A DNA stretch of 64,000 nt from Planctomycetota bacterium. Lineage in GTDB: Bacteria > Planctomycetota > MHYJ01 > JACPTZ01. The number at the start of each line of letters is the position of its first letter. Positions within the stretch are counted from its first letter, which is position 1. The notes under the pieces were generated by a model. It ran no database searches, was not told the DNA's origin, and saw only the letters and a list, made by a program, of their open reading frames with translations. Positions 1-64,000 of the stretch are shown here, one piece after another. The translations under genes and the position numbers were made by a program. The DNA lies in assembly GCA_016192525.1 (NCBI GenBank), contig JACPTZ010000154.1, positions 4,290-68,289 on the forward strand. The letters run 5' to 3'.

Positions 1-141
1 CACGGGGCGCCGGGGGGCGTTCACCCCGCGCTCCTCCCGCGCCGCCTGCTCGGCGGCGAGCGACTGGAGATTGGTGCGCTCGATCTCCCCGGCCGGGACC
101 GGCGGTTTCTCGTCCGCGGGAGGAGGGGACTCGGGGGACAT
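1..141 (-). CDS. 5' end of a CDS that continues past the window start; product unknown
   Basis: ATG at 141-139 opens a minus-strand frame with no stop down to base 1 (MSPESPPPADEKPPVPAGEIERTNLQSLAAEQ...). It is absent from the ORF track because it is truncated. Confidence 0.3.
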   Translation of the reverse strand, partial: MSPESPPPADEKPPVPAGEIERTNLQSLAAEQAAREERGVNAPRRPV

Positions 142-247
142 CACGGATCTCCGGGAAGCCAGAGGGCCGCGCATTGTAGCAATTAGGAAGGGGCAATCCA
201 GAGTTGAATTCTGGTTCATCCGGCTGAAGGAACCTCTTCCGGTGCAT

Positions 248-411
248 CCGGAAAGGAAACCACGAATTTCGCGAGTTCCACGAGTATCGGGGACTATCCT
301 CGGAGCGGCCCGGCTCAGAACAACGGAGAAGGAAACCACTGAAACCGCTGAGGCCACTGAAACGGAAGGAGGAGGGAAACACAACATTCGTGAGATTCGT
401 GGTTCGTTCCG
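248..411. repeat. Structured intergenic element (P-type): imperfect inverted arms built from short tandem units around a purine-rich GAAAC-type core
   Basis: Left arm ccggaaaggaaaccacgaatttcgcgag (248-275) matches the reverse complement of right arm attcgtgagattcgtggttcgttccg (386-411). The core shares the strings ggaaacacaac and acaacggag with the minus strand of the element at 14881-15041. Confidence 0.6.
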
Positions 412-490
412 TCTGGGAGCGAACATGGCGCACGCTCAGGATGGCCACGCGGCAACCTCGTACCGTCTCCTCACATGCGCCCACGATTTG

Positions 491-642
491 GTGTCATCCC
501 GGGGAGCGCAGCGACGAGGGATCTGTTCCGACCTTCAGTGGCGCCTTCCCTTGGCCCTGTTCCCGAAAACTCGCGCCGCCAGAATTCTTGAGTGGAGAAA
601 CCGCTCGGCGGTCAGATTCCTCGCTACGCTCGGAATGACACA
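491..642. repeat. Inverted-repeat intergenic element (gtcatcc...ggatgac-type arms)
   Basis: gtgtcatcccggggagcgcagcgacgagggatctg (491-525) pairs imperfectly with cagattcctcgctacgctcggaatgacac (613-641). The arm motif resembles the elements at 12977-13060 and 38619-38808. Confidence 0.55.
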
Positions 643-726
643 GAGTTGAGACTGGCGCGAAAACGTGGGCGCATATGAGTACCGACTCGTCTTGCATTTC
701 TTCCGCCCGACCGCTACACTCGCCCC

Positions 727-1491
727 ATGCTCGTCCTCCTCACCAACGACGACGGCATCTACGCCCCGGGGATCGACGCGCTCTACCAGGCGGTGCGGCG
801 CGTCGCCGATGTGGCGGTGATCGCGCCCGACGCCGAACGGAGCGCCTCCGGACACGCCATCACCCTCACCCTCCCCCTCCGCGTCCACGAGGCCCGCCGT
901 CACAACGCCTTCTTCGGATTCGCCGTCGACGGCACCCCGGCCGACTGCGTGAAGATCGGGGTCAAGAGCCTCCTGAGCCGCCGCCCCGACTTCGTCCTCT
1001 CCGGCATCAACCGGGGGCAGAATACCGGCACCGATGTGATCTACTCCGGGACCGTCTCGGCCGCCACGGAGGGGACCATCCTCGGCATCCCGTCCGTGGC
1101 GATCTCCCTCGCCACCTTCGAGAAGGCCGACTACGGCCCCGCCGCGCGATTCGCCGCCCGGCTCCTGCGCCTCCTCCGGCGCCGCCGGCTCCCCCGCAAC
1201 GTGCTGCTGAATGTGAATGTGCCTCCCCTCACGGATCGGCAGATCCGCGGCGTGGCCGTCACCCGACAGGGGACCGGCCGTTTCGAGGAGACGTTCACGA
1301 AACGCGTCGATCCCCGCGCCCAGGTCTACTACTGGCTGGGCGGCGACCGCCGCGACGATCTCTCCACGCCCGACACCGACGACGCGGCGCTCGAGGCGAA
1401 GATGATCTCCGTCACCCCGATCCACTACGATCTCACCAGCCATGAGGGCCTGAGTGTGCTCCGGAGCTGGAATCTCAAGCATCGGAGATAG
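727..1491 (+). CDS. surE: 5'/3'-nucleotidase SurE
   Basis: N-terminus MLVLLTNDDGIYAPGI matches the SurE signature (xLLSNDDGxxAPGI). The 254-aa length is typical. Confidence 0.9.
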   Translation: MLVLLTNDDGIYAPGIDALYQAVRRVADVAVIAPDAERSASGHAITLTLPLRVHEARRHNAFFGFAVDGTPADCVKIGVKSLLSRRPDFVLSGINRGQNTGTDVIYSGTVSAATEGTILGIPSVAISLATFEKADYGPAARFAARLLRLLRRRRLPRNVLLNVNVPPLTDRQIRGVAVTRQGTGRFEETFTKRVDPRAQVYYWLGGDRRDDLSTPDTDDAALEAKMISVTPIHYDLTSHEGLSVLRSWNLKHRR

Positions 1492-1527
1492 GGAACCGTC
1501 CCGCGTCCTCATCGGGACAGAGCACCC

Positions 1528-2109
1528 ATGCCGGACCGACTACGACACCATCTCTCCTCCCGGCGCCGCGAGACGCTTCCCGGCGGCCGAACCACGCCGG
1601 CGGCCGTCCTGGTCCCCGTCGTCGATTCCACGAAAGGCCCCGCCCTGCTCTTCACGCTCCGGAGCCGGCGCGTGGAGACGCACAAGGGACAGATCTCCTT
1701 TCCGGGCGGCGTCTGCGAACCGGACGATGCCGGCCCGGAGGCGACGGCACTGCGTGAGAGCCGGGAGGAGATCGGCCTGGATCCCGCCGGGGTCGACGTG
1801 CTCGGAATCCTCGACGATACGTTCACCCTCCGGGACGCCTTCCGGGTGACGCCGGTGGTGGGCCAGGTGATCCGCCCCTGGGGGGAGATCTCGGCCGGAA
1901 TCGTCGGAAATCACGAAGAAGTGGAGGAGGTCTTCCTCGTCCCGGTTTCCGCCTTCCGGGCGACGACGCCGCGGATCGAGCGGTACGACGAGGGAGGACG
2001 GGTCACGGAGGTGCCGTACTACGACGTGAGGGGGCGCCGCATCTGGGGCGCGACCGGCCGGATCGTCCGCTGCTTCCTGGCCTGCGCCGCGGAGGCGGGT
2101 TGGCCTTAG
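1528..2109 (+). CDS. NUDIX hydrolase, CoA pyrophosphatase type
   Basis: Nudix box GGVCEPDDAGPEATALRESREEIGL, preceded by LLFTLRSRRVETHKGQISFPGG, which matches the CoA-pyrophosphatase motif LLTxRx(n)GxxxFPGG. Confidence 0.8.
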   Translation: MPDRLRHHLSSRRRETLPGGRTTPAAVLVPVVDSTKGPALLFTLRSRRVETHKGQISFPGGVCEPDDAGPEATALRESREEIGLDPAGVDVLGILDDTFTLRDAFRVTPVVGQVIRPWGEISAGIVGNHEEVEEVFLVPVSAFRATTPRIERYDEGGRVTEVPYYDVRGRRIWGATGRIVRCFLACAAEAGWP

Positions 2110-2139
2110 AGCCTGTCTCGGTGGGGCGAGTCCGAGTAG

Positions 2140-2160
2140 GGGCGGCCCTCGCGGCCGCCC
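2140..2160. terminator. GC-rich hairpin between convergent genes (candidate bidirectional terminator)
   Basis: gggcggcc (2140-2147) / ggccgccc (2153-2160) form an 8-bp stem with a 5-nt loop. It lies between the NUDIX stop (2109) and the ribF stop (2213). There is no clear U-tract. Confidence 0.35.
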
Positions 2161-2212
2161 GCCTGTGGACCGGTTGAACCGCGTGACGGGCGGGCGGGGG
2201 CAAGCCCCGCCC

Positions 2213-3229
2213 CTACACTTTGCCTGCAACCGGGACAGGCTCCTGCAGCCGGCCCAGGGAGGAACCCAGGCCCGTATACATCCTCACGAATCGCGCCCGG
2301 TCCCGTTCGATCTGCCGCTTGAGCGCCTCGGGGCCGGGGAAGCGCCTCTCGCCGCGAAGACGCATCAGAAACTCCACTTCGAGATCGGTCCCGTAGAGAG
2401 TGCCCGGAACCCCGACGTCGCTCCGGTCCGGGGGGGGGAGCAGGTGCACCTCGATGGAGAGTCTTGAATCGGAGCCGCGGCGCGGGGAGAAGGTCGGCCG
2501 AATCCCGATGTTGGTGAGGGCGGGGAAGACGATTTCGGACAGGCGCACGCGGCAGCCGTAGACGCCGGGGGGGAGATGCGGCTCGTGGTGGAGGTCGAGA
2601 TTCGCCGTCGGGAAGCCGAGGGTGCGACCTCGCTGCGCTCCGCGGACCACGGTTCCGTACGCCGAGACCGGCCGTCCCAGCAGCGCGGCCGCGCCCTCCA
2701 TGTCTCCCAACTGGATCGCCGCACGAATCCGGGTGCTGGAGATGGGGGCGCCGTCGTCGCGGATCGGCGCGACCGACCGCACGTCGATCCCGATCCCTTC
2801 GCCGATCTTCCGCAGGGTCCGCAGATCACCGCTCCGGCCGCGTCCGAACTGGGCGCCCTCCCCGAGCACGATCCCGCCCGCCCGAAGCCGACGCCGGATC
2901 ACGCGGTTCACGAAGTCCCGCGGGGTCTGTCGGGAGAAGGACCGGGTGAAGCGGAGGACGACGCACGCATCCAGCCCGAGCCGTTCGAGAAGCCGCAGCC
3001 GGTGCGGGAGCGACGTGATGAACGGAGGCTCGGTCCCGGTAAGGGCGAGGGCCGGGTGACGCGAAAAGGTGAGGGCGACGGCCGGGGCCCCGCGCTGCCA
3101 GGCCCAGCCGATGACTTCCGCGAGAATCGCCTGGTGGCCGCGGTGGACTCCGTCGAACATTCCCCACGTCACAATGGGGGTCCGGAACTCGCGCGAAAGC
3201 CGACGGGGGAGACCGCGAAAGACGCGCAT
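2213..3229 (-). CDS. ribF: Bifunctional riboflavin kinase / FMN adenylyltransferase
   Basis: WGMFDGVHRGHQ nucleotidyltransferase motif near the N-terminus, and a C-terminal riboflavin-kinase-like half (GFPTANL...). Length 338 aa. Confidence 0.9.
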   Translation of the reverse strand: MRVFRGLPRRLSREFRTPIVTWGMFDGVHRGHQAILAEVIGWAWQRGAPAVALTFSRHPALALTGTEPPFITSLPHRLRLLERLGLDACVVLRFTRSFSRQTPRDFVNRVIRRRLRAGGIVLGEGAQFGRGRSGDLRTLRKIGEGIGIDVRSVAPIRDDGAPISSTRIRAAIQLGDMEGAAALLGRPVSAYGTVVRGAQRGRTLGFPTANLDLHHEPHLPPGVYGCRVRLSEIVFPALTNIGIRPTFSPRRGSDSRLSIEVHLLPPPDRSDVGVPGTLYGTDLEVEFLMRLRGERRFPGPEALKRQIERDRARFVRMYTGLGSSLGRLQEPVPVAGKV

Positions 3230-3259
3230 GGAGGGCGAACATCCGGGGGGGGAAAGGCT

Positions 3260-3796
3260 TCAGCGGGAACGAACGCGCGGGGCCGGGGCCGACTTCTCGG
3301 CGAAGGCGCGTTCGAGGGCCTTGAGCCTGGCCGCATTCTGGGCGCGCTCGGCCGGGCTCATGAGCGTCGTGAACAGAATGCCGTCGAGGTGGTCGAGTTC
3401 ATGCTGGATGGCGCGGGAAAGAAGGGCCTCGGCGGTCATCTCGAAGGGTTTCCCGGTCACGTCCTGGGCCCGCACCGTGACCTTCATGGCCCGCTTGATG
3501 GTCGCCAGGATGTCCGGGAAGCTGAGACATCCCTCCTCCCCGACCTGCTCGCCTTCGCGGGTCAGGATCTCCGGATTCACGAAGACGATTTCACCGTCCG
3601 GTTCCCCCTTGCAGTTGATGACCATGATCCGCTGCATGATCCCCACCTGGGGACCGGCCAGACCCACCCCCTTCTGGGCGTACATCTCGGCGAACATCTC
3701 GCGGGCCGTCTCGGCCAGGGCGGCGTCGAACTCACGCACCGGCTTCACGCGCCGGCTGAGGCGGGGATCGGGATAGAGGACGAGTTCCATGGGCAT
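3260..3796 (-). CDS. def: Peptide deformylase
   Basis: All three Def motifs are present: GLAGPQVG, EGCLSFP and HELDHLDG. Confidence 0.92.
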   Translation of the reverse strand: MPMELVLYPDPRLSRRVKPVREFDAALAETAREMFAEMYAQKGVGLAGPQVGIMQRIMVINCKGEPDGEIVFVNPEILTREGEQVGEEGCLSFPDILATIKRAMKVTVRAQDVTGKPFEMTAEALLSRAIQHELDHLDGILFTTLMSPAERAQNAARLKALERAFAEKSAPAPRVRSR

Positions 3797-3876
3797 GGCT
3801 CCTCGCGGGGAAGGCGCGATGAAGTCATGCTAGCACGGGAGCGGGGGCGCGGCAAGGGGATTGAGGGGCGGGGGGA

Positions 3877-5298
3877 TCACTTGCTGCTGCGGAGGTTCTT
3901 TTCGTTGAGCCGGACCGCATTCTCCGCGTTTATCCCGGTCTGGGCCGTCGTGGTCAGCGGAGTCAGAAGTTTGGTCACCAGATCGACCACGTCCGAGGTG
4001 AGGCTCTCCGGAACGTAGATCACATCGCCGGTCTGCAGGACAGGGTCCTGCGTCATGTCCCCGCCGGCCAGGAGCGAATCGGCGCTGACGGTCCGCACCT
4101 CCGGGGCGTCGGGATAACCCCGCACCAGCTTGGTGCTGGAGAGAACGGCCCCAAACCTCTCGGGTTCCGCCAGGGCCAGGGCCTGGCTGTAGGTGAGCGG
4201 CGCCTTCGCCGTGATCAGACCGGCGTTCCGCACCATTCCGAACACGTAGACCGCCGTGTCCTGGGCCTCCGGGATGTAGACGAGGTCCCCCGCACGGAAC
4301 TTCAGGCCGAGCGGTTCGGAGCCGAAGAGGGCGCTGTTCAGATTGAGGGTCTCCTCCACGCCGTCCTTGTGCACGACCAGCACCCGGGTGAGGTCGGCGC
4401 CCGACTGGACTCCGTCGACCGCCATGAGCATCTCGCGGGCCGTCAGGTATCCGCGCTCGGGGATGGCCAGATCTCCGGCGCGTCCCACCGACCCGGAGAT
4501 TCTGAGGGGGGAGATTCCGTCGGCCAGGATGAGCACGTCATCCGCCTTCAGCCGCAGATTCAGATTGACGTCCCGGAGCGAAACCAGGTCTTTGAGGTCC
4601 AGAGTCACCTGGCGCCCCATCCGAAACAGCGTAACCCGCGGGGAGGTGGATTTCCCCGGCGTCCATCCCGCCTGGGCGAGGGTCTCGAGCAGGGTCCCCT
4701 GTCCCTGCAGCTGGATCCGTGAAGATCGTTCCCCCCCCCCGACGACGGTGACGAAACGCTGGGCCACCGACTTGATGGAGACGCTGAACCGGGGATTGCG
4801 CACCCCGATGCGTTCATAGCCGGCGCGGAGCGCCGCTTCGATCTCCTCCCGCGTCCGTCCGTCCGCCGGAACGGCCTCGAGCCCCGGCGGGGCGATGGTC
4901 CCGTCGGGCATGACGGACACACTCCCGGTCAGTTGCTGATACCCGAAAACGCTGATGTCCATCTGGTCCCCGATCCCGAGCCTGAATTCCGTGTTCCATT
5001 GCTTGAGCAGCGCACCGGCGGGGAGCCCGAGGGCGTTCTCGATCCGGGCCCGCTCGAGGGCGAGCCGGTGGGTCTCGACTTCCGGGCTTCGCCCCTCGGG
5101 GAAATCGGACGCTGGCCCGACGCGGGGGACCGGAACGCGAGCCGCGTCGGGGGCGGGAGGCGGCGCGGCCGTCGGCGGCGCCGGGGGGGTGGAACCCGGG
5201 CGCCGCGGCCTACGGGCGCGCCCCTCGCACCCGATCAGAAGCACCGCGAGCGCGATGAAGAAGGCCGTGTTCAGTCGTGCACGTCCGAAAGGTTTCAA
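3877..5298 (-). CDS. Polysaccharide export protein (Wza-like; Poly_export plus SLBB repeats), lipoprotein-like N-terminus
   Basis: N-terminus ...FFIALAVLLIGCEG. Export-domain pattern FRLGIGDQMDISVFGYQQLTGSVSVMPDGTIAPPGLEAVPADGRTREEIE. Repeated GD-V-I-P SLBB-like segments (GDLVYIPE, GDVIYVPE). Confidence 0.75.
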   Translation of the reverse strand: MKPFGRARLNTAFFIALAVLLIGCEGRARRPRRPGSTPPAPPTAAPPPAPDAARVPVPRVGPASDFPEGRSPEVETHRLALERARIENALGLPAGALLKQWNTEFRLGIGDQMDISVFGYQQLTGSVSVMPDGTIAPPGLEAVPADGRTREEIEAALRAGYERIGVRNPRFSVSIKSVAQRFVTVVGGGERSSRIQLQGQGTLLETLAQAGWTPGKSTSPRVTLFRMGRQVTLDLKDLVSLRDVNLNLRLKADDVLILADGISPLRISGSVGRAGDLAIPERGYLTAREMLMAVDGVQSGADLTRVLVVHKDGVEETLNLNSALFGSEPLGLKFRAGDLVYIPEAQDTAVYVFGMVRNAGLITAKAPLTYSQALALAEPERFGAVLSSTKLVRGYPDAPEVRTVSADSLLAGGDMTQDPVLQTGDVIYVPESLTSDVVDLVTKLLTPLTTTAQTGINAENAVRLNEKNLRSSK

Positions 5299-5425
5299 GA
5301 CCTGTCCATCCGTCGATCGGGACGTCGCTGGAGAGCGACCGGGACGATTTCGTCTATTCCTGATTATCGGACGAAACCCGGACGCCCTGTTGCGAATCGG
5401 GAGGATTCGGGCCCGTCGCCGCGGA

Positions 5426-7408
5426 TCACGTCCGGACCACCTTGCGGTGATACTCGTATCCGTAGGCGGGACGCGAAGCGAAGGGGAATCGCACGTTCAG
5501 GGCGATGCCGAGGACGTGCTGCTGGATGGGGCGCTGGCCGGCCCCCGGCGCCGAATTCTCGAGCAGCTCGATCGCCCGGCGCAGCAGTTCCTTGCGCGTC
5601 TGATTGGCGGCGTAGACGAGCAAGACCCCGTCGGTATGCGGCGAGATCAGCAGGGCGTCGGTCACGGCCAGCACCGGTGGTGAATCGATGATGACCACGT
5701 CGTACTCCTTGTGCGCCTCCTCCAGCAGTTGCTGGAAGGAGCGCTTGGCGAGGAGCACGGCGGCGTTCACGGCGGGGTTCCCCGAGGTGATGACGGTCAG
5801 GTTCGGAACATGGGTTTCCTTGCGGAGCTGCCTCCAGTCCCCGCCGCTTTTCAGATAGTCGGTGAGCCCGGGCGACACGGCGACGTTGAATCTCAGCGAA
5901 TCGGTGGGACGCCGGAGATTGCACCCGAGCAGGAGGGTCCGCCGACCCTCCTCCGCAAAGGCGCAGGCGAGGTTGGAGGAGACGGTGCTCTTGCCCTCCT
6001 CCGGGTCCGAGGAGGTGACGAGGAACATGGGGTTCGGGATGTCGGGGATGGTGTAGGCGATGTTCGTCTTCAGCAGCCGGAAGGGTTCGGCCTGGGGCAG
6101 GGTCTCTTCCTTGCGGTAGGCCAGGGCCGCGGCCGCCGCGCCCACCTTGCCGTCCCCCGGCGGAATGAACCAGAGGACCCCGAGCACGTTGCGTCCGGCG
6201 TAGTGCTGCACCGCCTCCGCGGAATCGAGCGTGCTGTCCGAGGCGTAGGCCATGTAGAGGACCAGCGCGCCGGAGAGGACGGACGCGGCGAAAATCAGGG
6301 GGAGCCACTGGCCGGGACGGGGGGACACCGGGTCGGTGGGACGAAACGGGCGTTCCACCACGGAATACGGCGCCGCCGACGCCTTGATGCTGGTTTCGAG
6401 CCGGGAGAGCTCCTGGGCCAGTTGCCACTCGGCGTCCTTGGCGATCTGCAGTTCCCGATCGAGCCGGGACGGGTCGGTGTTCCTGTACTTCCGCAGATGC
6501 GTCAGGAACTGCTGATCGAACTGTTCCAGAAGCGCGCTGCGCTCGGCCCGAAGTTCGGCGTCCTTGATGACGACCGTCTTCCAGGCGGCCGTCGGCAATT
6601 CGGCCGTCTCCGGGACCGGCCACGCCTTGAGCACGGCGTCGCCGAGGTCAATGCGCTGCTGCAGGTCCCGCACCTCCCACCATGATTCGGTGTAGCGGAT
6701 GAGGAGTTCGCTCCGCGCGCGCCGCCACGTCTGCAGGTCGCTCTCCAGCGACTCCCGATTCTTCGCGATCTCCTGCTCCTTCTTGATGAACTCTTCTTCC
6801 CGGGTCTTCAGGTCCTTGAGATTCGAAACCGCGGCGTCCTTGGGGGAGACCTCGTCCTTGGACTTTTTCTGGGCCTCCCCCAGGCTTTTCGCCGCGTCCT
6901 GCAGGGTGGAGATTCGCTGATTCCCCTCGCTGGCGCGGAACGCGGACAGATAACTTTCGGCCAGGCGCTGGGTGGCCTCGGGATTCACGCCGCGAATCCT
7001 GGCCTGGATCGTCCCCGCCGCCCCGGGTCCGGTCCCCGGCAGGGAGGTGATGATGAGATCGCGGCCCATCTGGTCGACGAAGGACATGGCCACCGCATCC
7101 TCCATCCCGGTCTGTTTGACCACCCCGACGCCGATGAGCGCGTTCTTCAGCACGTCTCGCGACTGCAGGACCTGAAGGACCTGGCTCATGTTGTCGCCGG
7201 TCGCCACTTCCGTGAGCTTGACATACTGCTTGAGAATCGCGACCTCGGGTGGAACGACGGGGGGCGGGACCCGGAGGATGAACCCGCTCTCGTAGACCCT
7301 CGGGAGCAGGAGGTACATCGCGAAGCCGAAGAAGAGGGTGCCGCCGACGGAAGCGACGAGCGCACGCCACTGGCGGCGCACGATGGCAAGCACGAGACGA
7401 TAGGTCAT
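5426..7408 (-). CDS. Polysaccharide co-polymerase / BY-kinase (Wzc/GumC-like) with C-terminal tyrosine-kinase ATPase domain
   Basis: N-terminal TM plus long coiled periplasmic region plus second TM. Walker A SSDPEEGKSTVSSNLA, Walker A' VVIIDSPPVLAVTDA and a C-terminal Tyr cluster YGYEY. Confidence 0.8.
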   Translation of the reverse strand: MTYRLVLAIVRRQWRALVASVGGTLFFGFAMYLLLPRVYESGFILRVPPPVVPPEVAILKQYVKLTEVATGDNMSQVLQVLQSRDVLKNALIGVGVVKQTGMEDAVAMSFVDQMGRDLIITSLPGTGPGAAGTIQARIRGVNPEATQRLAESYLSAFRASEGNQRISTLQDAAKSLGEAQKKSKDEVSPKDAAVSNLKDLKTREEEFIKKEQEIAKNRESLESDLQTWRRARSELLIRYTESWWEVRDLQQRIDLGDAVLKAWPVPETAELPTAAWKTVVIKDAELRAERSALLEQFDQQFLTHLRKYRNTDPSRLDRELQIAKDAEWQLAQELSRLETSIKASAAPYSVVERPFRPTDPVSPRPGQWLPLIFAASVLSGALVLYMAYASDSTLDSAEAVQHYAGRNVLGVLWFIPPGDGKVGAAAAALAYRKEETLPQAEPFRLLKTNIAYTIPDIPNPMFLVTSSDPEEGKSTVSSNLACAFAEEGRRTLLLGCNLRRPTDSLRFNVAVSPGLTDYLKSGGDWRQLRKETHVPNLTVITSGNPAVNAAVLLAKRSFQQLLEEAHKEYDVVIIDSPPVLAVTDALLISPHTDGVLLVYAANQTRKELLRRAIELLENSAPGAGQRPIQQHVLGIALNVRFPFASRPAYGYEYHRKVVRT

Positions 7409-7454
7409 CCGATCCTTCCCCTGGTGAGACGCCGGCGCCCGAGCCCGGCCGCGC

Positions 7455-8450
7455 TCACTTCTTCCTCATGACCTTCCACTGGTTGTCCTCGCGCTCGATG
7501 CGCACCACATACGAGTCGATCACGCCTCCCCCCTGCGACCCGCCCTGCGAGCCCCCGGACATATATCGGAAAGTCAGGTCGGCAGAGGTAACGGAAGCTC
7601 GAAGGGCCGCCAAGCCCAGCCCCGCCCGGTCCTGATCGATCGGATCGAGGAGCAGCCGGGAAAGCGCGCCCACCCTCCCCTGATCCACTCCCCTGATGTA
7701 CCGGTTGATCGCTTCCATCACCATTCGCCGCATCGCCGGCCGGTCGAGTCCGGCGACGGCCCCCTCGGAGGGAGTGGCAATCTTGAACCGGACGGTGACC
7801 ATCGAGGCGTCATCCCCGCCCGAAAGCGGGGACTGATCGAACAACAGAGTGAGGGCCGCTCCCTGCTTCTCGGCCCCCTCCCCTTCCCCCTCGGCGGACG
7901 TCCCCACAGACTTGCTCTCCTTCCTGGCCTCCCCCCCCTTCCCGGCCGCCACCGCCGTCACCTCCACCTCCTTCCCCTCCTTCGTCTGCTTCACGGTCGT
8001 CGACGACACGGCGCCCTTGGAGACGGCGGCCTGAAATTCCTTCCCCTTGCCCTCTTTCGACATGAGCGAAAGTTCCGAATCTCCCGACACGCTGATCGTG
8101 CTCTGAACGGAGTCCTTGCCCTCTTCGCCGGCGCTGCCTTCCGTCGCCAGCACCACCTCGCCCCCCTCGAGAGTACGGACCTTGGCCCCCTCAAGAATGA
8201 CGGTGTCGGCGGATACGGTGATCCACTCGTTGCTCCCCGGAGGCTGATACTGCACGGTGCCGCTGACCGAGAGGACATACGCGGGCAGCTTGCCCTTCGA
8301 TTTCTCGATCCCCGGATAGCGGGAGAGATGAATCTTGTTCGCGTAACTCTGCACGTACTCCCCGCGATAGACGAACGCGGCGAGGCCGAAGGTGATTCCG
8401 CCCAGGAGGAAGAACCAGAGAAGGTGAACGGTCCGGAGCTGGAACTTCAT
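7455..8450 (-). CDS. Membrane-anchored protein with FecR-like beta domain and NTF2/SnoaL-like C-terminus (function unknown)
   Basis: N-terminal TM LLWFFLLGGITFGLAAF. FecR-like segment SVSGTVQYQPPGSNEWITVSADTVILEGAKVRTLEGGEVVLA. The ATG (8450-8448) directly abuts the kinase stop (8453-8451). Confidence 0.5.
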   Translation of the reverse strand: MKFQLRTVHLLWFFLLGGITFGLAAFVYRGEYVQSYANKIHLSRYPGIEKSKGKLPAYVLSVSGTVQYQPPGSNEWITVSADTVILEGAKVRTLEGGEVVLATEGSAGEEGKDSVQSTISVSGDSELSLMSKEGKGKEFQAAVSKGAVSSTTVKQTKEGKEVEVTAVAAGKGGEARKESKSVGTSAEGEGEGAEKQGAALTLLFDQSPLSGGDDASMVTVRFKIATPSEGAVAGLDRPAMRRMVMEAINRYIRGVDQGRVGALSRLLLDPIDQDRAGLGLAALRASVTSADLTFRYMSGGSQGGSQGGGVIDSYVVRIEREDNQWKVMRKK

Positions 8451-11400
8451 CTACTTCCCCTTGTCCTTCGGGGCCAGGTCGGCGAGTTCTTCCGCCGTCA
8501 GAACGAGGGGCACCCCCTTCCACGCCGGGTCGTCGGCCGCGAAGGGATTGGGGATGCCGGGCTCCATCGGGTCGAAGCGCAGTTCGCCGGCCCACTTCGT
8601 CTCGTGCTTGTTCGCCTGGATGAGCAGGTCCTTCCGCTTGCGGATGTCCATCTCACCGCGGGCCGCGCGCAGGGCCAGTCGCCACAGGATCCACTGCGGC
8701 CAGCCGTCCGTTTCGTCGGCAGTCACCAGGACCTCGCACACGGCCTTCGCGGCGTCGAAGTCGTGGGCCGCAAGAAGCCGGGCCACGTCATCGGAGTCCT
8801 CGGAGCCTGAAGCGGTGGCAGGATCGGTCCCCGCGGTCGGCGGGGTGGGAGGAGGCACCGGCGGCGGCGGAGTCGGATCTTTCACGACCGGCGCCGGACC
8901 GGTCGGCGAGGTCGTCGGCTCGGTCGTCGAAGTCGTCGGGGTGGTCCCGGCCACGGAGCTGGTCGTGGGGGTCGTCCCGGCCGGCGACTTGACGAAGGAC
9001 TTGAGTTCCGGGATTTGCTCGACGATCGCCTCCTTGAGCGAGGGATCGGCATCCAGTTCGAGGAGATGGCCCCAGTCGCGCTTGATCTTCCGGTACAACC
9101 CCGGATCGTTGCGCTTCTTGGCCTCCCACTGGTCGAACGTGATTTTCCCGCGCAGATAGAGCGCGGGAACGCAGTCCTTGTTGGCGTCCAGGGCCCGCTT
9201 GAGATTGTCGTCCGCGCCCTTGAGGTCGTTGTTCGTGTGGTACAGCGTCGCCAGCCCGGTGTAGGCGGGGACGTAGTCGTCGTCGATCGCCAGCACCTGC
9301 TGAAAGGTCGACTTGGCCTCGAGCTGTTTCTCGCCGAGGAACTCCGCCTCCCCCTTCGTGATCAGGGCTTCGAGGTTACGGGGCTCGAGGGCGAGCACCT
9401 TCTGCACGTACTCCACGGCGTGGATCACGTCCTTGTTCGAGAGGGCCAGACGTCCCAGGGCCAGGTTTCCCAACGGATCTTCTCCGTAGAGCTCCACCGC
9501 TCGGTCATAGTATGGCTTGGCGTCGGCGGCCCCCTTTCCGCCGACATTCATGGACTCGGTGACGCGGCCCATCCAGAACCACGCCAGGGCGTTGGACTCG
9601 TTTAAGGTCTTCGCCTTGTCGAAGTCGTCCTTCGCCTTGGCGTAGTTGCCCTTGGCGAAGTGGATGGTCCCGCGCCGGACGTAGGGCATGGCGTACTTGG
9701 GGGCGGCCTCGATGGCGCGCTGGATGACCGACATCTTCTGGTCGAGGTCGGTCGCACCGCTCAGTTGTTCGAGGATGCTGTCCGCCTTGCCGCGGGCCAC
9801 CTTGAGCACTGCTTCTTCGGCCTGCTGCCGTCGGTACTCGTCGAGCCCGAACCAGTACCAGAGACCGGCGACGATGGAGATGAAGGAGGCGGCGAGGCCG
9901 ATCTGGAGTTTCCGGCTCTTCTGGATCGTCCGCTGCAGCCGGTAGCCGAAGCTCGGCGGACGGGCGGAAATCGCGTCCCCCTTGAGGTACCGTTCGAGAT
10001 CGTCCGCGAACTCCCCGGCCGTCGAGTATCTCCGGTCCTTCGGCTTCTCGAGCACCTTCTGCATGATGATGTCGAGGTCCCGGTCGCAGCCGGGAATGAG
10101 GGTGGTGAGCCGCGGGGCGTCGTCGCGGTTGACCCCCTGGAGAATCTCATACACCGTCGCGCCTTCGTGCGGCGGGCGGCCGGTGAGGACGTGAAAGAGC
10201 GTGGCGCCGAGCGAGTACACATCGCTCCGCTGCTCGAGCTCCTTGATGGCGCCGCGGGCCTGCTCCGGGGCCATGTAGTACGGCGTCCCGAGGACCGTGC
10301 CCGACAGGGTGAACCCCTGCTCGTTCTTCAGCTCCTTGGCGAGACCGAAGTCGGCGACGTGCGCGTGACCTTCGATGTCGATCATGATGTTCTGCGGCTT
10401 GATGTCGCGGTGAATGATCCCCTTCTCGTGGGCGTGATGCAGAGCCCGGGAGGACTCAATGAGATACTTGAGGACGTTCTGGGTCACGGGATCGCTGCGC
10501 TTGCAGGCGATCGAGAGCGCCGGGGACCCCGGCGCGGGGACGTCGCTGGGGAGCGCCTCGCCCGGTTTGCCGACCTTCGAACTCGGCGGGGTGCCCGCGG
10601 CCGGCGCCCCGGTCAGGAGACTCATCATCCGGCTCCGGAGCGGGCCGCCCGAGGAGGCGGCGCGATTCTCGGCGATCCACCGGTCGAGCGTCACCCCCTT
10701 GATGAATTCCATCGTGAGGTAGTGAATCCCCTGCTCCACGCCGACCTCGAACACCCGGATGATCCCCGGATGATTCAACTGGCCGCAGGTCGACGCCTCC
10801 TTCTTGAACCGTTCGATGTCTTCGGTGGTAAGGTCGGTGCTCTTCAACACCTTGAGCGCCACTTCGCGCTGCATGTCCTCCTGGAACGCCTTGAACACGA
10901 TGCCCATTCCCCCGCGGCCCAGCTCCTTGTCGAGACGGAATTTTCCGAACTTCTCCCCGACCTTGAGGACGGGGCTGCGCGTCTTGGAGGCGCCGGGCCC
11001 GCTCACCCCGCCGGCCTTCGAGGGGGAGGAGGCGAGGCTGGTCCCCACGCGGGGGCCGGAAGGCGGCGTCGCTGAACTCCGCGTCGGAGGCGTCATCGTG
11101 GCGCGGGTCGGCGGAGGGGTCGGCGTCGCGGGAGGGGAGATGGAGGACGAGGGCGCGCGCTTGATCGTCATCGCGGTGTCGGCCGCCTCATCCCTCTCGT
11201 CGTCGGGCGGCGAAGTCGGCGGCGGAGGCGCGGGCGCGGCCCGCTTCATCGTCACGTCGAGCTGTTCCGGGAGGTGGAATTTGAGGAAGTCTCCCGATTT
11301 CGGGTCGACCACCAGGGTGTCGTGCGCGGCCCCGGGGGCCGATCCGACGGCCGCGGCAAGAGGTCTCCCGCACTGCGGACAGGGGGCGGGGGGACGCTCA

Positions 11401-11783
11401 TCCGCGCCGATCACGTTGAACTCGGAGTTGCAGCCGACGCAGCGGAAGCACTTCTTCCCCTGCGTCCCGAGTACGTGGGAGAGTCGCTGCGGAGAAAGGA
11501 AGCCCTTCTGGACCAGAAGTTGTCCGAGCGGGACGGACACGCCCAGCGCGCGCTGCTCGGTCTGGAGGCGCATCCCCTCCTGGAGTTGCTCGCGGGTGAT
11601 GAACCCGTAGAGTACGGCGAGGTCGCCGAAGAGAAGCCGATCCGTGTCCTCGGGAGAGCGCGGCGGTCGCGGGAGCGGAGAGCCGGGGCGGGGCGTTTCG
11701 GCGTCGGGCGGTGGCGGCGTCGAAACATCCTGCGGAAGCGGGGCCGGCTGACGCTTGATCGTCTCGCCGAGTCCTTCGTCCAT
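8451..11783 (-). CDS. Ser/Thr protein kinase with N-terminal zinc ribbon, single TM and C-terminal TPR repeats
   Basis: CFRCVGCN...CPQCG zinc ribbon. Hanks motifs LGRGGMGIVFKA, VALKVL, HRDIKPQNIMI, DFGLAKE and APE. The kinase core carries a long insert. TPR-like repeats follow the TM (IGLAASFISIVAGLWYWF). Confidence 0.9.
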   Translation of the reverse strand: MDEGLGETIKRQPAPLPQDVSTPPPPDAETPRPGSPLPRPPRSPEDTDRLLFGDLAVLYGFITREQLQEGMRLQTEQRALGVSVPLGQLLVQKGFLSPQRLSHVLGTQGKKCFRCVGCNSEFNVIGADERPPAPCPQCGRPLAAAVGSAPGAAHDTLVVDPKSGDFLKFHLPEQLDVTMKRAAPAPPPPTSPPDDERDEAADTAMTIKRAPSSSISPPATPTPPPTRATMTPPTRSSATPPSGPRVGTSLASSPSKAGGVSGPGASKTRSPVLKVGEKFGKFRLDKELGRGGMGIVFKAFQEDMQREVALKVLKSTDLTTEDIERFKKEASTCGQLNHPGIIRVFEVGVEQGIHYLTMEFIKGVTLDRWIAENRAASSGGPLRSRMMSLLTGAPAAGTPPSSKVGKPGEALPSDVPAPGSPALSIACKRSDPVTQNVLKYLIESSRALHHAHEKGIIHRDIKPQNIMIDIEGHAHVADFGLAKELKNEQGFTLSGTVLGTPYYMAPEQARGAIKELEQRSDVYSLGATLFHVLTGRPPHEGATVYEILQGVNRDDAPRLTTLIPGCDRDLDIIMQKVLEKPKDRRYSTAGEFADDLERYLKGDAISARPPSFGYRLQRTIQKSRKLQIGLAASFISIVAGLWYWFGLDEYRRQQAEEAVLKVARGKADSILEQLSGATDLDQKMSVIQRAIEAAPKYAMPYVRRGTIHFAKGNYAKAKDDFDKAKTLNESNALAWFWMGRVTESMNVGGKGAADAKPYYDRAVELYGEDPLGNLALGRLALSNKDVIHAVEYVQKVLALEPRNLEALITKGEAEFLGEKQLEAKSTFQQVLAIDDDYVPAYTGLATLYHTNNDLKGADDNLKRALDANKDCVPALYLRGKITFDQWEAKKRNDPGLYRKIKRDWGHLLELDADPSLKEAIVEQIPELKSFVKSPAGTTPTTSSVAGTTPTTSTTEPTTSPTGPAPVVKDPTPPPPVPPPTPPTAGTDPATASGSEDSDDVARLLAAHDFDAAKAVCEVLVTADETDGWPQWILWRLALRAARGEMDIRKRKDLLIQANKHETKWAGELRFDPMEPGIPNPFAADDPAWKGVPLVLTAEELADLAPKDKGK

Positions 11784-12032
11784 GGGTGTCCTCCTCGACG
11801 GACCGGAACCGTCCGCCGGACAGGGAGATTATCGGCCAGTTCCGGGAAACGACAACAGCCAAAGCCACCATAATATTACACCGCCCGGGGCCGGCGTCAA
11901 CCCCCGCATTGATCTACAGTTTTCGGGAGGCCCCGGCCGATAATAGAGGTGAGACCGATGGCGGACCCGGGAGCGGGTCCGCTCGACTCCCACCGCGCCA
12001 CACACCGCGCGGGACATCCAAGGAGGGATGTC

Positions 12033-12914
12033 ATGATCGACCCTGCCGGATCGCCGTCCGTCGCCGCCCTCATCCGTGCCCCTTCCTCGGGCGCCGCGCT
12101 TCTCCACAATATCGCCGCAGGAATCCGGATGGGATCCCAGGGACCCATCCCGGTCACGCTGCCGCCCGTCTCGCCGGAGGCCCTGAGCGGGGCCCCGACC
12201 GGACTGGTCAACGATCCCACCCGCCCGACGGTCGCGCTCCCCTCCTTCTCGCCCGACAACGGTGGAGGGACCCTTGATCTGCTCGATTTCTCCTTCTCCG
12301 CCGTTCGGGACCGCGTCGAGATCTCGAATTCCGCTTTCGGGCGGCTCGTCGGCGATTACTCGCGGGAGCAGTTCTCCCTTACGGCGGTCCGGCGGGGCGA
12401 GGACGGGACCAACACGCTGTTGAGGGTGGACTTCTTTCACGAGAGGCTCGTCGCCCGGATCGGCGGGGCTCCGGAAGGCGGACCCGGGAAGGGGCCGGTC
12501 CCCCCGGATGCGGCGGGAGAGGCGGCGAAAGGGCCGCTGGCGGCCGCCCTCAACAACCCCCTCTCGGCCCTCTTCGAGGCCTTCGCCCCGGAGAAGGTGG
12601 CGGGGCGCATCGCCAACTTCGCCGAGGGCGGATACACGCGCTTCCGCAACGGCAACGCCGACACGGAGGGACTCCGCGGCGCCTTCCGCGACTTCATCGC
12701 CCCGTACATCGAGAAGGGGTACAACGAGGCCCTCGGCCTTCTCGGGGACTCAATCCCGGGCGACATCCGCGATCTCCTCTCGAAGACGAAGTCGCTGGTC
12801 GACCAGCGGCTCTCCGCCTTCGTCTCCGGCGGCGCCGCCGAGGCCGAGCCGCCGGAACGCCCGTCCCTCGCGGCTTCCGCGGCTCCGACATCGCTCGTGG
12901 ACCTGACGGCGTAG
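12033..12914 (+). CDS. Hypothetical protein (C-terminal region reminiscent of DUF5610-type proteins)
   Basis: ATG at 12033 is preceded by aggagg (12021-12026). The frame is GC3-rich. C-terminal FAPEKVAGRIANFAEGGY...FIAPYIEKGYNEALGLLG pattern. The track ORF starts earlier, at 11949. Confidence 0.5.
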   Translation: MIDPAGSPSVAALIRAPSSGAALLHNIAAGIRMGSQGPIPVTLPPVSPEALSGAPTGLVNDPTRPTVALPSFSPDNGGGTLDLLDFSFSAVRDRVEISNSAFGRLVGDYSREQFSLTAVRRGEDGTNTLLRVDFFHERLVARIGGAPEGGPGKGPVPPDAAGEAAKGPLAAALNNPLSALFEAFAPEKVAGRIANFAEGGYTRFRNGNADTEGLRGAFRDFIAPYIEKGYNEALGLLGDSIPGDIRDLLSKTKSLVDQRLSAFVSGGAAEAEPPERPSLAASAAPTSLVDLTA

Positions 12915-12976
12915 GGGCGGAGCTCGCCCCCGCCCCGCTGTCGAGCGGCGCTTCCAGCGGCCCGCAGGGCCGCGAA

Positions 12977-13060
12977 GCGAAGGATCGCCAGCCTGGGATG
13001 CAAGCCGGTGCAGGGCTGGTGATCCTTCGCCTCGCCCTGCGGGCGAGGCTCAGGATGACA
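12977..13060. repeat. Partial copy of nested-palindrome element
   Basis: gcgaaggatcgccagcc (12977-12993) pairs with ggctggtgatccttcgc (13014-13030), followed by the ctcgccctgcgggcgag hairpin and gctcaggatgaca. It shares the gaaggatcaccagcc / ctcaggatgaca modules with 38619-38808. Confidence 0.55.
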
Positions 13061-13136
13061 GTCCGAGGTGTGGGCGCATGTGAGGGCCGCGATTCTCTTG
13101 ACGACCCGCCGGGGCGGCGCGAAAATCGCCGCCCGC

Positions 13137-14852
13137 ATGAGCGATCTTCCCTCCGAAAGCGAAATCCGGGCGCGAATCGCCGCCGCTCGCACCCAGGCCG
13201 GTCCGGGCTTCGACATCCCGTACCGGAACGTCGCCGATCTGATCGATCGTCGAGCGGCCGCCACGCCGAGGAAGCCATTCCTTATCTATGTCGACGACGA
13301 CGCCGGGGTGCGGCGCGAGACCCCTTACGTCGCCTTCCGGGACGTGACCGCGCGCATCGCCGGAGCCCTTTACAGCCTGGGAGTACGGCCCGGTGACCGC
13401 GTGGCAACCGTGGGGGTCAATCACGACTCCACGATCCTATTCTACTTCGGGGCCTGGCGACTGGGCGCCTGCGTGGTGCCCATCAACGTCGAAGAGATGA
13501 CCGATCGGAAGCAGTTCCTCCTCGAGAATTCCGGCGCCGTCATAGCGGCCGTGCAGGACGAGTACCTCGCGGAAATCGCGGGACTGCGTTCACGATGCCC
13601 GGCGCTTCGGACCGTGATCCGCCTTTCGGACGGTCCGAACGCCCCGCCCGGCGCCGATGTCGAACTGGCGAAGGCCTGTTCCGCCGCCCGGGAGGCGCCG
13701 GAGACCGACGAGGCCACGCTCGATACCGACGCCTTCCTCGTCTACACCTCCGGCACCACGGGTCCGCCGAAGGGGGTACTCCTCGCCCAGCGCAACCTCT
13801 TCGTCGATGCGAACGGGATCGCGGAGTGGCACCGGTTCACGGACGGTGACGTCCTGATGTGCGTCCTTCCCATCCACCACGTGAACGGCACGGTGGTCAC
13901 GCACTTCACCCCGCTCTACGCCGGCGCCACAACGGTATTGAACCGCCGCTTCAAGGCCAGCACCTTCTGGAAGCGGGTGGCGGAGGAGGGCGTGGCCTGC
14001 GTCAGCGTGGTCCCGACCCTGCTCGAGTTCCTCCTGTCGGCGAATGAGGACATTTCGAAACACGATCTGCGGCGTTTCCGCGGGTTCATCTGCGGGGCGG
14101 GTCCTCTCCTCGTCGACACCGCACGCCGGTTCGAGGAGCGCTTCGGCTTCCCGATCCAGCACGGCTACGGTCTGTCTGAGACAACGTGCTACTCGTGCTT
14201 TCTCCCGGTCGATCTGCCGAAGGGGGAGCACACGGCGTGGCTCACGGCGCACGGGTTTCCCTCGATCGGATGCGCGATCCCGCACAACGAGATGGCGATT
14301 CTGGACGAGGCGGGGAACGAGGCGGCGCCCGGGGTGCGGGGGGAGATCGCCGTCAGGGGTTGGACGGTCTGTGTGGAGTACTACAGGCGACCCGACGCCA
14401 ACACCGCCGCGTTCAAGAGGGGCTGGTTCTGGAGTGGAGACGAGGGATTCTGGAAGCCGGATGCGCAGGGCCGGAAGTACTTCTTCATCACCGGCCGGAT
14501 CAAGGAGGTGATCGCGCGGGGCGGCGTGAAATTCGCCCCGCTCGAGATCGACGAGGTGCTCATCAGTCATCCGAAGGTGAAGTTCGGGATGGCGGTCGGC
14601 TTCGAGAACCGTTTCTATGGCGAGGAGGTGGCGGCCTACGTGGTGCTCAAGGACGGACTGAGCATGTCGGACGAGGAGATCCTGGAGTACTGCCGCCCCC
14701 GGCTCGACTTCAAGCGACAGCCGAAAGTGGTCGTCTTCGGAACCGAGATTCCGTACACTTCGACCGGAAAGCCGAAGCGTCTCGAACTGGCGCGCCGGCT
14801 CGCGCCGGAGCTGGCGAAGCACCGGGAGACGCAGTTTCGGGAACGGAGGTAA
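13137..14852 (+). CDS. AMP-dependent synthetase/ligase (acyl-CoA synthetase family)
   Basis: AMP-binding motif YTSGTTGPPKGV, plus GYGLSET and the C-terminal GKPKR lysine motif. I prefer the start at ATG 13137 (MSDLPSE...) over the track start at 13068. Confidence 0.85.
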   Translation: MSDLPSESEIRARIAAARTQAGPGFDIPYRNVADLIDRRAAATPRKPFLIYVDDDAGVRRETPYVAFRDVTARIAGALYSLGVRPGDRVATVGVNHDSTILFYFGAWRLGACVVPINVEEMTDRKQFLLENSGAVIAAVQDEYLAEIAGLRSRCPALRTVIRLSDGPNAPPGADVELAKACSAAREAPETDEATLDTDAFLVYTSGTTGPPKGVLLAQRNLFVDANGIAEWHRFTDGDVLMCVLPIHHVNGTVVTHFTPLYAGATTVLNRRFKASTFWKRVAEEGVACVSVVPTLLEFLLSANEDISKHDLRRFRGFICGAGPLLVDTARRFEERFGFPIQHGYGLSETTCYSCFLPVDLPKGEHTAWLTAHGFPSIGCAIPHNEMAILDEAGNEAAPGVRGEIAVRGWTVCVEYYRRPDANTAAFKRGWFWSGDEGFWKPDAQGRKYFFITGRIKEVIARGGVKFAPLEIDEVLISHPKVKFGMAVGFENRFYGEEVAAYVVLKDGLSMSDEEILEYCRPRLDFKRQPKVVVFGTEIPYTSTGKPKRLELARRLAPELAKHRETQFRERR

Positions 14853-14880
14853 GGATGGGCTGTGTCGCAGGAGGGGACGG

Positions 14881-15041
14881 GGAAAGCGTAAAACGTGAAA
14901 CGTAAAACGTAAGACGTAAGAAGAAACGGATGTGTCGGCGGCCTCCACGTGTTCCGTTTCTGTTTCTTGTTGTGTCCTCCGTTGTGTTTCCTTCTGTTTC
15001 TGTCTCTGTTTCCTCTTACGTTTCACGTCTTACGTTTTTCC
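14881..15041. repeat. Structured intergenic element (P-type) with acgtaa(a/g)-unit tandem arms
   Basis: Left arm ggaaagcgtaaaacgtgaaacgtaa (14881-14905) matches the reverse complement of ttacgtttcacgtcttacgtttttcc (15016-15041). Inner hairpin agaaacgga...tccgtttct. The core is pyrimidine-rich on the plus strand (GAAAC-rich on the minus strand). Confidence 0.65.
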
Positions 15042-15054
15042 TTCGAGGCCGCCC

Positions 15055-15495
15055 ATGGAACTCGTCAAAGAACTCCCCCTCGCCCATCATCGTGTGCTCC
15101 GGCACACCCTCCTGAAGGGCGCCGATCTGAAGTTCTATACCGCCACCACGCTCAAGCTCTATGACTGGGACCTCACGGACGGGCGGGCGAACTTCGAGAC
15201 CACCGTCTACGCCACGAACGACAGGGGCCAGGCGCTGAAGCTGGACCAGCCCGGCGGGGTGCAGATGTGGCGTTACCTCAAGAAGGAAGAGGCCACGGCG
15301 GGGCATGACGCCCTGATCGAGAACTTCGACAGGCTGATGGGTCTCGCCAAGGCCCCTCCCCCCACGGCGCCGAAACCGGCCGCCGCCCCGGCGGCCGCGC
15401 CGGCGAAGCCCGCGGCCGCCTCTCCTCTCCCGGCTCCAGCATCCACCACGACACCGCAGCCGCCTTCAGCGGACAGCGCACCTCCAAAGTCATAG
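15055..15495 (+). CDS. Hypothetical protein with Pro/Ala-rich C-terminal tail
   Basis: ATG 15055 (MELVKELPLAHH...) lies right after the repeat element. The upstream part of track ORF 14932 is encoded by repeat DNA and is unlikely to be real. Confidence 0.5.
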   Translation: MELVKELPLAHHRVLRHTLLKGADLKFYTATTLKLYDWDLTDGRANFETTVYATNDRGQALKLDQPGGVQMWRYLKKEEATAGHDALIENFDRLMGLAKAPPPTAPKPAAAPAAAPAKPAAASPLPAPASTTTPQPPSADSAPPKS

Positions 15496-15509
15496 ATACT
15501 TGACCTGCA

Positions 15510-16769
15510 TTGTCTTATGACACGGTCCGCGCGACCAATCCACTCGCGACCAGGACGTCGCGTGTCTGGAAGGAATCCCATTATTACATGCAGATGATGA
15601 ATGCACTTGCATCTTACTATCCAAGATGCTACGTTCATTTCATGCGAATTGATAATCACCTCTCCGCCCTGGCGATTCACATGAGGGGCCACAGGACGCA
15701 GGAAGGCGGGGCGTACCGTTGGGAAAGCCCGACGGGCGTCGGTGAGGTGAGATTCGGAGAGAGTGCATTCCGGGACATCTACGCGTCCGCCGTACGCCTT
15801 GGCCGTCGAGTCTTGAGTTCAAGCGGGGTCAAGTTCGCGATCCTGGTTCTGGTGCGAAGCAAGATCAAGCCGGACACGGCGATTCGGGAGTGGAGGAACG
15901 TGGTCGAGAGTATCCTGTCGCCCAGGATCGGAGAGAATCTTGATCTCGGGCGTCCTGCTCTTGTCGTCGTGAATGACGAGGGAGAGTGGATGGATCCGGA
16001 CACCCCGGAGATGAGGAAGGGAATTGGGAAGATCCGCAAGGCGGTCCTCTCTCCGCGTAGGGCTCGGTGGCATGCGCCGCAGGCGTCGACACCAAGACTC
16101 TTTGAGGCGTTCAAGATTCTGTTCGATGCATGGTTGCGCGGGCACGGGCCGATGCCCGTCGGAAAACTGCAGGAATCGGCCGGAATCGCCTATCCCACGA
16201 CGGCGAGGGCGCTGAAGATCCTCGAAGGTCGAGGAGAAATCCTGCGCCACTCGAATCGGAGTGTGGAGATCTCGCGGTTCCCTTCCGAGACGTGGAATGA
16301 GATTCTGCCACGCATCCCCGTCTTCCGCTGCCCGAAAACGTACGTCGACGCTTCAGGGCGCAGACCAGACCCGGAGCACCTTCTCGAACGACTGAGCCGA
16401 CGTACCTGGAACGGGCTGGCCGTGGGGGGAGTGATCGCGGCTCGAAGATGGGATCCCGGCTTCGATCTCCACGGGGTACCCCGACTGGACCTGTGCGTCC
16501 ACATCCCGGCGAACCCTCCCATCTTCGAGGCGCTCTCCAGCATAGAACCCGCGTTGCAGGAAGTCCGCTCGCCGAAGGAAGAGATCGTGCTCGCGATTCA
16601 CCCCATCGGACGCCCCGTGTCTCTCTTCGAGAAGGTCGGGCCGGCGGGTGGCATCCCGTATGCCGATCCAGTGGAGACCCTGCTGGATCTGCATGAGATG
16701 AGGCTGGTGAAACAGGCCGATGAGCTCATCGAACATCTGAAGCGAGGAGGGGACCGTGGGCCTGCTTGA
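15510..16769 (+). CDS. wHTH protein with AbiEi-antitoxin-like C-terminal half and an uncharacterised ~200-aa N-terminal region
   Basis: wHTH-like VGKLQESAGIAYPTTARALKILEGRGEILR. C-terminal pattern GGVIAARRWDP...LDLCVH...GGIPYADPVETLLDLHE resembles AbiEi C-terminal domains (...vsspErtllDl). The 5' 150 nt are AT-rich, so the true start may be at 15588 or later. Confidence 0.45.
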   Translation: MSYDTVRATNPLATRTSRVWKESHYYMQMMNALASYYPRCYVHFMRIDNHLSALAIHMRGHRTQEGGAYRWESPTGVGEVRFGESAFRDIYASAVRLGRRVLSSSGVKFAILVLVRSKIKPDTAIREWRNVVESILSPRIGENLDLGRPALVVVNDEGEWMDPDTPEMRKGIGKIRKAVLSPRRARWHAPQASTPRLFEAFKILFDAWLRGHGPMPVGKLQESAGIAYPTTARALKILEGRGEILRHSNRSVEISRFPSETWNEILPRIPVFRCPKTYVDASGRRPDPEHLLERLSRRTWNGLAVGGVIAARRWDPGFDLHGVPRLDLCVHIPANPPIFEALSSIEPALQEVRSPKEEIVLAIHPIGRPVSLFEKVGPAGGIPYADPVETLLDLHEMRLVKQADELIEHLKRGGDRGPA

Positions 16770-16928
16770 TCCGTTGGACCATCGCTCACGGTCTCCTCAG
16801 CGGACGGGGAATCACCGAGAAGCAGGTGGAGTTGGCTGGAAGCCAACTGCTTGCGGACCTCATCGCGCCATTCGAGCAGCGATGTCGCGAGGGCTGATCC
16901 AAATCGGGGGGAAAACCGACTCCGCGGA

Positions 16929-18212
16929 CTACCCCACCCTCTCCCGCATGAACTTTCCCATCGCGTCGTAGGCGGTTTCGAGCTCCGCGGTCGGGAGCAG
17001 GAACACGATCCGGAAGTACGGGCCGTCGAGCGCCGAGGAGAAGCCGGCGCCGTGCACGGTGAGGATCCCGGTCGCCTCCAGCAGGTCCAACACGAACGCC
17101 TGATCGTCCTTCCACGCGCTCTTCTCGATCTTCGGAAACGCGTAGAAGGCGGCCTGCGGGGCCACGCACGACAGGCCCGGGATGGCGTTGAGCCGCTTCG
17201 TGGTGAGGGCGGCGCGTTCGCGCAACTTCGCGATCACGCCGGGGAGAAAGTCCATCGGTCCGGTGAGACCCGCCAGGAAGGCCTGCTGGATCGGGTGGTT
17301 CGAACAGAGGCGGGCCCGTCCGAGTCGCGCCGCCCCGTCGCGGACCCCCTCGAGCTCCTTCCCGTGGAAGGCGAGATAGCCGCAGCGGGCGCCGGGAAAG
17401 ATGAAGACTTTCGACATGCTGTACCCCACGATCACCGGCACGTCGCCCCGCAGCGCCATCAGGTCCGGACCTTGGTGGGGCAGGCGTCCCGCCTGCCCCG
17501 GCGCGGGCGGGACGCTCGCGCCACTTGCGGGGCGGGCGTCCCCGCCCGCCCCGGCGCAGGCAGGGAGGCCTGCGCCACGAGGGGCAAAGGTCAGCCGATC
17601 GTACGCCTGATCGAGAAAGATCGGGATCTTCGCCCACCGCGCGATCTCGACCAGCCCCTTCAGCGTCGTCTCCGAGTAGACCACGCCGGTCGGGTTGTTC
17701 GGGTCGATCACCACGAGACACCGCGTCCGCGGGGTGACCAGGCTCCGGACGTGATCGAGGTCCGGCTCCCATGTCCTCGGATCGCACCGGTAGAGGGCCG
17801 GGTGCGCCTCGAACAGGTTCGCCAGCGCCTGGTAGAGCGGGTAGCAGGGCGAGGGCAGAAGGACGTCATCGCCTGCATCGAGCATCGAGGCGAAACAGGC
17901 GAGAATCCCCTCGCTCATCGCGGCGGTGACGAGCACGTCGTCGACCTTCACCTTCTCGCGCGCCGCGATCGCCTCCCGCAGGGCCGGGATCCCCTCGCTC
18001 GGGGCATACGACGTGAACTTCGTGTCGCGCGCCGCCCTGGCGAAGGCCTCCATGACGTGCGGGGGCGGGGCGAAGTCGAACTTGTTCGGGTCGCCGATGT
18101 TCAGGTACGTCACCTGGCGACCGGTGGCCTCGAGCCGCTTCCCGGCGGCGACGATGTCGCGGATCGCATACTCGACCCCGGCGATGCGCCGGGCGACATG
18201 GACGGGGGGCAT
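16929..18212 (-). CDS. Class I/II pyridoxal-phosphate aminotransferase (AlaA/AspC-like) carrying an internal ~35-aa insertion
   Basis: YLNIGDPNKFDF, NPTGVVY, DQAYDRL and the PLP-lysine motif YSMSKVF. Start at ATG 18212 (MPPVHVARR...). The upstream R/P-rich extension of track ORF 16929..18458 is rejected. Confidence 0.85.
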   Translation of the reverse strand: MPPVHVARRIAGVEYAIRDIVAAGKRLEATGRQVTYLNIGDPNKFDFAPPPHVMEAFARAARDTKFTSYAPSEGIPALREAIAAREKVKVDDVLVTAAMSEGILACFASMLDAGDDVLLPSPCYPLYQALANLFEAHPALYRCDPRTWEPDLDHVRSLVTPRTRCLVVIDPNNPTGVVYSETTLKGLVEIARWAKIPIFLDQAYDRLTFAPRGAGLPACAGAGGDARPASGASVPPAPGQAGRLPHQGPDLMALRGDVPVIVGYSMSKVFIFPGARCGYLAFHGKELEGVRDGAARLGRARLCSNHPIQQAFLAGLTGPMDFLPGVIAKLRERAALTTKRLNAIPGLSCVAPQAAFYAFPKIEKSAWKDDQAFVLDLLEATGILTVHGAGFSSALDGPYFRIVFLLPTAELETAYDAMGKFMRERVG

Positions 18213-18273
18213 GGGGGACTCGCAGAGATCTGGGGGGAGGGGAGGCGCACGGCCTCCGGGGTGACTAACCCCC

Positions 18274-18480
18274 TCAGCAGGAGTCCTTCTTCTTTTCGGG
18301 CTCGGGCGCCGCCGCGGGCTTGGCGGGGGCCGCCGCCGGCTCCGGGGCGGAAGGCGCCCCGGGGGAAGCGGCGCCCGCGGGTTGAGGGGCGGGGACGGAA
18401 GGGGCCCGGGCCTCCTCGAATCCGCACGAGCAGGCGCAGGCGGCGAAGCTCGCCGCACAGAGCAGACGGATCAGGCGCAT
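18274..18480 (-). CDS. Small Pro/Ala-rich lipoprotein candidate
   Basis: MRLIRLLCAASFAACACSCG looks like a signal peptide with a lipobox-like Cys, followed by a PA-rich tail ending KKKDSC. Short and low complexity, so uncertain. Confidence 0.35.
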   Translation of the reverse strand: MRLIRLLCAASFAACACSCGFEEARAPSVPAPQPAGAASPGAPSAPEPAAAPAKPAAAPEPEKKKDSC

Positions 18481-18688
18481 GAGATCCTCCGAACGGGACA
18501 CGGAAGCGAACCGCCGCAATTATACATCGGCGACCGCCGGCCGAGGCGAGAGATTTTCGAGGTGAATCCACGTTGACGCGAAACAGGCGAGGATCGCTTC
18601 GCCGGGACCTGCGGCACGTTCTCTCGGCCCCGCGGCGGAGGATCCCCCCCCCGGGGACGGCGGAAGAGATCCGAAGGCGCCCTGTGCC

Positions 18689-18717
18689 TTGACATCCTAT
18701 GTACCTTGCGTTACAAT
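18689..18717 (+). promoter_or_regulatory. Near-consensus sigma70-type promoter upstream of padR
   Basis: TTGACA (18689-18694), a 17-nt spacer, then TACAAT (18712-18717), 31 nt upstream of the padR ATG. The atgta motif is repeated at 18699 and 18716. Confidence 0.6.
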
Positions 18718-18748
18718 GTAGTGGCGGGGGAACGAAGGGGCGCCGGAG

Positions 18749-19108
18749 ATGGACGACCTCGAGAACTGGACGGTCCAGGTCCGCAAGGGGATCCTCGAGC
18801 TCTGCATCCTCAACACGCTCGAGGAGGGGGAGCGGTACGGCTACGAACTCGTCAAGGCGCTGGTCGCGGTACCCGGACTCGGCGTCACCGAGGGGACCCT
18901 GTACCCGCTCCTCTCCCGCCTCCGCGTCCAGGGATGGGCGACCACCCGACTGGTGGAGTCGCCCGAGGGGCCCGCGCGCAAGTACTACGCCCTGACGCGG
19001 GACGGCCGGAGAACGGCCGCCGCCATGAACAGCTACCTCGACTCCCTCGTAAAGGGATGTCGGGTCCTGCGATCGTCGCCGGTCTCCACCAGAGGAGGGA
19101 AGCCATGA
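18749..19108 (+). CDS. PadR family transcriptional regulator
   Basis: GILELCILNTLEEGERYGYELVK...GTLYPLLSRLRVQGW...KYYALT is the canonical PadR wHTH pattern. The stop overlaps the next ATG (ATGA at 19105-19108). Confidence 0.9.
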   Translation: MDDLENWTVQVRKGILELCILNTLEEGERYGYELVKALVAVPGLGVTEGTLYPLLSRLRVQGWATTRLVESPEGPARKYYALTRDGRRTAAAMNSYLDSLVKGCRVLRSSPVSTRGGKP

Positions 19109-21783
19109 CCGAATGGACCGCCTCGGCCCGGGAAGAAGTGGATCGGTACCTGTCGAGGGCCGCCGATTCCGCGCGGGCGGACGGCGCCGATCCGAAGGAG
19201 GTCGTCGAGGATCTCCGCCGCCACATCGAAGCCGAGGTGGCCGCCGCCGGCATCGCCCTCCTCTCGCGCGAACGCCTGTGCGAAATCCTCGCCCGCCTGG
19301 GGCGTCCCGACCCCCTGCCGCCCGCACCCGCGCCGTCCGCACCTCCGGCGGCCGGCGCGCCGACTCCGGTCGCACCCGCCCGCCCGGTCCCGGGGTGGTG
19401 GAGAAGCCTCCTCGTCATCGTCTTCGGAGTCCTCCTCCCCGCCGGTACGCTCCTGTTCGAACTGGCGAACCACGAATGCGCGGGACTCTTCTTCGACCCC
19501 ATTCCGACCCTCTGGCATGCGGGTCTCATCGCGCTCGTCCCGCTCACCCAGGCCTTTCTCTGGGGGACCTTCCTCCGCGGGAAGCCGCTCCGAAGGCCGG
19601 CCCTGGGAGGCGCCCTGCTCGGCGTTGCCCTGGGGATCTCCGGGTTCTATGCCCTGCTCTTCATCCCGATCGTTCCCGTCGCCTTCGTCGGAATCCTCGC
19701 CATGGGACTGGGATTCCTGCCGCTCTCCCCGCTCCTGTCGTTCCTCGCCGGCCTGCTCGTTCGCGGCGAGCTGCGGCGTGCGGTCGGCTCGGGACGCCCG
19801 GACGCCGTCCGACCACCGGCCACATGGCACGGCATCGTGCTGGCCATGCTGGCGCTCGCCCTCATCGAGACGCCGAGGACCGTCACCCGAGTGGCCGTTC
19901 GCATGACCGCGTCGAGCGACCCGGCCGAGGTCCTCCGGGGAGTGCGCTGGCTTCGGTGGATGTACGACGAGGAGACACTCCTCGCGATGTGCTACGGCCT
20001 TCCTTCCTCACGCGACCTGATCGGCGCCGCCCTGAGCCTCAGTAAGCCCATTACCCCCCCCCAGGCCCAGAACGCCTACTTCCTGGCTACGGGAAGAGGG
20101 TTCTTCGAGGCCGCGCGGCCCTCGCACCCGCGTGTCGCCCGCGGTTGGGCGGACCGCCGGGAAGTCCTGGATTTCGATCAGGGAGGGGACGCCGTGGGGG
20201 GAAGAGTGACCCATCTGACGCTCGAGGAATCGCAGATCGACGGATCGGTGGACGCCGACGCGGCCCTGGCGTATCTCGAGTGGACCCTGACCTTCCGAAA
20301 CGAGTCGGCCTTTCAGCGCGAGGCCCGGGCACAGATCACCCTCCCTCCCGGCGGCCTCGTCTCCCGCCTGACACTCTGGCTCGACGGCGAGGAACGGGAG
20401 GCCGCCTATGCGGCCCGCGGAAAGGTGCGGGAGGCGTACCAGAACGTGGTGGTGAGGCAGAGACTCGACCCGGCCTTCGTGACGACCTGCGGAAAGGACC
20501 GCGTGCTCCTCCAGTGTTTTCCGGTCCCGCCCGGAGGGGGGGTGATGAAGGTGAAGATCGAAATCTCCGCCCCCCTCCAGGTCACGGCGGCGCCGGAGGC
20601 CTTCCTGCCGATGCCGATCCTCATCGAACGGAACTTCGACCTGAACCCGACAACGGGTCACGCCGTGTGGTTCGAGTCCAAAGAGCCCATCGAGACCGTT
20701 TCCGGCGCGCTCAAGTCGGAGCGTCCGAATGAACGCCTCCACGGGGTTCGGGGCCAGGTCAGCGATGCGGCCCTGTCCACGGGAGAGGCGACGCTTCGGG
20801 TCCGGCGCGCGACCGATCGCACGATGGCCTGGACCCTGGTGCCATTTGACGACGAAGGCCGGATCATCCTCCAGACCCTCGAGCCCTCGCCCGTCTCGAA
20901 GTTCCCCCGCCTGGTGGTTGTCGTGGACGGTTCCCGCTCGATGAAGGGGTACCTGCGGGAGATCGCCTTGGCCCTGAAGGCCCTTCCCCCGGAGGCCGAG
21001 TTGTCGATCCTGGTCGCCTCGGACACGGTCCTCGATCTGTCCGGCCCCCTCCGTCAACGCCCTCCCGCGGAGATTGCCGATCTCGCGCGCCAACTGGAGT
21101 CCCTCGACATGGAGGGCGGCTGCGACAACGCGCCCGCCCTCGCCCGGGCGTGGGACCTCGCGGCTGAACACGCCGACGGTGTGATTCTGTGGATTCACGG
21201 TCCGCAGCCCGCCTTGCTCAGCGTCGCGGGGTCGCTGAGGCAACGATGGGAACGGCGCCCGCAGGGACCGGTCACGCATGAGATCCGGGTCCAGGCGGGC
21301 CCCAGTCGGATGACGGAATCGATGAGGGCCGCCTCCTCCCGCCTTCAGACACTTCCGAGGCTCGGAACGCTGGAGCAGGACATCGCCCGCCGCATCGATC
21401 TCTGGAGCGGGAAGATGGCCGGGGTGACGACGATCCGGGAGCGGATTCCGAAACCCGCCGCCCTGGATGAGACCGCCCGGACCTCGATGCACCTGGCGAA
21501 ACTCTGGGCCGGCGAGGAGGTGGACCGGCTGCGCGCAACGCCGGAGGGGCGTGACACCGCCGTGGCCCTCGCTGCCGGCGCCCGCATCGTCACCGAGGTG
21601 AGCGGCGCCGTGGTACTGCAGAACAAGGAACAGTACGCACAGGCCGGGCTGACGCCGGTGGACCCGCAGAGCGTGCCCTCGATCCCGGAGCCTGGAACGA
21701 CCCTGCTGCTCGCGACGGGCGCGGCCGCGATTTGGGCCGGATGCAGGGGAAAGAGGAGGAGGGTCAGATGCCTCGCCGCGTGA
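19105..21783 (+). CDS. Polytopic membrane protein: HAAS/DUF1700-like N-terminus, multiple TM segments, VIT-like domain, vWA domain, C-terminal PEP-CTERM sorting signal
   Basis: SD agaggaggga precedes ATG 19105. N-terminus REEVDRYLSRA...EVVEDLRRHIEAEV...LGRP. Hydrophobic segments in residues ~100-300. FRNESAFQREARAQITLPPGGLVSRLTLWLDGEE (VIT-like). VVVVDGSRSMKG (MIDAS DxSxS). C-terminus VPSIPEPGTTLLLATGAAAIWAGCRGKRRR. Confidence 0.8.
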   Translation: MTEWTASAREEVDRYLSRAADSARADGADPKEVVEDLRRHIEAEVAAAGIALLSRERLCEILARLGRPDPLPPAPAPSAPPAAGAPTPVAPARPVPGWWRSLLVIVFGVLLPAGTLLFELANHECAGLFFDPIPTLWHAGLIALVPLTQAFLWGTFLRGKPLRRPALGGALLGVALGISGFYALLFIPIVPVAFVGILAMGLGFLPLSPLLSFLAGLLVRGELRRAVGSGRPDAVRPPATWHGIVLAMLALALIETPRTVTRVAVRMTASSDPAEVLRGVRWLRWMYDEETLLAMCYGLPSSRDLIGAALSLSKPITPPQAQNAYFLATGRGFFEAARPSHPRVARGWADRREVLDFDQGGDAVGGRVTHLTLEESQIDGSVDADAALAYLEWTLTFRNESAFQREARAQITLPPGGLVSRLTLWLDGEEREAAYAARGKVREAYQNVVVRQRLDPAFVTTCGKDRVLLQCFPVPPGGGVMKVKIEISAPLQVTAAPEAFLPMPILIERNFDLNPTTGHAVWFESKEPIETVSGALKSERPNERLHGVRGQVSDAALSTGEATLRVRRATDRTMAWTLVPFDDEGRIILQTLEPSPVSKFPRLVVVVDGSRSMKGYLREIALALKALPPEAELSILVASDTVLDLSGPLRQRPPAEIADLARQLESLDMEGGCDNAPALARAWDLAAEHADGVILWIHGPQPALLSVAGSLRQRWERRPQGPVTHEIRVQAGPSRMTESMRAASSRLQTLPRLGTLEQDIARRIDLWSGKMAGVTTIRERIPKPAALDETARTSMHLAKLWAGEEVDRLRATPEGRDTAVALAAGARIVTEVSGAVVLQNKEQYAQAGLTPVDPQSVPSIPEPGTTLLLATGAAAIWAGCRGKRRRVRCLAA

Positions 21784-22583
21784 GAGGGGACACCCTGGCG
21801 CTGATCCTGCAGATCGCGGCCTTCTGGCCCGTCTGGGCGAGGGGGGGCGAACGCCTCATGTCCTCGTCCGAGGAGACCGCGTGGGGGGTTCTGTCGTTGA
21901 TCACGGCGGTCGTCTTTCTGCGCCGGGTCGAGCCCGCGCCCGGAGCGAGGAGGCGGGCGCTCATCGTCGCCACGGCCGGAACACTGCTCTACGCCCTCGC
22001 CTGGCCCGTACTGCCTCCATTGCTGCGGGCGGCGGCGGCCCTCGCCGTCCTCGGCGGGACCCTCTTCTCGGGAGGATTGGGGTTCCGGTGGCCGGCCGGC
22101 GCAGGGGCGCTGCTCCTCCTCTCGCTTCCGGTCGTGCCCACGCTGCAGTTCTATCTGGGCTATCCGCTCCGGGTCGCGGCGGCCGCGCCGGCGGTGGCGA
22201 TGCTGCGACTCTCCGGCTTCGCCGGGTCGCGGACCGGGACCTGTTTTGACTGGGGAGGAAGGCTGATCGCCGTCGATGCGCCGTGCAGCGGCGTCCACAT
22301 GCTCTGGGTGGCGCTCTATCTGACGGCGACGCTGGCCTGCCTCTTCGACCTTCCGCTCCGAAGGCTGGCCGCGTCGGCGCTCCTCGCGCTGGGGACGGTC
22401 GTGGTCTGCAATGCATTTCGGGCCGCCGCCCTGTTCGTGCTGGAGTGCGGCGTGATGGCGCCCCCGGCCGGGGCTCACGACGGCATCGGCCTGGCGATCT
22501 TCGCGATGGCCGCGGTGATTCTCGGCGCGGGTCTCCGACGCCTGAGAGAAGGGAGCCCATGCGCCTCACCGCTCTCCATGTAG
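21768..22583 (+). CDS. Exosortase family protein
   Basis: SD aggaggaggg precedes ATG 21768. Multi-TM protein. Catalytic-type motifs DAPCSGVHML (Cys), VVVCNAFRAAALF (Arg) and a downstream His (GAHDGIG). It immediately follows a PEP-CTERM protein. Confidence 0.8.
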   Translation: MPRRVRGDTLALILQIAAFWPVWARGGERLMSSSEETAWGVLSLITAVVFLRRVEPAPGARRRALIVATAGTLLYALAWPVLPPLLRAAAALAVLGGTLFSGGLGFRWPAGAGALLLLSLPVVPTLQFYLGYPLRVAAAAPAVAMLRLSGFAGSRTGTCFDWGGRLIAVDAPCSGVHMLWVALYLTATLACLFDLPLRRLAASALLALGTVVVCNAFRAAALFVLECGVMAPPAGAHDGIGLAIFAMAAVILGAGLRRLREGSPCASPLSM

Positions 22584-22984
22584 CCGTCTGCGCCCTGGCG
22601 GCTCTGGCACCGGCGCTGACGCCGGAGCCGACCTCCCCCCGCTCCCGTCCGGGGCCGCCGTTCCCGGGATTTCCGTCGAGCCTCAAGGGGCGGGCGCTGG
22701 TGGAGCGCCCGCTGACCGCGCGGGAACGTGGGGTCTTTGCGGATTTCCCGGGACGAGCGGGACGGTTTTCGGACGGAGAACGCGAAGTCATCCTGCGTTG
22801 GGTATCGGAGAGAACCCGGCGGCTCCATCCCGCGTCGGAGTGCTTCGCGGCGATCGGCTACACGATTCGCCCCGCCCCGCTCCGCCGCGACGAGCAGGGT
22901 TGGCACTGGGCGGCGCTGTTCGGGGAGACACAGGGGCCCGGGTTGGCGTGGACCATCGCGGAGAGAGTCCCTTCGCCGGAGTAG
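22559..22984 (+). CDS. Small secreted protein, EpsI-like (exosortase accessory candidate)
   Basis: Signal-like MRLTALHVAVCALAALAPA. RRLHPASECFAAIGYTI resembles the EpsI HsPxxClxGxGW core. It overlaps the exosortase 3' end by 25 nt. Confidence 0.4.
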   Translation: MRLTALHVAVCALAALAPALTPEPTSPRSRPGPPFPGFPSSLKGRALVERPLTARERGVFADFPGRAGRFSDGEREVILRWVSERTRRLHPASECFAAIGYTIRPAPLRRDEQGWHWAALFGETQGPGLAWTIAERVPSPE

Positions 22985-22986
22985 CC

Positions 22987-23820
22987 ATGAACTCCATTCG
23001 CGGGTGGGCCCGATCGGTCGTTCCGTTCGCGGTTCGTCTTGAGTGCCGCCGGCTGGCCCGCGGGCCGGAGTGGGTGGTCGAGACACCCACGATCGCGAAG
23101 GTCAGGGCGAAACCCCGCGAGCGGGCGCGCTATCCGCACCTCCTCGCGCGGCATCGCTCCCCCCTGCTCCGCGATCCGGCCCTCGCCGGCACCGGGCTCC
23201 AGCGCGGGAAGGAGCACAACGTCGCGCTAGCCTCCGGTCTTCTGGACGGCCTGATCGTCCCGCCGAACCGGATATTCTCCTATCATCGAACGGTGGGACG
23301 TCCTTCGCGTTTCCGGGGGTTCCGGGACGGACTGGAACTGCACGCCGGGAAGCCGTCGCGCGGGGTCGGTGGGGGATGCTGTCAGGTCTCCAACATGCTC
23401 TTCCTCCTCGCCCTGCGGGGCGGAATGAAGGTGGTGGAGCGGCATCGACACGGCCTCGATCTCTTCCCGGACCATGAACGCACCATCCCCTTCGGGTGCG
23501 GGGCCACGGTGTACTACAACTTCGCGGACCTGCGATTCGAGAACCCGCTGCCCTTTCCGGTGATGCTCGCTCTCGGCATCAGGGACGGTTTCCTCGTCGG
23601 GGAGATCCGATCGGAGTCGGCCCCGGAGTGGACGGTCGAGGTCTACGAGATGGATCACCGCTTTTCTCGCGACGGCGACGCCTGGATTCGCGAGAACCGC
23701 ATTCGCCGCCGCTTCCGCGGCGCCGACGGGGAGATTCTGCTCGATCAGGAGGTCGCCTGCAATCGAGGCCGGGTCCTCTATGACCCCGGGGAGGATCAGA
23801 CATGTGGCGCGCCCTCATGA
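22987..23820 (+). CDS. VanW domain protein
   Basis: IFSYHRTVGRPSRFRGFRDG...GVGGGCCQVSNMLFLLALRGGMKVVERHRHG...GCGATVYYNFADLRFEN matches the VanW pattern (GGGiCQvSstLy...verh.H...DAtV...DlkF.N). Confidence 0.75.
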   Translation: MNSIRGWARSVVPFAVRLECRRLARGPEWVVETPTIAKVRAKPRERARYPHLLARHRSPLLRDPALAGTGLQRGKEHNVALASGLLDGLIVPPNRIFSYHRTVGRPSRFRGFRDGLELHAGKPSRGVGGGCCQVSNMLFLLALRGGMKVVERHRHGLDLFPDHERTIPFGCGATVYYNFADLRFENPLPFPVMLALGIRDGFLVGEIRSESAPEWTVEVYEMDHRFSRDGDAWIRENRIRRRFRGADGEILLDQEVACNRGRVLYDPGEDQTCGAPS

Positions 23821-24758
23821 AGGGGGCCATTCTCGCCGGGTTCGGACGGTTCCCGGGCGGGACACGCCTCTATCGCCATCTCACGCGCGAACGGATGGGC
23901 ACACAGGCCACTCACGTGGACAAGTTGCGACGCGTGTGGCCGGGCTACGTCGGGGTCTGGGAGGGACATGGAACCCTTCGCATGGAAGGGCTCCGGGTCT
24001 GGGTTCACGAGGCGGGATGGACCCCGTACGCGCCGCTGATCAACTACCTCCTCACCGGGAGCGGAGGCATCCTTACGAACGTGGAGGGACGCCTGCTGGA
24101 CAAGTACCTTTCGCGCGCCGTCAACGGGTCCCTCGGGACAGCCCTTCCGCCGGAGCGCTTTCCGCGGGGGCGGCGGCGACGCGTGGAGGGACTTCGCTGG
24201 TGCATGCGGGTCGAGGACGCGCTCCGGGAGATCGGCGCGGAGGTCCACCAGGACGTGAATCCCGCCTCGCTCCCGCTTCCCTCTTCGTCGGTGGATCTCT
24301 GTCACTCGGGTGGCACGCTGGAGCACTACCGCCCTGGCCGGCTCCGGGGGTTTCTGGCCGAGTGCTTCCGAATCCTGCGTCCCGGGGGTGTGGCCTCGCA
24401 TGTCTTCGACCACCGGGATCATCTCTTCCATGCGGACGCGCGGTGGCCTTTCCTCGCCCACTTCGCGCTGCCGGGACCCGTCTATGAGCTGCTGTGCGGC
24501 CACCCGCTCGGCTATCACAACCGGCTCCTGCCGACGGAAGTGGAGAGGCTCTTCGAGGAAGCGGGCTTCGAGAGAATCGTCGTTCGGAGGATGATCCTCC
24601 CGGGGCGCGAATACGTCGAGGAAAAGGCGGCCCTGCGGGGGAAGCAAGGCCTGTCCCGGATGCTGCTGGCGCCCCGTTTCCGCCCGGCCACCGATGAGGA
24701 TCTGCGCACGGCGGCGGCGCACTATCTGTACCGCAAGCCCGCCGCAGCGCAGGATTGA
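23802..24758 (+). CDS. Methyltransferase-fold protein (class I-like C-terminal half; SAM motif I not evident)
   Basis: VDLCHSGGTLEHYRPGRLRGFLAECFRILRPGGVASHVF resembles post-motif II/III of type 11/23 methyltransferases. No clear GxGxG. It overlaps VanW by 19 nt. Confidence 0.45.
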   Translation: MWRALMKGAILAGFGRFPGGTRLYRHLTRERMGTQATHVDKLRRVWPGYVGVWEGHGTLRMEGLRVWVHEAGWTPYAPLINYLLTGSGGILTNVEGRLLDKYLSRAVNGSLGTALPPERFPRGRRRRVEGLRWCMRVEDALREIGAEVHQDVNPASLPLPSSSVDLCHSGGTLEHYRPGRLRGFLAECFRILRPGGVASHVFDHRDHLFHADARWPFLAHFALPGPVYELLCGHPLGYHNRLLPTEVERLFEEAGFERIVVRRMILPGREYVEEKAALRGKQGLSRMLLAPRFRPATDEDLRTAAAHYLYRKPAAAQD

Positions 24759-24765
24759 CACTATC

Positions 24766-24924
24766 GTGGTGAACTTCGATCACCCGAGCCAGATTCCCGC
24801 CTTCGCCGAACCGTGGTTCCTGGCGTTCAAGGCGGACGTGCAGATCCACCCCGTCATGACGATGCAGGACCTTCAGAAGGCGGGTCCGGCCATCGAGAAG
24901 GCGGTGAAGGAGTACGCCTCCTGA
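24766..24924 (+). pseudogene. 5'-truncated remnant of a small conserved gene (retains ...DHPSQIPAFAEPWFLAFKADVQIHPVMTMQDLQKAG...)
   Basis: The frame is open only from inside the methyltransferase 3' end. The only starts in frame are GTG 24766/24769. From memory, the retained segment resembles the C-terminal half of ~100-aa proteins containing FAEPWFLxFNAxV. Confidence 0.35.
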
Positions 24925-25093
24925 GCTGAGCCGGGAAAGTACCCGGCCACCGGACGACGCCCTACCTCGAGAGGCCCTTCACCGGAATCTCCCGCGACCC
25001 CTCGGTCGGGAATGGACCCGTGTCGATGACAACCCGGGCCGTGGCCGGGGACGCCCCTTCCGGAACCTGCCAGGTCCCGGTCGCCTGACTCCC

Positions 25094-25672
25094 TCAGCCG
25101 TACGCCAGCGGGCCGGCGGCCACTCTGGCCCCGTCGCGGGAAATCAGTTCAAAGTCCGCCGGGACCCGGCGGTCGATCTCGCGTCGGCCGGTGTCCATCA
25201 GCGAGGCCTCCATCCCGCCGTGCCCGCCCACCGCGAGCGCGAGGGCGAGCGCGCCCTTCGCGCGCCGGACGCTCCAGCCGATTCTCACCGTCGGATCGAT
25301 CGCCATCTTCACCGTCTCGCCCGCCCTGACCACGATCGACGGACCGTCGCTCCCTGTGCAGGAGAGGATCCAGTCGCGACCGCCCTGCTCCCGCTCGATG
25401 ACGTAGTGACGCACGAGCCAGGTCCCGGGAGGGACCGGTCGCGTTCGGGCCCGATCCTCCTTCCCCCAGGCCAGCCTCAGTTCCACCCCCGGACGATCAC
25501 CGGACCCGGAGACGAGATCGACCAGTCCGCGATCGAACGGAGCTTCGACGAAGCCGCAGGAGTCCGCCTTCGAGGCTCCATCGCGGATCGGCGGGACGGG
25601 CCGCTGTTCGCGCAGCCACGCCGCCAGGCCGCCCCGGACTCCGCCCGACGAACCGTCGGGAGGGGCCTGCAC
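25094..25672 (-). CDS. Hypothetical protein (start uncertain)
   Basis: Long GC3-rich frame. It lies in the same frame as the upstream 70-aa ORF, separated only by TGA (25675-25673). No recognisable motifs. Confidence 0.45.
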   Translation of the reverse strand: MQAPPDGSSGGVRGGLAAWLREQRPVPPIRDGASKADSCGFVEAPFDRGLVDLVSGSGDRPGVELRLAWGKEDRARTRPVPPGTWLVRHYVIEREQGGRDWILSCTGSDGPSIVVRAGETVKMAIDPTVRIGWSVRRAKGALALALAVGGHGGMEASLMDTGRREIDRRVPADFELISRDGARVAAGPLAYG

Positions 25673-25885
25673 TCAGGAGGTGGTCTGGAGCATCTCCAGC
25701 CAGATCCGGTCGAAACGGATCGCCGGGTCGGGAACAAAGTGGCACGCGGCGCAGTTCGCCTCCCACAGCTTCGCGCCGGCCGCCCGATGTTCGGGGGAGG
25801 CCGGAGCAGTCGGGGGGGTCGATCGGCATCCGACAAGAACCGCGGCCAGAACGGCGGCCAGCAGGCACACTTCAGTACGGTTCAT
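25673..25885 (-). CDS. Small lipoprotein with CxxCH haem-c-type motif
   Basis: MNRTEVCLLAAVLAAVLVGC lipobox, and a CAACH motif. Confidence 0.45.
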   Translation of the reverse strand: MNRTEVCLLAAVLAAVLVGCRSTPPTAPASPEHRAAGAKLWEANCAACHFVPDPAIRFDRIWLEMLQTTS

Positions 25886-25901
25886 GGGAGTCTCCTGCGG
25901 A

Positions 25902-26035
25902 CTAGTGGGCCTTCAAGATTGAACTTGTGGGTGGCACGGGCGGCTTGTCCGCCCGTGCCTGCACGCTCCGAGCACGGGCAGCGAGCTGCCCGTGCCACCC
26001 GGCAACCCATAGATTCAATCTTGAAGGCCCCCTAG
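25902..26035. repeat. CTAG-bounded nested-palindrome element
   Basis: Terminal inverted repeats ctagtgggccttcaagattgaa (25902-25923) and ttcaatcttgaaggccccctag (26014-26035), 21/22 matching. Internal gggtggcacgggc...gcccgtgccaccc stem. Confidence 0.7.
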
Positions 26036-26223
26036 TGATCCGCCAACTCTAATCGTGCGGGTGGTTTGCCATCGTTGTTTCCCCCTCCCCGGGGGGAGGG
26101 GGTAGGGGGAGGGGTGCGGCCCTTCCCGGTGCCGGCGCGCGCCCACCCATCCCTGTCCTCCCCCCTTCCTCCTGCGCCCTTCGGGCTACGGAAGAAGTCC
26201 GTGAGAATCCCGGAGCAGGGCCG

Positions 26224-26625
26224 TCAGAAATTCCACTCCTCGTCCTCCACCCACCTCCTCACCCGTTCCTCGATCTCATCCCGGATCTCGCGGACCCGCT
26301 CGATCGGCTGCCCCTTCGGGTCGGACAGCGGCCAGTCCTCCCGGCGCAGACCGGGCACCGCCGGGCAGGACTCTCCGCACCCCATCGTGACGAGCACATT
26401 CATCTCCCGCGCCAGCTCCGGCGTCAGTTTCCTCGGAACCGCGCCGGAGAGATCGATCCCCCGTTCGCGCATGACTTCGACGACGACGGGATGCACCCGT
26501 TCCCCGGGTTCAGTCCCCGCCGAGACGGCCCTCGCCTTCCCGGGATCGGCCAGCGCCTTGAAGAAGGCCGCCGCCATCTGGGAGCGGCCGGCGTTGTGCA
26601 CACAGGCGAAGAGAACCGACATCAT
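26224..26625 (-). CDS. arsC: Arsenate reductase, LMW-PTPase (thioredoxin-coupled) type
   Basis: CVHNAGRSQMA (CX5R P-loop) and the downstream Cys pair in VTMGCGESCP. It overlaps the acr3 stop. Confidence 0.9.
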   Translation of the reverse strand: MMSVLFACVHNAGRSQMAAAFFKALADPGKARAVSAGTEPGERVHPVVVEVMRERGIDLSGAVPRKLTPELAREMNVLVTMGCGESCPAVPGLRREDWPLSDPKGQPIERVREIRDEIEERVRRWVEDEEWNF

Positions 26626-27704
26626 AACGTGACCCCCGGCGCCGGTTCGGGGGCGGGAAACCAGGATCGCGTCCGGTTGCAGACCGCGCAGACCGAGAGC
26701 ATGACGGGGACCTCCACCAGCACCCCCACGACGGTCGCCAGCGCGGCGCCGGAGCCCGGACCGTACAGGGCGATCGCCGTCGCGACCGCGAGTTCGAAAA
26801 AGTTGCTCGCCCCGATGAGCGCGCCGGGCGCCGCCACGGCGTACGGCACCCGCAGGACACGCATGAGTCCGTACGCGAGCGAGGAATTGAAGTAGACCTG
26901 GACGAGAATCGGGACGGCGATCAGCGCCACGTGCAGCGGCTTCCCGGTGATGTTCTCCGACTGGAAGGCGAAGATGAGGACGAGCGTGGCCAGAAGGGCC
27001 GTCAGGGTGACGGGCGCAAAGCGCGGCAGCAGGGTCTCATCAAACCAGACTCGACCCCGTCGCCGCACGAACCATGCCCGAAGGCCCGCGCCGACGGTGA
27101 GCGGGATCACAACAAACACGATCACCGAGTACAGCAGCACCTGAAAGGGAACTTCGAGCGAGGACGCCCCCTGCACGAGGAACCGGACGATCGGGGCGAA
27201 GAGGACGAGCATGATGAGGTCGTTCACGGAGACCTGCACGAGCGTGTAGGCGGGATCTCCGTCCGTGAGGTGGCTCCAGACGAAGACCATCGCCGTGCAG
27301 GGCGCGGCGGCGAGGATGATGGCCCCGGCGATGTACTGGCCGGCGTCTTCCGGGGCGATCCAGGCGGAGAAGAGGTGACGGAAGAAGAGCCAGGCGACGA
27401 AGGCCATCGAGAACGGTTTCACGAGCCAGTTCACGACGAGCGTCACCAGGAGGCCTCGGGGTCTCTTCCCCACGTCGCGGATCGAGGCGAAATCGACCTT
27501 CATCATCATCGGGACGATCATCAGCCAGATGAGGGCGGCGATGGGGAGGTTGATCTGACTCCCGGCGCCGAACTCGAGGTCCCGGAGAGCGGCCGTGACC
27601 CCCGGGACCCAGCGCCCGAGCGCCACCCCCGCGAGCATGCAGAGCGTCACCCAGAGCGTGAGGAATCGCTCGAAGAGACCGAGACGTTTGGCTGGACTAC
27701 TCAT
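26622..27704 (-). CDS. acr3: Arsenite efflux permease, ACR3 family
   Basis: MSSPAKRLGLFERFLTLWV... is a typical ACR3 N-terminus, with ~10 TM segments and an ars-operon context. I prefer the start at ATG 27704 over the track start at 27791. Confidence 0.88.
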   Translation of the reverse strand: MSSPAKRLGLFERFLTLWVTLCMLAGVALGRWVPGVTAALRDLEFGAGSQINLPIAALIWLMIVPMMMKVDFASIRDVGKRPRGLLVTLVVNWLVKPFSMAFVAWLFFRHLFSAWIAPEDAGQYIAGAIILAAAPCTAMVFVWSHLTDGDPAYTLVQVSVNDLIMLVLFAPIVRFLVQGASSLEVPFQVLLYSVIVFVVIPLTVGAGLRAWFVRRRGRVWFDETLLPRFAPVTLTALLATLVLIFAFQSENITGKPLHVALIAVPILVQVYFNSSLAYGLMRVLRVPYAVAAPGALIGASNFFELAVATAIALYGPGSGAALATVVGVLVEVPVMLSVCAVCNRTRSWFPAPEPAPGVTL

Positions 27705-28068
27705 GACCCCCCTTCCCCGGCGGACAGCATCCGCCTCCGGCGATCCGGCGGGCGCGCGCCGCATCCCGGACCAGTTCGGGCACGTCGGCAAAGCAGTCCC
27801 GCAGACAACCCAGGAGCCGGCGATGAAAGGGGCCCGCCGGCCGGGAGAGCCTGTAGTGCACCCAGAGCCCCTCCTTGCGGGCCGTCACGAGGCGCGCCCG
27901 GCGGAGGTAGGCCAGATGACGCGACACCCGCGCCTGGGGAACGGCGAGAATATCGACGAGGTCGCCCACGCAGAGTTCTCCCCGACGCAGCAGCGACAGA
28001 ATCCTCAGGCGGGTGAGATCGGCGAAGGCGCGGAAGAGACGATCGACCGGGGAGCGGGGAGTCTTCAT
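27697..28068 (-). CDS. arsR: ArsR/SmtB family metalloregulator with Cys-rich C-terminal tail
   Basis: FADLTRLRILSLL...ELCVGDLVDIL...VSRHLAYLRRARLV is an ArsR wHTH. C-terminal GGGCCPPGKGG. Confidence 0.9.
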   Translation of the reverse strand: MKTPRSPVDRLFRAFADLTRLRILSLLRRGELCVGDLVDILAVPQARVSRHLAYLRRARLVTARKEGLWVHYRLSRPAGPFHRRLLGCLRDCFADVPELVRDAARARRIAGGGCCPPGKGGHE

Positions 28069-28080
28069 ATTCGGACAGGC

Positions 28081-28108
28081 GATTATAGCGAAGACGGCCG
28101 GACCGTCA
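28081..28108 (-). promoter_or_regulatory. Promoter of arsR-acr3-arsC giving a near-leaderless transcript
   Basis: On the minus strand: TTGACG (28108-28103), a 16-nt spacer, then TATAAT (28086-28081). Only 12 nt separate the -10 box from the arsR ATG (28068). Confidence 0.55.
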
Positions 28109-28116
28109 AGGAACGG

Positions 28117-28752
28117 TCAGGGCCGGACCGCCACCCCGAGGATGTGGGGGCGCACCACGGCGAAGGGGGGAATCGGAAGGGCGAGGGAACGGTGCCGGAG
28201 TTCGCGGATCTCGAGGCCGGAGGCGCGGATGGCCGACTCCGTGTCCCGATCCGGCCGGCATCCGCCGAAGAGCCGGCGCCAGACCGGCGCGACCGCGCCC
28301 TGCAGGGCCGCCCCCGGACGGTTCCGCGCCCGCACATGCTCGATGAAGCGGAACTCCCCGCCCGACTTCAGCACGCGGACCGCCTCGCCCAGCGTCCCCG
28401 GGACATCCCCCGCGGAGCAGAGCACGAGCGTGGCCACCACGGTGTCGAAGGATCCGGCCGGAAACGGCAGCCGCTCCCCGCGAGTGAGGACCCGGAACGT
28501 CGGCGGAGCGAGGCCGCCGTCGATCGACACCCGCTCCAGCATGTGCGGGTCCGGATCCGTGGCGACGAGAACTCGCGCCGCGGTGGTGTAGTGCGCCAGA
28601 TTCGCCCCGGTCCCGACGCCGATCTCGAGGACGCGCCCGGCCGCCGAACGCAGCAATTCCCGGCGGACGCGCCTCACATAGAGGATCTCCGAAGCGCCGG
28701 TGAGAAGTCCGTAGGTAGCGGCGTACCAGGGATGGCCGGCGTCGCTACCCAC
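28117..28752 (-). CDS. Class I SAM-dependent methyltransferase
   Basis: VLEIGVGTGANL (motif I), ATDPDPHML, and FDTVVATLVLCS...RVLKSGGEFRFIEH. The start is uncertain: GTG 28752 avoids overlap with the upstream gene, while the track ATG is at 28827. Confidence 0.75.
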   Translation of the reverse strand: MGSDAGHPWYAATYGLLTGASEILYVRRVRRELLRSAAGRVLEIGVGTGANLAHYTTAARVLVATDPDPHMLERVSIDGGLAPPTFRVLTRGERLPFPAGSFDTVVATLVLCSAGDVPGTLGEAVRVLKSGGEFRFIEHVRARNRPGAALQGAVAPVWRRLFGGCRPDRDTESAIRASGLEIRELRHRSLALPIPPFAVVRPHILGVAVRP

Positions 28753-28769
28753 GGTGAACTCCTCGATCG

Positions 28770-29420
28770 CTACTTCCCGTGCCCGCAGCCCCCTCCCCCG
28801 CAGCTGCCTCCGCCGCAACTGGGGCACCCCTTGTCCTTCTGGCCCCCCTTGTCGGGACCGACCCAGGTGATCTCCTGAACGAGCCGGGTCTCCTTGACCG
28901 TGTCCCCGCTCACCGCCACCTTCACGGCCATCGTGGCGGCCTTCTCAATCTCGGCGAGGGCCACCCCCTTCGGGGACCTGGTCGTCACCATAAACCGGCC
29001 CGAACCCGGAGTCTCGACCTTCTCGACCCCGGCGACCTTCCCGATCGCCTTCTTCACGTCCGCCGTCTGATCGGCATCCAGCCCGGCGAACTCGATCTCG
29101 CACGATCCCACGAGACGGGTGGCGACGCGATCGAACTTCGCGTCCTTCCCCGCCGCCTCCTCGACGACCTTGAGCACCTGGGTGAGCGTCACTTTCGCCT
29201 CTTCTTCCACGGCGAACACGAGAGCGCCCTTCGAGAGCGTCACGTCGCGAACGCCCTCGATCTTGTCTACTTCGGCCTTCACCGCCGCCTCTTTGCCGGC
29301 CGGCAGTTTGAAGACGAGGAGGACCTTCACCGGATCGTCCTTGGCATCCACGACGGCCGGGAGCATCCCCAGCAGGACGCCCGCCAGGAGCGCGCCCCTG
29401 CCCAGACTCTTGCCACGCAT
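28770..29420 (-). CDS. Secreted protein with HMA-like (ferredoxin-fold-like) repeats and C-terminal Cys/Gly-rich tail
   Basis: SD ggaggt precedes ATG 29420. Signal peptide MRGKSLGRGALLAGVLLGMLPAVVDA. Repeated segments of the form V..VEKIEGV..V... The tail is GCPSCGGGSCGGGGCGHGK. Confidence 0.6.
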   Translation of the reverse strand: MRGKSLGRGALLAGVLLGMLPAVVDAKDDPVKVLLVFKLPAGKEAAVKAEVDKIEGVRDVTLSKGALVFAVEEEAKVTLTQVLKVVEEAAGKDAKFDRVATRLVGSCEIEFAGLDADQTADVKKAIGKVAGVEKVETPGSGRFMVTTRSPKGVALAEIEKAATMAVKVAVSGDTVKETRLVQEITWVGPDKGGQKDKGCPSCGGGSCGGGGCGHGK

Positions 29421-29579
29421 CGTCAGACCTCCATGAATGGTTGACCTGCTCGACGCCGGGGCGCACCTGTGGCGGTCAGGCCGCCCCGGCAACTCTCTCC
29501 TCCCCCTGGTCTCCCCCCGCTGCGGGGGGACAGGGAACGGCGGAAACGGGGCCAACGGCCCCGCCACTCACTACCCCCC

Positions 29580-30311
29580 TCAGCATCCCCCCTGCTTCGG
29601 AGGAGGCGCATCCTTGTCCTTCTCCACCAGAGCCATCCCGCACTTCGGACAGTCGCCGGGCTTCGCGAAGTCCCCGCCGCACATCGGGCAGGTGTACGAC
29701 TTCACCGCGGCCTCTCCCTCATCCTCGACGCCCCGGAACACGACGTCCTTCACCTCGATCTTCGCGTCCTTGAGAATCTTGCGGGCGCCGTCGAGCGTGG
29801 GAGCCTGCTCCGGGTCGAAGACGATCGAAAGCAGGGAATTGTCCTTGTCGATGCCCTCGACCTTCGAGGCCCCGTATCCCTTCACCTGTTCCAGCGCGGC
29901 GTCGAGGTGGTTCTTGCCTGCGACGGAGATCGAGGGGATCTTGAAGGCGACCCCGTCCCCGACGAGGATCGCCCCCTCGTCCACCTTGTACACCGTGCCC
30001 ATCGCCTTGCCCATCGCCTCGTTCGCCTTCGCCATCGCGTCGGCGATCGCGGACAGGTCGAGGGTGACCCCCTTCTTGACCGTGATCACGACCGTCTTGC
30101 CAGCGGCGCTGGTCGCGACGGCGACGGAGTCCGCCCCCTTCAGCTCCGCCATGGCCTTCTTCACCGCCGTGTCGCAGCAGGGCGCCGTGAGTCCGGTCAC
30201 GGGCAGTTTCACGACGCTCGCGGGCTCCTCGTCCGTGAGGTCCTCGGCCCGAAGCGTCGTGGCGCACAAGAGCGTCGCGCCCGCCAGGACCGTCCAGAAA
30301 AACGTGCGCAT
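29580..30311 (-). CDS. Secreted protein with HMA-like domains and C-terminal HMBD (CPMxx...CPxCGM) metal-binding module
   Basis: Signal peptide MRTFFWTVLAGATLLCATTLRA. VTGLTAPCCDTAVKKAM is a variant of the GMTCxxC HMA site. C-terminal YTCPMCGGDFAKPGDCPKCGMALVEK. The protein ends QGGC. Confidence 0.65.
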   Translation of the reverse strand: MRTFFWTVLAGATLLCATTLRAEDLTDEEPASVVKLPVTGLTAPCCDTAVKKAMAELKGADSVAVATSAAGKTVVITVKKGVTLDLSAIADAMAKANEAMGKAMGTVYKVDEGAILVGDGVAFKIPSISVAGKNHLDAALEQVKGYGASKVEGIDKDNSLLSIVFDPEQAPTLDGARKILKDAKIEVKDVVFRGVEDEGEAAVKSYTCPMCGGDFAKPGDCPKCGMALVEKDKDAPPPKQGGC

Positions 30312-30503
30312 CGGAATCTCCTTCTCACTTGGCCCCTCGGGCAGAGTACCGTGGGGCAGTCTCGGAGAAAACTCACAGGGGACGGACTTCAGTTCGCCCC
30401 GTTCTTCACATGCCCCGTGAAAAGGGGCGATAATCGCGGTCGAGGGTGTGAGGCGTCACCTCCTTTCGGCAATGCTCGATTTGAAGAACTCCCGGCTCCA
30501 CCC

Positions 30504-30788
30504 TCACTTCTTTTCGACGAGCGCCATCCCGCAGATCGGGCAGTGGCCCGGAGCGGCCGCCCTCACCTGCGGATGCATCGAGCAGGTGTAGGCCACCGCC
30601 GACGTGTCCGGCCCGGACGTGGGCGCGTGCGCCGGCGAACTCGATCCGCACGACGGTCCGCCTCCGCACCCGCCGCACCCTCCCCCGCCACGCCCACCGC
30701 CGTGCGACCCCATGCACCCGCCGAGAAGCAGAATCGCTCCAGCGGCGAGCCCCGTCAAGCAAACGCCCCACTGGATCTTCCATTCCAT
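30504..30788 (-). CDS. Small lipoprotein: Gly/Cys-rich linker plus HMBD module
   Basis: LLLGGC lipobox. GGGRGGGGCGGCGGGPSCG linker. YTCSMHPQVRAAAPGHCPICGMALVEKK. Confidence 0.6.
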   Translation of the reverse strand: MEWKIQWGVCLTGLAAGAILLLGGCMGSHGGGRGGGGCGGCGGGPSCGSSSPAHAPTSGPDTSAVAYTCSMHPQVRAAAPGHCPICGMALVEKK

Positions 30789-30950
30789 GCGAGCCTCCTT
30801 TTATACGGGGCCGTTTCCGGAGGACCCCGGCTCCGGACCGCTCGCGCGGTCTACCCGTAAGAGTGATCCAGACGCGCGTGAGAGGCCCGCCACAGCGCTC
30901 CATCAGAGCGATCAGCGGGACAACACGGGCAGGAATCAACGTCTGGCCGA

Positions 30951-31769
30951 TCACCTCCTCTCTGCGCCGGTTCGGCGCGCCTCAAGGCCCGTTCCGGCAG
31001 GCGAACCCCCGCAGGGGCGGCCCCCGGGGCCGCCCGCCTCTGTACCGGCTGAACCGCGGGACAGGGGGACAAGGGCACCTGTCCGCCCCGCCACACGGAT
31101 GGCGGGCAGGCATCTGTGCGGCGTCAGCCCCGCCCCTGCATGGCGCCCACCGAGACAGGTTCTTTGAAAGACCAGGAAGTAGTGCCTCCAGAGCGAATCG
31201 TGATCGGCGACCAGGGCGTACCCCGCGGCCTCCATCTCCCGCACAATCTCCTCCTTGGGCATCGTGTGCCCCAGAAGCCGCAGCACCCACTGGTCCTGCT
31301 TGAAGTCGATGATGGCCACCCGTCCTCCGTCTCGGAGGTACTTCGCGGCATTCTTGAAGTAAGTCTCGCGATCCTCAATGTGATGATAGGTGTCGCAGAC
31401 GAAGATGAGATCGACGCCTTCGCCCGGAATGAGCGGATCCTCATACTTGGCGTCGATGACCTCGATGTTCGCAGATCGCTTCTCGGCGACCTTCGCTCGC
31501 AGGTATTCGTTCATCGACTTGTCCACGTCGGCCGCGAACACCTGCCCCTCCGGCCCTACGGCGTCCGCCAGGCGAAAGGTGAAGTAGCCGCTCCCCGCGC
31601 CGAGATCGGCGACGCGCTGGCCCGGTCGGATCTCGAGGGTCTGGACGACAAGGTCCGGCTTCTGCCAGCGGTCCCGGTTGAAGCCCTCGTAGGTCAGACG
31701 CCGGAGCGTCGTGCATCCAGGGGCGGCAAGGGCGATGAAGAGGATGGGCGCCGCCGCGCGGAAGCTCAT
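30951..31769 (-). CDS. Class I SAM-dependent methyltransferase with lipoprotein-like N-terminus and ~70-aa repeat-derived C-terminal extension
   Basis: MSFRAAAPILFIALAAPGC. VADLGAGSGYFTFRLA (motif I). DLIFVCDTYHHI...LRDGGRVAIIDF. The C-terminal 69 aa (30951-31160) are Gly/Arg/Pro-rich and encoded by palindrome-rich DNA. Confidence 0.7.
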   Translation of the reverse strand: MSFRAAAPILFIALAAPGCTTLRRLTYEGFNRDRWQKPDLVVQTLEIRPGQRVADLGAGSGYFTFRLADAVGPEGQVFAADVDKSMNEYLRAKVAEKRSANIEVIDAKYEDPLIPGEGVDLIFVCDTYHHIEDRETYFKNAAKYLRDGGRVAIIDFKQDQWVLRLLGHTMPKEEIVREMEAAGYALVADHDSLWRHYFLVFQRTCLGGRHAGAGLTPHRCLPAIRVAGRTGALVPLSRGSAGTEAGGPGGRPCGGSPAGTGLEARRTGAERR

Positions 31770-31915
31770 CCGATGGGGTCTTCTCACGGGCTCACTCCTC
31801 TCCGACACCGCACCTCTCCTCCGACACCTTCAAGAATCGACCGTGAGATTGACAATCCCGGGATCGCGGTGATATCGTGCTTGTGGTCCACGCCTGACAC
31901 CTCGAAGGGTCTCGA

Positions 31916-32299
31916 ATGGGCACGTTTCGAATCGATGGCGAAATCCTCTCCACGGCCCCCAAGGCGGCTCCAAACGCCGTCCCGCAAATGCTCGTGGATT
32001 GCGGATCCGAATTCACCTGGGTCCCGGAGCCGATTCTCAGGAAGGCCGGAGTCCGGGTCGTCAAGAAGGACCTTGCCTTTTCGATGGCGAACGGCCAGAC
32101 CGTCACGCGCTCCGCCGGATACGCGATCCTCCGGGCCGGCGGGTTCGAGACGGTGGACGAGGTCGTCTTCGCCCAGCCGGGCGACCTTACGCTCCTCGGG
32201 GCCCGCACCCTGGAGGGGTTTGGAGCCAACGTCGATGCCCGGCGCCGGCGACTGGTCGCCTCCGGACCCCACATCGCCGCCTCAGGCCGTGACTCCTGA
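31916..32299 (+). CDS. Retropepsin-like (clan AA) aspartic protease family protein
   Basis: QMLVDCGSEFTWVP is a variant of the DTGA active-site loop. C-terminal LTLLGARTLEGFGANVDARRRRL matches the lLGxdxLxxxxxxvD pattern. It is the only plus-strand gene inside the metal block. Confidence 0.5.
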   Translation: MGTFRIDGEILSTAPKAAPNAVPQMLVDCGSEFTWVPEPILRKAGVRVVKKDLAFSMANGQTVTRSAGYAILRAGGFETVDEVVFAQPGDLTLLGARTLEGFGANVDARRRRLVASGPHIAASGRDS

Positions 32300-32308
32300 C
32301 CCTTCATC

Positions 32309-35300
32309 TCACGCCTCCGCCGCCACCGGTGCCGCCGCGACCTCCGCCTTCTGCATCCCCTTCAACCTCCGGCGCCGCTCCCAGTAGAAGAGCACCGGGA
32401 TGAAGATGTCGATCACCTCGTCCGCGATGAGGATCCCGCCCAGGATCGGGACCGCCATCGGACGCATGTACTCGGCCCCCACGCCGGTCGCCCAGAGCAT
32501 CGGGATCAGCGCGAGGACCGTCGTCCCCTCCGTGAGGAGTTTGGGCCGCAGACGATGCACGGCCCCCTCCATCACCACCTCGCGGATGGTCCCGACCGGG
32601 TCCGGCAGTTTCGCGATCGCCTCCAGGCCGCCGCGACGGTCGACCGCCTCGCGCAGATAGACCAGCATCACGATCGCCGTCTCCGTCGCCAGGCCGAAGC
32701 AGACCACGTATCCCACCCACACGGCCACGCTGATGTTGTACCCCCACATGTACTGGAACAGCGCCCCGCCGGCCACCGCCCCCGGCACGGCGAGGAACAT
32801 CATGAGCGTGTCGGCGAAGTCCTTGTAGGTCATGTAGAGGATGACGAAGATGATGAGGATCACCATCGGGAGGACGATCATGAGCGTCTTCTGCGCCCGC
32901 ACCTGGTGCTCGAACTGGCCGCTCCACTCGAGGTGGAAACCGGGCGGGAGTTTCACCTGCGCATCCACTACGCGCTGGGCCTCCTCGACGAAGCCCACGA
33001 TGTCGCGTTCGCGGACGTTCAACTGCACGTAGGCCCGGAGGAGCCCGTTCTCGCTCTTGATCATGCTCGGCCCAGGGACGATGCGGATGTCCGCGACGAG
33101 CGAAAGGGGGACCTGACGGAGGCGCGACGGGGAGTCCGTGGTCCCGGGTCCAGGGTCCAGGGTCGAGGACGGTGTGACCCGCGCCGCGGAGCGAGCGCCC
33201 ATCCCGCCGCCGCTCGAACCGCCGCCCCTCCCGCCGTTCGTTGACGGGGACGGAGGCGCCTCCATTCCACCGCCGGCCGCGGGGACCAGCAGATTCCCCA
33301 CGCTCTCCTCGTCCTCGCGCCAGTCCCGCGGATAGCGGACGCGCACGGGATACCGTTCGCGCCCCTCGACGGTCATCGTGATGTCCTTTCCGCCGAGGGC
33401 GACCTCGATCACGTCCTGGATCGCCTCCACGCTCACCCCGTAGCGGGCCGCCTTCTCGCGGTTGATGCCGATCTCGAGGTAGTTTTCTCCGACGATCTGG
33501 TCCGGGAAGACGTCCACGGCGCCCCGGATCTGCCTGAGGGCGGCGGCGATCTCGTTCGAGACGGTCTGGATCCTGTCGAGGTGGTCGCCGAACACCTTCA
33601 CCCCGATCATCGTCCGCACGCCGGTGGCGAGCATGTCCACGCGATTGATGATGGGCTGGGTCCAGATGTTCCCCCACCCGGGGACCTGGAGTTCCGAGTC
33701 CATCTCCTTCACGAGGTCGGATTTCAGCTTCGGCCAGAGGAAGATGCGCTGGTGGAACGCCCCCTCGCGCTCGGAACGGATGCCGTGCAGTTCGTCCGCG
33801 GCCGGCTCGCGGGCGAGAAGGCCCTGGGCGCGGGCGACCGCCACGGCCTCGTCGAGGAGGAACCAGACCATAGCGCCCGGCGCCCGGTCCTCGATCTCCC
33901 AGTTCAGTTGCCTGACGCGCTCGACCATCAGCGCGTCCTGTTCCTCCACGAGCCGTTCCTGGATCCGGGCGGCCAGCGTGGGTCTCTCGACGCCGGAGAT
34001 CGTGCGCAGGAGGTCGCGCGCCTCCGACTCGAACGTCTTCGGCTCCGCCAGGAGGTCGGACGCGGCGGCGACAGCCCCCTCGGCGACGAGGAAGTCGACC
34101 ACCTCCTGGACCGCCTCCGCCACCCGTTCGCGGAGGACCCACTCACGGAATTCCGGGGCGTACTTCGCGGTGAGCCGGTCGTCGAACGCGATCCACCGCG
34201 CCGCGGGAATCTCGGACTTCAGGGCGCCCTTCCGGCGTAGAAGTCCCACGACCTCTTCGCGGACGCGCGTCACCAGGGCGCGCCCGGCCATCGGAACGTA
34301 CTCGTGGAAGCGCCGCATCGAGAGATCCCGGTACGCGCGATCGAACTTCACCACCGCCTCCATGGTGGCCGAGTTGGCGATCTCGCCGATGTCGGAGTCG
34401 GGCACCGGTTTCAGTATCCCGCGGCTGACAAGGACGCCCACGGCCCCGCGCGCCTCCGCCAGCGCGTCGTCGTAGTTGATCTTGCGTTTCGGCCACCACG
34501 ACTTCGGCCTGAGGCTCACCACCGTCTCCACCATGTCGATCGGGGAGGGGTCGGTCGGCGTCTCGGCCCGCCCCACCTTGCCGACGACCTGATGGACCTC
34601 GGGGAAGGACCGCAGGACGCGGTCGCGCTCCTTGATGTCGTCTCCGGCCTGGGTGATGTTCACGTTCGGGGTGGTCACGGGCATGTCCATGATCGCCAGT
34701 TCGTCGAGGGGCGGCATAAACTCCTCCCCGAGCGGGGTGAAGGTCCGGTAGGCGGTCGCGGCCACGCAGAAGAGGATCGCGAGGCAGACGATCCTGTGGC
34801 GCGCCACGACCGCGATGGAGGTCGCGACGACGAAGGGAACCGCCACGATGAACACGATCCACGGGAATTTGTGCGGGAAGATCGGCAGGCCGATGAGCAG
34901 GAAGGTCCCCGTGATGACGACGATCACGTCCGGATGCTTGAGGAAGAAGGACAGCATGGGGCGGTAGATGGCGACGAACGAGCGGACCAGCCACACGTCG
35001 TCCTGACCGTGGAGTTTCCCGCGGATGAAGGTGGGGATGAGGGCCGGGACGAGCGTGATCGCCAGCACCGCCACGCCGGCGAGGGCGAAGGTCTTGGTGT
35101 AGGCGAGCGGATTGAACATCTTCCCCTCGATCCCGCCGAGGACGAAGATCGGCGCGAACGAGAGGAGCATGATGAGGATCGAGAAGAAGAGCGGGCCGCC
35201 GACCACCTTGCAGGACTCGATCACGATCTCGCGCGTGTCGCCCGTAACGCGCCCGCCCGGGAAGTGGTCGTGCAGCCGGTGATAGGCGTTTTCCGCCATC

Positions 35301-36514
35301 ACGATCCCGGCGTCGACGAGGACCCCGATCGAGATGGCGATCCCGGAAAGCGACATGATGTTCGAGGGGATCTCCAGATAGTACATGAAGATGAAGGCGA
35401 TCAGCACGGCGAGGGGGAGCGTGACGCAGATGACGATCGCGCTCCGGAAGTGCCAGAGGATGAGCAGGACGACGAGCGTCGCGATCAGGATCTCCTCGAT
35501 CAGGGTGTGCGTCAGGGTGTCGATCGAGGCCTGGATGAGCCCGGTGCGGTCGTAAAAGGGGACGATCCGGACACCCGCCGGGAGGCCGGCCTGGAGTTGA
35601 CCGATCTTCTCCTTGATCCGGCGCGTGACCTCGAGCGGGTTCTCGCCGTAGCGCATCATCACGACCCCGCCCACCGCCTCGCGCCCGTCCTTCTCGAGGA
35701 CGCTGCGGCGGAAGGCCGGGCCGAGCTGCACCGTCGCGATCCGTTCCACGGTGATGGGAACGCCGTTCCGCTCCTCGATCGCGATCTTCTTGATGTCGTC
35801 GACGTCGCGGATCCAGCCGTATCCGCGCACGAGGTACTCCGCGCCGCCCTTGTGGATCACCTTGCCGCCGACGCTCGAATTCGAGGCCATCACGGCCCCG
35901 AAGACCTGCCCGAGGCTGAGGTCGAAGGCGCGCAGTTTCTCCGGGTCCACGTCCACCTGGTATTCGCGCACGAAGCCCCCGACGCTCGAGACCTGCGCCA
36001 CGCCGGGCACGGAGTTGATCGGATACCGCACGTGCCAATCCTGGATCGTGCGCAGTTCGCCGAGACTCCTCCCTTCCCCCTCAACGGTGTACCAGAAGAT
36101 CTGTCCGAGGGCGGTGGCGTCGGGGGCGAGGTACGGCACGACGCCGGGCGGCAGGAAACTCCCGGCGATCGAGAGGCGCTCGAGGACGCGCTGGCGGGCG
36201 AAGTAGAACTCGATGTGCTCGTCGAAGATGATGTTGATCATCGAGAAGCCGAACTCGCTCGTGGCGCGGATCGACTTCACCCCGGCCAGGCCCTGCAGGT
36301 TCACCGAGAGCGGATAGGTCACCTGGTCCTCGATCTCCTGCGGGCTCCGGCCCATCCAGTCGGCCCAGACGATGACCTGGTTCTCCGAGAGGTCCGGGAT
36401 CGCGTCCACCGGCGTGCGGTAGAGGCAGTAGACGCCCCACAGGCTCACCCCCGCGACGAGGATGAACACGATGAACCGGTTGCGGACGGAGAATTCGATG
36501 ATCTTCGGGATCAT
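32309..36514 (-). CDS. cusA: Heavy-metal efflux RND permease (CusA/CzcA family), unusually long at 1401 aa
   Basis: N-terminus MIPKIIEFSVRNRFIVFILVAG, with PDLSENQVIV and GGFVREYQVDVDP. ATG 36514 overlaps the cusB stop (ATGA). Track ORF 32309..37354 over-extends into cusB. Confidence 0.88.
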   Translation of the reverse strand: MIPKIIEFSVRNRFIVFILVAGVSLWGVYCLYRTPVDAIPDLSENQVIVWADWMGRSPQEIEDQVTYPLSVNLQGLAGVKSIRATSEFGFSMINIIFDEHIEFYFARQRVLERLSIAGSFLPPGVVPYLAPDATALGQIFWYTVEGEGRSLGELRTIQDWHVRYPINSVPGVAQVSSVGGFVREYQVDVDPEKLRAFDLSLGQVFGAVMASNSSVGGKVIHKGGAEYLVRGYGWIRDVDDIKKIAIEERNGVPITVERIATVQLGPAFRRSVLEKDGREAVGGVVMMRYGENPLEVTRRIKEKIGQLQAGLPAGVRIVPFYDRTGLIQASIDTLTHTLIEEILIATLVVLLILWHFRSAIVICVTLPLAVLIAFIFMYYLEIPSNIMSLSGIAISIGVLVDAGIVMAENAYHRLHDHFPGGRVTGDTREIVIESCKVVGGPLFFSILIMLLSFAPIFVLGGIEGKMFNPLAYTKTFALAGVAVLAITLVPALIPTFIRGKLHGQDDVWLVRSFVAIYRPMLSFFLKHPDVIVVITGTFLLIGLPIFPHKFPWIVFIVAVPFVVATSIAVVARHRIVCLAILFCVAATAYRTFTPLGEEFMPPLDELAIMDMPVTTPNVNITQAGDDIKERDRVLRSFPEVHQVVGKVGRAETPTDPSPIDMVETVVSLRPKSWWPKRKINYDDALAEARGAVGVLVSRGILKPVPDSDIGEIANSATMEAVVKFDRAYRDLSMRRFHEYVPMAGRALVTRVREEVVGLLRRKGALKSEIPAARWIAFDDRLTAKYAPEFREWVLRERVAEAVQEVVDFLVAEGAVAAASDLLAEPKTFESEARDLLRTISGVERPTLAARIQERLVEEQDALMVERVRQLNWEIEDRAPGAMVWFLLDEAVAVARAQGLLAREPAADELHGIRSEREGAFHQRIFLWPKLKSDLVKEMDSELQVPGWGNIWTQPIINRVDMLATGVRTMIGVKVFGDHLDRIQTVSNEIAAALRQIRGAVDVFPDQIVGENYLEIGINREKAARYGVSVEAIQDVIEVALGGKDITMTVEGRERYPVRVRYPRDWREDEESVGNLLVPAAGGGMEAPPSPSTNGGRGGGSSGGGMGARSAARVTPSSTLDPGPGTTDSPSRLRQVPLSLVADIRIVPGPSMIKSENGLLRAYVQLNVRERDIVGFVEEAQRVVDAQVKLPPGFHLEWSGQFEHQVRAQKTLMIVLPMVILIIFVILYMTYKDFADTLMMFLAVPGAVAGGALFQYMWGYNISVAVWVGYVVCFGLATETAIVMLVYLREAVDRRGGLEAIAKLPDPVGTIREVVMEGAVHRLRPKLLTEGTTVLALIPMLWATGVGAEYMRPMAVPILGGILIADEVIDIFIPVLFYWERRRRLKGMQKAEVAAAPVAAEA

Positions 36515-38580
36515 TTGGACCCCCCGCTCGTCTCTGCTCCGCTCGCGCCGAAGTACTGGGCGCCGGCGGCGGGATTCAGTCGCGCCTCGGCGTCGGGCAG
36601 GAACGATCCGGCCGTCACCGCCCGGTCCCCGGCCGCGAGGCCCTTCAGCACCTGGACGTACTCGCCCGCGCGCGGTCCGAGGACGACCTCGACCGCGTCG
36701 AACGTCCCCTGGCCCTTCTCCAGGTAGACCACCTTCCGCAGCCCATTGTCGATCACCGCCGAGACCGGAACCGCGAGGACCTGCTCGAACTCCATGTGCT
36801 TCGTCGGGCGGGCGCAATCGGGGCACGGACTCGTCGGATCGACCGCGTGGTCCGGGTGGAGCGGACAGATCCACGCGTCCACGAGCCGCTTGCCCGGGCT
36901 CTCGATCTTGTACCGGAGCGCCTTCCCGCACTTCTCGCGCGGGCAGGTCCCGGGCTTGTCGGACCGAACGTCGGGATGCTCGGCGCAGACGTACATGAGA
37001 CGCGAGCCGGGTTCGATCGTGCGCGGTTCGAGTATCATCCCGCCGCACTCCGCGCACTCCCCGGGGATGTCGGAGACCTTCTCCGGGTGCATGTCGCAGA
37101 CGTAGATCGTGCGCGGTTTCTCGACCGACGCCTCCCGCTTCGCCAGCTCCATGTTGCACTTCGGGCAACGGCCGGGCTTGTCGCTCGTCACCTCGGCATG
37201 CATCGGGCACTGGTAGAAGACCTCCTTCGCCGCGGCGGTCGTTCCTCCGTCGGACGGCGCGGGCGCCCCGTCGGCGGTCGCGACCCCCTTCCGCACCAGC
37301 TCCATCCCGCACTTCTCGCAGATGCCCGGCTCGTCCGAGCGCACCTCGGGGCACATCGGGCAGCAGCCGTACCAGACCTCGGCCTCCTTGCCGAGGGGGA
37401 TCCGGAGCGCCGCCGCCACGTACATCCCCGGCTTGAGTTTCCCTCCGGGATTGTCCACGTCCACGCGCACCTTCACCGTGCGGGTCTCGGGATCGAGCGT
37501 GGGCTGGACGAAGGCCACCTTCCCGACGAACGACTCGCCCGGGTACGCCTCCGACGTCACCTCGATCATCTGCCCGATCCGCACAAGGCCGATATCACGC
37601 TCGAAGACCTCCGCCTGCATCCAGACCGCAGTGAGGTCGGCCAGGGTGTAGATTCCCATTCCGGTCTCGACATACTGCCCGGACAGGAGGTGGCGCTGGA
37701 TCACGGTCCCGTCCATCGTGGACAGAAGTTCGAGATGGATCTCCGCCTTGCCGGTCTTCCGCAGATTCTCGATCTGCCCGTCTGTCACGCCCCAGAGGCG
37801 GAGCCGCTCCAGCGATGCGTCGACGAGACGCTGGGCACGATCGACCGCGGCGGGGTTGGCGCCCGGCTTCGACCGGATTTCCTCGAGCGCCTTTAGGCCG
37901 AGCAGGACCTCCTCCTGGGTGGTCACGAGTTCGGGGCTGTAGAGCCAGACGAGCGGCTCGCCCTTCTTGACGGTGGTGCCGGTGAAGTCCACGAAGAGGC
38001 GGTCGATCCGGCCGGGGATACGGGCCGTGACATGGCTGAGGCGGCGCTCGTCGAACGCGATGGAGCCCACGGTGCGGACCTCACGAACAAGGGTGCGATA
38101 TCCCACCTCCTCCGTCGCGAGGCCCGCCTGCCGGATGCGGAAGGGCGAGAGTTGCAGGCGCGAGAGAATGCCGGGATCGAGTTCGGTCTTCTCGCCGCGC
38201 TTGCGCCTCGAGAGAGGCATCCCGCAGATCGGGCACTTCTCGGAGGCGTCCTTCCGGATGACGCTCGGGTGCATCGGACAGAACCACTCGAACTCGCTCT
38301 CGACCAGGTCGGCCCCCTTCTCCGGCCGGGTCCATCGGTCCATCGTGTTCATGATGTAGCCCCAGTTGCCGACGATGAGGCCGACGACGATGAACACGAA
38401 GATGAACCGGAGCCGCACCATCAGGATGTTGAAGATGGAGGCGCTCTCCTCCTGCGGGGGCGGGGGGGGCGTGGCGAGGGGCGAAGCGGGGATCGCGTCC
38501 GCAATGGGGATCTCCTCTGGCGGCTTTGAAGGTGGGCCAGCAGGCCCCGGACCGGGCGATGGGGTAGGGTTGTCTGGCAT
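36511..38580 (-). CDS. cusB: RND periplasmic adaptor (CusB-like MFP) with one N-terminal and five internal HMBD metal-binding modules
   Basis: TM FIFVFIVVGLIVG. HMBD WFCPMHPSVIRKDASEKCPICGM. HlyD/MFP core (VTARIPGRIDRLFVDFTGTTVKKGEPL... LKPGMYV). Then CCPMCPEV..CEKCGM, CPMHAEV..CPKCNM, CDMHPEK..CAECGGM, CAEHPDV..CPREKCG and CPLHPDH..CPDC. Confidence 0.85.
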   Translation of the reverse strand: MPDNPTPSPGPGPAGPPSKPPEEIPIADAIPASPLATPPPPPQEESASIFNILMVRLRFIFVFIVVGLIVGNWGYIMNTMDRWTRPEKGADLVESEFEWFCPMHPSVIRKDASEKCPICGMPLSRRKRGEKTELDPGILSRLQLSPFRIRQAGLATEEVGYRTLVREVRTVGSIAFDERRLSHVTARIPGRIDRLFVDFTGTTVKKGEPLVWLYSPELVTTQEEVLLGLKALEEIRSKPGANPAAVDRAQRLVDASLERLRLWGVTDGQIENLRKTGKAEIHLELLSTMDGTVIQRHLLSGQYVETGMGIYTLADLTAVWMQAEVFERDIGLVRIGQMIEVTSEAYPGESFVGKVAFVQPTLDPETRTVKVRVDVDNPGGKLKPGMYVAAALRIPLGKEAEVWYGCCPMCPEVRSDEPGICEKCGMELVRKGVATADGAPAPSDGGTTAAAKEVFYQCPMHAEVTSDKPGRCPKCNMELAKREASVEKPRTIYVCDMHPEKVSDIPGECAECGGMILEPRTIEPGSRLMYVCAEHPDVRSDKPGTCPREKCGKALRYKIESPGKRLVDAWICPLHPDHAVDPTSPCPDCARPTKHMEFEQVLAVPVSAVIDNGLRKVVYLEKGQGTFDAVEVVLGPRAGEYVQVLKGLAAGDRAVTAGSFLPDAEARLNPAAGAQYFGASGAETSGGSK

Positions 38581-38618
38581 AGTGGATCTCCTGGTTACTG
38601 ACGCGGTCTCAGCCCGTT

Positions 38619-38808
38619 CTTAGAGCGCCTATCAAAATGACCGCCGTGGCATGTCATCCTGAGGCTGCCCCGCAGCACGTGTGCGGGGCCGAAGGATCAC
38701 CAGCCTGGAACCGGCTTGAATGCTGAGCTGGTGATCCTTCGCTTCGCCCGCCAAACGGCGGCGGGCGAAGCTCAGGATGACAACTTCATTCTGATAGGCG
38801 CTCTCAAG
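38619..38808. repeat. Nested-palindrome element with 19-bp terminal inverted repeats
   Basis: agagcgcctatcaaaatga (38622-38640) and tcattctgataggcgctct (38786-38804), 18/19 matching. Inner stems gtcatcctgagg/ctcaggatgac, gaaggatcaccagc/gctggtgatccttc and ccccgcagcacgtgtgcgggg. Confidence 0.7.
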
Positions 38809-38825
38809 CACCGTACTTCTGCCGC

Positions 38826-40310
38826 CTACTTCGAGTCTCCTTCCAGACTCCGCCCCACGGCGCGCTCGAGATCGGCCAGCGCCGTGGCGTGATCGGCCAG
38901 GACGCGGTACCGCCGCAGACGCACATCGCGGAGCGAGCGTTCGGCGTCGAGGAGATCGAGGAACATCGAGCGGCCGTTCTCGTAGTTCACGCGCGTCACC
39001 TCGACCGCCTGCTCCGTCTTGGGCAGAAGCTCACCGTCAAAGATCTTGAGCGAACGCGCGGCGGCATCGACCCGCAGAAGCGCGTCCCTCACCTCGGCCT
39101 GAACACGGGTCCTCAGGCCCTCGACCGCGAGTTCATCCGCCCGGACCACCTGTTTCATCCGGCGGACCTCCGAGGTGAAGCGGTCGGTGAGCCACGGCAG
39201 CGTGATCCCGATCATCCCGCTCCAGGCGTCCTCCTCGTACGGCATCTGGACGTACTTCGCCTCGAACATGAACATCGGGGAGCGGGTCTCCTTCTCGGCG
39301 AGACGGAGCATGACGCGCGACGCCTCGAGGCGGAGCCCGGCCGCCCGGATCTCCGGCCGGACCTCCATGGCCTCCCGGGCGAGGGCGGCGCCGTCGAATT
39401 CCCCCGGGGGAACGGTGACCTCGGCGGGCGGACCCAGCGGAGCCCCGGCCGGACGGTTCAGAAGGGCGTTGATCTCGGCCCGGGCCGATCCGATCCGCTG
39501 GTCGAGGGCGAGAATCTGATTCTGAAGCTCCACCAGTTCGACTTGCGGCTTGAGCACGTCCTGCTGCGGGGCGGCGCCGGTGCGGAACCGGGAGTCGGCG
39601 ATCCGTTCGAACTCCGAGAGCAGATCGATGTGCTGTCGCACGATCTCCAGCTCGCGGGTGGCCATGTAGTACATGGAGAGCGCCCGCCTCGCCCTCGCGG
39701 CGGTGTCGCGCACTTCCATGGCGTACATCTCGACCATCGACTCCGCGTCGCGGGAAGCCGCCTCCGCGCGAAGGCCGCGGATTCCCGGAAAGGGCACCGA
39801 CTGCTGGAGTCCGAGCATGTTGCCGCGATTCGTGCCCAGCGAGAAGGGGCGCCCGCGGGGAATCTCCTCGGCCTCGAACTTGAGGAGCGGAGGATCGTAA
39901 GACCCCGCGACATCGATGGACGCGCTCGCCGCCTCAGCCCGGGCGACGGCCTCGCGGAGCCGCGGATGGCGCTCAACGGCGAGGCGGGCAACGAGCTCCG
40001 GATCGAGCGGCCCGGCCAGGAGGCGGTCGAGATCCGGGTCGGTGGCGGGGCCGGGGACGGCGGCGGCGTGCCGGGCTTGGAGATCGGCGAGGGTGGTCGC
40101 GAGCGGGGCCAGATCGGCGCGACGGGCGGCGGTGCTGCAGCCCGCGAGCACGCTCATGAGGAACACCGCCGCGCATCGGCGGACGCGGTGTCCGGCGCAG
40201 CCACCGTCATCTTGTCCTCTTCGCGAATGCGAGGAGGGGGAAGGGAGAGAGTCCCTTTGGACTTTGGCGGTAATCATGGTCGTCTCCGGAAAGAGGCAAA
40301 GCCGAATCAC
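38826..40310 (-). CDS. Outer-membrane efflux protein (TolC/CusC family)
   Basis: Lipobox-like SVLAGCSTA. Two OEP-type repeats with coiled segments. Position upstream of cusBA. The start is uncertain (40310 or 40277). Confidence 0.8.
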   Translation of the reverse strand: MIRLCLFPETTMITAKVQRDSLPSPSSHSRRGQDDGGCAGHRVRRCAAVFLMSVLAGCSTAARRADLAPLATTLADLQARHAAAVPGPATDPDLDRLLAGPLDPELVARLAVERHPRLREAVARAEAASASIDVAGSYDPPLLKFEAEEIPRGRPFSLGTNRGNMLGLQQSVPFPGIRGLRAEAASRDAESMVEMYAMEVRDTAARARRALSMYYMATRELEIVRQHIDLLSEFERIADSRFRTGAAPQQDVLKPQVELVELQNQILALDQRIGSARAEINALLNRPAGAPLGPPAEVTVPPGEFDGAALAREAMEVRPEIRAAGLRLEASRVMLRLAEKETRSPMFMFEAKYVQMPYEEDAWSGMIGITLPWLTDRFTSEVRRMKQVVRADELAVEGLRTRVQAEVRDALLRVDAAARSLKIFDGELLPKTEQAVEVTRVNYENGRSMFLDLLDAERSLRDVRLRRYRVLADHATALADLERAVGRSLEGDSK

Positions 40311-40358
40311 CCGCGCCCGGGATGGAGTGCGACTGCGCGGGGTGATTCCCGGAGACGA

Positions 40359-40790
40359 TCAGAGTCTGAGATTGGCGATTCGGAGGAAGAGCGGCGGGCC
40401 GGTGTCGGGCGGGCTCTCCGTGGCGACGACGGGGACCGGCCGGACGCCCGGATCCGGCAGCAGTCCGGTCAGAAACACCGGACACGGCGCGAGCGGGGCG
40501 AGGGCGGCGGCGTCCGCCGGCGGAAGAACGTCCCGCTGCGGCTGGATGTGCTGACAGTTCTTCGAGGGGGTGTGCTTCGCGTGCTTCTCTTCCGACGGCG
40601 CCGGCTGCTGGTGCTTGCAGCAGGACTTCTTCTCCGGCGCCGGCTTCGGCGTGACGGCCCGCTCACCCGGGCAGGAGGGGCACTCCCCCGGCTTCGGGCA
40701 GGTCATCCCGCAGAGACAATCGGTCCAGCGCGCGGTCTGCGCGACACCGATCAGGATCGCCAGGAGCAGGGAGCCGAAACGCATGCGCAC
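40359..40790 (-). CDS. Secreted Cys/His-rich small protein, first gene of the cus-like operon
   Basis: Signal peptide MRMRFGSLLLAILIGVAQTA. DCLCGMTCPKPGECPSCPGE, SCCKHQQ and HAKHTPSKNCQH. 143 aa. Confidence 0.5.
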   Translation of the reverse strand: MRMRFGSLLLAILIGVAQTARWTDCLCGMTCPKPGECPSCPGERAVTPKPAPEKKSCCKHQQPAPSEEKHAKHTPSKNCQHIQPQRDVLPPADAAALAPLAPCPVFLTGLLPDPGVRPVPVVATESPPDTGPPLFLRIANLRL

Positions 40791-40977
40791 CTCAGTTCGT
40801 CTTCGTCTGAACTACTATACCGGCGACGGCCGGAAAGTCATTGGTTTTTTTTCGGAGCCGCGAGAATTGAGTCCATGGGTGGCACGGGCGCCTTGCCGCC
40901 CCTGCCCCCCGGGGGCCCGATGGGCGACGGCGCAGTTGATTCTCAAGAGGCCCCGACGGGGCTATACTGCCCGCCCC

Positions 40978-41706
40978 ATGGAGTTCCTCCTCCCGGCTTG
41001 CGTGTTTCTGGTGGCGGCGATCTATGCCTCGGTGGGGCACGGGGGCGCCTCCGGGTATCTCGCGGTCCTTGGCCTCTTCAACGCCCCCCCCGAGTCGATG
41101 CGGGCGAGCGCGCTGGTGCTCAACATCCTCGTCGCCGGCACGGCCTGGATCGCCTTCGCCCGGGGAGGACACTTCCGGGGGCGCCGGGTGGCGCCGTTCC
41201 TCCTCCTCTCGATCCCCTGCGCCTGGTATGGCGGGTCGCTGAAAGTGGCGATGGGGACCTACATGCTCCTCCTGGGACTGGTCCTGGCCTGGGCGGGGAT
41301 CCGCCTGACGATGCCGGAGGGGAAGGTGGCCGAGCCGCGGTCGCCGGGATGGCTCGTATCGGTGCCGGCGGGCGGCGCGATCGGGCTGCTGTCGGGCGTG
41401 GTGGGGGTGGGAGGCGGGATCTTCCTGAGTCCGCTCCTGATCCTCAGCGGATGGGCGACCGCCAGGGAAGCGGCCGCGGCCTCCGCCTGCTTCATCGTCC
41501 TGAACTCGGCGGCAGGTCTCGCCGGGGGAGGGCTGGAGGCCGCCCTGGCGGTGCAGAATCACCTGCCCCTGGTCGGGGCCGCCTTCGCGGGCGGACTGCT
41601 CGGCTCCACCATCGGCGCCGGGCGTCTCTCGAACGTCTGGCTCCGACGGATGCTCGGGGCGGTCCTTCTGGGGGCCGCGATCAAGCTGGCGAAATCCTCT
41701 CTCTAG
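40978..41706 (+). CDS. TauE/SafE (DUF81) family anion exporter
   Basis: MEFLLPACVFLVAAIYASVGHGGASGYLAVL is a typical TauE N-terminus, with a second GVVGVGGGIFLSPLL repeat. TATACT (40964-40969) lies 8 nt upstream of the ATG. Confidence 0.8.
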   Translation: MEFLLPACVFLVAAIYASVGHGGASGYLAVLGLFNAPPESMRASALVLNILVAGTAWIAFARGGHFRGRRVAPFLLLSIPCAWYGGSLKVAMGTYMLLLGLVLAWAGIRLTMPEGKVAEPRSPGWLVSVPAGGAIGLLSGVVGVGGGIFLSPLLILSGWATAREAAAASACFIVLNSAAGLAGGGLEAALAVQNHLPLVGAAFAGGLLGSTIGAGRLSNVWLRRMLGAVLLGAAIKLAKSSL

Positions 41707-41920
41707 CCCGGATTATTCATGAACTTTCGCGCATATCCGGACGACGAAGCGGCTGGGCGGATCCCCGAGGCCCCGAGTAGGCCCCGCAGCACGTGCTGCG
41801 GGGCCGTAACGAGGGGCCGGCTCCCGGTGCAGGGCCATTCGCCTGTGCCGCCCCTCGTTACGCGGCCTGCGGCCGCTACTCGGGGCTACGGGGCTTTGTT
41901 TCACGAATAATCCGGGCTAG
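41703..41920. repeat. CTAG-bounded nested-palindrome element (MITE-like, 218 bp)
   Basis: ctagcccggattattcatgaa (41703-41723) and ttcacgaataatccgggctag (41900-41920), 20/21 matching. Nested stems ccccgagtagg/cctactcgggg-like, gccccgcagcacgtgctgcggggc and cgtaacgaggggc/gcccctcgttacg. The left CTAG contains the tauE stop codon. Confidence 0.75.
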
Positions 41921-41955
41921 ACGCCCGGCAGAGTGACAAGTTCCTTCGCCGTTCC

Positions 41956-42792
41956 CTACTTCCCGCCCTCCTCTTTCTTCTTCCCTCCGTCCTCATCGTT
42001 CATGTCCTCGTCGTCGCCTTCGTCCTCCTCTTCCTTTGGCATGCTGAAGAGAGAGTCGGAAACCTCGACATTGCCTTCCGCCTTCTTGATCTGAACATCA
42101 AGCACCTGCCCACCGGCCGATTGACGGACCTTCCAGGGCATCGTGATCTTCCCCCACGCCTCCCCCTCCAGCGCCTTGTACTCGAGGTACTCCGTCTCGA
42201 CCTCGATGGTGCCCTGCGGGCTCTCACTGGTGGACGTGGACGACACCGGGAGGAAGGTCTCCGCGTCGATCGTATGCGTACGGGGCTCGAGCCCCTCGAT
42301 CTCCAGTTCCAGGACATACACCTTGCGGTCGTCCACCATGTCCTCCCGCTTCAGCGTGACCTTCTTGTAGTGGTCCCGCCATTCGGCGTCGCTGTAGAAC
42401 CAGGCATCGTGCTTCGCCTCGGCGAGTTCCGTGTCCTCCTTCTCCCGGAGCCCCTGCATCGAGTCGCGGGCCCAGGCCACCTGGCCGTCGTACGCCTGCT
42501 CCTGCTTGATCATGTTCGGTATCTCAAGCACGGTGTGCGACTTGTTCGGCGCCTTTCCGGTCGCGACGACGGTCGCCTTCATCCCCTGGGCGACGAAGTT
42601 GACCTCCAACTCGTACCGGTACGAGGTTAGCCCCTTGTATTTGTCCCCCCACTGGGCCTTGGCCGACCGGTCCATGATCTCTTCGGCCGTCAGCGACTTC
42701 GTCTCCTGGGCGCGGAGGAGCAGTCCCCCCGCCATCACGATCGCAAGCGCGGACCCGACCATCCCCTTAACGACTCCCGAGTGGCGATTCAT
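41956..42792 (-). CDS. LolA-like / outer-membrane lipoprotein-sorting-fold protein with acidic C-terminal tail
   Basis: N-terminal signal/TM. The AEEIMDRSAKAQ...YRYELEV...KVYVLELE pattern is typical of LolA-like (DUF4367-type) proteins. The tail is EEEDEGDDEDMNDEDGGKKKEEGGK. Confidence 0.45.
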   Translation of the reverse strand: MNRHSGVVKGMVGSALAIVMAGGLLLRAQETKSLTAEEIMDRSAKAQWGDKYKGLTSYRYELEVNFVAQGMKATVVATGKAPNKSHTVLEIPNMIKQEQAYDGQVAWARDSMQGLREKEDTELAEAKHDAWFYSDAEWRDHYKKVTLKREDMVDDRKVYVLELEIEGLEPRTHTIDAETFLPVSSTSTSESPQGTIEVETEYLEYKALEGEAWGKITMPWKVRQSAGGQVLDVQIKKAEGNVEVSDSLFSMPKEEEDEGDDEDMNDEDGGKKKEEGGK

Positions 42793-42814
42793 CGAGCGAC
42801 TCCTTCCTTGTCAG

Positions 42815-44239
42815 TTAATGGTCCCGAATCCACTTCATCGCGGCGTCCAGGATCGGATCCCGTCCCGCGGCGCAGTCCTTGATCGTCCACCACACCTCCT
42901 CGTCCGGCGCGACCCCCTTCCCCTCGAGCCGCACGCCCTTCGGCGTGACGAAATCAGCGGTGGGATACTGGAGCAGCCCGCCGTCCGGGAGTTTCACCAC
43001 GACCGAGGGCAGCACGGCCCCGGAGGTCCGGTGCCCGAAGACGCGCGCCCGCCCCGCCTCCTGGAGGCCGCCGGCGACGATCTCCGAGGTGCTCGCGGAC
43101 ATCTCATCGATCAGGATCGCCACCTTCCCGGTGAAGGGCTTCGGTCGCGGGAACACCGGAAAGCGGATCTCGCCGGTTTTCATCCGGCTCGTCCCGAGTT
43201 CGATCCGCTCCCGGATGAGATAGCCGCAGACCCCTCCCGCGATGAGTCCGAGCCCGCCGGGATTGCCGCGGAGATCCAGAACGAGGGCTTTCGCGTCCCG
43301 GTGCTCCTTCATCGCCTTCTGGTACTTCTCGAACACGGGTGTGAAAAAGGAGCCGAGCCGGATGTAGCCGATCTCGCCCGCGAGACGGCGCGACTCGAAC
43401 CTCGCGGGGATCGGACCGAGGTGGCCCAGACTCGCCGAGGCCATGAGCGACCGCCCCACCTTTACCTCGCGCGGCGTCGCCTCCGGCCCGTCCGAGACGG
43501 TCAGAAGGACTCCATCCCCGAGAGGACCGAAGATCCCGCGCTGGGCTCCGAACGACCACTCCACGAGTTCGTGCTCCCGGTTCGAGGCCGGCGGCGCGGT
43601 CACCGGCTGCCCGTTCACGCCCCGGAGGATGAAGCCGGGCTTCACACCGGCCCTGGCCGCGGGGGAATCAGGCGCCACGCTCACGATGCAGGCCACTCCC
43701 TCAACGGCACGGACCTCGATCCCCGGATCGCCGATCTCGCCCGATTCCGCCGCGGCGGATTCCCCCGGTGCCGTCGCCGCGGCCGACGTCCCGGCGGCCG
43801 CGGGTTTCGCCGCCGCCTCGGCGACGGGAGCGGGAGGCATGGCGGCGCAGTGCGACTGGCCGAGTTCGCCGAGCATCAGGTTCAGGAGCTGGTACAGCTC
43901 GCCGGCGGACCCCGCCGCCGTTACGCGGGGCCGGTATTTCTCGCGGACCGCATTCCAGTCGACCCCGAGCGACTCCGGGCCGTAGTGCCCATCGCGGATG
44001 GTCTGCCAGACCGCCTCGAAGGTGCGGTTCCAGAGCGCGCGTCGCGCCGGATCGTCGGCCGCCGGGGCTTCCGATGTTTTTTTTGCGGGGGCCGCGGAGA
44101 TCCGGACTTCAGGGCCGCCGTGCGCGGCGCAGGTGGGCCCCTCCGGAACGGTGACTCTGAGCCGCCTCCCGGCGAGGGGGCAGCAGCCGGCGGCCGTGGC
44201 CAGAAGGAGGGCGAGGACAAGAAGTCGGTTCCGTTTCAT
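42815..44239 (-). CDS. S41 family C-terminal processing peptidase with PDZ-like insert
   Basis: LDLRGNPGGLG and ILIDEMSASTSEIVAGGLQ (catalytic Ser region), with a signal peptide. Confidence 0.8.
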   Translation of the reverse strand: MKRNRLLVLALLLATAAGCCPLAGRRLRVTVPEGPTCAAHGGPEVRISAAPAKKTSEAPAADDPARRALWNRTFEAVWQTIRDGHYGPESLGVDWNAVREKYRPRVTAAGSAGELYQLLNLMLGELGQSHCAAMPPAPVAEAAAKPAAAGTSAAATAPGESAAAESGEIGDPGIEVRAVEGVACIVSVAPDSPAARAGVKPGFILRGVNGQPVTAPPASNREHELVEWSFGAQRGIFGPLGDGVLLTVSDGPEATPREVKVGRSLMASASLGHLGPIPARFESRRLAGEIGYIRLGSFFTPVFEKYQKAMKEHRDAKALVLDLRGNPGGLGLIAGGVCGYLIRERIELGTSRMKTGEIRFPVFPRPKPFTGKVAILIDEMSASTSEIVAGGLQEAGRARVFGHRTSGAVLPSVVVKLPDGGLLQYPTADFVTPKGVRLEGKGVAPDEEVWWTIKDCAAGRDPILDAAMKWIRDH

Positions 44240-44306
44240 GGGGACATGCTAAGGTCCGGGGCGAGCGGTTGTCCAGAAATTCGGCGCTCCACGCCTCCAT
44301 TATCAT

Positions 44307-44326
44307 AATGATGCACCTGCATCATT
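44307..44326. promoter_or_regulatory. Perfect 9-2-9 palindrome (candidate operator) upstream of the HEAT-repeat gene
   Basis: aatgatgca-cc-tgcatcatt lies in an AT-rich patch 148 nt upstream of ATG 44474. A related site, tgaatgca-ct-tgcatctt, is at 15597-15614. Confidence 0.4.
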
Positions 44327-44473
44327 GTGTTAATTTGCCATTTGGCGATGAGGAGAGACCGACGGGATCGGGGAATCTTCGGGCCTGCGCCCACCCCTCA
44401 AACGCCCGGAGAAGCCCCGACGTACCAATCGGCACACCCGTCTTCGACGGGGACAGGAGGAGATCAACATCTC

Positions 44474-46231
44474 ATGAAACCGCTTGTGTGGCTTCTCGCC
44501 GGGATAGGGACGGCCGGGGCCGTCGCCGGGACCGTCGTGATCGTGCAGCATCGGCAGGCGCCGGAGAGCACGGGCCGCCATCTGCCCGTGCCCCCCGCCA
44601 GCCCGCCCGCGACCACCCCCGCCCCGTCGCCTCCGGCGCCGGAGAAGGTTGTCGTCGAACCGGTCGAGCCGATCGAAATCATCCGCCTCCCGCCGGTCGA
44701 TCCGGAGATCCAGAACCGGGTCGAGAAGGACGTGGAGAAGATCCTGGACGCCGAGAAGAAGGGAAATGCGGGGGAGGCGAAGAAGGCCAAGGACGACATC
44801 TTCAGCCTTGTGAAAGATGGTCTCAACGCCCTCGGCAATCTGGGCGCCGGCCGGGGGAACAACCGCAGCCCCGCGATGCGGCGTCGAAGCACGGAACTGC
44901 TGGGAGAGTCCGGATCGGAAGACGCGTTGCCGCCGCTCGAGGAGCTGGCGAAGCCGATGTTCCCGGAGGACGTGAACCGGGCGGCCGTGGACGCGATGGG
45001 CGACATCGGCGGCGGCGGCGGAGCGACCTCCCTTTCCAGTGTCGCCTCCTCGTCGAGCTCGACGCCGACCACGCAGCAGGCGGCCATCGCGGAACTCGGC
45101 GCCCTCCCCGCGGGCGAGGGCGTGGACGAACTCGCCGCCCTCCTCGCGGCGAATCCCGATGTCGCCAGCAACCCGGCCGCGGCGAACGCCCTCGCCCAGG
45201 CCGGAACCCCGGACGCCGCCCAGGCGCTCCTCAATCAGTACCTGGCCAGTCAGCCCGGTTCAGGGGGAACCCAGCCCACGCCGCAGCAACAGACGCTCCT
45301 CCAGGCGCTCGGGTCGCTCCCGCCCGAGCAGCTCGCGACGCTCCTCCCCGCCGCGGTCGCCGCCCAGAACAATCCCGCGGCGCAGCAGCAGCTCCTCTCC
45401 ACCCTGTCCCAGACCGACCCCGCCACCGCCGCCGCCATCGCCGGCCAGCTCTTCCCGCAACTGCAGGACCCTGCCGTCCGATCCGCCCTCGTGGAAGACC
45501 TCGCCCGGAACTCGTCTCCGGCCACCCAGGCCGCGCTTCTCGATCAGCTCTCGCGCGAGTCCGACCCGACCGTGCGGCAGGCCATCGCCTCGTCCCTCGC
45601 GACGGCCCCCACCCTGAGCGTCCCGGCCGCCGATCTCCGCCAGGCGCTCAATGAGGAGACCGACCCGGCCACGCGCGCCGCGCTCGGGACCGCGCTCGCC
45701 CGGTCGACGGCCAACACCGTCACGGGAGATGAACCCGCGGTGGACAACATCTTCGCCCAGGCGCGCGAACTCCTCTCCGCACCCGATCCGGCGGCCCAGA
45801 CCGATGCCATCGTCGGACTCGCCGACGCGCTTGCGGACGCCGGCGCCTCCTGGAGTCAGCGCCGGGAGTTTCTCGATCTGATTTCGCCGACCGACGACAC
45901 CGCCCGCGCGCAGACCCTCGCGGCCCTGACGCAGGACGGGACCATCACCTCTCAGGAGGCCCAGGACATCGCCGCCATCGCGGCCAATCCGGCGACGGGA
46001 CCGGCCACCTCCGCGGCCGCCGCGGAGGCGCTGAACCGCGCCGGGTCGGCCGTCGACTCGGGAACCCTGGTCGATGTTCTGGGATCGACGACTTCCCCGG
46101 TCGTCGCGGATGTGGTCGGCCAGCAGCTCGCCGGACGAACGCTGGATGAGGCGACGGAGGCGCGTCTCGAACAGGTGGCGGCGGGAAGCGGCCCCGGCGC
46201 CGAGGTGGCCCGGCAGATCCTCGGAGACTGA
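44474..46231 (+). CDS. HEAT/PBS-lyase-like repeat protein with N-terminal TM anchor
   Basis: MKPLVWLLAGIGTAGAVAGTVVIV TM. Many ~30-aa repeats of the type D..VR..A...L. ATG 44474 is preferred over the track start at 44327. Confidence 0.55.
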   Translation: MKPLVWLLAGIGTAGAVAGTVVIVQHRQAPESTGRHLPVPPASPPATTPAPSPPAPEKVVVEPVEPIEIIRLPPVDPEIQNRVEKDVEKILDAEKKGNAGEAKKAKDDIFSLVKDGLNALGNLGAGRGNNRSPAMRRRSTELLGESGSEDALPPLEELAKPMFPEDVNRAAVDAMGDIGGGGGATSLSSVASSSSSTPTTQQAAIAELGALPAGEGVDELAALLAANPDVASNPAAANALAQAGTPDAAQALLNQYLASQPGSGGTQPTPQQQTLLQALGSLPPEQLATLLPAAVAAQNNPAAQQQLLSTLSQTDPATAAAIAGQLFPQLQDPAVRSALVEDLARNSSPATQAALLDQLSRESDPTVRQAIASSLATAPTLSVPAADLRQALNEETDPATRAALGTALARSTANTVTGDEPAVDNIFAQARELLSAPDPAAQTDAIVGLADALADAGASWSQRREFLDLISPTDDTARAQTLAALTQDGTITSQEAQDIAAIAANPATGPATSAAAAEALNRAGSAVDSGTLVDVLGSTTSPVVADVVGQQLAGRTLDEATEARLEQVAAGSGPGAEVARQILGD

Positions 46232-46233
46232 GA

Positions 46234-46911
46234 CTACCTCACCTTCAGCAGCTCGACCTCGAAGATCAGCGTCGAGTTCGCGGGGATGGCGCCCGGGAAA
46301 CCCCGGGGGCCATAGCCCAGCTCGGGCGGGATGATCAGCTTGCGCTTCCCTCCGACTTTCATCGTGGCGACCCCCTCATCCCACCCCTTGATCACCCGCC
46401 CCATCCCGAGCGGGAAGGTGAACGGACGTCCCTTGTCCCTCGACGAATCGAACTTCGTCCCGTCGGTGAGCCATCCCGTGTAGTGGACCTCGACCGTATC
46501 ACCGCTCCGGGGAGCGGATCCGGTCCCTGCGCTCAGATCGATGTACTTGAGCCCGCTGGCGGTGGTCTCCACCTTGGCGTCGGCGGAAGCGGTGGGCCCG
46601 ACGGTGTTCCACGGCGGGGGAAGGGTGCCGCCAGCCGCTCCCGGGGAGGGCGGCACGGCGCCGCCCGGACTGGGCAGAGCGGGCTTGCGATTGGGTCCCA
46701 CGGCCAGATGGCCGGCCGTCTCTCCCTCCTCGGTCCCGGGGGCCTTGGCCTCGAGAGGCTGGGCCGAGCCCTCGGGTTCAGTGCGGGAGGCCGCCGACGC
46801 CCCCTTCCGATCCGCCGCGTCGGCCGGTGCGGTATCGGCCTTGTTCTTGTTGCAACCGCTCACCAGGAGGAACGCGAGCGGAACGACCGTCACGCACGTG
46901 CGGATGTTCAT
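46234..46911 (-). CDS. FKBP-type peptidyl-prolyl cis-trans isomerase, lipoprotein
   Basis: LLVSGC lipobox. [44 protein letters not shown]...LIFEVELL. Confidence 0.9.
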
Positions 46912-46962
46912 GGATGTCTCCCGGAGTCAGACCTGGGGATGGGACGCTTGAAGGCGGTGAGT

Positions 46963-47631
46963 CTACCTCACGGGGGCCTGAGAAATCGACAATTCGCAGT
47001 GCGCGTCGGGATCGAAGACCCGCTCGACCTCCATCGACCGCCTCAGGAGCGCGTGGTAGGCCCGTTTCGGAATCTCGATCGCGCCGAACGCCTCGAACAC
47101 GGGCGTCATCATCTGGATGTCGAGCAGGAGGTACCGTCCGGCCTTGAGGATCTCGAGCAGCCGCACGGCGGCCGCCTTGGAGGCATCCGGTTCGAGATGG
47201 AACATCGATTCCCCGAAGAAGCCTCCGCGCAGCGACACTCCATACAGCCCTCCGACGAGCCGGCCCGCCCGCCACGACTCTACGCTGTGGGCGAATCCCC
47301 GGCGATGGAGCCCGGTGTAGGCCCGGAGGACGAGGTCGTTGATCCAGGTGTCCTCGCGAAAGGCGCATCCGCGCATGACCTGTTCGAAGGCGGTATCGAT
47401 CCGGACCTCGAATCGCCTCCTCGCGATGACCTGACGCAGAGACCGGGAGAGGTGCGGGAAGTCTTCCGGCCGCTCGATCGGAAGGATGGCCCTCGGATTC
47501 GTCTCGCACCAGACGATGTGCCGGTTTCCCTGGCCCAGCGGGAAAATCCCGGCGGCATAGCCGGTCAGGACCTGGTCGGCGGTGAGGGTGCGGTGGAACC
47601 GGGAGACGGGGTACATGGCGATTCCCAGCAT
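46963..47631 (-). CDS. aat: Leucyl/phenylalanyl-tRNA--protein transferase
   Basis: AYAAGIFP-like GYAAGIFPLG, FEVRIDTAFEQVM, HSVESW and GGLYGVSLRGGFFGESMF. Start at ATG 47631 or 47616. Confidence 0.85.
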   Translation of the reverse strand: MLGIAMYPVSRFHRTLTADQVLTGYAAGIFPLGQGNRHIVWCETNPRAILPIERPEDFPHLSRSLRQVIARRRFEVRIDTAFEQVMRGCAFREDTWINDLVLRAYTGLHRRGFAHSVESWRAGRLVGGLYGVSLRGGFFGESMFHLEPDASKAAAVRLLEILKAGRYLLLDIQMMTPVFEAFGAIEIPKRAYHALLRRSMEVERVFDPDAHCELSISQAPVR

Positions 47632-47930
47632 CGCACGTCTCCCCCGCGTGCGCAAGAGGGGACTGCCCTCAAGTGCGCCCGGCCCTTCCGTGGTCCTGGC
47701 GAAGGAGCAGGGGCTCGGCCCGTCCCCGCCGGACTTCTGGTCACCCCCCCCAGCCCCGTTCCCCATCACCGCGCCGCCCTCCCCTCCATCGCCGCGCCTC
47801 ACTCCTTCGCCGCTGCAGTATACAAAATGAACGTGCACGTTGATTCTGTTGTCTCGCAGGCGGCGGAAAGAACTCTTTGGGTGACCGCGACGGTTTGATA
47901 CGATCCAGGGCCGAAACGTGGAGGCCGCGC

Positions 47931-48491
47931 ATGACGATCCGGGACCTGATCCAGTCCGCCGAACCCTACTCGCTGTGGATCGCGATCGGATTCGCGCTCC
48001 CGCCCGTCGTCGCCTTCCTCGCCGGGCTCCTCCACGGCGCGGGGAACGGCGGACGCCCCCCCTGGAAGTACCTGTACTCCCTGCTCGTCTACCTCGTCTG
48101 CTTCCCCGGCATCTGCTCGGCCGTTCTGACTGGCTACGGGCTCTTCTTCACGCGCGAAAACCTCCTCGATGTCAATATCGCGATCTACATCGCCCCCGTG
48201 ATCTCGATGGTCGTCACTCTCATCCTCATCCGGAAAAACGTCCCGTTCGACGAAGTGCCGGGATTCGACCGCCTCTCGGGTCTCATGGCGATGATCGCGA
48301 TGACGTTCGTCTTCGTGCTCGCCATCTCGAAGACGCATCTCGGGATCTTCTTCTTCGGCTCAACGGCCATGCTCATCGCCCTGGTGGTGGGACTATTCGC
48401 GGTCCTGAAGTGGGGAACCTACATGCTGTTCCGCGGAAAGGACGAGCCGAAGATCGAACCGCCGAAGATGCCGACGCTGCCGCCGCTCTAG
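47931..48491 (+). CDS. Integral membrane protein, function unknown
   Basis: Five to six hydrophobic helices (LWIAIGFALPPVVAFLAGLL, LLVYLVCFPGICSAVLTGYGLFF, and others). Start at ATG 47931. Confidence 0.55.
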   Translation: MTIRDLIQSAEPYSLWIAIGFALPPVVAFLAGLLHGAGNGGRPPWKYLYSLLVYLVCFPGICSAVLTGYGLFFTRENLLDVNIAIYIAPVISMVVTLILIRKNVPFDEVPGFDRLSGLMAMIAMTFVFVLAISKTHLGIFFFGSTAMLIALVVGLFAVLKWGTYMLFRGKDEPKIEPPKMPTLPPL

Positions 48492-48597
48492 GCTCTGTCT
48501 GAAATCGGGCGATCGGAACGGTGCGTTCGGTAGCACTGGCTTTCCAGCCTGTGCTGCCGGCTTCCTTCCACGTCCCGCGTTTTCAGACAGAGCCCAG
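48488..48597. repeat. CTAG-initiated palindromic element
   Basis: ctaggctctgtctgaaa (48488-48504) and tttcagacagagcccag (48581-48597). The left CTAG contains the stop codon of the upstream gene. Internal cggtagcactggctttccagcctgtgctgccg stem. Confidence 0.65.
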
Positions 48598-48620
48598 GTC
48601 TCACTTGCCGGGTTCGACAC

Positions 48621-49340
48621 ATGACGAACGCGAGGGGACATGCAGCGGTCGGGAACTTCCCCGGTAGCGTCTTCGTCAGAGCCGGCCTCATCCTGCTCGC
48701 CGCCGGGGTCCTGGCGGCGGACGACTCCCCCCCAGCCGTAGTTGTCCTCTCCCCCCCGGCCGGCCCGATGTCGATTCGAGAGTGGATGAAGGCCGGTCAG
48801 TGGGTCGAGAAACGCGGCCGCGCGGGGAATTTCAAGGTCGAAGAGGAGGCCCTCCACCTCGTGAGCGAGGATGACTCGGTCCTGATCGGGACCGGGAGAG
48901 GATTTCCGATCGATCCGTCGAAGACCTCCCTCCTGGCCTTCGAGTGCAAGGTGACGGTACTGCCGGGCGGTACCGACCTGACAAAGGCGGACTCGGACGA
49001 CTGCGCCTTCCGCGTGTACGTCGCCTTCGACCATGGGAGATCGCTCCTCGGCGTGCCGGACACGATCGCGTATGCCTGGAGCGAGAACGAGGCCGTGGAC
49101 TCCCTCGTCCAGAGCGAGCATTTCGACAATCTCAAGTACATCCCGGTGGTGCAGGGGAAGGCGAAGCTCGGGGAGTGGGTGACCGTCGAGCGGGATGTGG
49201 CGGCCGACTACGCGCGGGCCTTCGGAGTGGCGAGGGAGAGAGTCCCGCCGGTCGGAGGGATCGCGCTCAAGATCGATACGAACAACCTCAAGGGGAAGGC
49301 GGAATCATTCGTGCGGAGAGTGGAGTTCCGGGCGCGGTGA
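48621..49340 (+). CDS. DUF3047-like secreted protein
   Basis: Signal-like N-terminus. The pattern W...F......V..dG...L.......S.....L...DD..ARVYV.F......I.Y.W is recalled for DUF3047 (here DDCAFRVYVAFD...TIAYAWS). Confidence 0.5.
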   Translation: MTNARGHAAVGNFPGSVFVRAGLILLAAGVLAADDSPPAVVVLSPPAGPMSIREWMKAGQWVEKRGRAGNFKVEEEALHLVSEDDSVLIGTGRGFPIDPSKTSLLAFECKVTVLPGGTDLTKADSDDCAFRVYVAFDHGRSLLGVPDTIAYAWSENEAVDSLVQSEHFDNLKYIPVVQGKAKLGEWVTVERDVAADYARAFGVARERVPPVGGIALKIDTNNLKGKAESFVRRVEFRAR

Positions 49341-49342
49341 CT

Positions 49343-50326
49343 TCACGAGCCGCGCAGATCCTCCAGGGCGCCCTTCACGTATACCTTCGTCATCTCCTTG
49401 CGCCAGCGGGTGAGAAAGTCGGTATTGTCGACCGGTTTCGCCGGACCGTAGGCGAGATCCGACGCCCGGGCGACCGCGTCCGGCTCCAGCCGCGTCCCGA
49501 CGAGCGATTTCGCCGCCTCCGCCGCCTCGACCGGCGCCGGGGAGACCGCTCCGAGGAAGATCCGCGCCTCCTTCACCACCGGGCCGTCGAACGAGGCCCA
49601 GGCCCCTACCCCCAGCACCGGGAAGTCGAACGCCTCGCGGCGTCGGAGCTTCCGGTAGGTCGAACGCCACCCGTTCGTGGCCGGGAGAACGATCTCCGTC
49701 AGGAGTTCGTCCGGGCGCTTCGAGAGGAAGTGTATCCCGTCCCGCCGGTAGAGCTCGTGCGCCGCGATCTCGCGCTCCCCCGTGGCCGACACCAGATGCA
49801 ACCTCGCGCCGATGGCGCACAGGAGCGGCGCCGTATCGCTTGAAGAGACCGCGAGACAGACCTTGCTCCCGGGCGCCACCCAGCATGTGTCGCCGTCGCA
49901 TTTCATGCAGAAGTTGATGGCGCGGCGCCACTCGTAGTTCTGATCGTAGTAGTTGCACCGGGTGTCGAGGCAGATGTTCCCGCCGAGGGTCCCCATGTTG
50001 CGGAGGATCGGGGTGGAGATCGAGTGGACCGCCTTCCAAAGCCCGGGGTGCGCCGCCTTCACGGTCGCGTTCCGCTCCAGGGCCGTCAGCGTGGTCATCG
50101 GCCCGATCCGCAGCCCGCCCTCCGGCGTCCCGCTCACCCCGCGCATCCCCTCGACCCGCCGCAGCCCGATGAGCGTCTTCGGCGTCTGGTGCCGGCGCTT
50201 CATGTTGGGGTAGAGGTCGGTCCCGCCGGCGACGACGCTGGCGGTCGGCCCCGCGTCGGCGAGCATCTTCGCGGCGTCGTTGACGCTCCTCGGGGCGAGG
50301 TACTTGAATTTGGAGAGACGCATCAT
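49343..50326 (-). CDS. Molybdenum hydroxylase FAD-binding subunit (CoxM/XdhB-like)
   Basis: FKYLAPRSVNDAAKML...VVAGGTDLYPNMK FAD-binding pattern, and a CO-dehydrogenase flavoprotein C-terminal-like end. Start at ATGATG 50326. Confidence 0.85.
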   Translation of the reverse strand: MMRLSKFKYLAPRSVNDAAKMLADAGPTASVVAGGTDLYPNMKRRHQTPKTLIGLRRVEGMRGVSGTPEGGLRIGPMTTLTALERNATVKAAHPGLWKAVHSISTPILRNMGTLGGNICLDTRCNYYDQNYEWRRAINFCMKCDGDTCWVAPGSKVCLAVSSSDTAPLLCAIGARLHLVSATGEREIAAHELYRRDGIHFLSKRPDELLTEIVLPATNGWRSTYRKLRRREAFDFPVLGVGAWASFDGPVVKEARIFLGAVSPAPVEAAEAAKSLVGTRLEPDAVARASDLAYGPAKPVDNTDFLTRWRKEMTKVYVKGALEDLRGS

Positions 50327-50339
50327 GGCTGTCTTGTTC

Positions 50340-51212
50340 TCACCCGATCCGGCCATGAGCACGGAGGAGTTTTCTCAATTCGATCACGGCGTCCGACCGA
50401 GGAAACCTGGACCAGCGGTTCTCCCAGCAAACGACTCGGTCGAACGAATCCATCGGGTGATTCCAGCCCGAACTCGCGAGCTTGTACTTTAGCTCAACCC
50501 GGATCTCTCGCTGTTGGTCGTCATCCCAACAGACTCCGTCTATTCCCTTTCCACCGTTCAATTCAAGAATCTGCGAATGAATCGTTCGGTTCGCGCAGAG
50601 AATGGCAAAGAGCGCAACCACACCATTCTCGTCGTGAGGGGCATAGGGAAACCCGAGCCCGGGGAGGTTCGTTTGCTCCCACTTTTTTCGCTTCGAATGT
50701 GCGGGAATTGGTGGGATAGCACGAGGCATTCGCGGCGCCGGAGAATCAACGGCCAGTGCAGACGCTCTCTCGAGAACAGCGGTCTCTTCACCATCCGACT
50801 GACACGCTTCGGCATGGCGACCGAGCAACCCGGCTGGGATGACACCCTTCCTGGCCGCATCCTGATAGAACTTCCCCAAGGTTCCCCCCCATCTACGCGT
50901 GGGAAGTGCAAGGCCCCAGTCCCTGCGCTCGTGGCTCTTCGGCAGTCGCCCAAGGCTCTTGACGGCCGTGCTAAGCCTGTCGAAGTATTCCTGATCGGGG
51001 ACATGTGCTTTGGCCATGGGAGATGGGGAGTAGCCAACCTCGCCTGACAGCGCGATCCATTCGCCGTTGCGCAGGATATCAGGCTGAGAAAACGTACCCC
51101 CAGCCCTGCGGTACTCCGGGAAAGAGAAGGGATCGCCGTCCCGCTTCTGCAGCCGTCGCCCGGCCTTCTTGATGTCGGCCAGAATCTGATCTTTGTCCGA
51201 GGACATGAACAC
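50340..51212 (-). CDS. Protein with two homing-endonuclease-associated-type repeats and a C-terminal PD-(D/E)xK-like nuclease core
   Basis: Repeats ...FSFPEYRRAGGTFSQPDILRNGEWIALSGEVG and ...LGRLPKSHERRDWGLALPTRRWGGTLGKFYQDAARKG. C-terminal HDENGVVALF...GIDGVCW...IRVELKYK (E...D...ExK). The DNA is markedly AT-richer. Confidence 0.5.
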   Translation of the reverse strand: MFMSSDKDQILADIKKAGRRLQKRDGDPFSFPEYRRAGGTFSQPDILRNGEWIALSGEVGYSPSPMAKAHVPDQEYFDRLSTAVKSLGRLPKSHERRDWGLALPTRRWGGTLGKFYQDAARKGVIPAGLLGRHAEACQSDGEETAVLERASALAVDSPAPRMPRAIPPIPAHSKRKKWEQTNLPGLGFPYAPHDENGVVALFAILCANRTIHSQILELNGGKGIDGVCWDDDQQREIRVELKYKLASSGWNHPMDSFDRVVCWENRWSRFPRSDAVIELRKLLRAHGRIG

Positions 51213-51351
51213 GCCTCCGTCGATGGGGTGCTACGTCAAGAACGCCTCAGCGCATGATCTTCATCCAGGAGTTACACGATTCCGCGCGACACCTGCGGCG
51301 ATGAATCGCCGCACTACGAACGGCCCCGAAACGCGGTGTCGCCCCACGGCG

Positions 51352-51801
51352 TCATCCTGGAATCATCGTGAGACCCACCCGCCGGAATCCCTCGTCGAAC
51401 GTGAAGACCTCACGAATTCCGTGCCGACGCATGATGGCCACGCAGGTGGCGTCGGTGAAGGAGAATTCCTGGTCGGAGTAGCGCAGGAAGAGTCCCCAAG
51501 CCGCCCCCTCGGTCTCCTCCGTGACGAATTCGCGACGGATGCTTCTACTCATGAGGATGATTTCGCCGACCCGTCGCGCCTCGGCGGCCCCACACCGACG
51601 CTTCACCCGACTGACGAGCTCATCGAACACGTAGTTCGAGGTGAGCATCCGAACTCCCCGCTCGGCGAGTCGTCTCATCGCCTCCTTCGCGCGGACGTGG
51701 CAGGAATCTCGTTCAACGAGCCACGCGATGAGACCACTCGTGTCCGCGAACACACAGGCGGCGCCGAAAGACCCGCCCCTAGTCGGTGTCGTAGTCGGCA
51801 T
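51352..51801 (-). CDS. PIN-domain ribonuclease toxin (VapC-like)
   Basis: VFADTSGLIA (first Asp), NYVFDELV (Glu), FSFTDATCVAIM (Asp) and the REVFTFDEGF tail. Confidence 0.75.
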   Translation of the reverse strand: MPTTTPTRGGSFGAACVFADTSGLIAWLVERDSCHVRAKEAMRRLAERGVRMLTSNYVFDELVSRVKRRCGAAEARRVGEIILMSRSIRREFVTEETEGAAWGLFLRYSDQEFSFTDATCVAIMRRHGIREVFTFDEGFRRVGLTMIPG

Positions 51802-52141
51802 CCTCCTCCTTCCCCACGGGGTTCCGCCGCCATGTCTTGATGGTGCCGCAGGCCTTGTAGAACGGGTCGTTCTCCCACTCCTCCTTCGTCAGGGGCCGCA
51901 CCTCATAGAACCGATGGCCGTTCAGGCCCACGCTGGCGATCGTCTCGCCGCGTCGGCGCAAGAACGCCACGACCCGATGGGCGGTGGGGACTGAGACCCC
52001 CAGACGCTTCGCAAGTCCCGCAGAAGAGAGGCGGTGCTGGCAGAGGAGAACCCAGGCCCGCAAATTCCTTCCGGAAAGAGGTTCTCTCCGTCTTCCCCCC
52101 ATCCTGCGTGTGGCGCGCATGGCCATCCTCCTGAGAGGCAA
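51779..52141 (-). CDS. wHTH DNA-binding protein, candidate cognate antitoxin of the PIN toxin
   Basis: LSSAGLAKRLGVSVPTAHRVVAFLRRRG is an HTH. The acidic tail is KEEDADYDTD. The 3' end overlaps the PIN gene by 23 nt. Confidence 0.5.
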   Translation of the reverse strand: MPLRRMAMRATRRMGGRRREPLSGRNLRAWVLLCQHRLSSAGLAKRLGVSVPTAHRVVAFLRRRGETIASVGLNGHRFYEVRPLTKEEWENDPFYKACGTIKTWRRNPVGKEEDADYDTD

Positions 52142-52189
52142 CGACTCTATCCTATCATCAGTGATCGCATGAGATCAATGATGATCGTG

Positions 52190-54634
52190 TCATGGCGACA
52201 CGCCCGCTGACGCGCCGGATGGCTTCTTTTTCCGCTCTCCCTCTCCGCCCGCCGCCCGGCCATCCCCGCCCTCGACGGGGGTCGGAACCCGGATCGGCTC
52301 GGGCAGGGTCACCTCGGGGATCCGCGTCGGGCCGTACCGCTTCGACGGCGATTGAAGGGCCTTGAGCACCTTGTCCGGCGTGATCGGGACCTCGTCCACC
52401 CGCACCCGCACCGCGTCGTACACCGCGTTCGCCACCGCCGGCATGATCGGCAGCAGCGGCCCCTGCCCCACCTCCTTCGCGCCGAACGGGCCGTTCGGGT
52501 CGGGGTCCTCCACGATGTACGTCACCACCTCCGGCATCTCCATCGTCGTCAGACTCTTGTACTCGAGGAGCGAGGGGAACTTGTGAACCCCGTGCCGGTC
52601 GCGGCGGAAGACCTGCTCCTCCATCAGCGCCTCGCCGAGCCCCATGTAGACCGATCCCTCCACCTGCCCCATCACCAGCACCGGATTGATGCACTGGCCG
52701 ACGTCGTGCGCCACCCAGATCTTGTTCACCGTGATCCAGCCGGTCTCGGGAGAAACGGTCAGATCGACCACCGCCGCGCTGTACGAGTAGGCGGGCGATG
52801 GCCCCACCCCGGACCCGCGAAACTTCCCGTGCGAGACGGGTGGAGTGTAGGAGCCGACCGTCCCGATCGTCCCGTACTTCGCCTCGGCCGCCACGACCGC
52901 CTCCGCGAACGTCATCCCGCGCTCCGGATCGCCGGCGTCGAACACCCGCCCGCCGGCGCAGACGATCCGGTTCACCGGAATCTGGAATTTCTCCGCGGCG
53001 GCCTGGGCCAGGAGTTCCCTCGCCCGTTCCGCCGCCTGGATCGCCGCGTTCCCCATCATGAGCGTGACCCGGCTGGAGTAGGAGCCGAGGTCGACGGGCG
53101 TGAGGTCGGTGTCGCCGTAGACGACGCGGATGTCGTAGGGATCGATCCCGAGCACCTCGGCCACCGTCTGGGCGAGCACCGTATCCGAGCCCTGGCCGAT
53201 GTCGATCTCGCCGCAGAAGACGCAGACTCCCCCGCCGCGATCGAGCTTGAGCTGCACACCGGTGTGCGGCATGTTGTTCCAGTAGATCGGGAGCCCGGCC
53301 CCGCACAGGTACGACGAGCAGGCCAGCCCGAGTCCGCGGCCGAACGGCAACCGGCGGAACCGGTTCCTCCAGTCCGACCCGCGCACCACCTTCTCGATGC
53401 ACTTCCCGAGTCCCATCGAACCGATGCGCAGGTGATTGGCGGTGAGGCTGTTCGCGGGCTGGAGATTCCGGAGCCGCCACTCCGCGGGATCGATCCCGAG
53501 CCGCTCGCTGATCTTGTCGATGTGGACCTCGAGGGCGAACCGCGGCTGGGGCGTCCCGTGCCCGCGCTTCGGCCCGCAGGGAGGCTTGTTGGTGAAGCAG
53601 CGGACGCCGTCGAACCGGTATTGCGGCACCTGGTAGGTCACGGTCTGGAGCGCCCCGGTGTAATACGTGCTCGCCACGCCATAGGAGCCGTAGCCGCCGC
53701 CGTCGAGGAACGACTTGAAGTGCATCGCGGCGATCGAGCCGTCCTTCCTCACGCCGGTCTTCACCCGCATCAGGACCGGGTGCCGTCCGCGGTGGCAGTA
53801 GAACACCTCCTCCCGCGTGAGGGTGACCTTCACCGGCCGGCCGGTCATGAGGGCGAGTTTCGCCACGACGATCTCGTGGTTGAAGGGGTCGCTCTTCCCC
53901 CCGAATCCGCCCCCGTTCGGACAGGCGATGACCCGGATCCGGGCGGGGGGCATCTCCAGCACTTTCGCCAGCGCGCGATGGACGTAGTGCGGGGTCTGGG
54001 TGCTGGACCAGACGGTGAGTTTCCCGTCCGGATCGACCGCCGCGAGGGCGGAATGCTGCTCCATGGGGAGGTGGGTGTTCCCCTCGAAGTACATCGTGTC
54101 CTCAAAGACCTGGTCCGCCCCGGCGAGTCCCTTCGCGACGTCGCCGAACTCGAGCGAGACCTTCTTGTGGATGTTGCCGTCGTCGCCGTAGTCGTGCAGG
54201 CGCGGCTCCGGGTTCTGGATCGCATCCTCGATGGACAGGATTTCCTTCAGCGGCTCATAGTCCACCCTGATCGCGTTCATCGCGTCGAAGGCGACATCCT
54301 CATCCACCGCGGCGACGGCGGCGACGGGATCGCCGACGAAGCGCACGTGGTCCGGGCAGAGGGCATGCTCGTCCTGCGAGACGGGGAGGATGCCGAACGG
54401 GACCGGCAGGCTCTTCCCGGTGAGGACGGCGAAGACGCCCGGCCTCTTCGCGGCCCGGCGGGTGTCGATCTTCCGGATGAGGGCGTGAGGGATCGGGGCG
54501 CGGAGGAGCTTGCAGAAGAGCATCCGCGGCAGGACGAGATCGTCGGCGAACTTCGTCACGCCGGCGCACTTGGAGAGGCCGTCGATCTTCCGGACCGGGT
54601 GGCCGATCGTCTTGAAGGGACGAGGGGAGGACAT
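52190..54634 (-). CDS. Molybdopterin-binding large subunit of xanthine dehydrogenase/aldehyde oxidoreductase family
   Basis: 814 aa. G.TKFADD N-terminal pattern, GGGFGGK, and multiple Ald_Xan_dh_C-type segments. It follows the 2Fe-2S subunit. Confidence 0.88.
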   Translation of the reverse strand: MSSPRPFKTIGHPVRKIDGLSKCAGVTKFADDLVLPRMLFCKLLRAPIPHALIRKIDTRRAAKRPGVFAVLTGKSLPVPFGILPVSQDEHALCPDHVRFVGDPVAAVAAVDEDVAFDAMNAIRVDYEPLKEILSIEDAIQNPEPRLHDYGDDGNIHKKVSLEFGDVAKGLAGADQVFEDTMYFEGNTHLPMEQHSALAAVDPDGKLTVWSSTQTPHYVHRALAKVLEMPPARIRVIACPNGGGFGGKSDPFNHEIVVAKLALMTGRPVKVTLTREEVFYCHRGRHPVLMRVKTGVRKDGSIAAMHFKSFLDGGGYGSYGVASTYYTGALQTVTYQVPQYRFDGVRCFTNKPPCGPKRGHGTPQPRFALEVHIDKISERLGIDPAEWRLRNLQPANSLTANHLRIGSMGLGKCIEKVVRGSDWRNRFRRLPFGRGLGLACSSYLCGAGLPIYWNNMPHTGVQLKLDRGGGVCVFCGEIDIGQGSDTVLAQTVAEVLGIDPYDIRVVYGDTDLTPVDLGSYSSRVTLMMGNAAIQAAERARELLAQAAAEKFQIPVNRIVCAGGRVFDAGDPERGMTFAEAVVAAEAKYGTIGTVGSYTPPVSHGKFRGSGVGPSPAYSYSAAVVDLTVSPETGWITVNKIWVAHDVGQCINPVLVMGQVEGSVYMGLGEALMEEQVFRRDRHGVHKFPSLLEYKSLTTMEMPEVVTYIVEDPDPNGPFGAKEVGQGPLLPIMPAVANAVYDAVRVRVDEVPITPDKVLKALQSPSKRYGPTRIPEVTLPEPIRVPTPVEGGDGRAAGGEGERKKKPSGASAGVSP

Positions 54635-54647
54635 GGGGAACTCCGGC

Positions 54648-55187
54648 CTAGACTTCGTATCCGCGCAGAATCTCGCGCGACGGTTCGGCCTTCGGGTCCT
54701 TGAGGCGCCGCGCGGCCAACTCCACCGCCTCGTAGATCTTGATGTAGCCGGTGCAGCGGCAGAGATTCCCCGAGAGGGCCTCGCGGATGCGGTCGCGCGG
54801 CGGATTCGGGTCTTCGTCGAGCAGGGCCTTCGACGCGAGGAGGATGCCGGGCGTGCAGTAGCCGCACTGGGCCGCCCCGAGCTCCGCGAAGGACTGCTGG
54901 AGCGGATGGGGCTGCGGACCGTCCGCCAGCCCTTCGACGGTGATGATGTCCATCCCCTCGCACTCGAGGCCGAGGACGAGACAGGAGAGCTGCGGCTCCC
55001 CGTCGATGAGGACGGTGCAGGTGCCGCACTCGCCGAGTTCGCAGCCGTGCTTCGTGCCGGTGAGCCCCATGTCCTCGCGGAGGACTTCGAGCAGCGTCTT
55101 GTGCGGGGCGAAGGCGACCTCGTGCGTCTCGCCGTTGACGCGGATCCGGAGATGGACCTTCCGCTTCCGGGGGAGCCGGGTCTTCAT
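54648..55187 (-). CDS. (2Fe-2S)-binding small subunit of molybdenum hydroxylase
   Basis: GCELGECGTCTV and CGYCTPG cluster motifs, plus NLCRCTGY. ATG 55187 overlaps the TetR stop (ATGA). Confidence 0.9.
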   Translation of the reverse strand: MKTRLPRKRKVHLRIRVNGETHEVAFAPHKTLLEVLREDMGLTGTKHGCELGECGTCTVLIDGEPQLSCLVLGLECEGMDIITVEGLADGPQPHPLQQSFAELGAAQCGYCTPGILLASKALLDEDPNPPRDRIREALSGNLCRCTGYIKIYEAVELAARRLKDPKAEPSREILRGYEV

Positions 55188-55780
55188 GAACGTCTCAGGC
55201 CTCTCACGAGATAGTCTGCGAACTCCTCCGCGATCCGCCCGGGGGGAAAGGGGCCGTCGGGACGGTACCACTGCGCGGTGCCGTTCACGGCGCCGAGGAT
55301 GGCGAGGGCCGCCAGCTTCGGGTCGCAGGGGGCGAAGGCGCGGGAGCGGACCCCGCGGGCGATCAGGGTGCGGAGCACGCGCTCGTACCGGTCGCGCTGG
55401 GCCAGGATGCGCCGGCGCGGGGCGGGACGGAGGGCGTGGACCTCAAGATGCGCCCCCGCCCCGGGGAGTTCGTCCAGGATGCAGCGGAGATGGGCTGCGA
55501 TGAGGGCGCGAAGCTGCCGGGCCGGTCCGCCCGGCGTCCGGCGGGCCCGGGCGGCCTCGGCGAGGAGCCGCCCGCAGGCCTCCTCCTGGCAGAAGGCGAG
55601 GAGGTCGTGCTTGTCCCGGAAGTAGTAGTAGAGGTTTCCGGGGGCCATCTCCAGCCGGCGGGCGATGTCGCGCATCCCCGCCCCGGCGTATCCGCGGTCG
55701 CGGAACGCCTCCGCCGCGCCGCGCAGGATGGCCAGGCGCTTCGCCCGCGTCTTTGAACGACCGTTCAAAAGTTGAACCAT
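55184..55780 (-). CDS. TetR/AcrR family transcriptional regulator
   Basis: ILRGAAEAFRDRGYAGAGMRDIARRLEMAPGNLYYYFRDK is the canonical TetR HTH. Confidence 0.9.
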   Translation of the reverse strand: MVQLLNGRSKTRAKRLAILRGAAEAFRDRGYAGAGMRDIARRLEMAPGNLYYYFRDKHDLLAFCQEEACGRLLAEAARARRTPGGPARQLRALIAAHLRCILDELPGAGAHLEVHALRPAPRRRILAQRDRYERVLRTLIARGVRSRAFAPCDPKLAALAILGAVNGTAQWYRPDGPFPPGRIAEEFADYLVRGLRRS

Positions 55781-55787
55781 TGTTCAA
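55753..55787. promoter_or_regulatory. Tandem TTGAAC-N4-GTTCAA palindromes (candidate TetR operators) spanning the TetR start codon
   Basis: ttgaac gacc gttcaa (55753-55768) and ttgaac catt gttcaa (55772-55787). The TetR ATG (55780-55778) lies in the spacer of the second palindrome. Confidence 0.55.
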
Positions 55788-55886
55788 ATTATGAGGGACC
55801 GGAGGAGGCGTGTCAAGCGAAATCTCCGGATGACGGGCGCCGGCGAGGTGAGGCCCGGAGGCGCCGCGCGACGGGCGGAATCCCGG

Positions 55887-56780
55887 CTATCTTCCGCCCC
55901 GGGGATCCCGGGCATGGCCCCCCGGTTCCAACACGAGCCACAGGTCGTGCGAGACCCGGCGGATCTTTCCTTTCCGGTCGAAGTGGATGAGGGCGAGCGG
56001 GACCGGGTGATCGGGGTCGATCGCGACGTCCACGGCGTCCGGGGTTCGACGGGGGCGCGCGAACTCCACGATCCAGCGCCCGCAGGACCAGGAGCCGGCG
56101 GCCTCGACGTCGCAGGAGCCCGCCTCCCCCTCCGGAGGAGGTTCGCAGGAGTCCCGTCCGGACGCGGCCCAACCCGGCGCGATCTCCGAGTCGGACACGA
56201 GTTCCGCCTGAACGCCGCCCGTGGCCAGCGGGACCGTCAGCGCGGGATCCGGGATGGCCGAATGGAAGAACCGGCAGGTGAGATCTCCGGCGCTCCCCCC
56301 CCCTTCCAGCGGATGGGCGGCCCACCTCCACAGGTCCCATCTCCCCTGGAGACGGGCAGACGAATCGGAGAGCGGGAAGCCGACCGCCATCGCGCACTCC
56401 CCGGCGGGGGATGGGGGGGCGATGAAGTTGGCGGCCCGGGCCTTGCCGCTGGCCCGGTCCGACAGGTCGCGCCAGGAGACGGCGAAGTAGACGTGCGTGT
56501 CGGTGTGGACCGACTGAACGGTGTAGCGCGGGTTGAATACCCCCTTGCGGCCGGGCGAGGGCCCCTGCGCGGCGATTTCGACGGCCGGCGCCCGTCGCCA
56601 GGCGCCGTCGTCGCGGTCCCCGTCCACCCGGGGGGGCTGGTCGACGTGCGGGGAGTAGATCCGCTGTCCCCCGTAGCGGGCGGGATCGTTCCCGGTGTAC
56701 CCCCAGCCAATCCTCTCCTTGAAGCAGCCCGCGGCCAGGGGGGCGAGGAAGAGAGCCAGAACGACGATCGTGCGGCGCAT
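55887..56780 (-). CDS. Lipoprotein with DOMON/EB_dh-like (CBM9-like) domain
   Basis: SD aaggagg precedes ATG 56780. LAPLAAGC lipobox. PRVDGDRDDGAWRRAPAVEI plus the HVYFAVSW pattern is typical of EB_dh/CBM9-like domains. Confidence 0.45.
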   Translation of the reverse strand: MRRTIVVLALFLAPLAAGCFKERIGWGYTGNDPARYGGQRIYSPHVDQPPRVDGDRDDGAWRRAPAVEIAAQGPSPGRKGVFNPRYTVQSVHTDTHVYFAVSWRDLSDRASGKARAANFIAPPSPAGECAMAVGFPLSDSSARLQGRWDLWRWAAHPLEGGGSAGDLTCRFFHSAIPDPALTVPLATGGVQAELVSDSEIAPGWAASGRDSCEPPPEGEAGSCDVEAAGSWSCGRWIVEFARPRRTPDAVDVAIDPDHPVPLALIHFDRKGKIRRVSHDLWLVLEPGGHARDPRGGR

Positions 56781-57055
56781 CGAGTCCTCCTTCGAAACGC
56801 CGGCAAGTCTCGACGGGCACCCTAGCAAATCGCCCCGGGGCGTGTCGAGGGGAGTTTGGCCCCCGCCTCCATACAACAGAATAAGCGTGCACGTACATTC
56901 CGTATAGCAGGGTGCGATCTGACGGATGCGCGGGATGTCGATCCGGATGCGGCGGACTCGAGCCCGGGGACCGATGTCGCACGCCCCCTATTTCCATTCT
57001 CTTCCCCCCTGACCATGATAGGATACCCCGCGTCTCTCCCCTGAAGGAGTCCCCC

Positions 57056-58486
57056 ATGAAGCATCGTTCCCGTCTGCTCCCGCCCGTATGCGTCCTCCTC
57101 CTCCTCGCCGGCGCCCGGACCGCCCGGGCGCTCGACCTCGCCGAGTACGTCAAGGCGCCCGACGCGTCGTACGCCTGGAAGATCGAGTCCAACGACACCG
57201 CCGAGGGAGTGGGGACCACGCTCACGATCCACATGACCTCGCAGACCTGGCACGGGATCGACTGGACGCACTGGCTCACGGTGGTCGTTCCCGAGAAAGT
57301 GACCCACCCCGAGTACGCCCTCCTCCTCGTGAGTGGCGGGCGGAACCGCGACGAACCGCCGAAGCTCTCCGGCGAGGCGATGATCCTCGCGCAACTCGCC
57401 CAGAAGACCGGGACCGTGGTGGCGGTCGTTCAGCAGGTCCCGAACCAGCCCCTCTTCAACAACCTCCGCGAGGACGGGCTGATCGCCTTCACCTTCATGA
57501 ACTACTTCAACACGAAGGACGAAACCTGGCCCTGCCTGCTCCCGATGACGAAGAGCGCCGTCCGCGCGATGGATACGGTGCAGGCGGTGGTGAAGGAGAA
57601 GTTCCAGCAGGAGGTTCAGAAATTCGTCGTGACCGGGGCGTCGAAGCGGGGGTGGACCACCTGGCTCACCGGCGCGGTCGATCCGCGCGTCTGCGCCATC
57701 GCCCCGATGGTGATCGACGTCCTCAACTTCCACAAGCAGATGCCGCACCAGATCGAGTCGTTCGGCCGCTATTCCGAGCAGATCGGCGACTACACAGAGC
57801 TCGGCCTGCAGGCGCTCATGAGCACGCCGGCCGGCGATCGCCTCCTCCAGCTCGTCGATCCCTACTCCTACCTCGACCAGCTCACGATGCCGAAGCTGAT
57901 CGTCCTGGGGACGAACGACCCCTACTGGCCGGTGGACGCGGCGAAGCTGTACTTCCCCGATCTCAAGGGGGACAAGTACATCCACTACGTGCCGAACGCG
58001 GGACACGGCCTGGGCGCCGGCGCGGTGGAGGCGATCTCGGCGTTCTACCAGTCGGTGGTGGCGGGGGAGGAGCGGCCGAAACTGTCCTGGGAGCGGGTGG
58101 AGGAAGGCGGCCGCGCGGGACTGCGACTCACCCTCTCGGGCGGCGGGATGACCTGCATCGAGGTCTGGAAGGCCACCTCACCGACGCGCGACTTCCGCAA
58201 GGCGGAGTGGTCGCCCGACATGACCGAGGAGGGGCTCCATCCGATCGGGGATCTGAAGCTGAAGATCCTGTTCCTGCCGACGGCGCGGGAGGACTTCGCC
58301 GCCTATTTCGGCCGGGTGACGTACAAGAGCAGCCTCGGGATGGAATACTCGCTCTGCACGAACGTGGAAGTGCTGGCTCCGCCGGCGAAGCCGAAGGAGC
58401 CGGTCCCGGCGGCCACGGAGGGGTCGGAGCCCGGCGAGCCGGCGCCGGCGTCGGACGAGGCCGGGAAGAGCGGAGGGGGCGAGTGA
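57056..58486 (+). CDS. PhoPQ-activated pathogenicity-related (PqaA-type) alpha/beta-hydrolase-like secreted protein
   Basis: Signal peptide. W.HWL.VVVP, GASKRGWTTWLT and NDPYW strings match my recollection of the PhoPQ_related family. Confidence 0.6.
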   Translation: MKHRSRLLPPVCVLLLLAGARTARALDLAEYVKAPDASYAWKIESNDTAEGVGTTLTIHMTSQTWHGIDWTHWLTVVVPEKVTHPEYALLLVSGGRNRDEPPKLSGEAMILAQLAQKTGTVVAVVQQVPNQPLFNNLREDGLIAFTFMNYFNTKDETWPCLLPMTKSAVRAMDTVQAVVKEKFQQEVQKFVVTGASKRGWTTWLTGAVDPRVCAIAPMVIDVLNFHKQMPHQIESFGRYSEQIGDYTELGLQALMSTPAGDRLLQLVDPYSYLDQLTMPKLIVLGTNDPYWPVDAAKLYFPDLKGDKYIHYVPNAGHGLGAGAVEAISAFYQSVVAGEERPKLSWERVEEGGRAGLRLTLSGGGMTCIEVWKATSPTRDFRKAEWSPDMTEEGLHPIGDLKLKILFLPTAREDFAAYFGRVTYKSSLGMEYSLCTNVEVLAPPAKPKEPVPAATEGSEPGEPAPASDEAGKSGGGE

Positions 58487-59115
58487 GCGGCGCCCGCGCT
58501 CATTCTCTGGAGTCGGCTCTGAAGGCGATGGACACCATGGCGCCCGGAGAACCGTACGCCCTCCGAAGGGAGGACAGCAAGCGTCGTCTGCTGGAGGATC
58601 TCCGCCGGCTCTGCGACGATCTGAAGATCGAACCGCTCGTCATCGGGGCCCTCGCCGTCAATCACCACGGCTACTCCCGATTCACGGCGGACGTGGACCT
58701 GCTCCTGGCGCGGAAGGACGCGGAGATCCTGATTCGACGCCTCCGCTCCGAGCCCGGATGGAAGCGCTATCACGAGGGATTCAAGAACACGATCCTCGAC
58801 GTCGGCGTGGACCTGCTCGTCGAGGGAGAGCGCACGTCACCCCAGTGGGAGGAGCGGTTTCCAGCACCGACGAAGCTGCGCGTCGAGCCGATCGACCCCT
58901 TCTCCGTCCCGCGACTGGCCGATCTCCTCGCCCTTAGGGTGATGTCGGGTCGGGCCCGCGACGACGCGGATGTCGTGGAGCTGCTCAAACGCCACGTGAG
59001 ACGCGCATCCCGCCTTCGAGTCGAGGCGGCCAGGCGTCTGGCCACCGTCGCGGCGCGCGATCACCTCGAAGCGCTTTGCCGGCGCGCGACGGAAGAGATG
59101 CGGAGATGGCGTTGA
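58483..59115 (+). CDS. Nucleotidyltransferase-fold-like protein (function unknown)
   Basis: VIGALAVNHHGYSRFTADVDLLL resembles the GxxAxxxHGxxRxTxDxD minimal-NTase motif. GTG 58483 overlaps the upstream stop. An alternative ATG is at 58528. Confidence 0.45.
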   Translation: MSGARAHSLESALKAMDTMAPGEPYALRREDSKRRLLEDLRRLCDDLKIEPLVIGALAVNHHGYSRFTADVDLLLARKDAEILIRRLRSEPGWKRYHEGFKNTILDVGVDLLVEGERTSPQWEERFPAPTKLRVEPIDPFSVPRLADLLALRVMSGRARDDADVVELLKRHVRRASRLRVEAARRLATVAARDHLEALCRRATEEMRRWR

Positions 59116-59630
59116 AGCGACGCTCGCGACCGTTTCTCCGTGACCTCCTCCGCCCCGGACTTCGCCTCGTGATTGTCGGCTTCAACCCCGGGGCGGTCTC
59201 GGCCGCGCGCGGGCACTACTACGCGAAGCCGGGGAACCAGTTTTATCCGCTGCTCGCGGAAGTCGGACTCACCCCGCGGCCACTGTCTCCCGACGAAGAT
59301 CGCACCCTTCCCCGCTTCGGAATCGGTCTTGCCGACCTCTGCCCGTGGCGGGCCGGGCCATCGGACATCCTCACGGGATCGGACATCCGGCGGGGCCGGG
59401 TCGGTCTCCTCGCCAAGCTGCGCCGCGTGGCCCCGCGCGCCGTCGCCTTCAACGGGCTCACGCTCTTCCGGCACGTCTTCGGCCGAACGCCCGCCCCCGG
59501 CCTCCAGCCGGAGCGGATCGGCCGAAGTTTTGTTTTCGCGCTGCCCTCGACGAGCGGGCTCGTGAACGGGCGGTGGGAGGAACGCCGAGCGGCGTTCCGG
59601 AACCTGGCCCGGTGGCTTGACGAGGCTTGA
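59106..59630 (+). CDS. mug: Mismatch-specific uracil-DNA glycosylase (Mug/TDG family)
   Basis: LVIVGFNPG..S......YYAKPGNQFYPLL matches the Mug GINPG...N.FW motif. C-terminal ALPSTSG. Confidence 0.65.
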   Translation: MALKRRSRPFLRDLLRPGLRLVIVGFNPGAVSAARGHYYAKPGNQFYPLLAEVGLTPRPLSPDEDRTLPRFGIGLADLCPWRAGPSDILTGSDIRRGRVGLLAKLRRVAPRAVAFNGLTLFRHVFGRTPAPGLQPERIGRSFVFALPSTSGLVNGRWEERRAAFRNLARWLDEA

Positions 59631-59701
59631 CGGTCGCGCCCCGCCCCCCTAGAATTCACAACTCGAGCCCCGTGTGCCTTCCCCACCCAGGAGCCCCTCC
59701 C

Positions 59702-60478
59702 ATGAAGTCGCCCGCCCTTCCTCTCTTCGTCCTTCTTGCCGCCACAACCCTGGAGGCCGCCGTGAAGACCGAGCCCCTGCAGTACACGCATGGTGATGTC
59801 GTCCTTGAGGGATACCTTGCCTACGACGATGCGTCCGGGGAGAGGCGACCCGGGGTCCTCGTCTGCCACGAGTGGAAGGGACACGGCCCGTACGTGCGGA
59901 GGCGGGCCGAGATGCTGGCTCAGATGGGGTACATCGCCTTCGCTCTCGACATGTACGGAAAGGGGGTCTTCGCGAAAAGCCACGACGAGGCGGCGAAGCT
60001 CTCGGGCGCCCACTTCAACGACCGCAAACTGATGCGCGAGCGGGCCGCCACCGGGCTCGCCGTCCTCACCGGACATCGGCTCTGCGACCCGGGACGGGTG
60101 GCCGCCATCGGCTACTGCTTCGGCGGGACTACCGTCCTTGAACTCGCCCGGAGCGGTGCGGAACTCGCCGCCGTGGTGAGCTTTCATGGAATCCTCTCCA
60201 CGCCCCACCCGGAGGACGCGAAGAAGATCAAGGCAAAGGTCCTCATCTGCCACGGCGCGGAGGACGGCTTCATTCCGGAGAAGGACATCGCCGCCTTCCA
60301 CAAGGAGATGAAAGACGCCGGCGTCGACTACCAGTTCATCGCCTACGGCGGCGCCGTGCACTCGTTCACGGTGAAGGAGGCTGGAGTCGACGGCGCGTCG
60401 AGCCTGGCCTACAACGAGAAGGCGGATCGGCGGTCGTGGGAGGCGATGAAGGGTTTGTTTGAGGAGGCGTTCGAGTAG
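59702..60478 (+). CDS. Dienelactone hydrolase family protein (secreted)
   Basis: Signal peptide. PGVLVCHEWKG, GYCFGG nucleophile elbow and HGAEDGFIP. Confidence 0.8.
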   Translation: MKSPALPLFVLLAATTLEAAVKTEPLQYTHGDVVLEGYLAYDDASGERRPGVLVCHEWKGHGPYVRRRAEMLAQMGYIAFALDMYGKGVFAKSHDEAAKLSGAHFNDRKLMRERAATGLAVLTGHRLCDPGRVAAIGYCFGGTTVLELARSGAELAAVVSFHGILSTPHPEDAKKIKAKVLICHGAEDGFIPEKDIAAFHKEMKDAGVDYQFIAYGGAVHSFTVKEAGVDGASSLAYNEKADRRSWEAMKGLFEEAFE

Positions 60479-60505
60479 GCGAGGGAGGGACGTCTTCTCG
60501 TGATT

Positions 60506-60703
60506 TCACATCGCGAGAAGGCGGGTGAAGTCCCCCACGGTCAAGCCCGCCTTGCGAATCAGTCCGCGCAGAAGGCCGGGGCCCAGGACATTGTGGTCCG
60601 GGATGCTCAGATGGGCCTGCACCCCGGGCTTGATGTAGATCATGTGGCTTCCACGTTGACGGTCGAAGACCCACCCCGCGCGCTCGAAAGCAGGGGCCGC
60701 CAC
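60506..60703 (-). CDS. hicA: HicA mRNA interferase toxin
   Basis: FERAGWVFDRQRGSHMIYIKPG...IPDHNVLGPGLLRGLIRKAGL matches the YcfA/HicA pattern. GTG 60703 lies 12 nt after the hicB stop. Confidence 0.75.
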   Translation of the reverse strand: MAAPAFERAGWVFDRQRGSHMIYIKPGVQAHLSIPDHNVLGPGLLRGLIRKAGLTVGDFTRLLAM

Positions 60704-60714
60704 CCGACCGGAAA

Positions 60715-60930
60715 CTACCGGGAGCCTCGCGCCCGTGTCTCCGGATGTGCCTGTGCCGCCTCGAGCCAGCCCTCGATGGCCTCGCGAATGTTCGCCCGGG
60801 CCTCGTCGCGTGTCCGCCCCTGACTCATGCACCCCGGAAGCGATGGACATTCGATGAACCAGAAGCCGCCGGCGTCACGCTTCATGCGGACCCGGAACTT
60901 CACGCGCGGCACGGTGACGGTGAGGGTCAT
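60715..60930 (-). CDS. hicB: HicB antitoxin (UPF0150 fold)
   Basis: GGFWFIECPSLPGCMSQGRTRDEARANIREAIEGWLE is the typical HicB N-domain. Confidence 0.75.
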   Translation of the reverse strand: MTLTVTVPRVKFRVRMKRDAGGFWFIECPSLPGCMSQGRTRDEARANIREAIEGWLEAAQAHPETRARGSR

Positions 60931-60984
60931 GAACTCAGTATGACGGAAAGTCCACCCGGATCAAACGAAAAACCTGCGCTTATC

Positions 60985-61149
60985 CTATCTGGCTCCCTTT
61001 CGGCTGTTGCACCTCCTGCACATCAGTTGAGCATTCGGCAGACTGGTTCTCCCTCCCCTATCGTGCGCGATGAGGTTTATCTGCCGATTCCGGTAGATGA
61101 GCATCAACTCGTTGATCGTTCGTTCACCAAAGTCGGCTTGCAGCGGCAT
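60985..61149 (-). pseudogene. HNH endonuclease C-terminal fragment (54 codons)
   Basis: INLIAHDRGGRTSLPNAQLMCRRCNSRKG matches the distal half of HNH (H..p..GG.....N.q.lC..CN..K). The first zinc-knuckle half is missing. It starts 11 nt after the E1-alpha stop. Confidence 0.45.
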
Positions 61150-61160
61150 AGTGTGTCTCC

Positions 61161-62309
61161 CTACAGCGGAAACTCCCCCCCGCCGCGCTCGCCCCTCCCG
61201 CGGCGACGCTCTTCGTCCAGCAGGGCGGCCCGCTGCTCCACGAGATTCGGCGGGAGTGCGGCGCAGACGTCGTCGAAGAGCGTCTCCAGCCCGGGCGGGC
61301 CGGCCGACTCCGCCTCGGCGATCGCCCGGTCGAGCGCGACCTTGAATTCCTCCTGCATCGCCTGCTCGTCCTTCGCCGACCACGCCTTCCTCGATTCGAG
61401 GTGCTTCCGGCCGCGGTCGATCGGGTCCTTCTTCTCCCACTCCCCCACCAGCGCGGCGTCGCGGTAGCGGCTCGGATCGTCCGAGGAGGAGTGCCCCCCC
61501 CGGCGAAAGGTCACCGCCTCGATCAGGGTGGGACCGTCTCCGCGACGGGCCCGTTCGGCGGCCTCGCGGGTCGCCATGTACACCGCGATCACGTCGTTCC
61601 CGTCCACCCGCACCCCGGGCATCCCGTAGGCGGACGCCTTTTCGGCGATCCCGACCGAGGCGGTCTGGGCGGCGAACGGGACGGAGATCGCCCACTGGTT
61701 GTTCTGGCAGAGGAACAGCACCGGCGCCTTCCAGACCGCCGCGAAATTCATCGCCACGTGGAACTCGGGGGACGAGGTGGCGCCGTCGCCGAGGTAAGCG
61801 ACGGCGATCGTATCCTGCTTCAGGAGCCGCGCGGCGTAGGCGGCGCCGACGGCGTGCGGGATCTGCGTCCCGATGCAGGACGACCACGAGACGAAGTTCA
61901 CGGCCCGGTCGCTGTAGTGGCAGGGCATCTGCCGGCCCTTGAGGAGATCGGCGCTGTTCCCGATGTTCTGCGCCGTGAGACGGGCGAGCGAATATCCGCG
62001 GAGGAGCGCCACGCCGCCCTGACGGAGGGCCGGAAAGACCCAGTCGGCGGGCCGGAGCGCCGCGCCGCTCCCTACGACCGCGGCCTCTTCACCCGTCGTG
62101 AGGCCGTAGAAGCCGATCCGCCCCTGCCGCTGGAGGGCCAGCATCCGCGTGTCCACGGCGCGAATGAGCGCCATGGCGCGATACAGGCGCTTCAGTTCGT
62201 CGAGCGGGAAAACGGGGGCGGCGGGATCGATGAGGGTGCCGTCGGGGCGGACAACCTGGAACAGGTCCAGCGCTGAGCCCTTGGCGTTCTTGGCGTCTTG
62301 GCGGCTCAT
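61161..62309 (-). CDS. 2-oxoacid dehydrogenase E1 component, alpha subunit (TPP-binding)
   Basis: GQEAxxxG-like [15 protein letters not shown] motif [41 protein letters not shown] 62309 overlaps the E2 stop (ATGA). Confidence 0.88.
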
Positions 62310-63622
62310 TTCGGGGCCAGGAGGAGCTCGAGGAGCAGCTGGGACGGGTTCTCGAGAATCTGCTTGAGGCGATTCATGAACTCCGTCCCCACGGCGCCGT
62401 CGATCACCCGGTGGTCGAGGGAGAGCGAGAGGCACATGATGTCGCGCACCACGATCTCGCCGTTCACCACCCACGGCTTCTTCTTGATCTGGTGGACGCC
62501 CAGGATCGCCACCTCCGGCCAGTTGATGACCGGCGTGGCGTGAAGCCCCCCGACCGAACCGACGCTCGTGATCGTGAAGGTGCTCCCCTGCAGGTCCTCC
62601 AGCTTGCTCTTCCCGATCCGCGCATCGGCCGCCACGCGGTCGATCTCGTGGGCGACTTCGAGGAGGTTTCTCCGGTCGACCTCCTTCACGACCGCCACCA
62701 TCAGCCCCTCCGGGGTGGCGACGCCGATCCCGAAGTTGTAGAACCGCTTGATGACGATTTCACCGCGCTCCTCGTCCAGCGAGGCGTTGAGCGTGGGGTG
62801 CTCCCTCATCGCGGAGACAAGGGCCTTCATGATGAAGGGCAGGTAGGTCAGCTTCACCCCGCCCTTTTCGGCCAGCTCCTTCGCGCGCTGCCGGAGATTG
62901 ACGAGATCCGTGACATCGAGTTCCTCGACGAGCGTGAAGTGCGCGGCGGTGTGCTTCGACTTCGACATCTTCTCGGCGATCTTCCGCCGGAGCCCGCGGA
63001 AGGGGACGCGCTCCTCCCGCGACCCGGCCGACGCCGGCAGCGGCGCCAGCGGGGAAACCGCCGGAGGGGCCGCCGGCAGCCGGCCGCCGGAGCCCAGGGC
63101 CCCCGGGGCGAGCGTCTTCAGAATGTCTTCACGGGTCACCCGTCCCAGCGGCCCGGAGCCCTGGACGAGGCGGATGTCGATCCCCTGCTCACGGGCGAAT
63201 TTCCGGACCGCGGGGGTGGAGAGCACCCGGCGGTCGGGATCGACCCCAACCGCGGGAGGAGGCGCCGCCATCGGGGGGGCGGTGACGGCCTGGGCCACCG
63301 CCCGAGCGTCGGCGGGGGGCGGAGCGGGCCGGGCCGCCGGAAGAGCCGGTGCGACAGGGGAGACGGGCACCGCCTTCGTCGCGGCCACCCCGTTCGTCCG
63401 GAAGGTGATGATCACCTTCCCCACCGGGACCTTGTCGCCCGGCTGGGCGAAGATCTTTTCGACCGATCCGGAGACGGGCGACGGAATCTCGACGGTAGCC
63501 TTGTCGGTCATCACCTCGACGAATGGCTGGCCTTCCTTCACCGGCCCACCCTCGGACACGAGCCATTTGACGATCTCGCCCTCGGCCACGCCTTCACCGA
63601 TGTCGGGGAGCTTGAAATCCAT
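62306..63622 (-). CDS. Dihydrolipoamide acyltransferase (E2) of a 2-oxoacid dehydrogenase complex
   Basis: Lipoyl domain ([14 protein letters not shown]), a PA-rich linker, a subunit-binding domain ([16 protein letters not shown]) and a catalytic [12 protein letters not shown]. Confidence 0.9.
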
Positions 63623-63631
63623 GGGGCACCT

Positions 63632-63664
63632 GGAGGAAAAACGTAAAACGCAAAACGTAATAAC
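63632..63664. repeat. Solo acgtaaaacg-type tandem arm (P-type element arm), followed by a repeat-rich non-coding tract running to the window end
   Basis: ggaggaaaaacgtaaaacgcaaaacgtaataac closely matches the reverse complement of the right arm at 15016-15041. Downstream there is a 12-bp stem acgaaggccatc/gatggccttcgt (63804-63872 region) and ttcgtggttc-like arms near 63965-63985. Confidence 0.5.
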
Positions 63665-64000
63665 TCAAGTTGACTGCTTTTTCACGGACTCCGGTCCGCC
63701 GAGGACGCCGAACACGCTGAGAGGAGACGGCGCCGCAGAGACGCAGAGGACGCGGAGACCGCGTACGGGCATGAGGGAGGAGGTGAAGGGCCGGCCCTGA
63801 ACGACGAAGGCCATCTCGCCGATACCGAGGTTGTCCAGACCTGTGGCATCGTTGGGAGGATGGCCTTCGTGTTCAAGATCGTCCGCTTTCCCTCCGCACT
63901 CCAGCCTTTCTTTCGCTCTTTGGAAACCGAGTTCCTTTGGCAACAGTACGAGTACTTTCGTTGGTTCGTGGTTCTGGCCGGCTTCGCCTGGGGTCGAAGG

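Follow-up and report, generated by a model that had tools for sequence, protein, structure and literature searches.

A Planctomycetota operon pairing a PadR regulator with a membrane-embedded VIT-vWA PEP-CTERM protein and an XrtQ-like exosortase, followed by a probable passenger gene pair

Six genes packed behind one promoter in a Planctomycetota bacterium, encoding a PadR regulator, an 892-aa VIT-vWA protein with a PEP-CTERM tail, an exosortase, a small accessory protein, a VanW-domain protein and a methyltransferase, raise the question of whether such tight packing reflects a single sorting or anchoring module. The initial annotation of the window (the whole 64,000-nucleotide stretch of DNA analysed here) had proposed that all six are hard-wired together. 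To our knowledge, exosortases are widespread, but experiments have hardly begun to address their chemistry, their acceptors or what they do biologically. The concept of dedicated sorting systems, in which one enzyme serves one target, has been described (10.1101/2023.06.07.544157). We find that relatives do not conserve the six genes together. Comparison with related loci instead indicates that the locus is made of three independently conserved gene pairs, the third of which is linked to the others only in this organism.

Results

All six genes lie on the + strand between 18749 and 24758, and the coordinates and junctions described earlier were reproduced in full. The PadR gene (18749-19108, 119 aa) shares an ATGA overlap with the gene for the VIT protein (19105-21783, 892 aa), which in turn overlaps the exosortase gene (21768-22583, 271 aa) by 16 nt. 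The accessory gene (22559-22984, 141 aa) overlaps the exosortase gene by 25 nt and is separated by a 2-nt gap from the VanW gene (22987-23820, 277 aa), and the methyltransferase gene (23802-24758, 318 aa) overlaps the latter by 19 nt. Each gene has an ATG start preceded by a GGAG-type ribosome-binding site, and NCBI gene calls match the lengths of 119, 141 and 277 aa. All genes other than that of the accessory protein are intact, with the high GC3 typical of coding sequence. No paralogs of any of the six were found elsewhere in the 64-kb window and, as had been noted before, no glycosyltransferases lie near the operon. A truncated DUF3303 fragment comes after it.

The near-consensus promoter reported upstream was confirmed as a sigma-70-type TTGACA-17-TACAAT element (18689-18717, + strand) that matches 11/12 consensus positions. 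It is the sole promoter-like site in the 9 kb scanned (17500-26500; mean of 0.3 in shuffled sequence), and the scan found none inside the operon. A Planctomycetota relative, L171, has the same layout (TTGACA-17-TAnnAT). The whole arrangement, including the junction between the accessory and VanW genes, was found again in five independent assemblies from different sequencing runs, and therefore an assembly chimera at this junction was ruled out.

The 892-aa protein is polytopic and joins a HAAS-like domain, a transmembrane (TM) bundle, VIT and vWA domains and a PEP-CTERM tail; we predict that it is both a sensor and the target of the exosortase. Its AF2 model has a mean pLDDT of 87.6 and a pTM of 0.78, and its best fold match in Foldseek is the ITIH1 heavy chain (6FPY; E 1.6e-19, ~590 columns). 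A representative library searched with the protein returned 1185 proteins at E<1e-30. The HAAS-like domain (residues 1-68; 19105-19308, + strand) is modelled as three helices (6-25, 30-47 and 55-65; block pLDDT 87-96) followed by G66-R-P68, of which G66 is nearly invariant among relatives. The Pfam HAAS model PF22564 matches it weakly (16.9 bits against a cutoff of 27, E 0.008). The same model reaches E<=0.01 in 3/26 relatives (best 3.9e-5) and is precomputed on P0402 and P0484, and 69 of the top 150 representatives have a HAAS-like domain. The HAAS label given in the initial annotation is therefore one of the weaker ones: the model has the three helices and the GxP motif, and the Pfam score is sub-threshold.

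The TM bundle (residues 98-268; 19396-19908, + strand) comprises helices at 98-122, 136-157, 165-200, 204-228 and 240-268 in the AF2 model and shares homology with the TM region of MSEP-CTERM proteins, as seen in relatives. By the positive-inside rule, the five helices would span the membrane so that the N-terminus is cytoplasmic and the C-terminal part lies outside. Beyond the bundle, a tandem VIT-vWA architecture is indicated by marginal Pfam scores, by VIT matches among relatives and by the fit to ITIH1. The VIT region (residues about 371-560; 20215-20784, + strand) is all-beta in the model and fits the ITIH1 fold; PF08487 matches it with E 2e-5 (25.1 against a cutoff of 26.5) and matches 26/26 relatives. 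The vWA domain (residues about 602-781; 20908-21447, + strand) carries a DGSRS MIDAS-type motif at 608-612, scores 22.9 against a cutoff of 26.4 with VWA_CoxE (E 6e-5) and has the vWA domains of ANTXR2 and CMG2 among its fold matches. D608 is invariant, yet the full DxSxS is intact in just 42/150 representatives, and we rejected the MIDAS motif as a family-wide feature.

The protein ends in the tail VPSIPEPGTTLLLATGAAAIWAGCRGKRRR, where the PEP-CTERM signature recognised previously (21679-21780, + strand) consists of P861-E862-P863, a hydrophobic helix and RGKRRR. The tail passes the NCBIfam PEP_CTERM model TIGR02595 (17.0 bits, cutoff 16) and falls just under the threshold of PF07589 (18.5 versus 20.7). 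P858, P861, E862 and P863 are invariant in 50 homologs, the PEP motif lies within the last 45 aa in 146/150 representatives, and NCBI names the product a PEP-CTERM protein. It is the single PEP-CTERM-like ORF in the 64-kb window.

The adjoining enzyme, in which a hydropathy scan finds several hydrophobic segments, matches the exosortase superfamily (TIGR04178, 41.8 against a cutoff of 23; PF09721, 82.9 against 25.7). The Cys and Arg motifs pointed out before hold: Cys173 of DAPCSG (22284-22286) and N215xxR218 (Arg218 at 22419-22421), together with His237 (22476-22478), all on the + strand, are invariant in 29 homologs. The enzyme reaches the cutoff of no named subfamily in NCBIfam release 20, the nearest being XrtQ (NF012182, 127.8 versus 270); the initial annotation had likewise known of no described subtype with this partner set. 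Relatives in its clade score 145-190 bits against the XrtQ model, and in a neighbour-joining tree it groups among exosortases that adjoin a multi-TM VIT protein. These scores place it in an unnamed sister clade of XrtQ. Literature searches on XrtQ/XrtN, on exosortase with VanW and on exosortase/PEP-CTERM with VIT found nothing relevant.

The accessory gene follows the exosortase gene in nearly all of 172 loci. Its product is anchored in the membrane by its N-terminus, and its extracytoplasmic domain contains an invariant His90 and an invariant Cys95. This domain is fused to the exosortase in the true XrtQ of Pseudomonas and shares homology with the C-terminal parts of the XrtT, XrtO and XrtN models, and the sole family match of the window protein is to the C-terminal part of the XrtT model. 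The protein had been called EpsI-like, an assignment we reject: the EpsI models PF11984 and TIGR02914 gave no match to it (Pfam at E<=10, NCBIfam at E<=0.01), and PF11984 matched 1/40 members of its family, with E 0.012. A profile search of PDB sequences with the accessory family found nothing. The window copy has lost, in frame, about 33-41 residues that are present in 39 homologs, so the sorting half of the locus could be impaired here; the deletion leaves His90, Cys95 and the region of the C-terminal W-x-W-A-A...GP...W motif in place.

Neighbourhoods were compared across 165 loci fetched around exosortase or VIT homologs, in which we distinguish a long form of the VIT protein, with the N-terminal HAAS-like domain, from a short form without it. 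A PadR gene lies directly upstream in 48/51 long-form loci versus 0/46 short-form loci, which substantiates the proposal that PadR is wired to the target and ties it to the HAAS-bearing form. The exosortase and accessory genes are adjacent in 44/45 short-form loci versus 8/40 long-form loci; the short-form count, along with the absence of a second PEP-CTERM-like ORF from the window, supports the reading of exosortase and PEP-CTERM VIT-vWA protein as a dedicated pair. The remaining 32/40 long-form loci have no adjacent exosortase, and no gene cluster common to more than 4 of the loci clustered was found as a third partner downstream of these exosortase-less targets. An exosortase gene next door is thus missing from most PadR and long-form pairs, and signalling may therefore work without a dedicated enzyme. 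Long forms nevertheless keep the PEP motif (67/69), and therefore an exosortase is still needed somewhere. A small multi-TM ORF was seen after the target in 5 loci.

A four-gene version, with PadR, VIT protein, exosortase and accessory protein, recurs in L097, L099, L132, L133, L155 and the Planctomycetota metagenome-assembled genome L171. The last has the same 16-nt overlap of target and exosortase genes and continues with URO-D and folate genes instead of VanW. The window carries this minority four-gene combination plus the VanW/methyltransferase pair.

The regulator belongs to the winged-helix PadR family (PF03551, 72.2 bits against a cutoff of 27), and its orthologs (59-74% identity) are encoded directly upstream of long-form VIT genes. 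Its predicted operator, GTACCTTGCGTTACAATGTAG (18701-18721), is a 21-bp quasi-palindrome lying partly over the -10 box; with <=4 mismatches allowed, the 64-kb window contains no other such site. The consensus CTACYWTGTAWTACAWRGTAG occurs with <=5 mismatches upstream of PadR in 24/45 distinct loci versus 0.2% of shuffles, and the window 21-mer, used as the query with <=6 mismatches, is matched in 14/44 other loci versus 0.45% of shuffles. Among short-form loci, which lack PadR, 1/50 upstream regions match the operator site of L139. A strict search for the canonical PadR operator ATGT-N8-ACAT found none, and the conserved motif is a different 21-bp palindrome. We infer that PadR binds this palindrome over the -10 box and, in doing so, probably acts as a repressor of the operon.

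The fifth protein matches the VanW domain (PF04294, 113 bits) and keeps the conserved Cys (GGGCCQ) and the RHRHG motif; against the VanW resistance-protein models it scores 106 versus a cutoff of 365. The sixth has a class I SAM methyltransferase fold (Methyltransf_11, 31.4 against a cutoff of 21.2), with homologs of 55-71% identity in several phyla. Among homologs of the pair, GGGCCQVSN is invariant. No hydrophobic segment, signal peptide or TM helix was found in the VanW protein by hydropathy scan, and the methyltransferase likewise has neither a signal peptide nor a TM segment. The two genes are adjacent and overlapping in 5/6 of the methyltransferase contexts examined, in unrelated surroundings with no exosortase, and near exosortase or VIT homologs VanW, methyltransferase and DUF3303 gave 0 matches in 165 loci. 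The six-gene hard-wired module of the initial annotation is contradicted by this comparison. The gene distribution suggests that the pair is most likely a passenger cassette, apparently cytoplasmic and outside the sorting system. It is probably co-expressed with the rest of the operon because of the 2-nt gap, the 19-nt overlap and the lack of an internal promoter-like site, and it may have a lineage-specific functional link with the sorting genes. VanW domains are Cys/His/Asp transpeptidases, as in Ldt4 and Ldt5 of C. difficile (PMC11348318). The window protein resembles these in its strong VanW domain, conserved Cys and RHRHG motif, but it differs from them in having no signal peptide, TM helix or peptidoglycan-binding domain and in its pairing with a SAM methyltransferase, and a role in peptidoglycan cross-linking is doubtful.

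Discussion

The sorting half of this operon resembles XrtQ systems in arrangement. True XrtQ enzymes of Pseudomonas and Variovorax (352 and 381 bits; L051, L083) also directly follow a single VIT-vWA PEP-CTERM protein, with the same accessory domain either downstream of them or fused to them. However, the window enzyme remains well below the XrtQ cutoff, and PadR was present in none of the XrtQ-type loci fetched. The targets also differ: those of L051, L026 and L083 are soluble, with a signal peptide, and TIGR03788-like (412-421 bits), whereas the window target is multi-TM and has no TIGR03788 match at E<=0.01.

The target follows the overall plan of the proteins of the XrtN (TIGR04477) and MSEP-CTERM (TIGR04286) systems, in which a large integral-membrane VIT protein carries a sorting signal at its C-terminus; it shares the VIT region with both models, and its relatives share the TM region as well. 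The VIT proteins of both systems pair with a dedicated exosortase (XrtN and exosortase K, respectively). The window proteins nonetheless fall far short of these models, the target scoring 85.9 against the TIGR04477 cutoff of 250 and 34.1 against the TIGR04286 cutoff of 150, and the enzyme 41.6 against the XrtN (TIGR04476) cutoff of 200; the motif is IPEP, not MSEP. We know of no N-terminal HAAS domain or PadR partner in either system.

The N-terminal half resembles HAAS-PadR pairs, which have been presented as an alternative to two-component systems, in which helix 3 is followed by a GxP motif, and which occur fused to many unrelated sensor domains (PMC11237479). As in those pairs, PadR is encoded immediately upstream, and a three-helix domain ending in GxP is joined to a multi-TM sensor; PadR and this protein are coupled almost without exception in the family (48/51 loci). 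What differs is the sub-threshold Pfam HAAS score and the sensor itself, a VIT-vWA ectodomain with a PEP-CTERM tail; VIT, vWA, PEP-CTERM and exosortase are all unmentioned in the account of these pairs (PMC11237479). Across the VIT, vWA and C-terminal regions of this ectodomain, ITIH1 (6FPY) is the best structural match, but with ~10% sequence identity, and both ends of the bacterial protein are embedded in the membrane. ITIH heavy chains undergo cleavage close to their C-terminus and covalent transfer onto a glycan. This processing parallels, by analogy, what a transpeptidase-type enzyme might do to the window target.

Our data make it probable that the operon is an autoregulated, dedicated sorting and sensing system, with three gene pairs behind one promoter of which the third is a passenger. 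PadR and the 892-aa protein would form a HAAS-PadR signalling pair, in which PadR would repress the operon at the -10 palindrome and the cytoplasmic HAAS-like domain would bind or release PadR. The trigger would be the state of the extracytoplasmic ITIH-like VIT-vWA module, relayed through the TM bundle. The XrtQ-like exosortase would recognise the PEP-CTERM helix of the same protein and cleave at PEP through Cys173, after which the C-terminus may be released or transferred to an acceptor. Having both a regulatory pair and a dedicated sorting pair, the operon would therefore encode its own regulator, its target and sensor, and its processing enzyme, and the VanW/methyltransferase cassette would be co-transcribed downstream, apart from sorting.

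Within this system, the sorting reaction itself could be the signal, if cleavage or transfer of the C-terminal helix, or ligand capture by the ITIH-like VIT-vWA ectodomain after its covalent attachment to an envelope polymer, were to shift the TM bundle and HAAS-like domain and so free PadR. We know of no description, for any sortase-like system, of a transcriptional readout of C-terminal sorting state, and we regard this version as decidedly unlikely. Somewhat less unlikely is a reading in which the PadR/HAAS-VIT pair senses the envelope or a ligand and gives an output that does not depend on the exosortase, with the enzyme only maturing or anchoring the protein and regulation not responding to the sorting state. 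The exosortase-less long-form loci, which share no common downstream gene, would fit such independence, as would the range of sensor domains to which HAAS-PadR pairs are fused (PMC11237479), and in the exosortase tree loci with PadR are interspersed with short-form loci, suggesting repeated recombination of modules. The near-universal PEP motif of long forms speaks against it, however, and the promoter under operator control in the window also drives the exosortase.

The extent of the functional unit can also be questioned in both directions. If the sorting half were decaying, with the truncated accessory protein rendering the exosortase pair non-functional, the locus would be a remnant, and both the residues missing relative to 39 homologs and the truncated DUF3303 fragment after the operon could be taken that way. 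We judge this very improbable: the deletion is in frame and spares His90, Cys95 and the C-terminal motif region, the other genes are intact with high GC3, and the sequence is identical in five assemblies. Conversely, all six genes could constitute one sorting or anchoring module, in which the VanW protein and the methyltransferase act on the substrate or the acceptor. Tight packing behind one promoter and the reproduction of the arrangement in five independent assemblies would suit this reading, and a second transpeptidation step is conceivable, given that VanW is a transpeptidase domain (PMC11348318) and that its Cys and His motifs are kept here. Yet both genes are missing from all 165 related loci, the nearest relative with the four-gene version (L171) has other genes downstream, and the pair is conserved alone, at 55-71% identity, in other phyla and among unrelated neighbours. 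Moreover, sorting chemistry is extracytoplasmic, whereas both proteins lack a signal peptide or TM segment. The co-occurrence data largely refute an integrated six-gene module, which we consider barely plausible.

The preferred reading, a self-regulated sorting and sensing system with a passenger, has several consequences. The VanW/methyltransferase pair illustrates that tight operon packing can mislead, and it represents a separate, widely conserved cassette that is worth its own study. Dedicated systems with a single VIT target are the simplest place to study exosortases, and the one described here has a built-in transcriptional handle, consisting of PadR, a conserved predicted operator over the -10 box and a HAAS-like domain on the target. 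Therefore, a simple reporter could serve to follow target processing or ligand binding. The operon is most likely a variant of known exosortase and HAAS-PadR systems that carries a passenger gene pair. As such, it draws attention to a large, as yet unnamed clade that is sister to XrtQ and whose targets form hundreds of 50%-identity clusters across many phyla, and would extend HAAS-PadR signalling to VIT-vWA ectodomains.

Results

The six plus-strand genes encode a PadR regulator (18749-19108), an 892-aa VIT/vWA membrane protein with a PEP-CTERM tail (the target, 19105-21783), an exosortase (21768-22583), a small accessory protein (gene 4, 22559-22984), a VanW protein (22987-23820) and a methyltransferase (23802-24758). 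The initial annotation proposed that all six form one hard-wired sorting module; this was not supported. Neither the VanW protein, the methyltransferase nor a DUF3303 fragment had a match in any of 165 related loci, and the first two form a cassette of their own. We conclude that the six genes split into three pairs, a modular decomposition that is well supported.

The 165 loci comprise an exosortase-centred set of 85 (80 species-representative genomes and 5 look-ups) and a target-centred set of 80 loci collected from metagenomes around 892-aa protein homologs; both were searched with the window proteins, and duplicates were removed before counting. Among the loci fetched for comparison (L001-L172), 113 distinct ones carried a VIT homolog. 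Short-form targets, whose start corresponds to about residue 100 in the window protein, had PadR directly upstream in 0 of 46 cases and the exosortase plus accessory gene directly downstream in 44 of 45. For long forms, which have the N-terminal domain of ~70 residues, PadR lay directly upstream in 48 of 51 (59-74% identity) and the exosortase plus accessory gene directly downstream in 8 of 40. The pattern is inverse: short forms almost always adjoin an exosortase and never have PadR, and long forms almost always have PadR but seldom an adjacent exosortase. The window's four-gene combination recurs in L097, L099, L132, L133 and L155. It is also present in L171, another Planctomycetota MAG, where the 16-nt overlap is retained and URO-D and folate genes come next.

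No conserved downstream gene was found among 28 exosortase-less long-form loci with at least 2 kb downstream. Five PadR-target loci lacking an exosortase have a small multi-TM ORF (~120-150 aa) directly 3' of the long-form target (L086 4184-4621; L140 2987-3430, ending ...GGFLNWFFD; L148 7521-7880; L151 7807-8166; L172 6021-6428), which may be a third component of this variant. Long-form, HAAS-bearing targets also occur without an upstream PadR, in L003 (3948-7888), L125 (8001-10634) and L129. L003 has, in place of PadR, a divergently transcribed regulator of HTH_34/ArsR type together with a membrane protein whose SdpI-like match is weak, and the L125 target lies 3' of an unrelated 629-aa ORF.

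The ORF ends and junctions first described were confirmed for all six genes: an ATGA overlap (19105-19108), overlaps of 16 nt (21768-21783) and 25 nt (22559-22583), a 2-nt gap (22985-22986) and a 19-nt overlap (23802-23820). Each gene has an ATG start preceded by a GGAG-like ribosome-binding site, and NCBI calls for the MAG ("Planctomycetes bacterium"; MBI3098969, MBI3098972, MBI3098973) give the same lengths. Gene order, including the accessory/VanW junction, is identical in five independent Logan assemblies from different sequencing runs. The reported promoter (TTGACA-17-TACAAT, 18689-18717) is the sole promoter-like site in 9 kb, where 0.3 would be expected, and no internal promoter-like site was found in the six-gene run. 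An aminotransferase gene lies upstream and an ars cluster downstream; as originally noted, no glycosyltransferases are adjacent, and polysaccharide genes are absent from the surroundings. The arsenic-resistance-type cluster (26224-28068, minus strand), which has no relation to the finding, encodes a low-molecular-weight phosphatase/ArsC-like protein (26224-26625), an ACR3/SBF-family transporter (26622-27791) and an ArsR-family regulator (27697-28068). Just past the methyltransferase gene, a short ORF (24694-24924; called as a 52-aa gene, ~24766-24924) matches DUF3303 in its C-terminal half only (profile positions 50-88 of 92) and is probably a truncated remnant.

Many loci carry a 21-bp quasi-palindrome with consensus CTACYWTGTAWTACAWRGTAG in front of PadR. 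Of 45 distinct upstream regions, 24 contain it at five or fewer mismatches, versus 0.2% of shuffles. Natural sites served as second queries to avoid circularity of the consensus: the window 21-mer matched 14 of 44 other loci at six or fewer mismatches (0.45% of shuffles), and the site from comparison locus L139 matched 21 of 44 loci and 1 of 50 upstream regions of PadR-less short-form targets. The window palindrome (18701-18721) covers the -10 hexamer (18712-18717) and is the only match at four or fewer mismatches in 64 kb, which argues for PadR autorepression via this putative operator. PadR itself scores 72 bits against PF03551 (cutoff 27).

By unbiased HMMER search, the target has 2939 relatives among 1.84 billion cluster representatives, 1185 at E<1e-30. 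The top 150 carry the N-terminal domain in 69 cases, the TM domain in 148 and a PEP motif within the last 45 residues in 146. The window protein scores 25.1 bits for VIT (PF08487, cutoff 26.5) and 22.9 for VWA_CoxE (PF05762, cutoff 26.4), and the PEP-CTERM tail first described for it passes TIGR02595 (NCBIfam; 17.0 bits, cutoff 16); it is the single PEP-CTERM-like ORF within the window. A confident AlphaFold2 model built with 50 homologs (mean pLDDT 87.6, pTM 0.78) starts with three helices (6-25, 30-47, 55-65) that end at G66-R-P68. After a disordered linker come a helical bundle in the membrane (98-268), a VIT region rich in beta structure (~371-560), a vWA domain of alpha/beta type (~602-781, DGSRS at 608-612) and, last, a terminal helix (865-891). 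Its top Foldseek match was inter-alpha-inhibitor heavy chain 1 (6FPY; E 1.6e-19, ~590 columns), followed by isolated vWA domains. Judged by the positive-inside rule and the basic cluster at the C-terminus, the HAAS domain would be cytoplasmic, the TM helices that follow would be odd in number (probably five), the VIT-vWA part would be external and the PEP-CTERM helix would return into the membrane.

The HAAS label is among the weaker ones, as its profile stays sub-threshold (16.9 bits, cutoff 27). The domain agrees with the published definition, in which a three-helix domain with a GxP kink is obligately paired with a PadR-like wHTH protein (PMC11237479). That work proposes HAAS-PadR as an alternative to two-component signalling and makes no mention of vWA, PEP-CTERM or exosortases; the sole "vit" in its text belongs to the words "in vitro" of a cited title.

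The exosortase passes PF09721 (83 bits, cutoff 25.7) and the TIGR04178 signature (41.8, cutoff 23). Its top NCBIfam model is exosortase Q (XrtQ; 127.8 bits, cutoff 270), with the remaining named models far below. A database search returned 440 homologs (~40-48% identity) from Acidobacteriota, Chloroflexota, Nitrospira, Gammaproteobacteria and others, all annotated merely as "exosortase/archaeosortase family"; ten of them score 145-190 bits with the XrtQ model, all below cutoff. A rough neighbour-joining tree places the window enzyme in a sister group to XrtQ, in which the neighbouring gene encodes a multi-TM VIT protein. The window exosortase is a member of an unnamed sister clade of XrtQ. True XrtQ occurred among more distant loci (Pseudomonas L051, 352 bits; Variovorax L083, 381 bits), directly 3' of one soluble VIT-vWA PEP-CTERM protein, whereas the window neighbour is multi-TM. 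The target proteins beside these XrtQ score 412-421 bits with the "marine proteobacterial sortase target" model (cutoff 552).

The accessory protein has an N-terminal hydrophobic anchor, invariant His90, Cys95 and FPG motifs, and homology to the C-terminal region of the XrtT model. True XrtQ enzymes have the same domain either fused to them or encoded directly behind them; Variovorax and the window exosortase clade have it as a separate gene. Fusions to the exosortase C-terminus (452-471 aa; L051 9938-11317, L053 9884-11296, L057 9926-11341, L077 9962-11320) occur in Pseudomonas/Ectopseudomonas, as true XrtQ, and in related Parachitinimonas and Pelagicoccus enzymes, of which L053 scores 175 bits with XrtQ, below cutoff. 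The accessory domain of the fused L051 enzyme aligns with the XrtT, XrtO and XrtN models in their C-terminal parts. Gene 4 had been called EpsI-like; because it is matched by no EpsI model, and PF11984 (EpsI) weakly matches just 1 of 40 family members, EpsI is a remote analogy at best. Compared with all 39 aligned homologs, the window protein lacks ~33-41 residues in frame, between the conserved 'CFxGxGY...' and 'WYWAA' motifs. The 141-aa sequence is identical in the NCBI record and five Logan assemblies, so the deletion is real, and it may impair function.

The VanW and methyltransferase-fold labels hold, both above Pfam cutoffs (PF04294, 113 bits versus 27; Methyltransf_11, 31 versus 21.2). 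Methyltransferase homologs share 55-71% identity across several phyla and are conserved much more than the exosortase. A VanW protein (~271-327 aa) lies directly upstream with a 19- or 4-nt overlap in 5 of 6 contexts examined, and no exosortase, VIT or PadR gene was found beside the pair in these contexts, where flanks are unrelated. The overlapping two-gene cassette lies at 22987-24758 in the window, and elsewhere at L167 6189-7957, L168 6168-7945, L169 4770-6532 and L170 6036-7948. Conserved Cys and RHRHG motifs are kept in the proteins of the pair.

Discussion

Because the VanW and methyltransferase genes form their own conserved cassette in unrelated contexts, we treat them as a passenger pair, co-transcribed here. 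Recent work showed VanW domains to be catalytic domains of L,D-transpeptidases (PMC11348318). However, the characterised enzymes are extracytoplasmic, whereas no hydrophobic segment was found in the window VanW protein, which is paired with a methyltransferase; a cytoplasmic VanW in such a pair probably has another role.

From family knowledge, we infer the following signalling and cleavage steps. PadR would repress the promoter via the palindrome, and the polytopic VIT-vWA protein would hold or release PadR with its cytoplasmic HAAS domain, according to the state of the outer ITIH-like module. The XrtQ-like exosortase and its accessory subunit would cleave the PEP-CTERM signal of the target via Cys173, and the exosortase would then release or transfer the target C-terminus. 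The same transcript would carry VanW and the methyltransferase along.

The sorting state itself may feed back on PadR, but most PadR-target pairs have no exosortase next to them, which speaks for a looser link. PadR-bearing targets still need an exosortase, as shown by the invariance of their PEP motif. Of the proposed regulated sorting module there remains a dedicated exosortase system under probable PadR/HAAS regulation. It belongs to the unnamed XrtQ sister clade, and in the window it is joined to an unrelated conserved pair.

Follow-up and report, generated by a model that had tools for sequence, protein, structure and literature searches.

The gene at 19105-21783 (+) of the window, that is, of the whole 64,000-nucleotide stretch analysed here, encodes an exosortase client, and the system around it is an undescribed variant in which two known kinds of system meet, a HAAS-PadR dyad and a dedicated exosortase with a polytopic VIT-vWA client. 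The client belongs to a large inner-membrane protein family that has no name, with a core of five spans, a VIT-vWA ectodomain like that of ITIH and a PEP-CTERM tail that makes it an exosortase client; in the branch of this copy, the N-terminus has gained a cytoplasmic HAAS head and a padR gene is translationally coupled upstream. The arrangement of padR with a HAAS-headed exosortase client is common in uncultured bacteria. No description of the padR-HAAS-exosortase-client layout was found in the literature searched, and the sequence-only reading's remark that it had not seen a coupling of sorting to transcription described holds within that literature. The best explanation, to which we give a probability of about 0.7, is an operon that is controlled by HAAS-PadR and reads the state of its own surface protein. 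The features concerned are:

18689-18717, +, sigma-70-like promoter (TTGACA 18689-18694, 17-nt spacer, TACAAT 18712-18717)
18701-18721, no strand, candidate PadR operator GTACCTTGCGTTACAATGTAG, a 21-bp imperfect palindrome across the -10 box
18749-19108, +, padR, 119 aa, single-domain PadR-type wHTH repressor (PF03551, E 3.4e-20)
19105-19308, +, HAAS-type cytoplasmic head, residues 1-68 (Pfam HAAS, AF2)
19309-19395, +, disordered Pro/Ala-rich linker, residues 69-97 (AF2)
19396-19908, +, five-span membrane domain, residues 98-268 (AF2, charge pattern, invariant residues)
20263-20559, +, VIT domain, residues 387-485 (PF08487, Foldseek)
20899-21447, +, vWA domain, residues about 599-781, with D608-G-S610-R-S612 (Foldseek, weak Pfam)
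21679-21783, +, PEP-CTERM sorting signal and stop codon, residues 859-892 (TIGR02595, PF07589)
21732-22583, +, exosortase (PF09721, E 3.6e-23), start TTG 21732 or ATG 21768
22559-22984, +, small exosortase-accessory protein, 141 aa (XrtT model positions 319-394, E 1.5e-6)
near 22987 (ORF listed from 22798) to 23820, +, VanW-like gene (PF04294, E 1.5e-32)
23802-24758, +, methyltransferase-fold gene (PF08241, E 3e-7)

The client protein and its exosortase

The client ORF encodes 892 aa, which form from the N-terminus a HAAS-type head of three helices, then a disordered linker, the five spans, the ITIH-like VIT-vWA ectodomain and the PEP-CTERM tail (AF2 model, pLDDT 88.3). As proposed earlier, its start codon overlaps the padR stop, the TGA lying inside the ATGA at 19105-19108, and an AGGAGG (19092-19097) is found 7 nt 5' of the ATG. 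A true start after the HAAS-like segment, which had been named as one case against the proposal, was considered and rejected as implausible, since conservation of the head extends across phyla (mean column identity 62%), the Shine-Dalgarno sequence is good and the next Met is only residue 200, within the membrane domain.

The AF2 model of the head has helices at residues 6-25, 30-47 and 55-65 (pLDDT about 90-96) followed by G66-x-P68, and both G66 and P68 are kept in at least 90% of heads. The head therefore contains the HAAS hallmark of three consecutive helices with GxP at the third (PMC11237479). Residues 16-69 match the HAAS profile PF22564 at E 0.004 and 17.8 bits, under the gathering score of 27, while 20/34 orthologous heads match it at E<=0.01 (best E 2.9e-9) and two homologues carry a precomputed match. 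The profile thus points to HAAS at the level of the family and not through this client sequence alone. Profile searches gave no DUF1700 match as such for the client head. Searched by fold on its own, the head matched no solved structure significantly (best Foldseek E 0.33); the top sub-threshold entries were the RuvB lid and PCP_red-like helices, and DUF1048 2O3L, named in PMC11237479, was absent from the matches. The HAAS-head profile searched against all PDB sequences returned designed helical proteins and repeats only. The linker differs in length between homologues and falls below a pLDDT of 50 at residues 74-89.

In the AF2 secondary structure, the span helices cover residues 98-122, 136-157, 165-185, 187-200/204-228 (kinked) and 241-268. 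Together with the charge pattern this gives five spans and, at the C-terminus, the PEP-CTERM helix, which agrees with the 5-7 hydrophobic segments counted before. E119, P132, G201, G203 and P209 are invariant across the family, and the outer loop of the domain bears the motif CAGxFFDPIPTxWH; the conservation of the membrane domain is shared also by HAAS-less forms. Among 50 homologues, the K+R excess is +2.0 for loop 158-164, +3.5 for loop 220-240 and +3.7 for the C-tail, as against -1.0 for loop 123-135. By the positive-inside rule this pattern supports, in line with AF2, a predicted topology with VIT and vWA outside the cell instead of in the cytoplasm and with the ectodomain bound to the membrane at both ends, just as the sequence-only reading had it. 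An even number of spans was considered and rejected, because three strongly basic segments would then fall outside. The client has no N-terminal signal peptide; in the model, its cytoplasmic head and five spans appear to replace one, the fifth span being the predicted export anchor.

The VIT domain matches PF08487 at E 2e-5 (25.1 bits, just below the cut-off of 26.5), this family is annotated on client homologues, and the fold of the ectodomain is that of ITIH1 (Foldseek E 1.7e-19), confirming the VIT-like segment noticed earlier. Pfam matches to vWA are weak in the client, and Foldseek also aligns the ectodomain with vWA domains besides ITIH1. The claim of a vWA domain with the MIDAS DGSRS is correct as to the fold and as to the presence of DGSRS in this copy, but the family does not keep the third serine (612): of 50 homologues, 20 have G and 10 have S there. 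D608 is invariant in the family, position 610 is S/T and position 612 is mostly G.

The tail is tripartite, with VPSIPEPG, a hydrophobic helix and RGKRRRVR. It scores above the cut-off of TIGR02595 (17.0 bits vs 16; 23.3 bits when the genome is searched in six frames), as expected for the PEP-CTERM anchor that had been assigned there, and reaches E 0.002 with PF07589 (18.5 bits, under the cut-off of 20.7). It is the sole PEP-CTERM match in a six-frame search of this 82% complete MAG, in which the single exosortase adjoins the client. Both candidate starts of that exosortase overlap the end of the client gene. The enzyme carries the TIGR04178 signature (41.6 bits vs a cut-off of 23), and its nearest subtype is XrtQ (NF012182; 127.6 bits, under the cut-off of 270); the exosortase of the orthologous locus L004 scores 179.5 bits against the same model and cut-off. 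The exosortase here is private to the client in a one-to-one pairing, which is provisional at 82% completeness of the MAG. The client may be cleaved or transferred by this enzyme; to our knowledge, the action of exosortases on their clients is known almost entirely via comparative genomics. The small accessory protein is the equivalent of the C-terminal extension of long exosortases, and a homologue follows the exosortase in 33/33 loci with an adjacent exosortase. Homologues of the VanW-like and methyltransferase-fold genes are absent from all 80 related loci, and these two tightly packed genes on the same strand are lineage-specific passengers.

Candidate operator and co-occurrence of padR with the HAAS head

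The promoter at 18689 has 11/12 consensus matches and is the only promoter-like site in 18300-25300. The palindrome across its -10 box has the family consensus GTACCTTGT-N3-ACAAGGTAC, and is present with at least 13/18 matches in 22/49 padR-upstream regions vs 0.2% of shuffles. Coding sequence precedes padR in the remaining regions, and their promoter therefore lies further upstream. With a weight matrix derived solely from other genomes, 18701-18721 scores 31.2 bits, the runner-up in the 4.18-Mb genome being 18.5 bits. Of the classical PadR operator forms, ATGT-N8-ACAT was found in 0/49 of the upstream regions and TGTA-N8-TACA in 4/49; both were given up for the 21-bp palindrome, which emerged when the upstream regions were aligned. 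PadR would bind this palindrome.

Exosortase, PEP-CTERM protein, PadR homologue and HAAS head each occur once in the genome, so that the module is self-contained, though "only copy in genome" is provisional for each of them because the MAG is 82% complete. Within this genome the cassette comprises one promoter, operator, repressor, client, exosortase and accessory protein.

We compared 80 related loci, taken from 454 species hits. An adjacent padR is present in 48/50 HAAS-headed loci vs 0/27 HAAS-less ones (Fisher p = 9e-19, the loci not being independent of one another), which supports the genetic coupling of the HAAS-type head to PadR. The two exceptions without an intact padR are L040 and L073, and the padR of L073 is a remnant with stops. 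On the tree, the HAAS state changes at least twice with good support and up to four times, and padR changes the same way each time; for instance, L008, which has both, is sister to L018, which has neither (96% support). With only 2-4 independent gain-loss events, a sign test on the tree is without power. Those non-HAAS heads that were inspected proved to be domain-less tails, apart from one SHOCT-like head. The HAAS-less form is genuine, its upstream frame being closed by a stop, and the pairs of HAAS-headed and HAAS-less orthologues make a useful natural comparison set.

This co-occurrence bears on whether the head signals at all. PadR could instead sense a small-molecule ligand in the classical PadR/LmrR manner, as is well known for repressors of the PadR family, and the head could be a structural cytoplasmic cap, which would suit a generic three-helix unit that has no significant structural match. 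However, head and padR strictly co-occur and are co-lost, and the heads of the family match a HAAS profile that is itself defined by association with PadR; we regard a ligand-sensing PadR with a silent head as very unlikely.

The HAAS/PadR pair and the adjacent exosortase are separable modules, because HAAS-less orthologues keep the exosortase without PadR and most HAAS-headed ones lack an adjacent exosortase. Thus 25/26 HAAS-less orthologues retain the five spans, VIT-vWA, PEP-CTERM and the adjacent exosortase with no adjacent PadR, while the adjacent exosortase is missing in 39/46 HAAS-headed orthologues, whose genomes hold 1-4 exosortases and 4-25 PEP-CTERM proteins. The suggested survey of HAAS N-termini with PEP-CTERM tails shows that the two do occur together, the tail being found in 172/178 HAAS-headed members (most others are regex misses). 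The tail is near-universal in both forms and therefore does not discriminate between them, and we saw no tail feature that differs between HAAS-headed and HAAS-less forms.

Candidate inputs to the dyad

In the reading that we prefer, PadR dimers would occupy the 21-bp palindrome that overlaps the -10 box and repress the whole operon of padR, client, exosortase and accessory protein. The HAAS head, held at the membrane by a roughly 29-residue flexible linker, would bind PadR, and its hold would shift as the membrane and ectodomain part changes conformation, so that the output of the operon tracks the state of the surface protein. Both the HAAS-PadR contact and the direction of the response are putative. 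Our best guess for the input is the engagement or anchoring of the ectodomain, with processing by the exosortase as one candidate. If PadR output depends on the state of the client, the cassette would be a genetic read-out of exosortase function that is transferable to a laboratory host.

The same parts could also form a dosage loop, in which the HAAS head titrates PadR according to the amount of client in the membrane and senses nothing of the ectodomain. The conserved translational coupling of padR and client (gaps of 0-9 nt) is consistent with such feedback, as is the operator being unique in the genome, from which it follows that the operon itself would be the only target; Listeria PadR operons of the HAAS/DUF1700 type are likewise autoregulatory (PMC6624303). 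However, the membrane domain and outer loop are conserved (E119, P132, G201, G203, P209) beyond the needs of an anchor, and titration by a co-translated partner would lead to run-away positive feedback unless otherwise limited. We hold this loop to be possible but unlikely; if true, it would mean dosage control for an expensive surface protein.

A more specific form of sensing, the coupling put forward by the sequence-only reading, would start at the C-terminus, where cleavage or transfer by the exosortase would free or re-tether the ectodomain, the five spans would relay the change to the HAAS head, and PadR would report the sorting of the client. The predicted embedding of the ectodomain in the membrane at both ends before processing, the placement of the exosortase and its only client in one operon that PadR would control, and the tail kept in nearly all HAAS-headed members are all in keeping with this. 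Against it, the orthologues without HAAS and padR keep tail and exosortase, and sorting therefore does not need the dyad; moreover, the many HAAS-headed loci without an adjacent exosortase have shared exosortases with many clients, and the tail is alike in both forms. Nothing observed here points specifically to a sorting signal of this kind, which seems rather unlikely to us. It is improbable, too, that HAAS-PadR reads the processing of the C-terminal anchor by a private exosortase, which would make the operon a transcriptional checkpoint of sorting; if it did, no earlier tie of a sortase-like system to the control of genes would be known, and the operon could serve as it stands to report exosortase activity.

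Comparison with known systems

Ravi et al. (mSystems 2024, PMC11237479) suggested that HAAS-PadR dyads serve in place of two-component systems, with HAAS placed N-terminal to multi-TM sensors and marked by a conserved GxP motif; the partners named are PspC, LiaI-LiaF-TM, Toastrack, FtsX-like, FtsW/RodA and unnamed 2/4/6-TM proteins, and VIT, vWA, PEP-CTERM and exosortase are not mentioned in that paper. The studied examples are Listeria LltR-Lmo0600 and LstR-Lmo0421; LltR lowers the expression of its own operon, in which a DUF1700 multi-span protein is encoded, by a factor of about 150 (PMC6624303). The present locus resembles these dyads in having a standalone padR immediately 5' of a membrane-protein gene, a client N-terminus made of a three-helix HAAS head with GxP and then several spans, and a likely self-repressed operon. 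It differs in that the client adds a five-span domain, an ITIH-like VIT-vWA ectodomain and a PEP-CTERM end, and in the dedicated exosortase within the client operon. The recently proposed signalling dyad is thereby extended to a large extracytoplasmic adhesion-type domain, and to phyla in which few regulators have been studied (Planctomycetota, Verrucomicrobiota and Lentisphaerota).

VIT-vWA proteins with GlyGly-CTERM, LPXTG or PEP-CTERM signals are known to adjoin their sorting enzyme (Haft, PMC3237569). The client is like the XrtN-system VIT protein TIGR04477, the MSEP-CTERM family TIGR04286 and TIGR02921 in its N-terminal spans, VIT, vWA and C-terminal sorting signal, and in the pairing of one sorting enzyme with one client in neighbouring genes. 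These three families are likewise built on polytopic clients without a signal peptide, and the HAAS-less orthologues fit their dedicated-exosortase pattern exactly. However, the client scores far below the cut-offs of all three (85.9 vs 250, 34.1 vs 150 and 18.2 vs 200 bits, respectively), with matches limited to the VIT region. We know of no PadR/HAAS layer in the definitions of these families, and a literature search on XrtQ, XrtN and MSEP-CTERM returned nothing relevant.

The likeness to ITIH1 (inter-alpha-inhibitor heavy chain 1, 6fpy) lies in the VIT and vWA fold, which Foldseek aligns (E 1.7e-19) over about 590 columns at about 11% sequence identity. Unlike ITIH1, the bacterial client is predicted to be anchored in the membrane at both ends, and the third MIDAS serine is not conserved in its family. 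A C-terminal propeptide is cut off ITIH heavy chains, whose new C-terminus is esterified to a glycosaminoglycan; by analogy, we infer that this C-terminal chemistry may correspond to exosortase processing of the client.

Organization of the operon

A single string of tightly packed genes occupies positions 18689-24758 of the forward strand and carries the following features:

18689-18717 (+): sigma-70-like promoter, TTGACA-17-TACAAT, with 11/12 consensus matches; the only such promoter within 18300-25300
18749-19108 (+): padR, 119 aa (PF03551, E 3.4e-20)
19105-21783 (+): gene of the 892-aa exosortase client
21732/21768-22583 (+): exosortase (PF09721, E 3.6e-23; nearest is XrtQ, at 127.6 bits against a cut-off of 270)
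22559-22984 (+): exosortase-accessory protein, 141 aa (XrtT model positions 319-394, E 1.5e-6)
3' of the accessory gene (+): VanW-like gene
after the VanW-like gene, to the string end at 24758 (+): methyltransferase-fold gene

As proposed from sequence alone, padR and the client gene overlap, the end of padR falling within the ATGA that opens the client frame; an AGGAGG lies 7 nt 5' of this ATG. The accessory protein resembles the C-terminal extension of long exosortases, and its gene stands 3' of the exosortase in 33 loci, that is, wherever an exosortase is adjacent. At 141 aa the window copy is shorter than its counterparts in two related loci, L004 and L006 (176-178 aa), with about 35 residues missing from its interior. 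Among the related loci compared, the VanW-like and methyltransferase genes are found only here.

In the genome (82% complete) the exosortase, the PEP-CTERM match, the PadR homologue, the HAAS-type head and the client-family member each occur once. As Haft uses the term (PMC3237569), enzyme and client form a dedicated pair, here with a private repressor.

Fold, head and topology of the client

With 50 homologues as input, AlphaFold2 models the client confidently (pLDDT 88.3, pTM 0.79). Three predicted N-terminal helices (6-25, 30-47 and 55-65) are followed by residues 69-97, which are disordered, and by membrane helices spanning 98-122, 136-157, 165-185, 187-200/204-228 (with a kink at a conserved G-x-G) and 241-268. 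Next come a helical region, the VIT domain, which is rich in beta structure, the vWA domain and a last helix (865-891). In Foldseek the model as a whole matches human inter-alpha-inhibitor heavy chain 1 best (E 1.7e-19 over about 590 columns). Pfam recovers VIT (E 2e-5) and weak vWA matches, and the NCBIfam PEP-CTERM score is slightly above cut-off. The window copy does carry the MIDAS-like DGSRS, but position 612 is mostly Gly in the family, so the canonical MIDAS is not characteristic of its members.

The suggested HAAS-like nature of the head holds at the family level, although the window copy itself is sub-threshold: residues 1-71 alone match Pfam HAAS (PF22564) with E 0.004 and 17.8 bits against a gathering score of 27. 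We accept HAAS membership at that level because 20/34 orthologous heads match at E<=0.01 (best E 2.9e-9), because the head is strongly conserved (mean column identity 62%; W4, T5, A8, D29, E32, V33, D36, R39 and E44 invariant; G66 and P68 at least 90% conserved), and because its three helices and GxP motif agree with the published description of HAAS (PMC11237479). Structure-based tests of this identity were uninformative. In one relative of the core (P0254), a SHOCT-like head at residues 1-31 replaces HAAS (PF22746, E 5e-5, 23.2 bits, cut-off 27); the other non-HAAS heads examined are short and domain-less.

Net charges across 50 homologues were as follows:

Loop 123-135: -1.0
Loop 158-164: +2.0
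Loop 220-240: +3.5
C-terminal tail: +3.7

Five spans and a cytoplasmic head are predicted to place residues ~269-860 outside, with the PEP-CTERM helix bringing the basic tail back inside. Even-numbered span topologies were rejected, since each would put three basic segments outside. Both ends of the ectodomain are thus predicted to be membrane-embedded before processing, in agreement with the sequence-only reading. Outer loop 124-138 (CAGxFFDPIPTxWH), which joins spans 1 and 2, is among the best-conserved stretches of the client. C125 and C471 (each at least 90% conserved) and the invariant C296 are all predicted to be extracellular, and a disulphide formed by them could tie the ectodomain to the membrane domain.

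Distribution of the head, padR and exosortase

The client is one member of a large family that has no name. At 90% identity the family comprises at least 943 clusters; it occurs in 454 species genomes of the GTDB set, and a search with only the first 370 residues gives 1266 representatives at 50% identity. Its members are found mainly in Verrucomicrobiota, Planctomycetota, Lentisphaerota, Acidobacteriota and Thermodesulfobacteriota. Eighty loci were fetched and scored for head, adjacent padR, adjacent exosortase and tail; 79/80 have a PEP motif within the last 40 residues.

Neighbours of loci with (HAAS+) and without (HAAS-) the head
HAAS+: adjacent padR 48/50; adjacent exosortase 7/46
HAAS-: adjacent padR 0/27; adjacent exosortase 25/26

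The padR gap or overlap in HAAS+ loci is 0-9 nt. An intact padR is missing from two HAAS+ loci (region 4400-5000 in each): L073 retains a remnant, a PadR-like frame interrupted by stops, and in L040 padR is absent and the upstream gene is unrelated. A mis-called start as the source of the HAAS- form was rejected, since in L004 a stop codon 30 nt ahead of the start closes the upstream frame.

A tree was built from the core region without the head. HAAS state switches there a minimum of two times on branches with good support (up to four times), and padR changes with it in every case. Most clearly, L008, with head, padR and exosortase, is sister to L018, which has the exosortase but neither head nor padR (support 96%). 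The Fisher p of 9e-19 for HAAS and adjacent padR overstates the independence of the loci, since with so few changes on the tree a sign test cannot reach significance.

The locus joins two known modules, a HAAS-PadR dyad and a polytopic VIT-vWA exosortase client. They are separable in evolution, because HAAS- loci keep the core without padR and most HAAS+ loci have no adjacent, private exosortase. Six Verrucomicrobial HAAS+ genomes of the latter kind encode 1-4 exosortases together with 4-25 PEP-CTERM proteins, and in these genomes many other clients accompany the HAAS protein. The Planctomycetota genome of L008 has two separate adjacent exosortase/PEP-CTERM pairs (G008:C132:8957-9804 and G008:C68:46654-47568), the second client lying within a 780-aa open frame.

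In 14 Verrucomicrobial loci (L009, L012, L015, L023, L025, L026, L028, L030, L033, L036, L045, L068, L076 and L084) a conserved ORF with several spans, roughly 230-300 aa long, ends exactly at the padR start, and the operon starts further upstream with this extra conserved membrane partner; as checked in L003, Pfam records no match for the ORF. Loci of MAGs that bear the names of Gram-positive taxa (L035, L043 and L044, 'Heliomicrobium'; L039, L056 and L062, 'Bifidobacteriaceae') fall among near-identical sequences within clades of Acidobacteriota or Verrucomicrobiota, and the names probably reflect errors of binning or taxonomy.

A candidate operator and what HAAS-PadR may read

Where padR is the first gene, a palindrome (consensus GTACCTTGT-N3-ACAAGGTAC) lies upstream of it, scoring at least 13/18 in 22/49 padR-upstream regions against 0.2% of shuffles and 2/27 HAAS- controls. 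The window copy, GTACCTTGCGTTACAATGTAG (18701-18721), spans the -10 box. With a weight matrix derived from other genomes only, it ranks first in the 4.18-Mb genome (31.2 bits; runner-up 18.5 bits), a result in favour of autorepression of one operon through a candidate operator. Five HAAS- Pyrinomonadaceae loci (L014, L022, L037, L085 and L086) have their own palindrome of related shape (e.g. GTACTCTGTGGTATAAAGTAC, GTGCTTTATGGTACAAAGCAC) at -70 to -118 relative to the client-family gene, with no adjacent regulator gene; it may be the site of a trans-encoded factor.

We consider it fairly probable (roughly 0.7) that PadR is an autorepressor of the operon, and that the membrane-tethered HAAS head would govern its release depending on what state the fused membrane/ectodomain part is in. 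The sequence-only reading had gone further, proposing that exosortase processing of the client could be the event read, which would couple sorting to transcription. Module separability is neutral on this proposal, which we regard as unlikely. The literature searched contained no link of PadR or HAAS to PEP-CTERM or exosortase.

Single-operon autorepression of this kind has been demonstrated experimentally in Listeria for LltR and the DUF1700 membrane protein that partners it (PMC6624303); binding of the window PadR to the palindrome is putative. The client shares its architectural class with XrtN-system, MSEP-CTERM and TIGR02921 proteins, but by score it falls in none of these families.

Follow-up and report, generated by a model that had tools for sequence, protein, structure and literature searches.

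What is a tandem array of metal-binding modules doing inside a CusB-like periplasmic adaptor? [quoted passage not shown] There is continuing debate over the route that periplasmic Cu/Ag takes to a CusA-type pump: delivery by CusF is set against activation by CusB as the key step, and the role of the CusB N-terminal site is in dispute. Here we ask whether the array is genuine, how widely it is shared and what it might contribute to the pump.

A CusB-like adaptor in a CusCBA-type operon

The adaptor gene lies between two genes of a tripartite efflux system, in the order OMF, MFP, RND with the OMF upstream:

38826..40310, minus strand: outer-membrane factor, TolC/CusC-like (Pfam OEP, E 1.4e-36, two stretches)
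36511..38580, minus strand: periplasmic adaptor (MFP) with six HMBD modules (689 aa, single uninterrupted ORF)
32309..36514, minus strand: CusA-type RND transporter, 1401 aa (TIGR00914, 983.7 bits against a cutoff of 701.45)

The start codon of the RND gene overlaps the stop codon of the adaptor gene (ATGA), and the two are translationally coupled. The transporter matches CusA at E 8e-235 (phmmer), with a Met aligned at all three of CusA M573, M623 and M672 (phmmer against 3t51_A, numbering by hand). A Zn/Cd/Co (Czc-type) pump is disfavoured, both by the retained CusA Met triad and by the comparison of that E-value with the one obtained for ZneA (1e-150). To judge from these alignments, the locus encodes an efflux pump for Cu(I)/Ag(I), of the tripartite CusCBA type, in a Planctomycetota host.

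The adaptor matches Pfam HlyD_D23 over aa 164-388 (E 9e-75 for the whole protein), passes TIGR01730 RND_mfp (119.2 bits, cutoff 94.9) and aligns with E. coli CusB at E 1.8e-25 (phmmer). Its score against the NCBIfam CusB equivalog NF007303, 135 bits, lies below the cutoff of 390, and under the NCBI criterion the protein would rank as a CusB-like relative, not as a CusB orthologue. The full-length AF2 model (pLDDT 87.6, pTM 0.74) matches CusB 3ne5_C at TM 0.81 (Foldseek). Alignments and model together point to a CusB-type adaptor whose four-domain scaffold (MPD, beta-barrel, lipoyl, alpha-hairpin) is intact. Its parts are laid out as follows:

38329..38448, minus strand: N-terminal membrane anchor helix, aa 45-84 (AF2 helices H45-71 and H73-84; hydrophobic stretch RLRFIFVFIVVGLIVGNW)
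37417..38163, minus strand: CusB-like core, aa 140-388, with first MPD strand, beta-barrel, lipoyl domain and alpha-hairpin (phmmer to CusB 3ne5_B 80-313)
36787..37416, minus strand: insertion of ~210 aa, aa 389-598, with the five internal HMBD modules (gap between two CusB-aligned blocks)
36565..36786, minus strand: membrane-proximal domain, C-terminal part, aa 599-672 (aligns with CusB 322-394 and SilB 5a4g 94-175)

Ahead of the anchor helix, a Pro-rich tail is predicted to be disordered (AF2 pLDDT <60 over aa 1-44).

Six HMBD modules with distinct ligand sets

A regular-expression search with a coordinate check places six Cys modules at aa 101-119, 406-424, 458-475, 495-512, 532-551 and 572-589, and all 20 cysteines of the adaptor fall inside them. 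Exposed periplasmic cysteines could become oxidised, or simply hold structural zinc. The five internal modules are assigned to classes A to E according to position:

38218..38280, minus strand: HMBD module 1, N-terminal; C101 M103 H104 C116 C119 M121 (Pfam HMBD E 1e-9)
37303..37365, minus strand: internal module 2, class A; C406 C407 M409 C410 C421 C424 M426 (HMBD E 2e-11)
37150..37209, minus strand: internal module 3, class B, canonical; C458 M460 H461 C472 C475 M477 (HMBD E 3e-16)
37036..37098, minus strand: internal module 4, class C; C495 M497 H498 C509 C512 M515 (HMBD E 1.5e-8)
36922..36987, minus strand: internal module 5, class D; C532 E534 H535 C546 C551 K553 (HMBD E 2e-8)
36802..36867, minus strand: internal module 6, class E; C572 L574 H575 C586 C589, T593 (divergent HMBD)

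The extent proposed earlier for the array, residues 402-598, translates exactly to nt 36787-37377, and the N-terminal module sits within the interval first given for it, nt 38212-38292.

Scanned against Pfam HMBD (PF19335, gathering threshold 23.6 bits), the whole adaptor is hit in five stretches (E 1.4e-43), and modules 1-5 each pass singly, at 38.6, 44.1, 59.5, 34.9 and 34.5 bits. Module 6, scanned alone against the same profile, gives no match. It is recovered by its relatives: the profile of its class aligns with that of the N-terminal module (hhalign probability 97.5%, E 7.9e-12), and 15 of 20 orthologues match HMBD at E<=0.01. Residues at its position are aligned in 96-97 of 120 homologues. 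On profile and orthologue comparison module 6 is a divergent HMBD, and the original count of one N-terminal and five internal modules holds.

The modules differ in how they are conserved. In module 1 the six ligand positions are essentially invariant (116-119 of 120 homologues). Module 2 has a Cys in place of the usual His and one additional Cys, a signature (CCxxC...CxxCxM) kept in 55-61 homologues. Module 3, which matches the LpCopA MBD entries 8ovl and 3rfu, is aligned in only about 20 of the 120, and is by these alignments an optional expansion module. The 'CGGM' of module 4 sets its second Met one residue late, 'CxGM' being the family consensus there. Module 5 lacks both Mets and spaces its Cys pair as CxxxxC; its orthologues mostly read 'CPKDGK', or 'CPKCG..' with a Cys at the canonical position. 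Module 6 has T593 where the family has Met.

The structurally characterised HMBD of LpCopA provides a framework for these differences. There, Ag+/Cu+ is held by M44, C59 and M61, and C42/H45/C56/C59 correspond to the sites of zinc-binding domains (PMC11970713). The Cys/His tetrad is kept in all six modules of the adaptor, with His replaced by Cys in module 2 and the CxxxxC spacing in module 5. Modules 1, 2 and 3 have the full Met-Cys-Met triad; in module 4 its second Met is shifted by one residue, and modules 5 (E, K) and 6 (L, R) lack it. This pattern, with the triad in some internal modules only, argues against five equivalent sites. Across the family, Met-Cys-Met is retained in classes B and C, the first Met of class A is usually Ala, Gly or Ser, and the Met positions of classes D and E are mostly non-Met. 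Given these class A, D and E substitutions, LpCopA-like Cu(I) binding may be absent from a large part of the array.

The ligands had been read as degenerating progressively along the array, and this view has to be given up: what looks like decay in one protein is a position-specific pattern found family-wide. Dozens of homologues share the module classes, each with its ligand signature, which speaks for selection on the array. On this comparison the array is ancient and differentiated by position (A-B-C-D-E), not in progressive decay. A recent tandem duplication was also considered and rejected, the modules being 19-48% identical to one another and each having position-specific orthologues. 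Tandem Repeats Finder, run over 36500-38600, returned three two-copy repeats of 8-12 nt and none fitting the module array.

Insertion at the beta-barrel/MPD junction

Two phmmer blocks bracket the array, query 140-388 corresponding to E. coli CusB 80-313 and query 599-671 to CusB 322-394. The junction between beta-barrel and membrane-proximal domain therefore holds ~210 aa here against about 8 residues in E. coli CusB, which confirms the insertion site that had been proposed. A 430-aa homologue (P0076) shows the empty site, its '...RIPIG' running straight into 'EVLAVP...' in a seamless join.

In the full-length AF2 model the insertion is predicted with pLDDT 92-97, the linker at aa 436-452 excepted. 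When the insert is modelled alone, its modules retain pLDDT >90 at a pTM of 0.53, and the top PDB match is the LpCopA HMBD 8ovl (TM 0.78, rmsd 2.4 A, 41% identity). The modules are thus predicted to adopt a three-stranded rubredoxin-knuckle fold. For the array as a whole no structural homologue was found in the PDB, the match to 8ovl being to a single module.

An unstudied subfamily trait

The array had first been described as something of which no internal five-fold example was known. In the literature searched this holds: full-text searches and two reviews yielded no description of internal HMBD arrays in adaptors and no experiment on one, and the extra domains of heavy-metal adaptors are described there at the N- and C-termini only (PMC4446572). 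Among genomes it does not: one to seven internal modules sit at this junction in 113 of the 120 best homologue clusters, with at least three in 72. Internal modules occupy this site in 24 of 80 GTDB species loci as well, and copy number at the site ranges from 0 to 7 among homologues. On this survey the internal array is common to many uncultured Planctomycetota relatives, and is a subfamily trait rather than a one-off.

The same module is reused 2-7 times in other metagenomic proteins, where the host protein or the position differs: arrays occur at adaptor N- and C-termini, in NuoD-like fusions and in stand-alone proteins of 130-300 aa, the last of which are abundant. The literature searched held no description of the stand-alone, N-/C-terminal-array or NuoD-like multi-HMBD forms either.

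Two features of the surrounding pump were compared with the distribution of the array. The first is a 258-aa periplasmic insertion in the RND partner, on which the array might dock as one half of a co-evolving pair. As an obligate link this was rejected, since almost every Planctomycetota partner pump has the RND insertion regardless of module number, and it is absent from a Brocadia locus (L006) even though the adaptor there has seven modules, five of them internal. The second is CusF. No CusF-like gene or fused domain was detected in the window by tblastn, phmmer or an iterated HMM; past three rounds the HMM drifted onto the adaptor MPD, and those matches were discarded. Across the survey, CusF-like genes accompany 6 of the 56 loci that lack an array and none of the 24 that have one, a difference that is not significant (one-sided Fisher p = 0.11), the genuine matches being confined to loci L048, L053, L057, L058, L061 and L072. 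Most relatives without an array also have no CusF. The trend would fit an array that substitutes for CusF and, being non-significant, is a weak hint of it. Metal exchange between CusF and CusB, and a chaperone domain fused to SilB, are both documented (PMC4446572).

Comparison with known metal-handling proteins

E. coli CusB (CusCFBA; PDB 3ne5, 3h94) shares with this adaptor the four-domain scaffold, an operon with a Met-triad CusA-type RND and an N-terminal metal site just ahead of the first MPD strand; between its N-terminal Met site and module 3 there is a weak alignment. It differs in that this N-terminal site is a Cys-free Met3 site, whereas here it is a Cys/His/Met HMBD, and in that our adaptor has a TM-helix anchor, five extra modules and no CusF gene. 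SilB of Cupriavidus metallidurans CH34 (PDB 5a4g) is likewise a heavy-metal adaptor to whose scaffold additional metal-binding domains have been fused. Its MPD aligns to adaptor aa 601-682, and its N-MBD has a rubredoxin-knuckle fold resembling the LpCopA HMBD (PMC11970713). The extra domain of SilB, however, is one C-terminal CusF-like beta-barrel, in contrast to the five internal HMBD knuckles found here. The modules themselves are related to the N-terminal metal sites of CusB and SilB.

The N-terminal HMBD of LpCopA (8ovl, PF19335) matches the modules in family, predicted fold and ligand framework (CPMHP...CxxCGM), but is a single cytoplasmic copy, with an autoinhibitory tail, on a P1B ATPase, whereas six periplasmic copies, two of them without Met ligands, are carried here on an RND adaptor. 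Serial soft-metal modules are also familiar from the eukaryotic ATP7A/ATP7B, which have six cytoplasmic, N-terminal HMA domains of ferredoxin-like fold. The fold is unrelated, and these copper exporters, whose modules have non-equivalent regulatory and delivery roles, serve as a functional analogy only.

Possible roles of the array

The domain identity, position and conservation of the array, and a partner pump of the Cu/Ag type, are shown by the results above. What we infer is that the array most likely serves to capture, hand off or sense soft metal while tethered to the pump, close to the CusA cleft and the N-terminal site; whether it binds and transfers metal, and in what stoichiometry, belongs to that inference. 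The best explanation, to which we would give about an even chance, is that the triad modules capture and pass Cu(I)/Ag(I) and the Met-less modules are structural or docking elements. Periplasmic Cu(I)/Ag(I) would be taken up by the Met-Cys-Met modules (module 1, internal modules 2 and 3, and probably module 4), which would pass it to, or work together with, the invariant site at the N-terminus from which CusA is loaded or activated. The array would thereby form a tethered counterpart of the CusF chaperone. Modules 5 and 6, which have the Cys/His tetrad only, would most likely be metal-stabilised structural or docking knuckles. By analogy with the known CusBA structure, the hinge that bears the array should lie beside the exit of the N-terminal HMBD, level with the periplasmic cleft of CusA, and a hexameric adaptor would place about 36 Cys/Met-rich modules round each pump.

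Tentatively, the A-(B)n-C-D-E array may act in place of the soluble CusF, as an intramolecular Cu(I) relay or threshold switch with several sites in a set order. The Cu-competent modules would feed the N-terminal site, the Met-less ones would have their docking partner in CusA or in neighbouring protomers, and the number of copies, 0 to 7, would adapt capture capacity or activation threshold to the habitat. We regard this as possible, at clearly longer chances than the capture of metal by triad modules as such.

The tetrad matches zinc sites known from related folds and is kept by every one of the six modules; the Met triad is not, and this invites a purely architectural interpretation. Metal-stabilised (e.g. 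Zn) knuckles might brace protomers, stiffen the barrel/MPD hinge or touch envelope components, with no handling of the transported metal. Class E, which is kept in more homologues than any other internal module, has no canonical Met ligands, and modules 3-6 are modelled with very high AF2 confidence (full-length pTM 0.74). Against this, the insert-only pTM is just 0.53 with a disordered linker, the variable copy number at one site is hard to fit with a fixed architecture, class B and C modules retain Met-Cys-Met, the HMBD is otherwise tied to soft-metal proteins (P1B ATPases, Cu/Ag adaptors), and no co-variation is seen between the array and the large RND insertion. We consider a structural collar of this kind unlikely, while still deserving attention.

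Slightly less probable again is a multi-site copper sensor, whose occupancy would switch adaptor and pump from resting to active at a graded or cooperative threshold, with no delivery of cargo. Insertion at a known flexible adaptor hinge, the CusB 313/322 junction, would suit such a gate, and there is precedent in LpCopA, for which a sensing or autoregulatory role was preferred to metal delivery, and in the SilB N-MBD, which has been proposed as a sensor (PMC11970713). However, the invariant N-terminal module is already such a site, even in array-less members, and our computed results do not separate sensing from delivery.

The many thiolate and thioether sites per pump, together with the abundance of stand-alone multi-HMBD proteins, could also be taken to mean that the array is just a sink at the pump for excess soft metal (Cu and Ag, perhaps also Hg, Cd or Zn), which it does not hand on in any directed way. 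We think this improbable: pump copy number would limit the capacity of such a sponge, the conserved, position-specific order and signatures of the modules speak for distinct roles and not for bulk binding, and the array is invariably joined to a transporter subunit, at a single exact position. Finally, chance or an assembly or annotation artefact can be set aside almost entirely, given an uninterrupted single ORF, per-module Pfam E-values of 1e-8 to 3e-16 and the same architecture in >100 independent homologue clusters.

Significance

Both the domain and the pump type were already known, and the value of this locus lies in a common yet unstudied architecture, not in a new kind of system. The HMBD knuckle emerges as a widely reused repeat module whose biology is essentially unexplored. 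If the relay or threshold switch is true, the array would add a new functional unit to what is known of heavy-metal RND pumps. More generally, an adaptor subfamily bearing up to seven sites of the same kind, with conserved and non-equivalent ligand sets, amounts to a natural experiment: its modules are separable one by one, and could be used to tell apart roles in capture, transfer, sensing and structure.

Six heavy-metal-binding modules in one adaptor

The gene encodes a Cu/Ag-type pump adaptor with six heavy-metal-binding domain (HMBD) modules, five of which lie at the hinge between the beta-barrel and the membrane-proximal domain (MPD).

36511..38580, (-) strand, adaptor gene, one uninterrupted ORF, 689 aa

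Residues 402-598, where the sequence-only reading had placed five HMBD copies, correspond exactly to nt 36787-37377, and all 20 cysteines of the protein fall inside the six modules. Pfam recognises HlyD_D23 (E 9e-75) and, in five stretches, the HMBD family PF19335 (E 1.4e-43). HMM scanning bore out the proposed HMBD identity: scanned singly, modules 1-5 each exceed the gathering score (E 1e-9 to 3e-16). Module 6 (CPLHPDHAVDPTSPCPDCAR) alone gave no Pfam match; it is nonetheless a divergent HMBD, since 15/20 orthologous last modules of homologues match PF19335 and its class profile aligns with the N-terminal module profile (hhalign probability 97.5%, E 7.9e-12). With these scores and matches, the six-module pattern is genuine and far beyond chance.

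The six modules (Cys module coordinates; class in homologue alignments; signature; remarks)
Module 1, N-terminal; aa 101-119; no class; C-M-H-C-C-M; invariant
Module 2; aa 406-424; class A; CCxxC...CxxCxM; His replaced by Cys, first Met usually Ala, Gly or Ser
Module 3; aa 458-475; class B; canonical CPMH...CPxCxM; optional, aligned in only about 20/120 homologues
Module 4; aa 495-512; class C; YVCxMHPE...CxGM; matches the family consensus at this position
Module 5; aa 532-551; class D; C..H..CPKDGK or CPKCG, here CPREKCGK; second Cys often Asp or Glu
Module 6; aa 572-589; class E; WxCPxHP...CPxCGxxMK; aligned in 96-97/120, first Met position Leu, Ile or Val

Insertion site and predicted structure

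In phmmer comparisons with PDB sequences, E. coli CusB 80-313 aligns with adaptor residues 140-388 and CusB 322-394 with 599-671, while the SilB N-MBD+MPD construct 5a4g aligns with 601-682. Because two CusB blocks flank it, the array (389-598, ~210 residues) replaces an 8-residue connection from the last beta-barrel strand to the C-terminal half of the MPD. The site first proposed, between beta-barrel and MPD, agrees with these blocks and with the junction in P0076, a natural 430-aa relative in which '...RIPIG' is fused straight to 'EVLAVP...' with no insert.

AlphaFold2, run with a 120-sequence alignment, gave a model of the adaptor with mean pLDDT 87.6 and pTM 0.74, the array scoring 92-97 except in the linker aa 436-452. 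The best structural match was CusB in the CusBA complex (3ne5_C, TM 0.81 normalised to CusB), and an N-terminal helix, aa 45-84, anchors the adaptor in the inner membrane. The insert modelled alone (pLDDT 86.9, pTM 0.53) best matched the HMBD of LpCopA (8ovl; TM 0.78, rmsd 2.4 A, 41% identity), and none of its PDB matches resembled the whole array.

Internal arrays among relatives

At E<=1e-10, 5241 proteins matched in a search for adaptor homologues. From the 120 best clusters, which are for the most part Planctomycetota MAG proteins of 430-860 aa, we built a module HMM and used it to count modules at the same junction.

Internal modules per adaptor (homologue clusters)
0: 7/120
1: 29/120
2: 12/120
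3: 21/120
4: 31/120
5: 8/120
6: 7/120
7: 5/120

Among 80 GTDB species-representative loci (L001-L080), 24 carry one or more internal modules and 10 carry two or more. Carriers include uncultured Planctomycetia (six modules in L001, four each in L002 and L003), Candidatus Brocadia sp. (L006, five internal and two N-terminal) and Candidatus Wallbacteria (L009, L013). An internal array is thus not unusual among the adaptor's relatives. The sequence-only reading had found such an array unfamiliar; the silence of the literature stands, but rarity does not, as 113/120 of the best clusters have at least one internal module. The isolate (non-MAG) records in this set, from Singulisphaera sp. GP187, Gemmata sp. 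IIL30 and Tundrisphaera sp. TA3, have the N-terminal module only, which may be a reason why the array has gone unstudied.

Tandem Repeats Finder reported three two-copy repeats of 8-12 nt and no DNA tandem repeat matching the module array, and pairwise identity among the six modules is 19-48%. Alignments of homologues resolve orthologous module classes by position, and the array is old and position-differentiated. Since each class has its own signature, the ligand differences, read earlier as progressive degeneration, are better described as a conserved division of labour; the exception is the class E module of this adaptor, which has Thr where 65/97 homologues have Met. On these alignments the array is evidently under selection, with a distinct conserved signature at each position.

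HMBD arrays in other proteins

When 1.84 billion representative proteins were searched with the insert alone, 4729 matched at E<=1e-3, 850 of them at E<=1e-10. Local HMMs were used to sort 149 of the first 150 into classes, P0032 being already among the 120 homologues. Adaptors accounted for 29, with arrays that are internal, N-terminal (P0145, P0239, P0269, ahead of the core) or C-terminal (P0134, P0167, P0219, P0266, behind the MPD). The 120 non-adaptors span 74 to 938 aa, most having 130-300 aa and two to five modules, as in the stand-alone protein P0141. Ten non-adaptors were scanned with Pfam: five have HMBD arrays fused to a NuoD-like Complex1_49kDa domain, one of them plus YHS, and one has an array fused to a NuoJ-like domain (Oxidored_q3). 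Because matches span adaptors, stand-alone proteins and these fusions, tandem HMBD arrays are a common modular theme. The Nuo-like fusions (P0124, P0125, P0132, P0142, P0150, P0170) carry three to seven modules, and a respiratory-complex domain is an unexpected setting for a heavy-metal-binding module.

Operon and partner pump

32309..36514, (-) strand, CusA-type RND gene, 1401 aa, TIGR00914
38826..40310, outer-membrane factor (OMF) gene, upstream of the adaptor
40359-40790, (-) strand, 143-aa ORF, immediately upstream of the OMF gene

Adaptor stop and RND start codons overlap as ATGA (36511-36514), which implies translational coupling. The RND partner scores 983.7 bits against the CusA/CzcA model TIGR00914 (cutoff 701), is closer to E. 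coli CusA (E 8e-235) than to ZneA (E 1e-150), and has Met aligned at each position of the CusA triad M573, M623 and M672, residue numbers that were confirmed on the alignment itself. Given this CusA-like pump and the upstream OMF gene, the system is a Cu(I)/Ag(I) pump of the CusCBA type.

At 1401 aa, against about 1047 in E. coli CusA, the partner has a 258-aa periplasmic insertion (aa 676-932, falling between positions 644 and 651 of CusA), an extra hydrophobic stretch of ~50 aa (539-588) and an extra low-complexity Gly/Ser/Pro-rich stretch (1076-1132). Nearly all Planctomycetota partner pumps in L001-L080 share the 258-aa insertion; those of the Brocadia loci L006, L017 and L038 lack it. Co-variation of array and insertion was not seen among these pumps.

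The 245-nt OMF-adaptor intergenic region (38581-38825) holds nested inverted repeats, with outer arms of 19 nt (38622-38640/38786-38804, 95% complementary) and perfect inner arms of 15 nt (38690-38704/38727-38741). The outer-arm motif has no further copy in the window, and the region has no Rfam match. The 143-aa ORF begins with a signal-peptide-like segment and contains Cys clusters (CLCGMTCPKPGECPSCPG...SCCKH). It has no match in Pfam or NCBIfam, and one homologue, at the equivalent operon position in L002. It could encode an extra periplasmic metal-binding component.

No CusF-like gene was detected within the window by tblastn, phmmer or an iterated HMM. CusF-like domains occur in 6/56 array-less loci and 0/24 array loci, a difference that is not significant (p = 0.11). 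In L048, L053, L057, L061 and L072 the gene lies separately right behind the adaptor, and in L058 the domain is joined to the adaptor C-terminus; all six adaptors lack an internal HMBD module.

Comparison with known sites and proposed function

The N-terminal domain of LpCopA, solved by NMR (8ovl), is a three-stranded rubredoxin-knuckle similar in fold to the SilB N-terminal site, in which M44 (the Met of CPMHP), C59 (second Cys of CxxC) and M61 (the CGM Met) bind Ag+/Cu+ (PMC11970713). LpCopA (8ovl and 3rfu) matches module 3 by sequence (E 2.5e-5). E. coli CusB residues 27-76, the region of the N-terminal Met site ('FWYDPMYPNTRFDKPGKSPFMDMDL'), align weakly with module 3 (adaptor aa 452-486; E about 0.03-0.3), M49, M64 and M66 falling on the Met, second-Cys and Met positions of the HMBD, which suggests that the CusB N-terminal site is a Cys-free relative or derivative of the HMBD.

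Our mechanism draws on the CusBA structure, on CusF, CusB and SilB biochemistry (PMC4446572) and on the CusB activation model. Judged from the CusBA structure, the hinge would sit close to where the N-terminal site exits, level with the periplasmic cleft of CusA. Given that position, Met-bearing modules most likely capture Cu(I)/Ag(I) from the periplasm and hand it to the N-terminal site, which loads or activates CusA, or cooperate with that site; Met-less modules would be metal-stabilised structural or docking elements. We give this reading about an even chance.

Mapped on the LpCopA ligands, the Cys/His tetrad is present in 6/6 modules; in LpCopA the corresponding C42, H45, C56 and C59 coincide with zinc sites in related folds (PMC11970713). 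Modules 1-3 retain the full Met-Cys-Met triad; module 4 has it displaced by a single residue, and modules 5 and 6 have lost it. A Zn-knuckle collar with a purely structural role is unlikely, if conceivable. The LpCopA study favoured a sensing or regulatory role (PMC11970713); for this array, a multi-site sensor or gate that delivers no metal is a little more doubtful still. A passive metal sponge is quite improbable. Capture and hand-off, or cooperation, by the Met-bearing modules remains our preferred reading.

Reviews place the accessory domains of heavy-metal adaptors at the N- and C-termini only (PMC4446572), and no internal HMBD array in an adaptor was described in the full-text literature searched. 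The architecture, which is common in metagenomes, combines a known domain, a known adaptor scaffold and a known pump type. The gene studied here is one member of a large, uncharacterised architectural variant.
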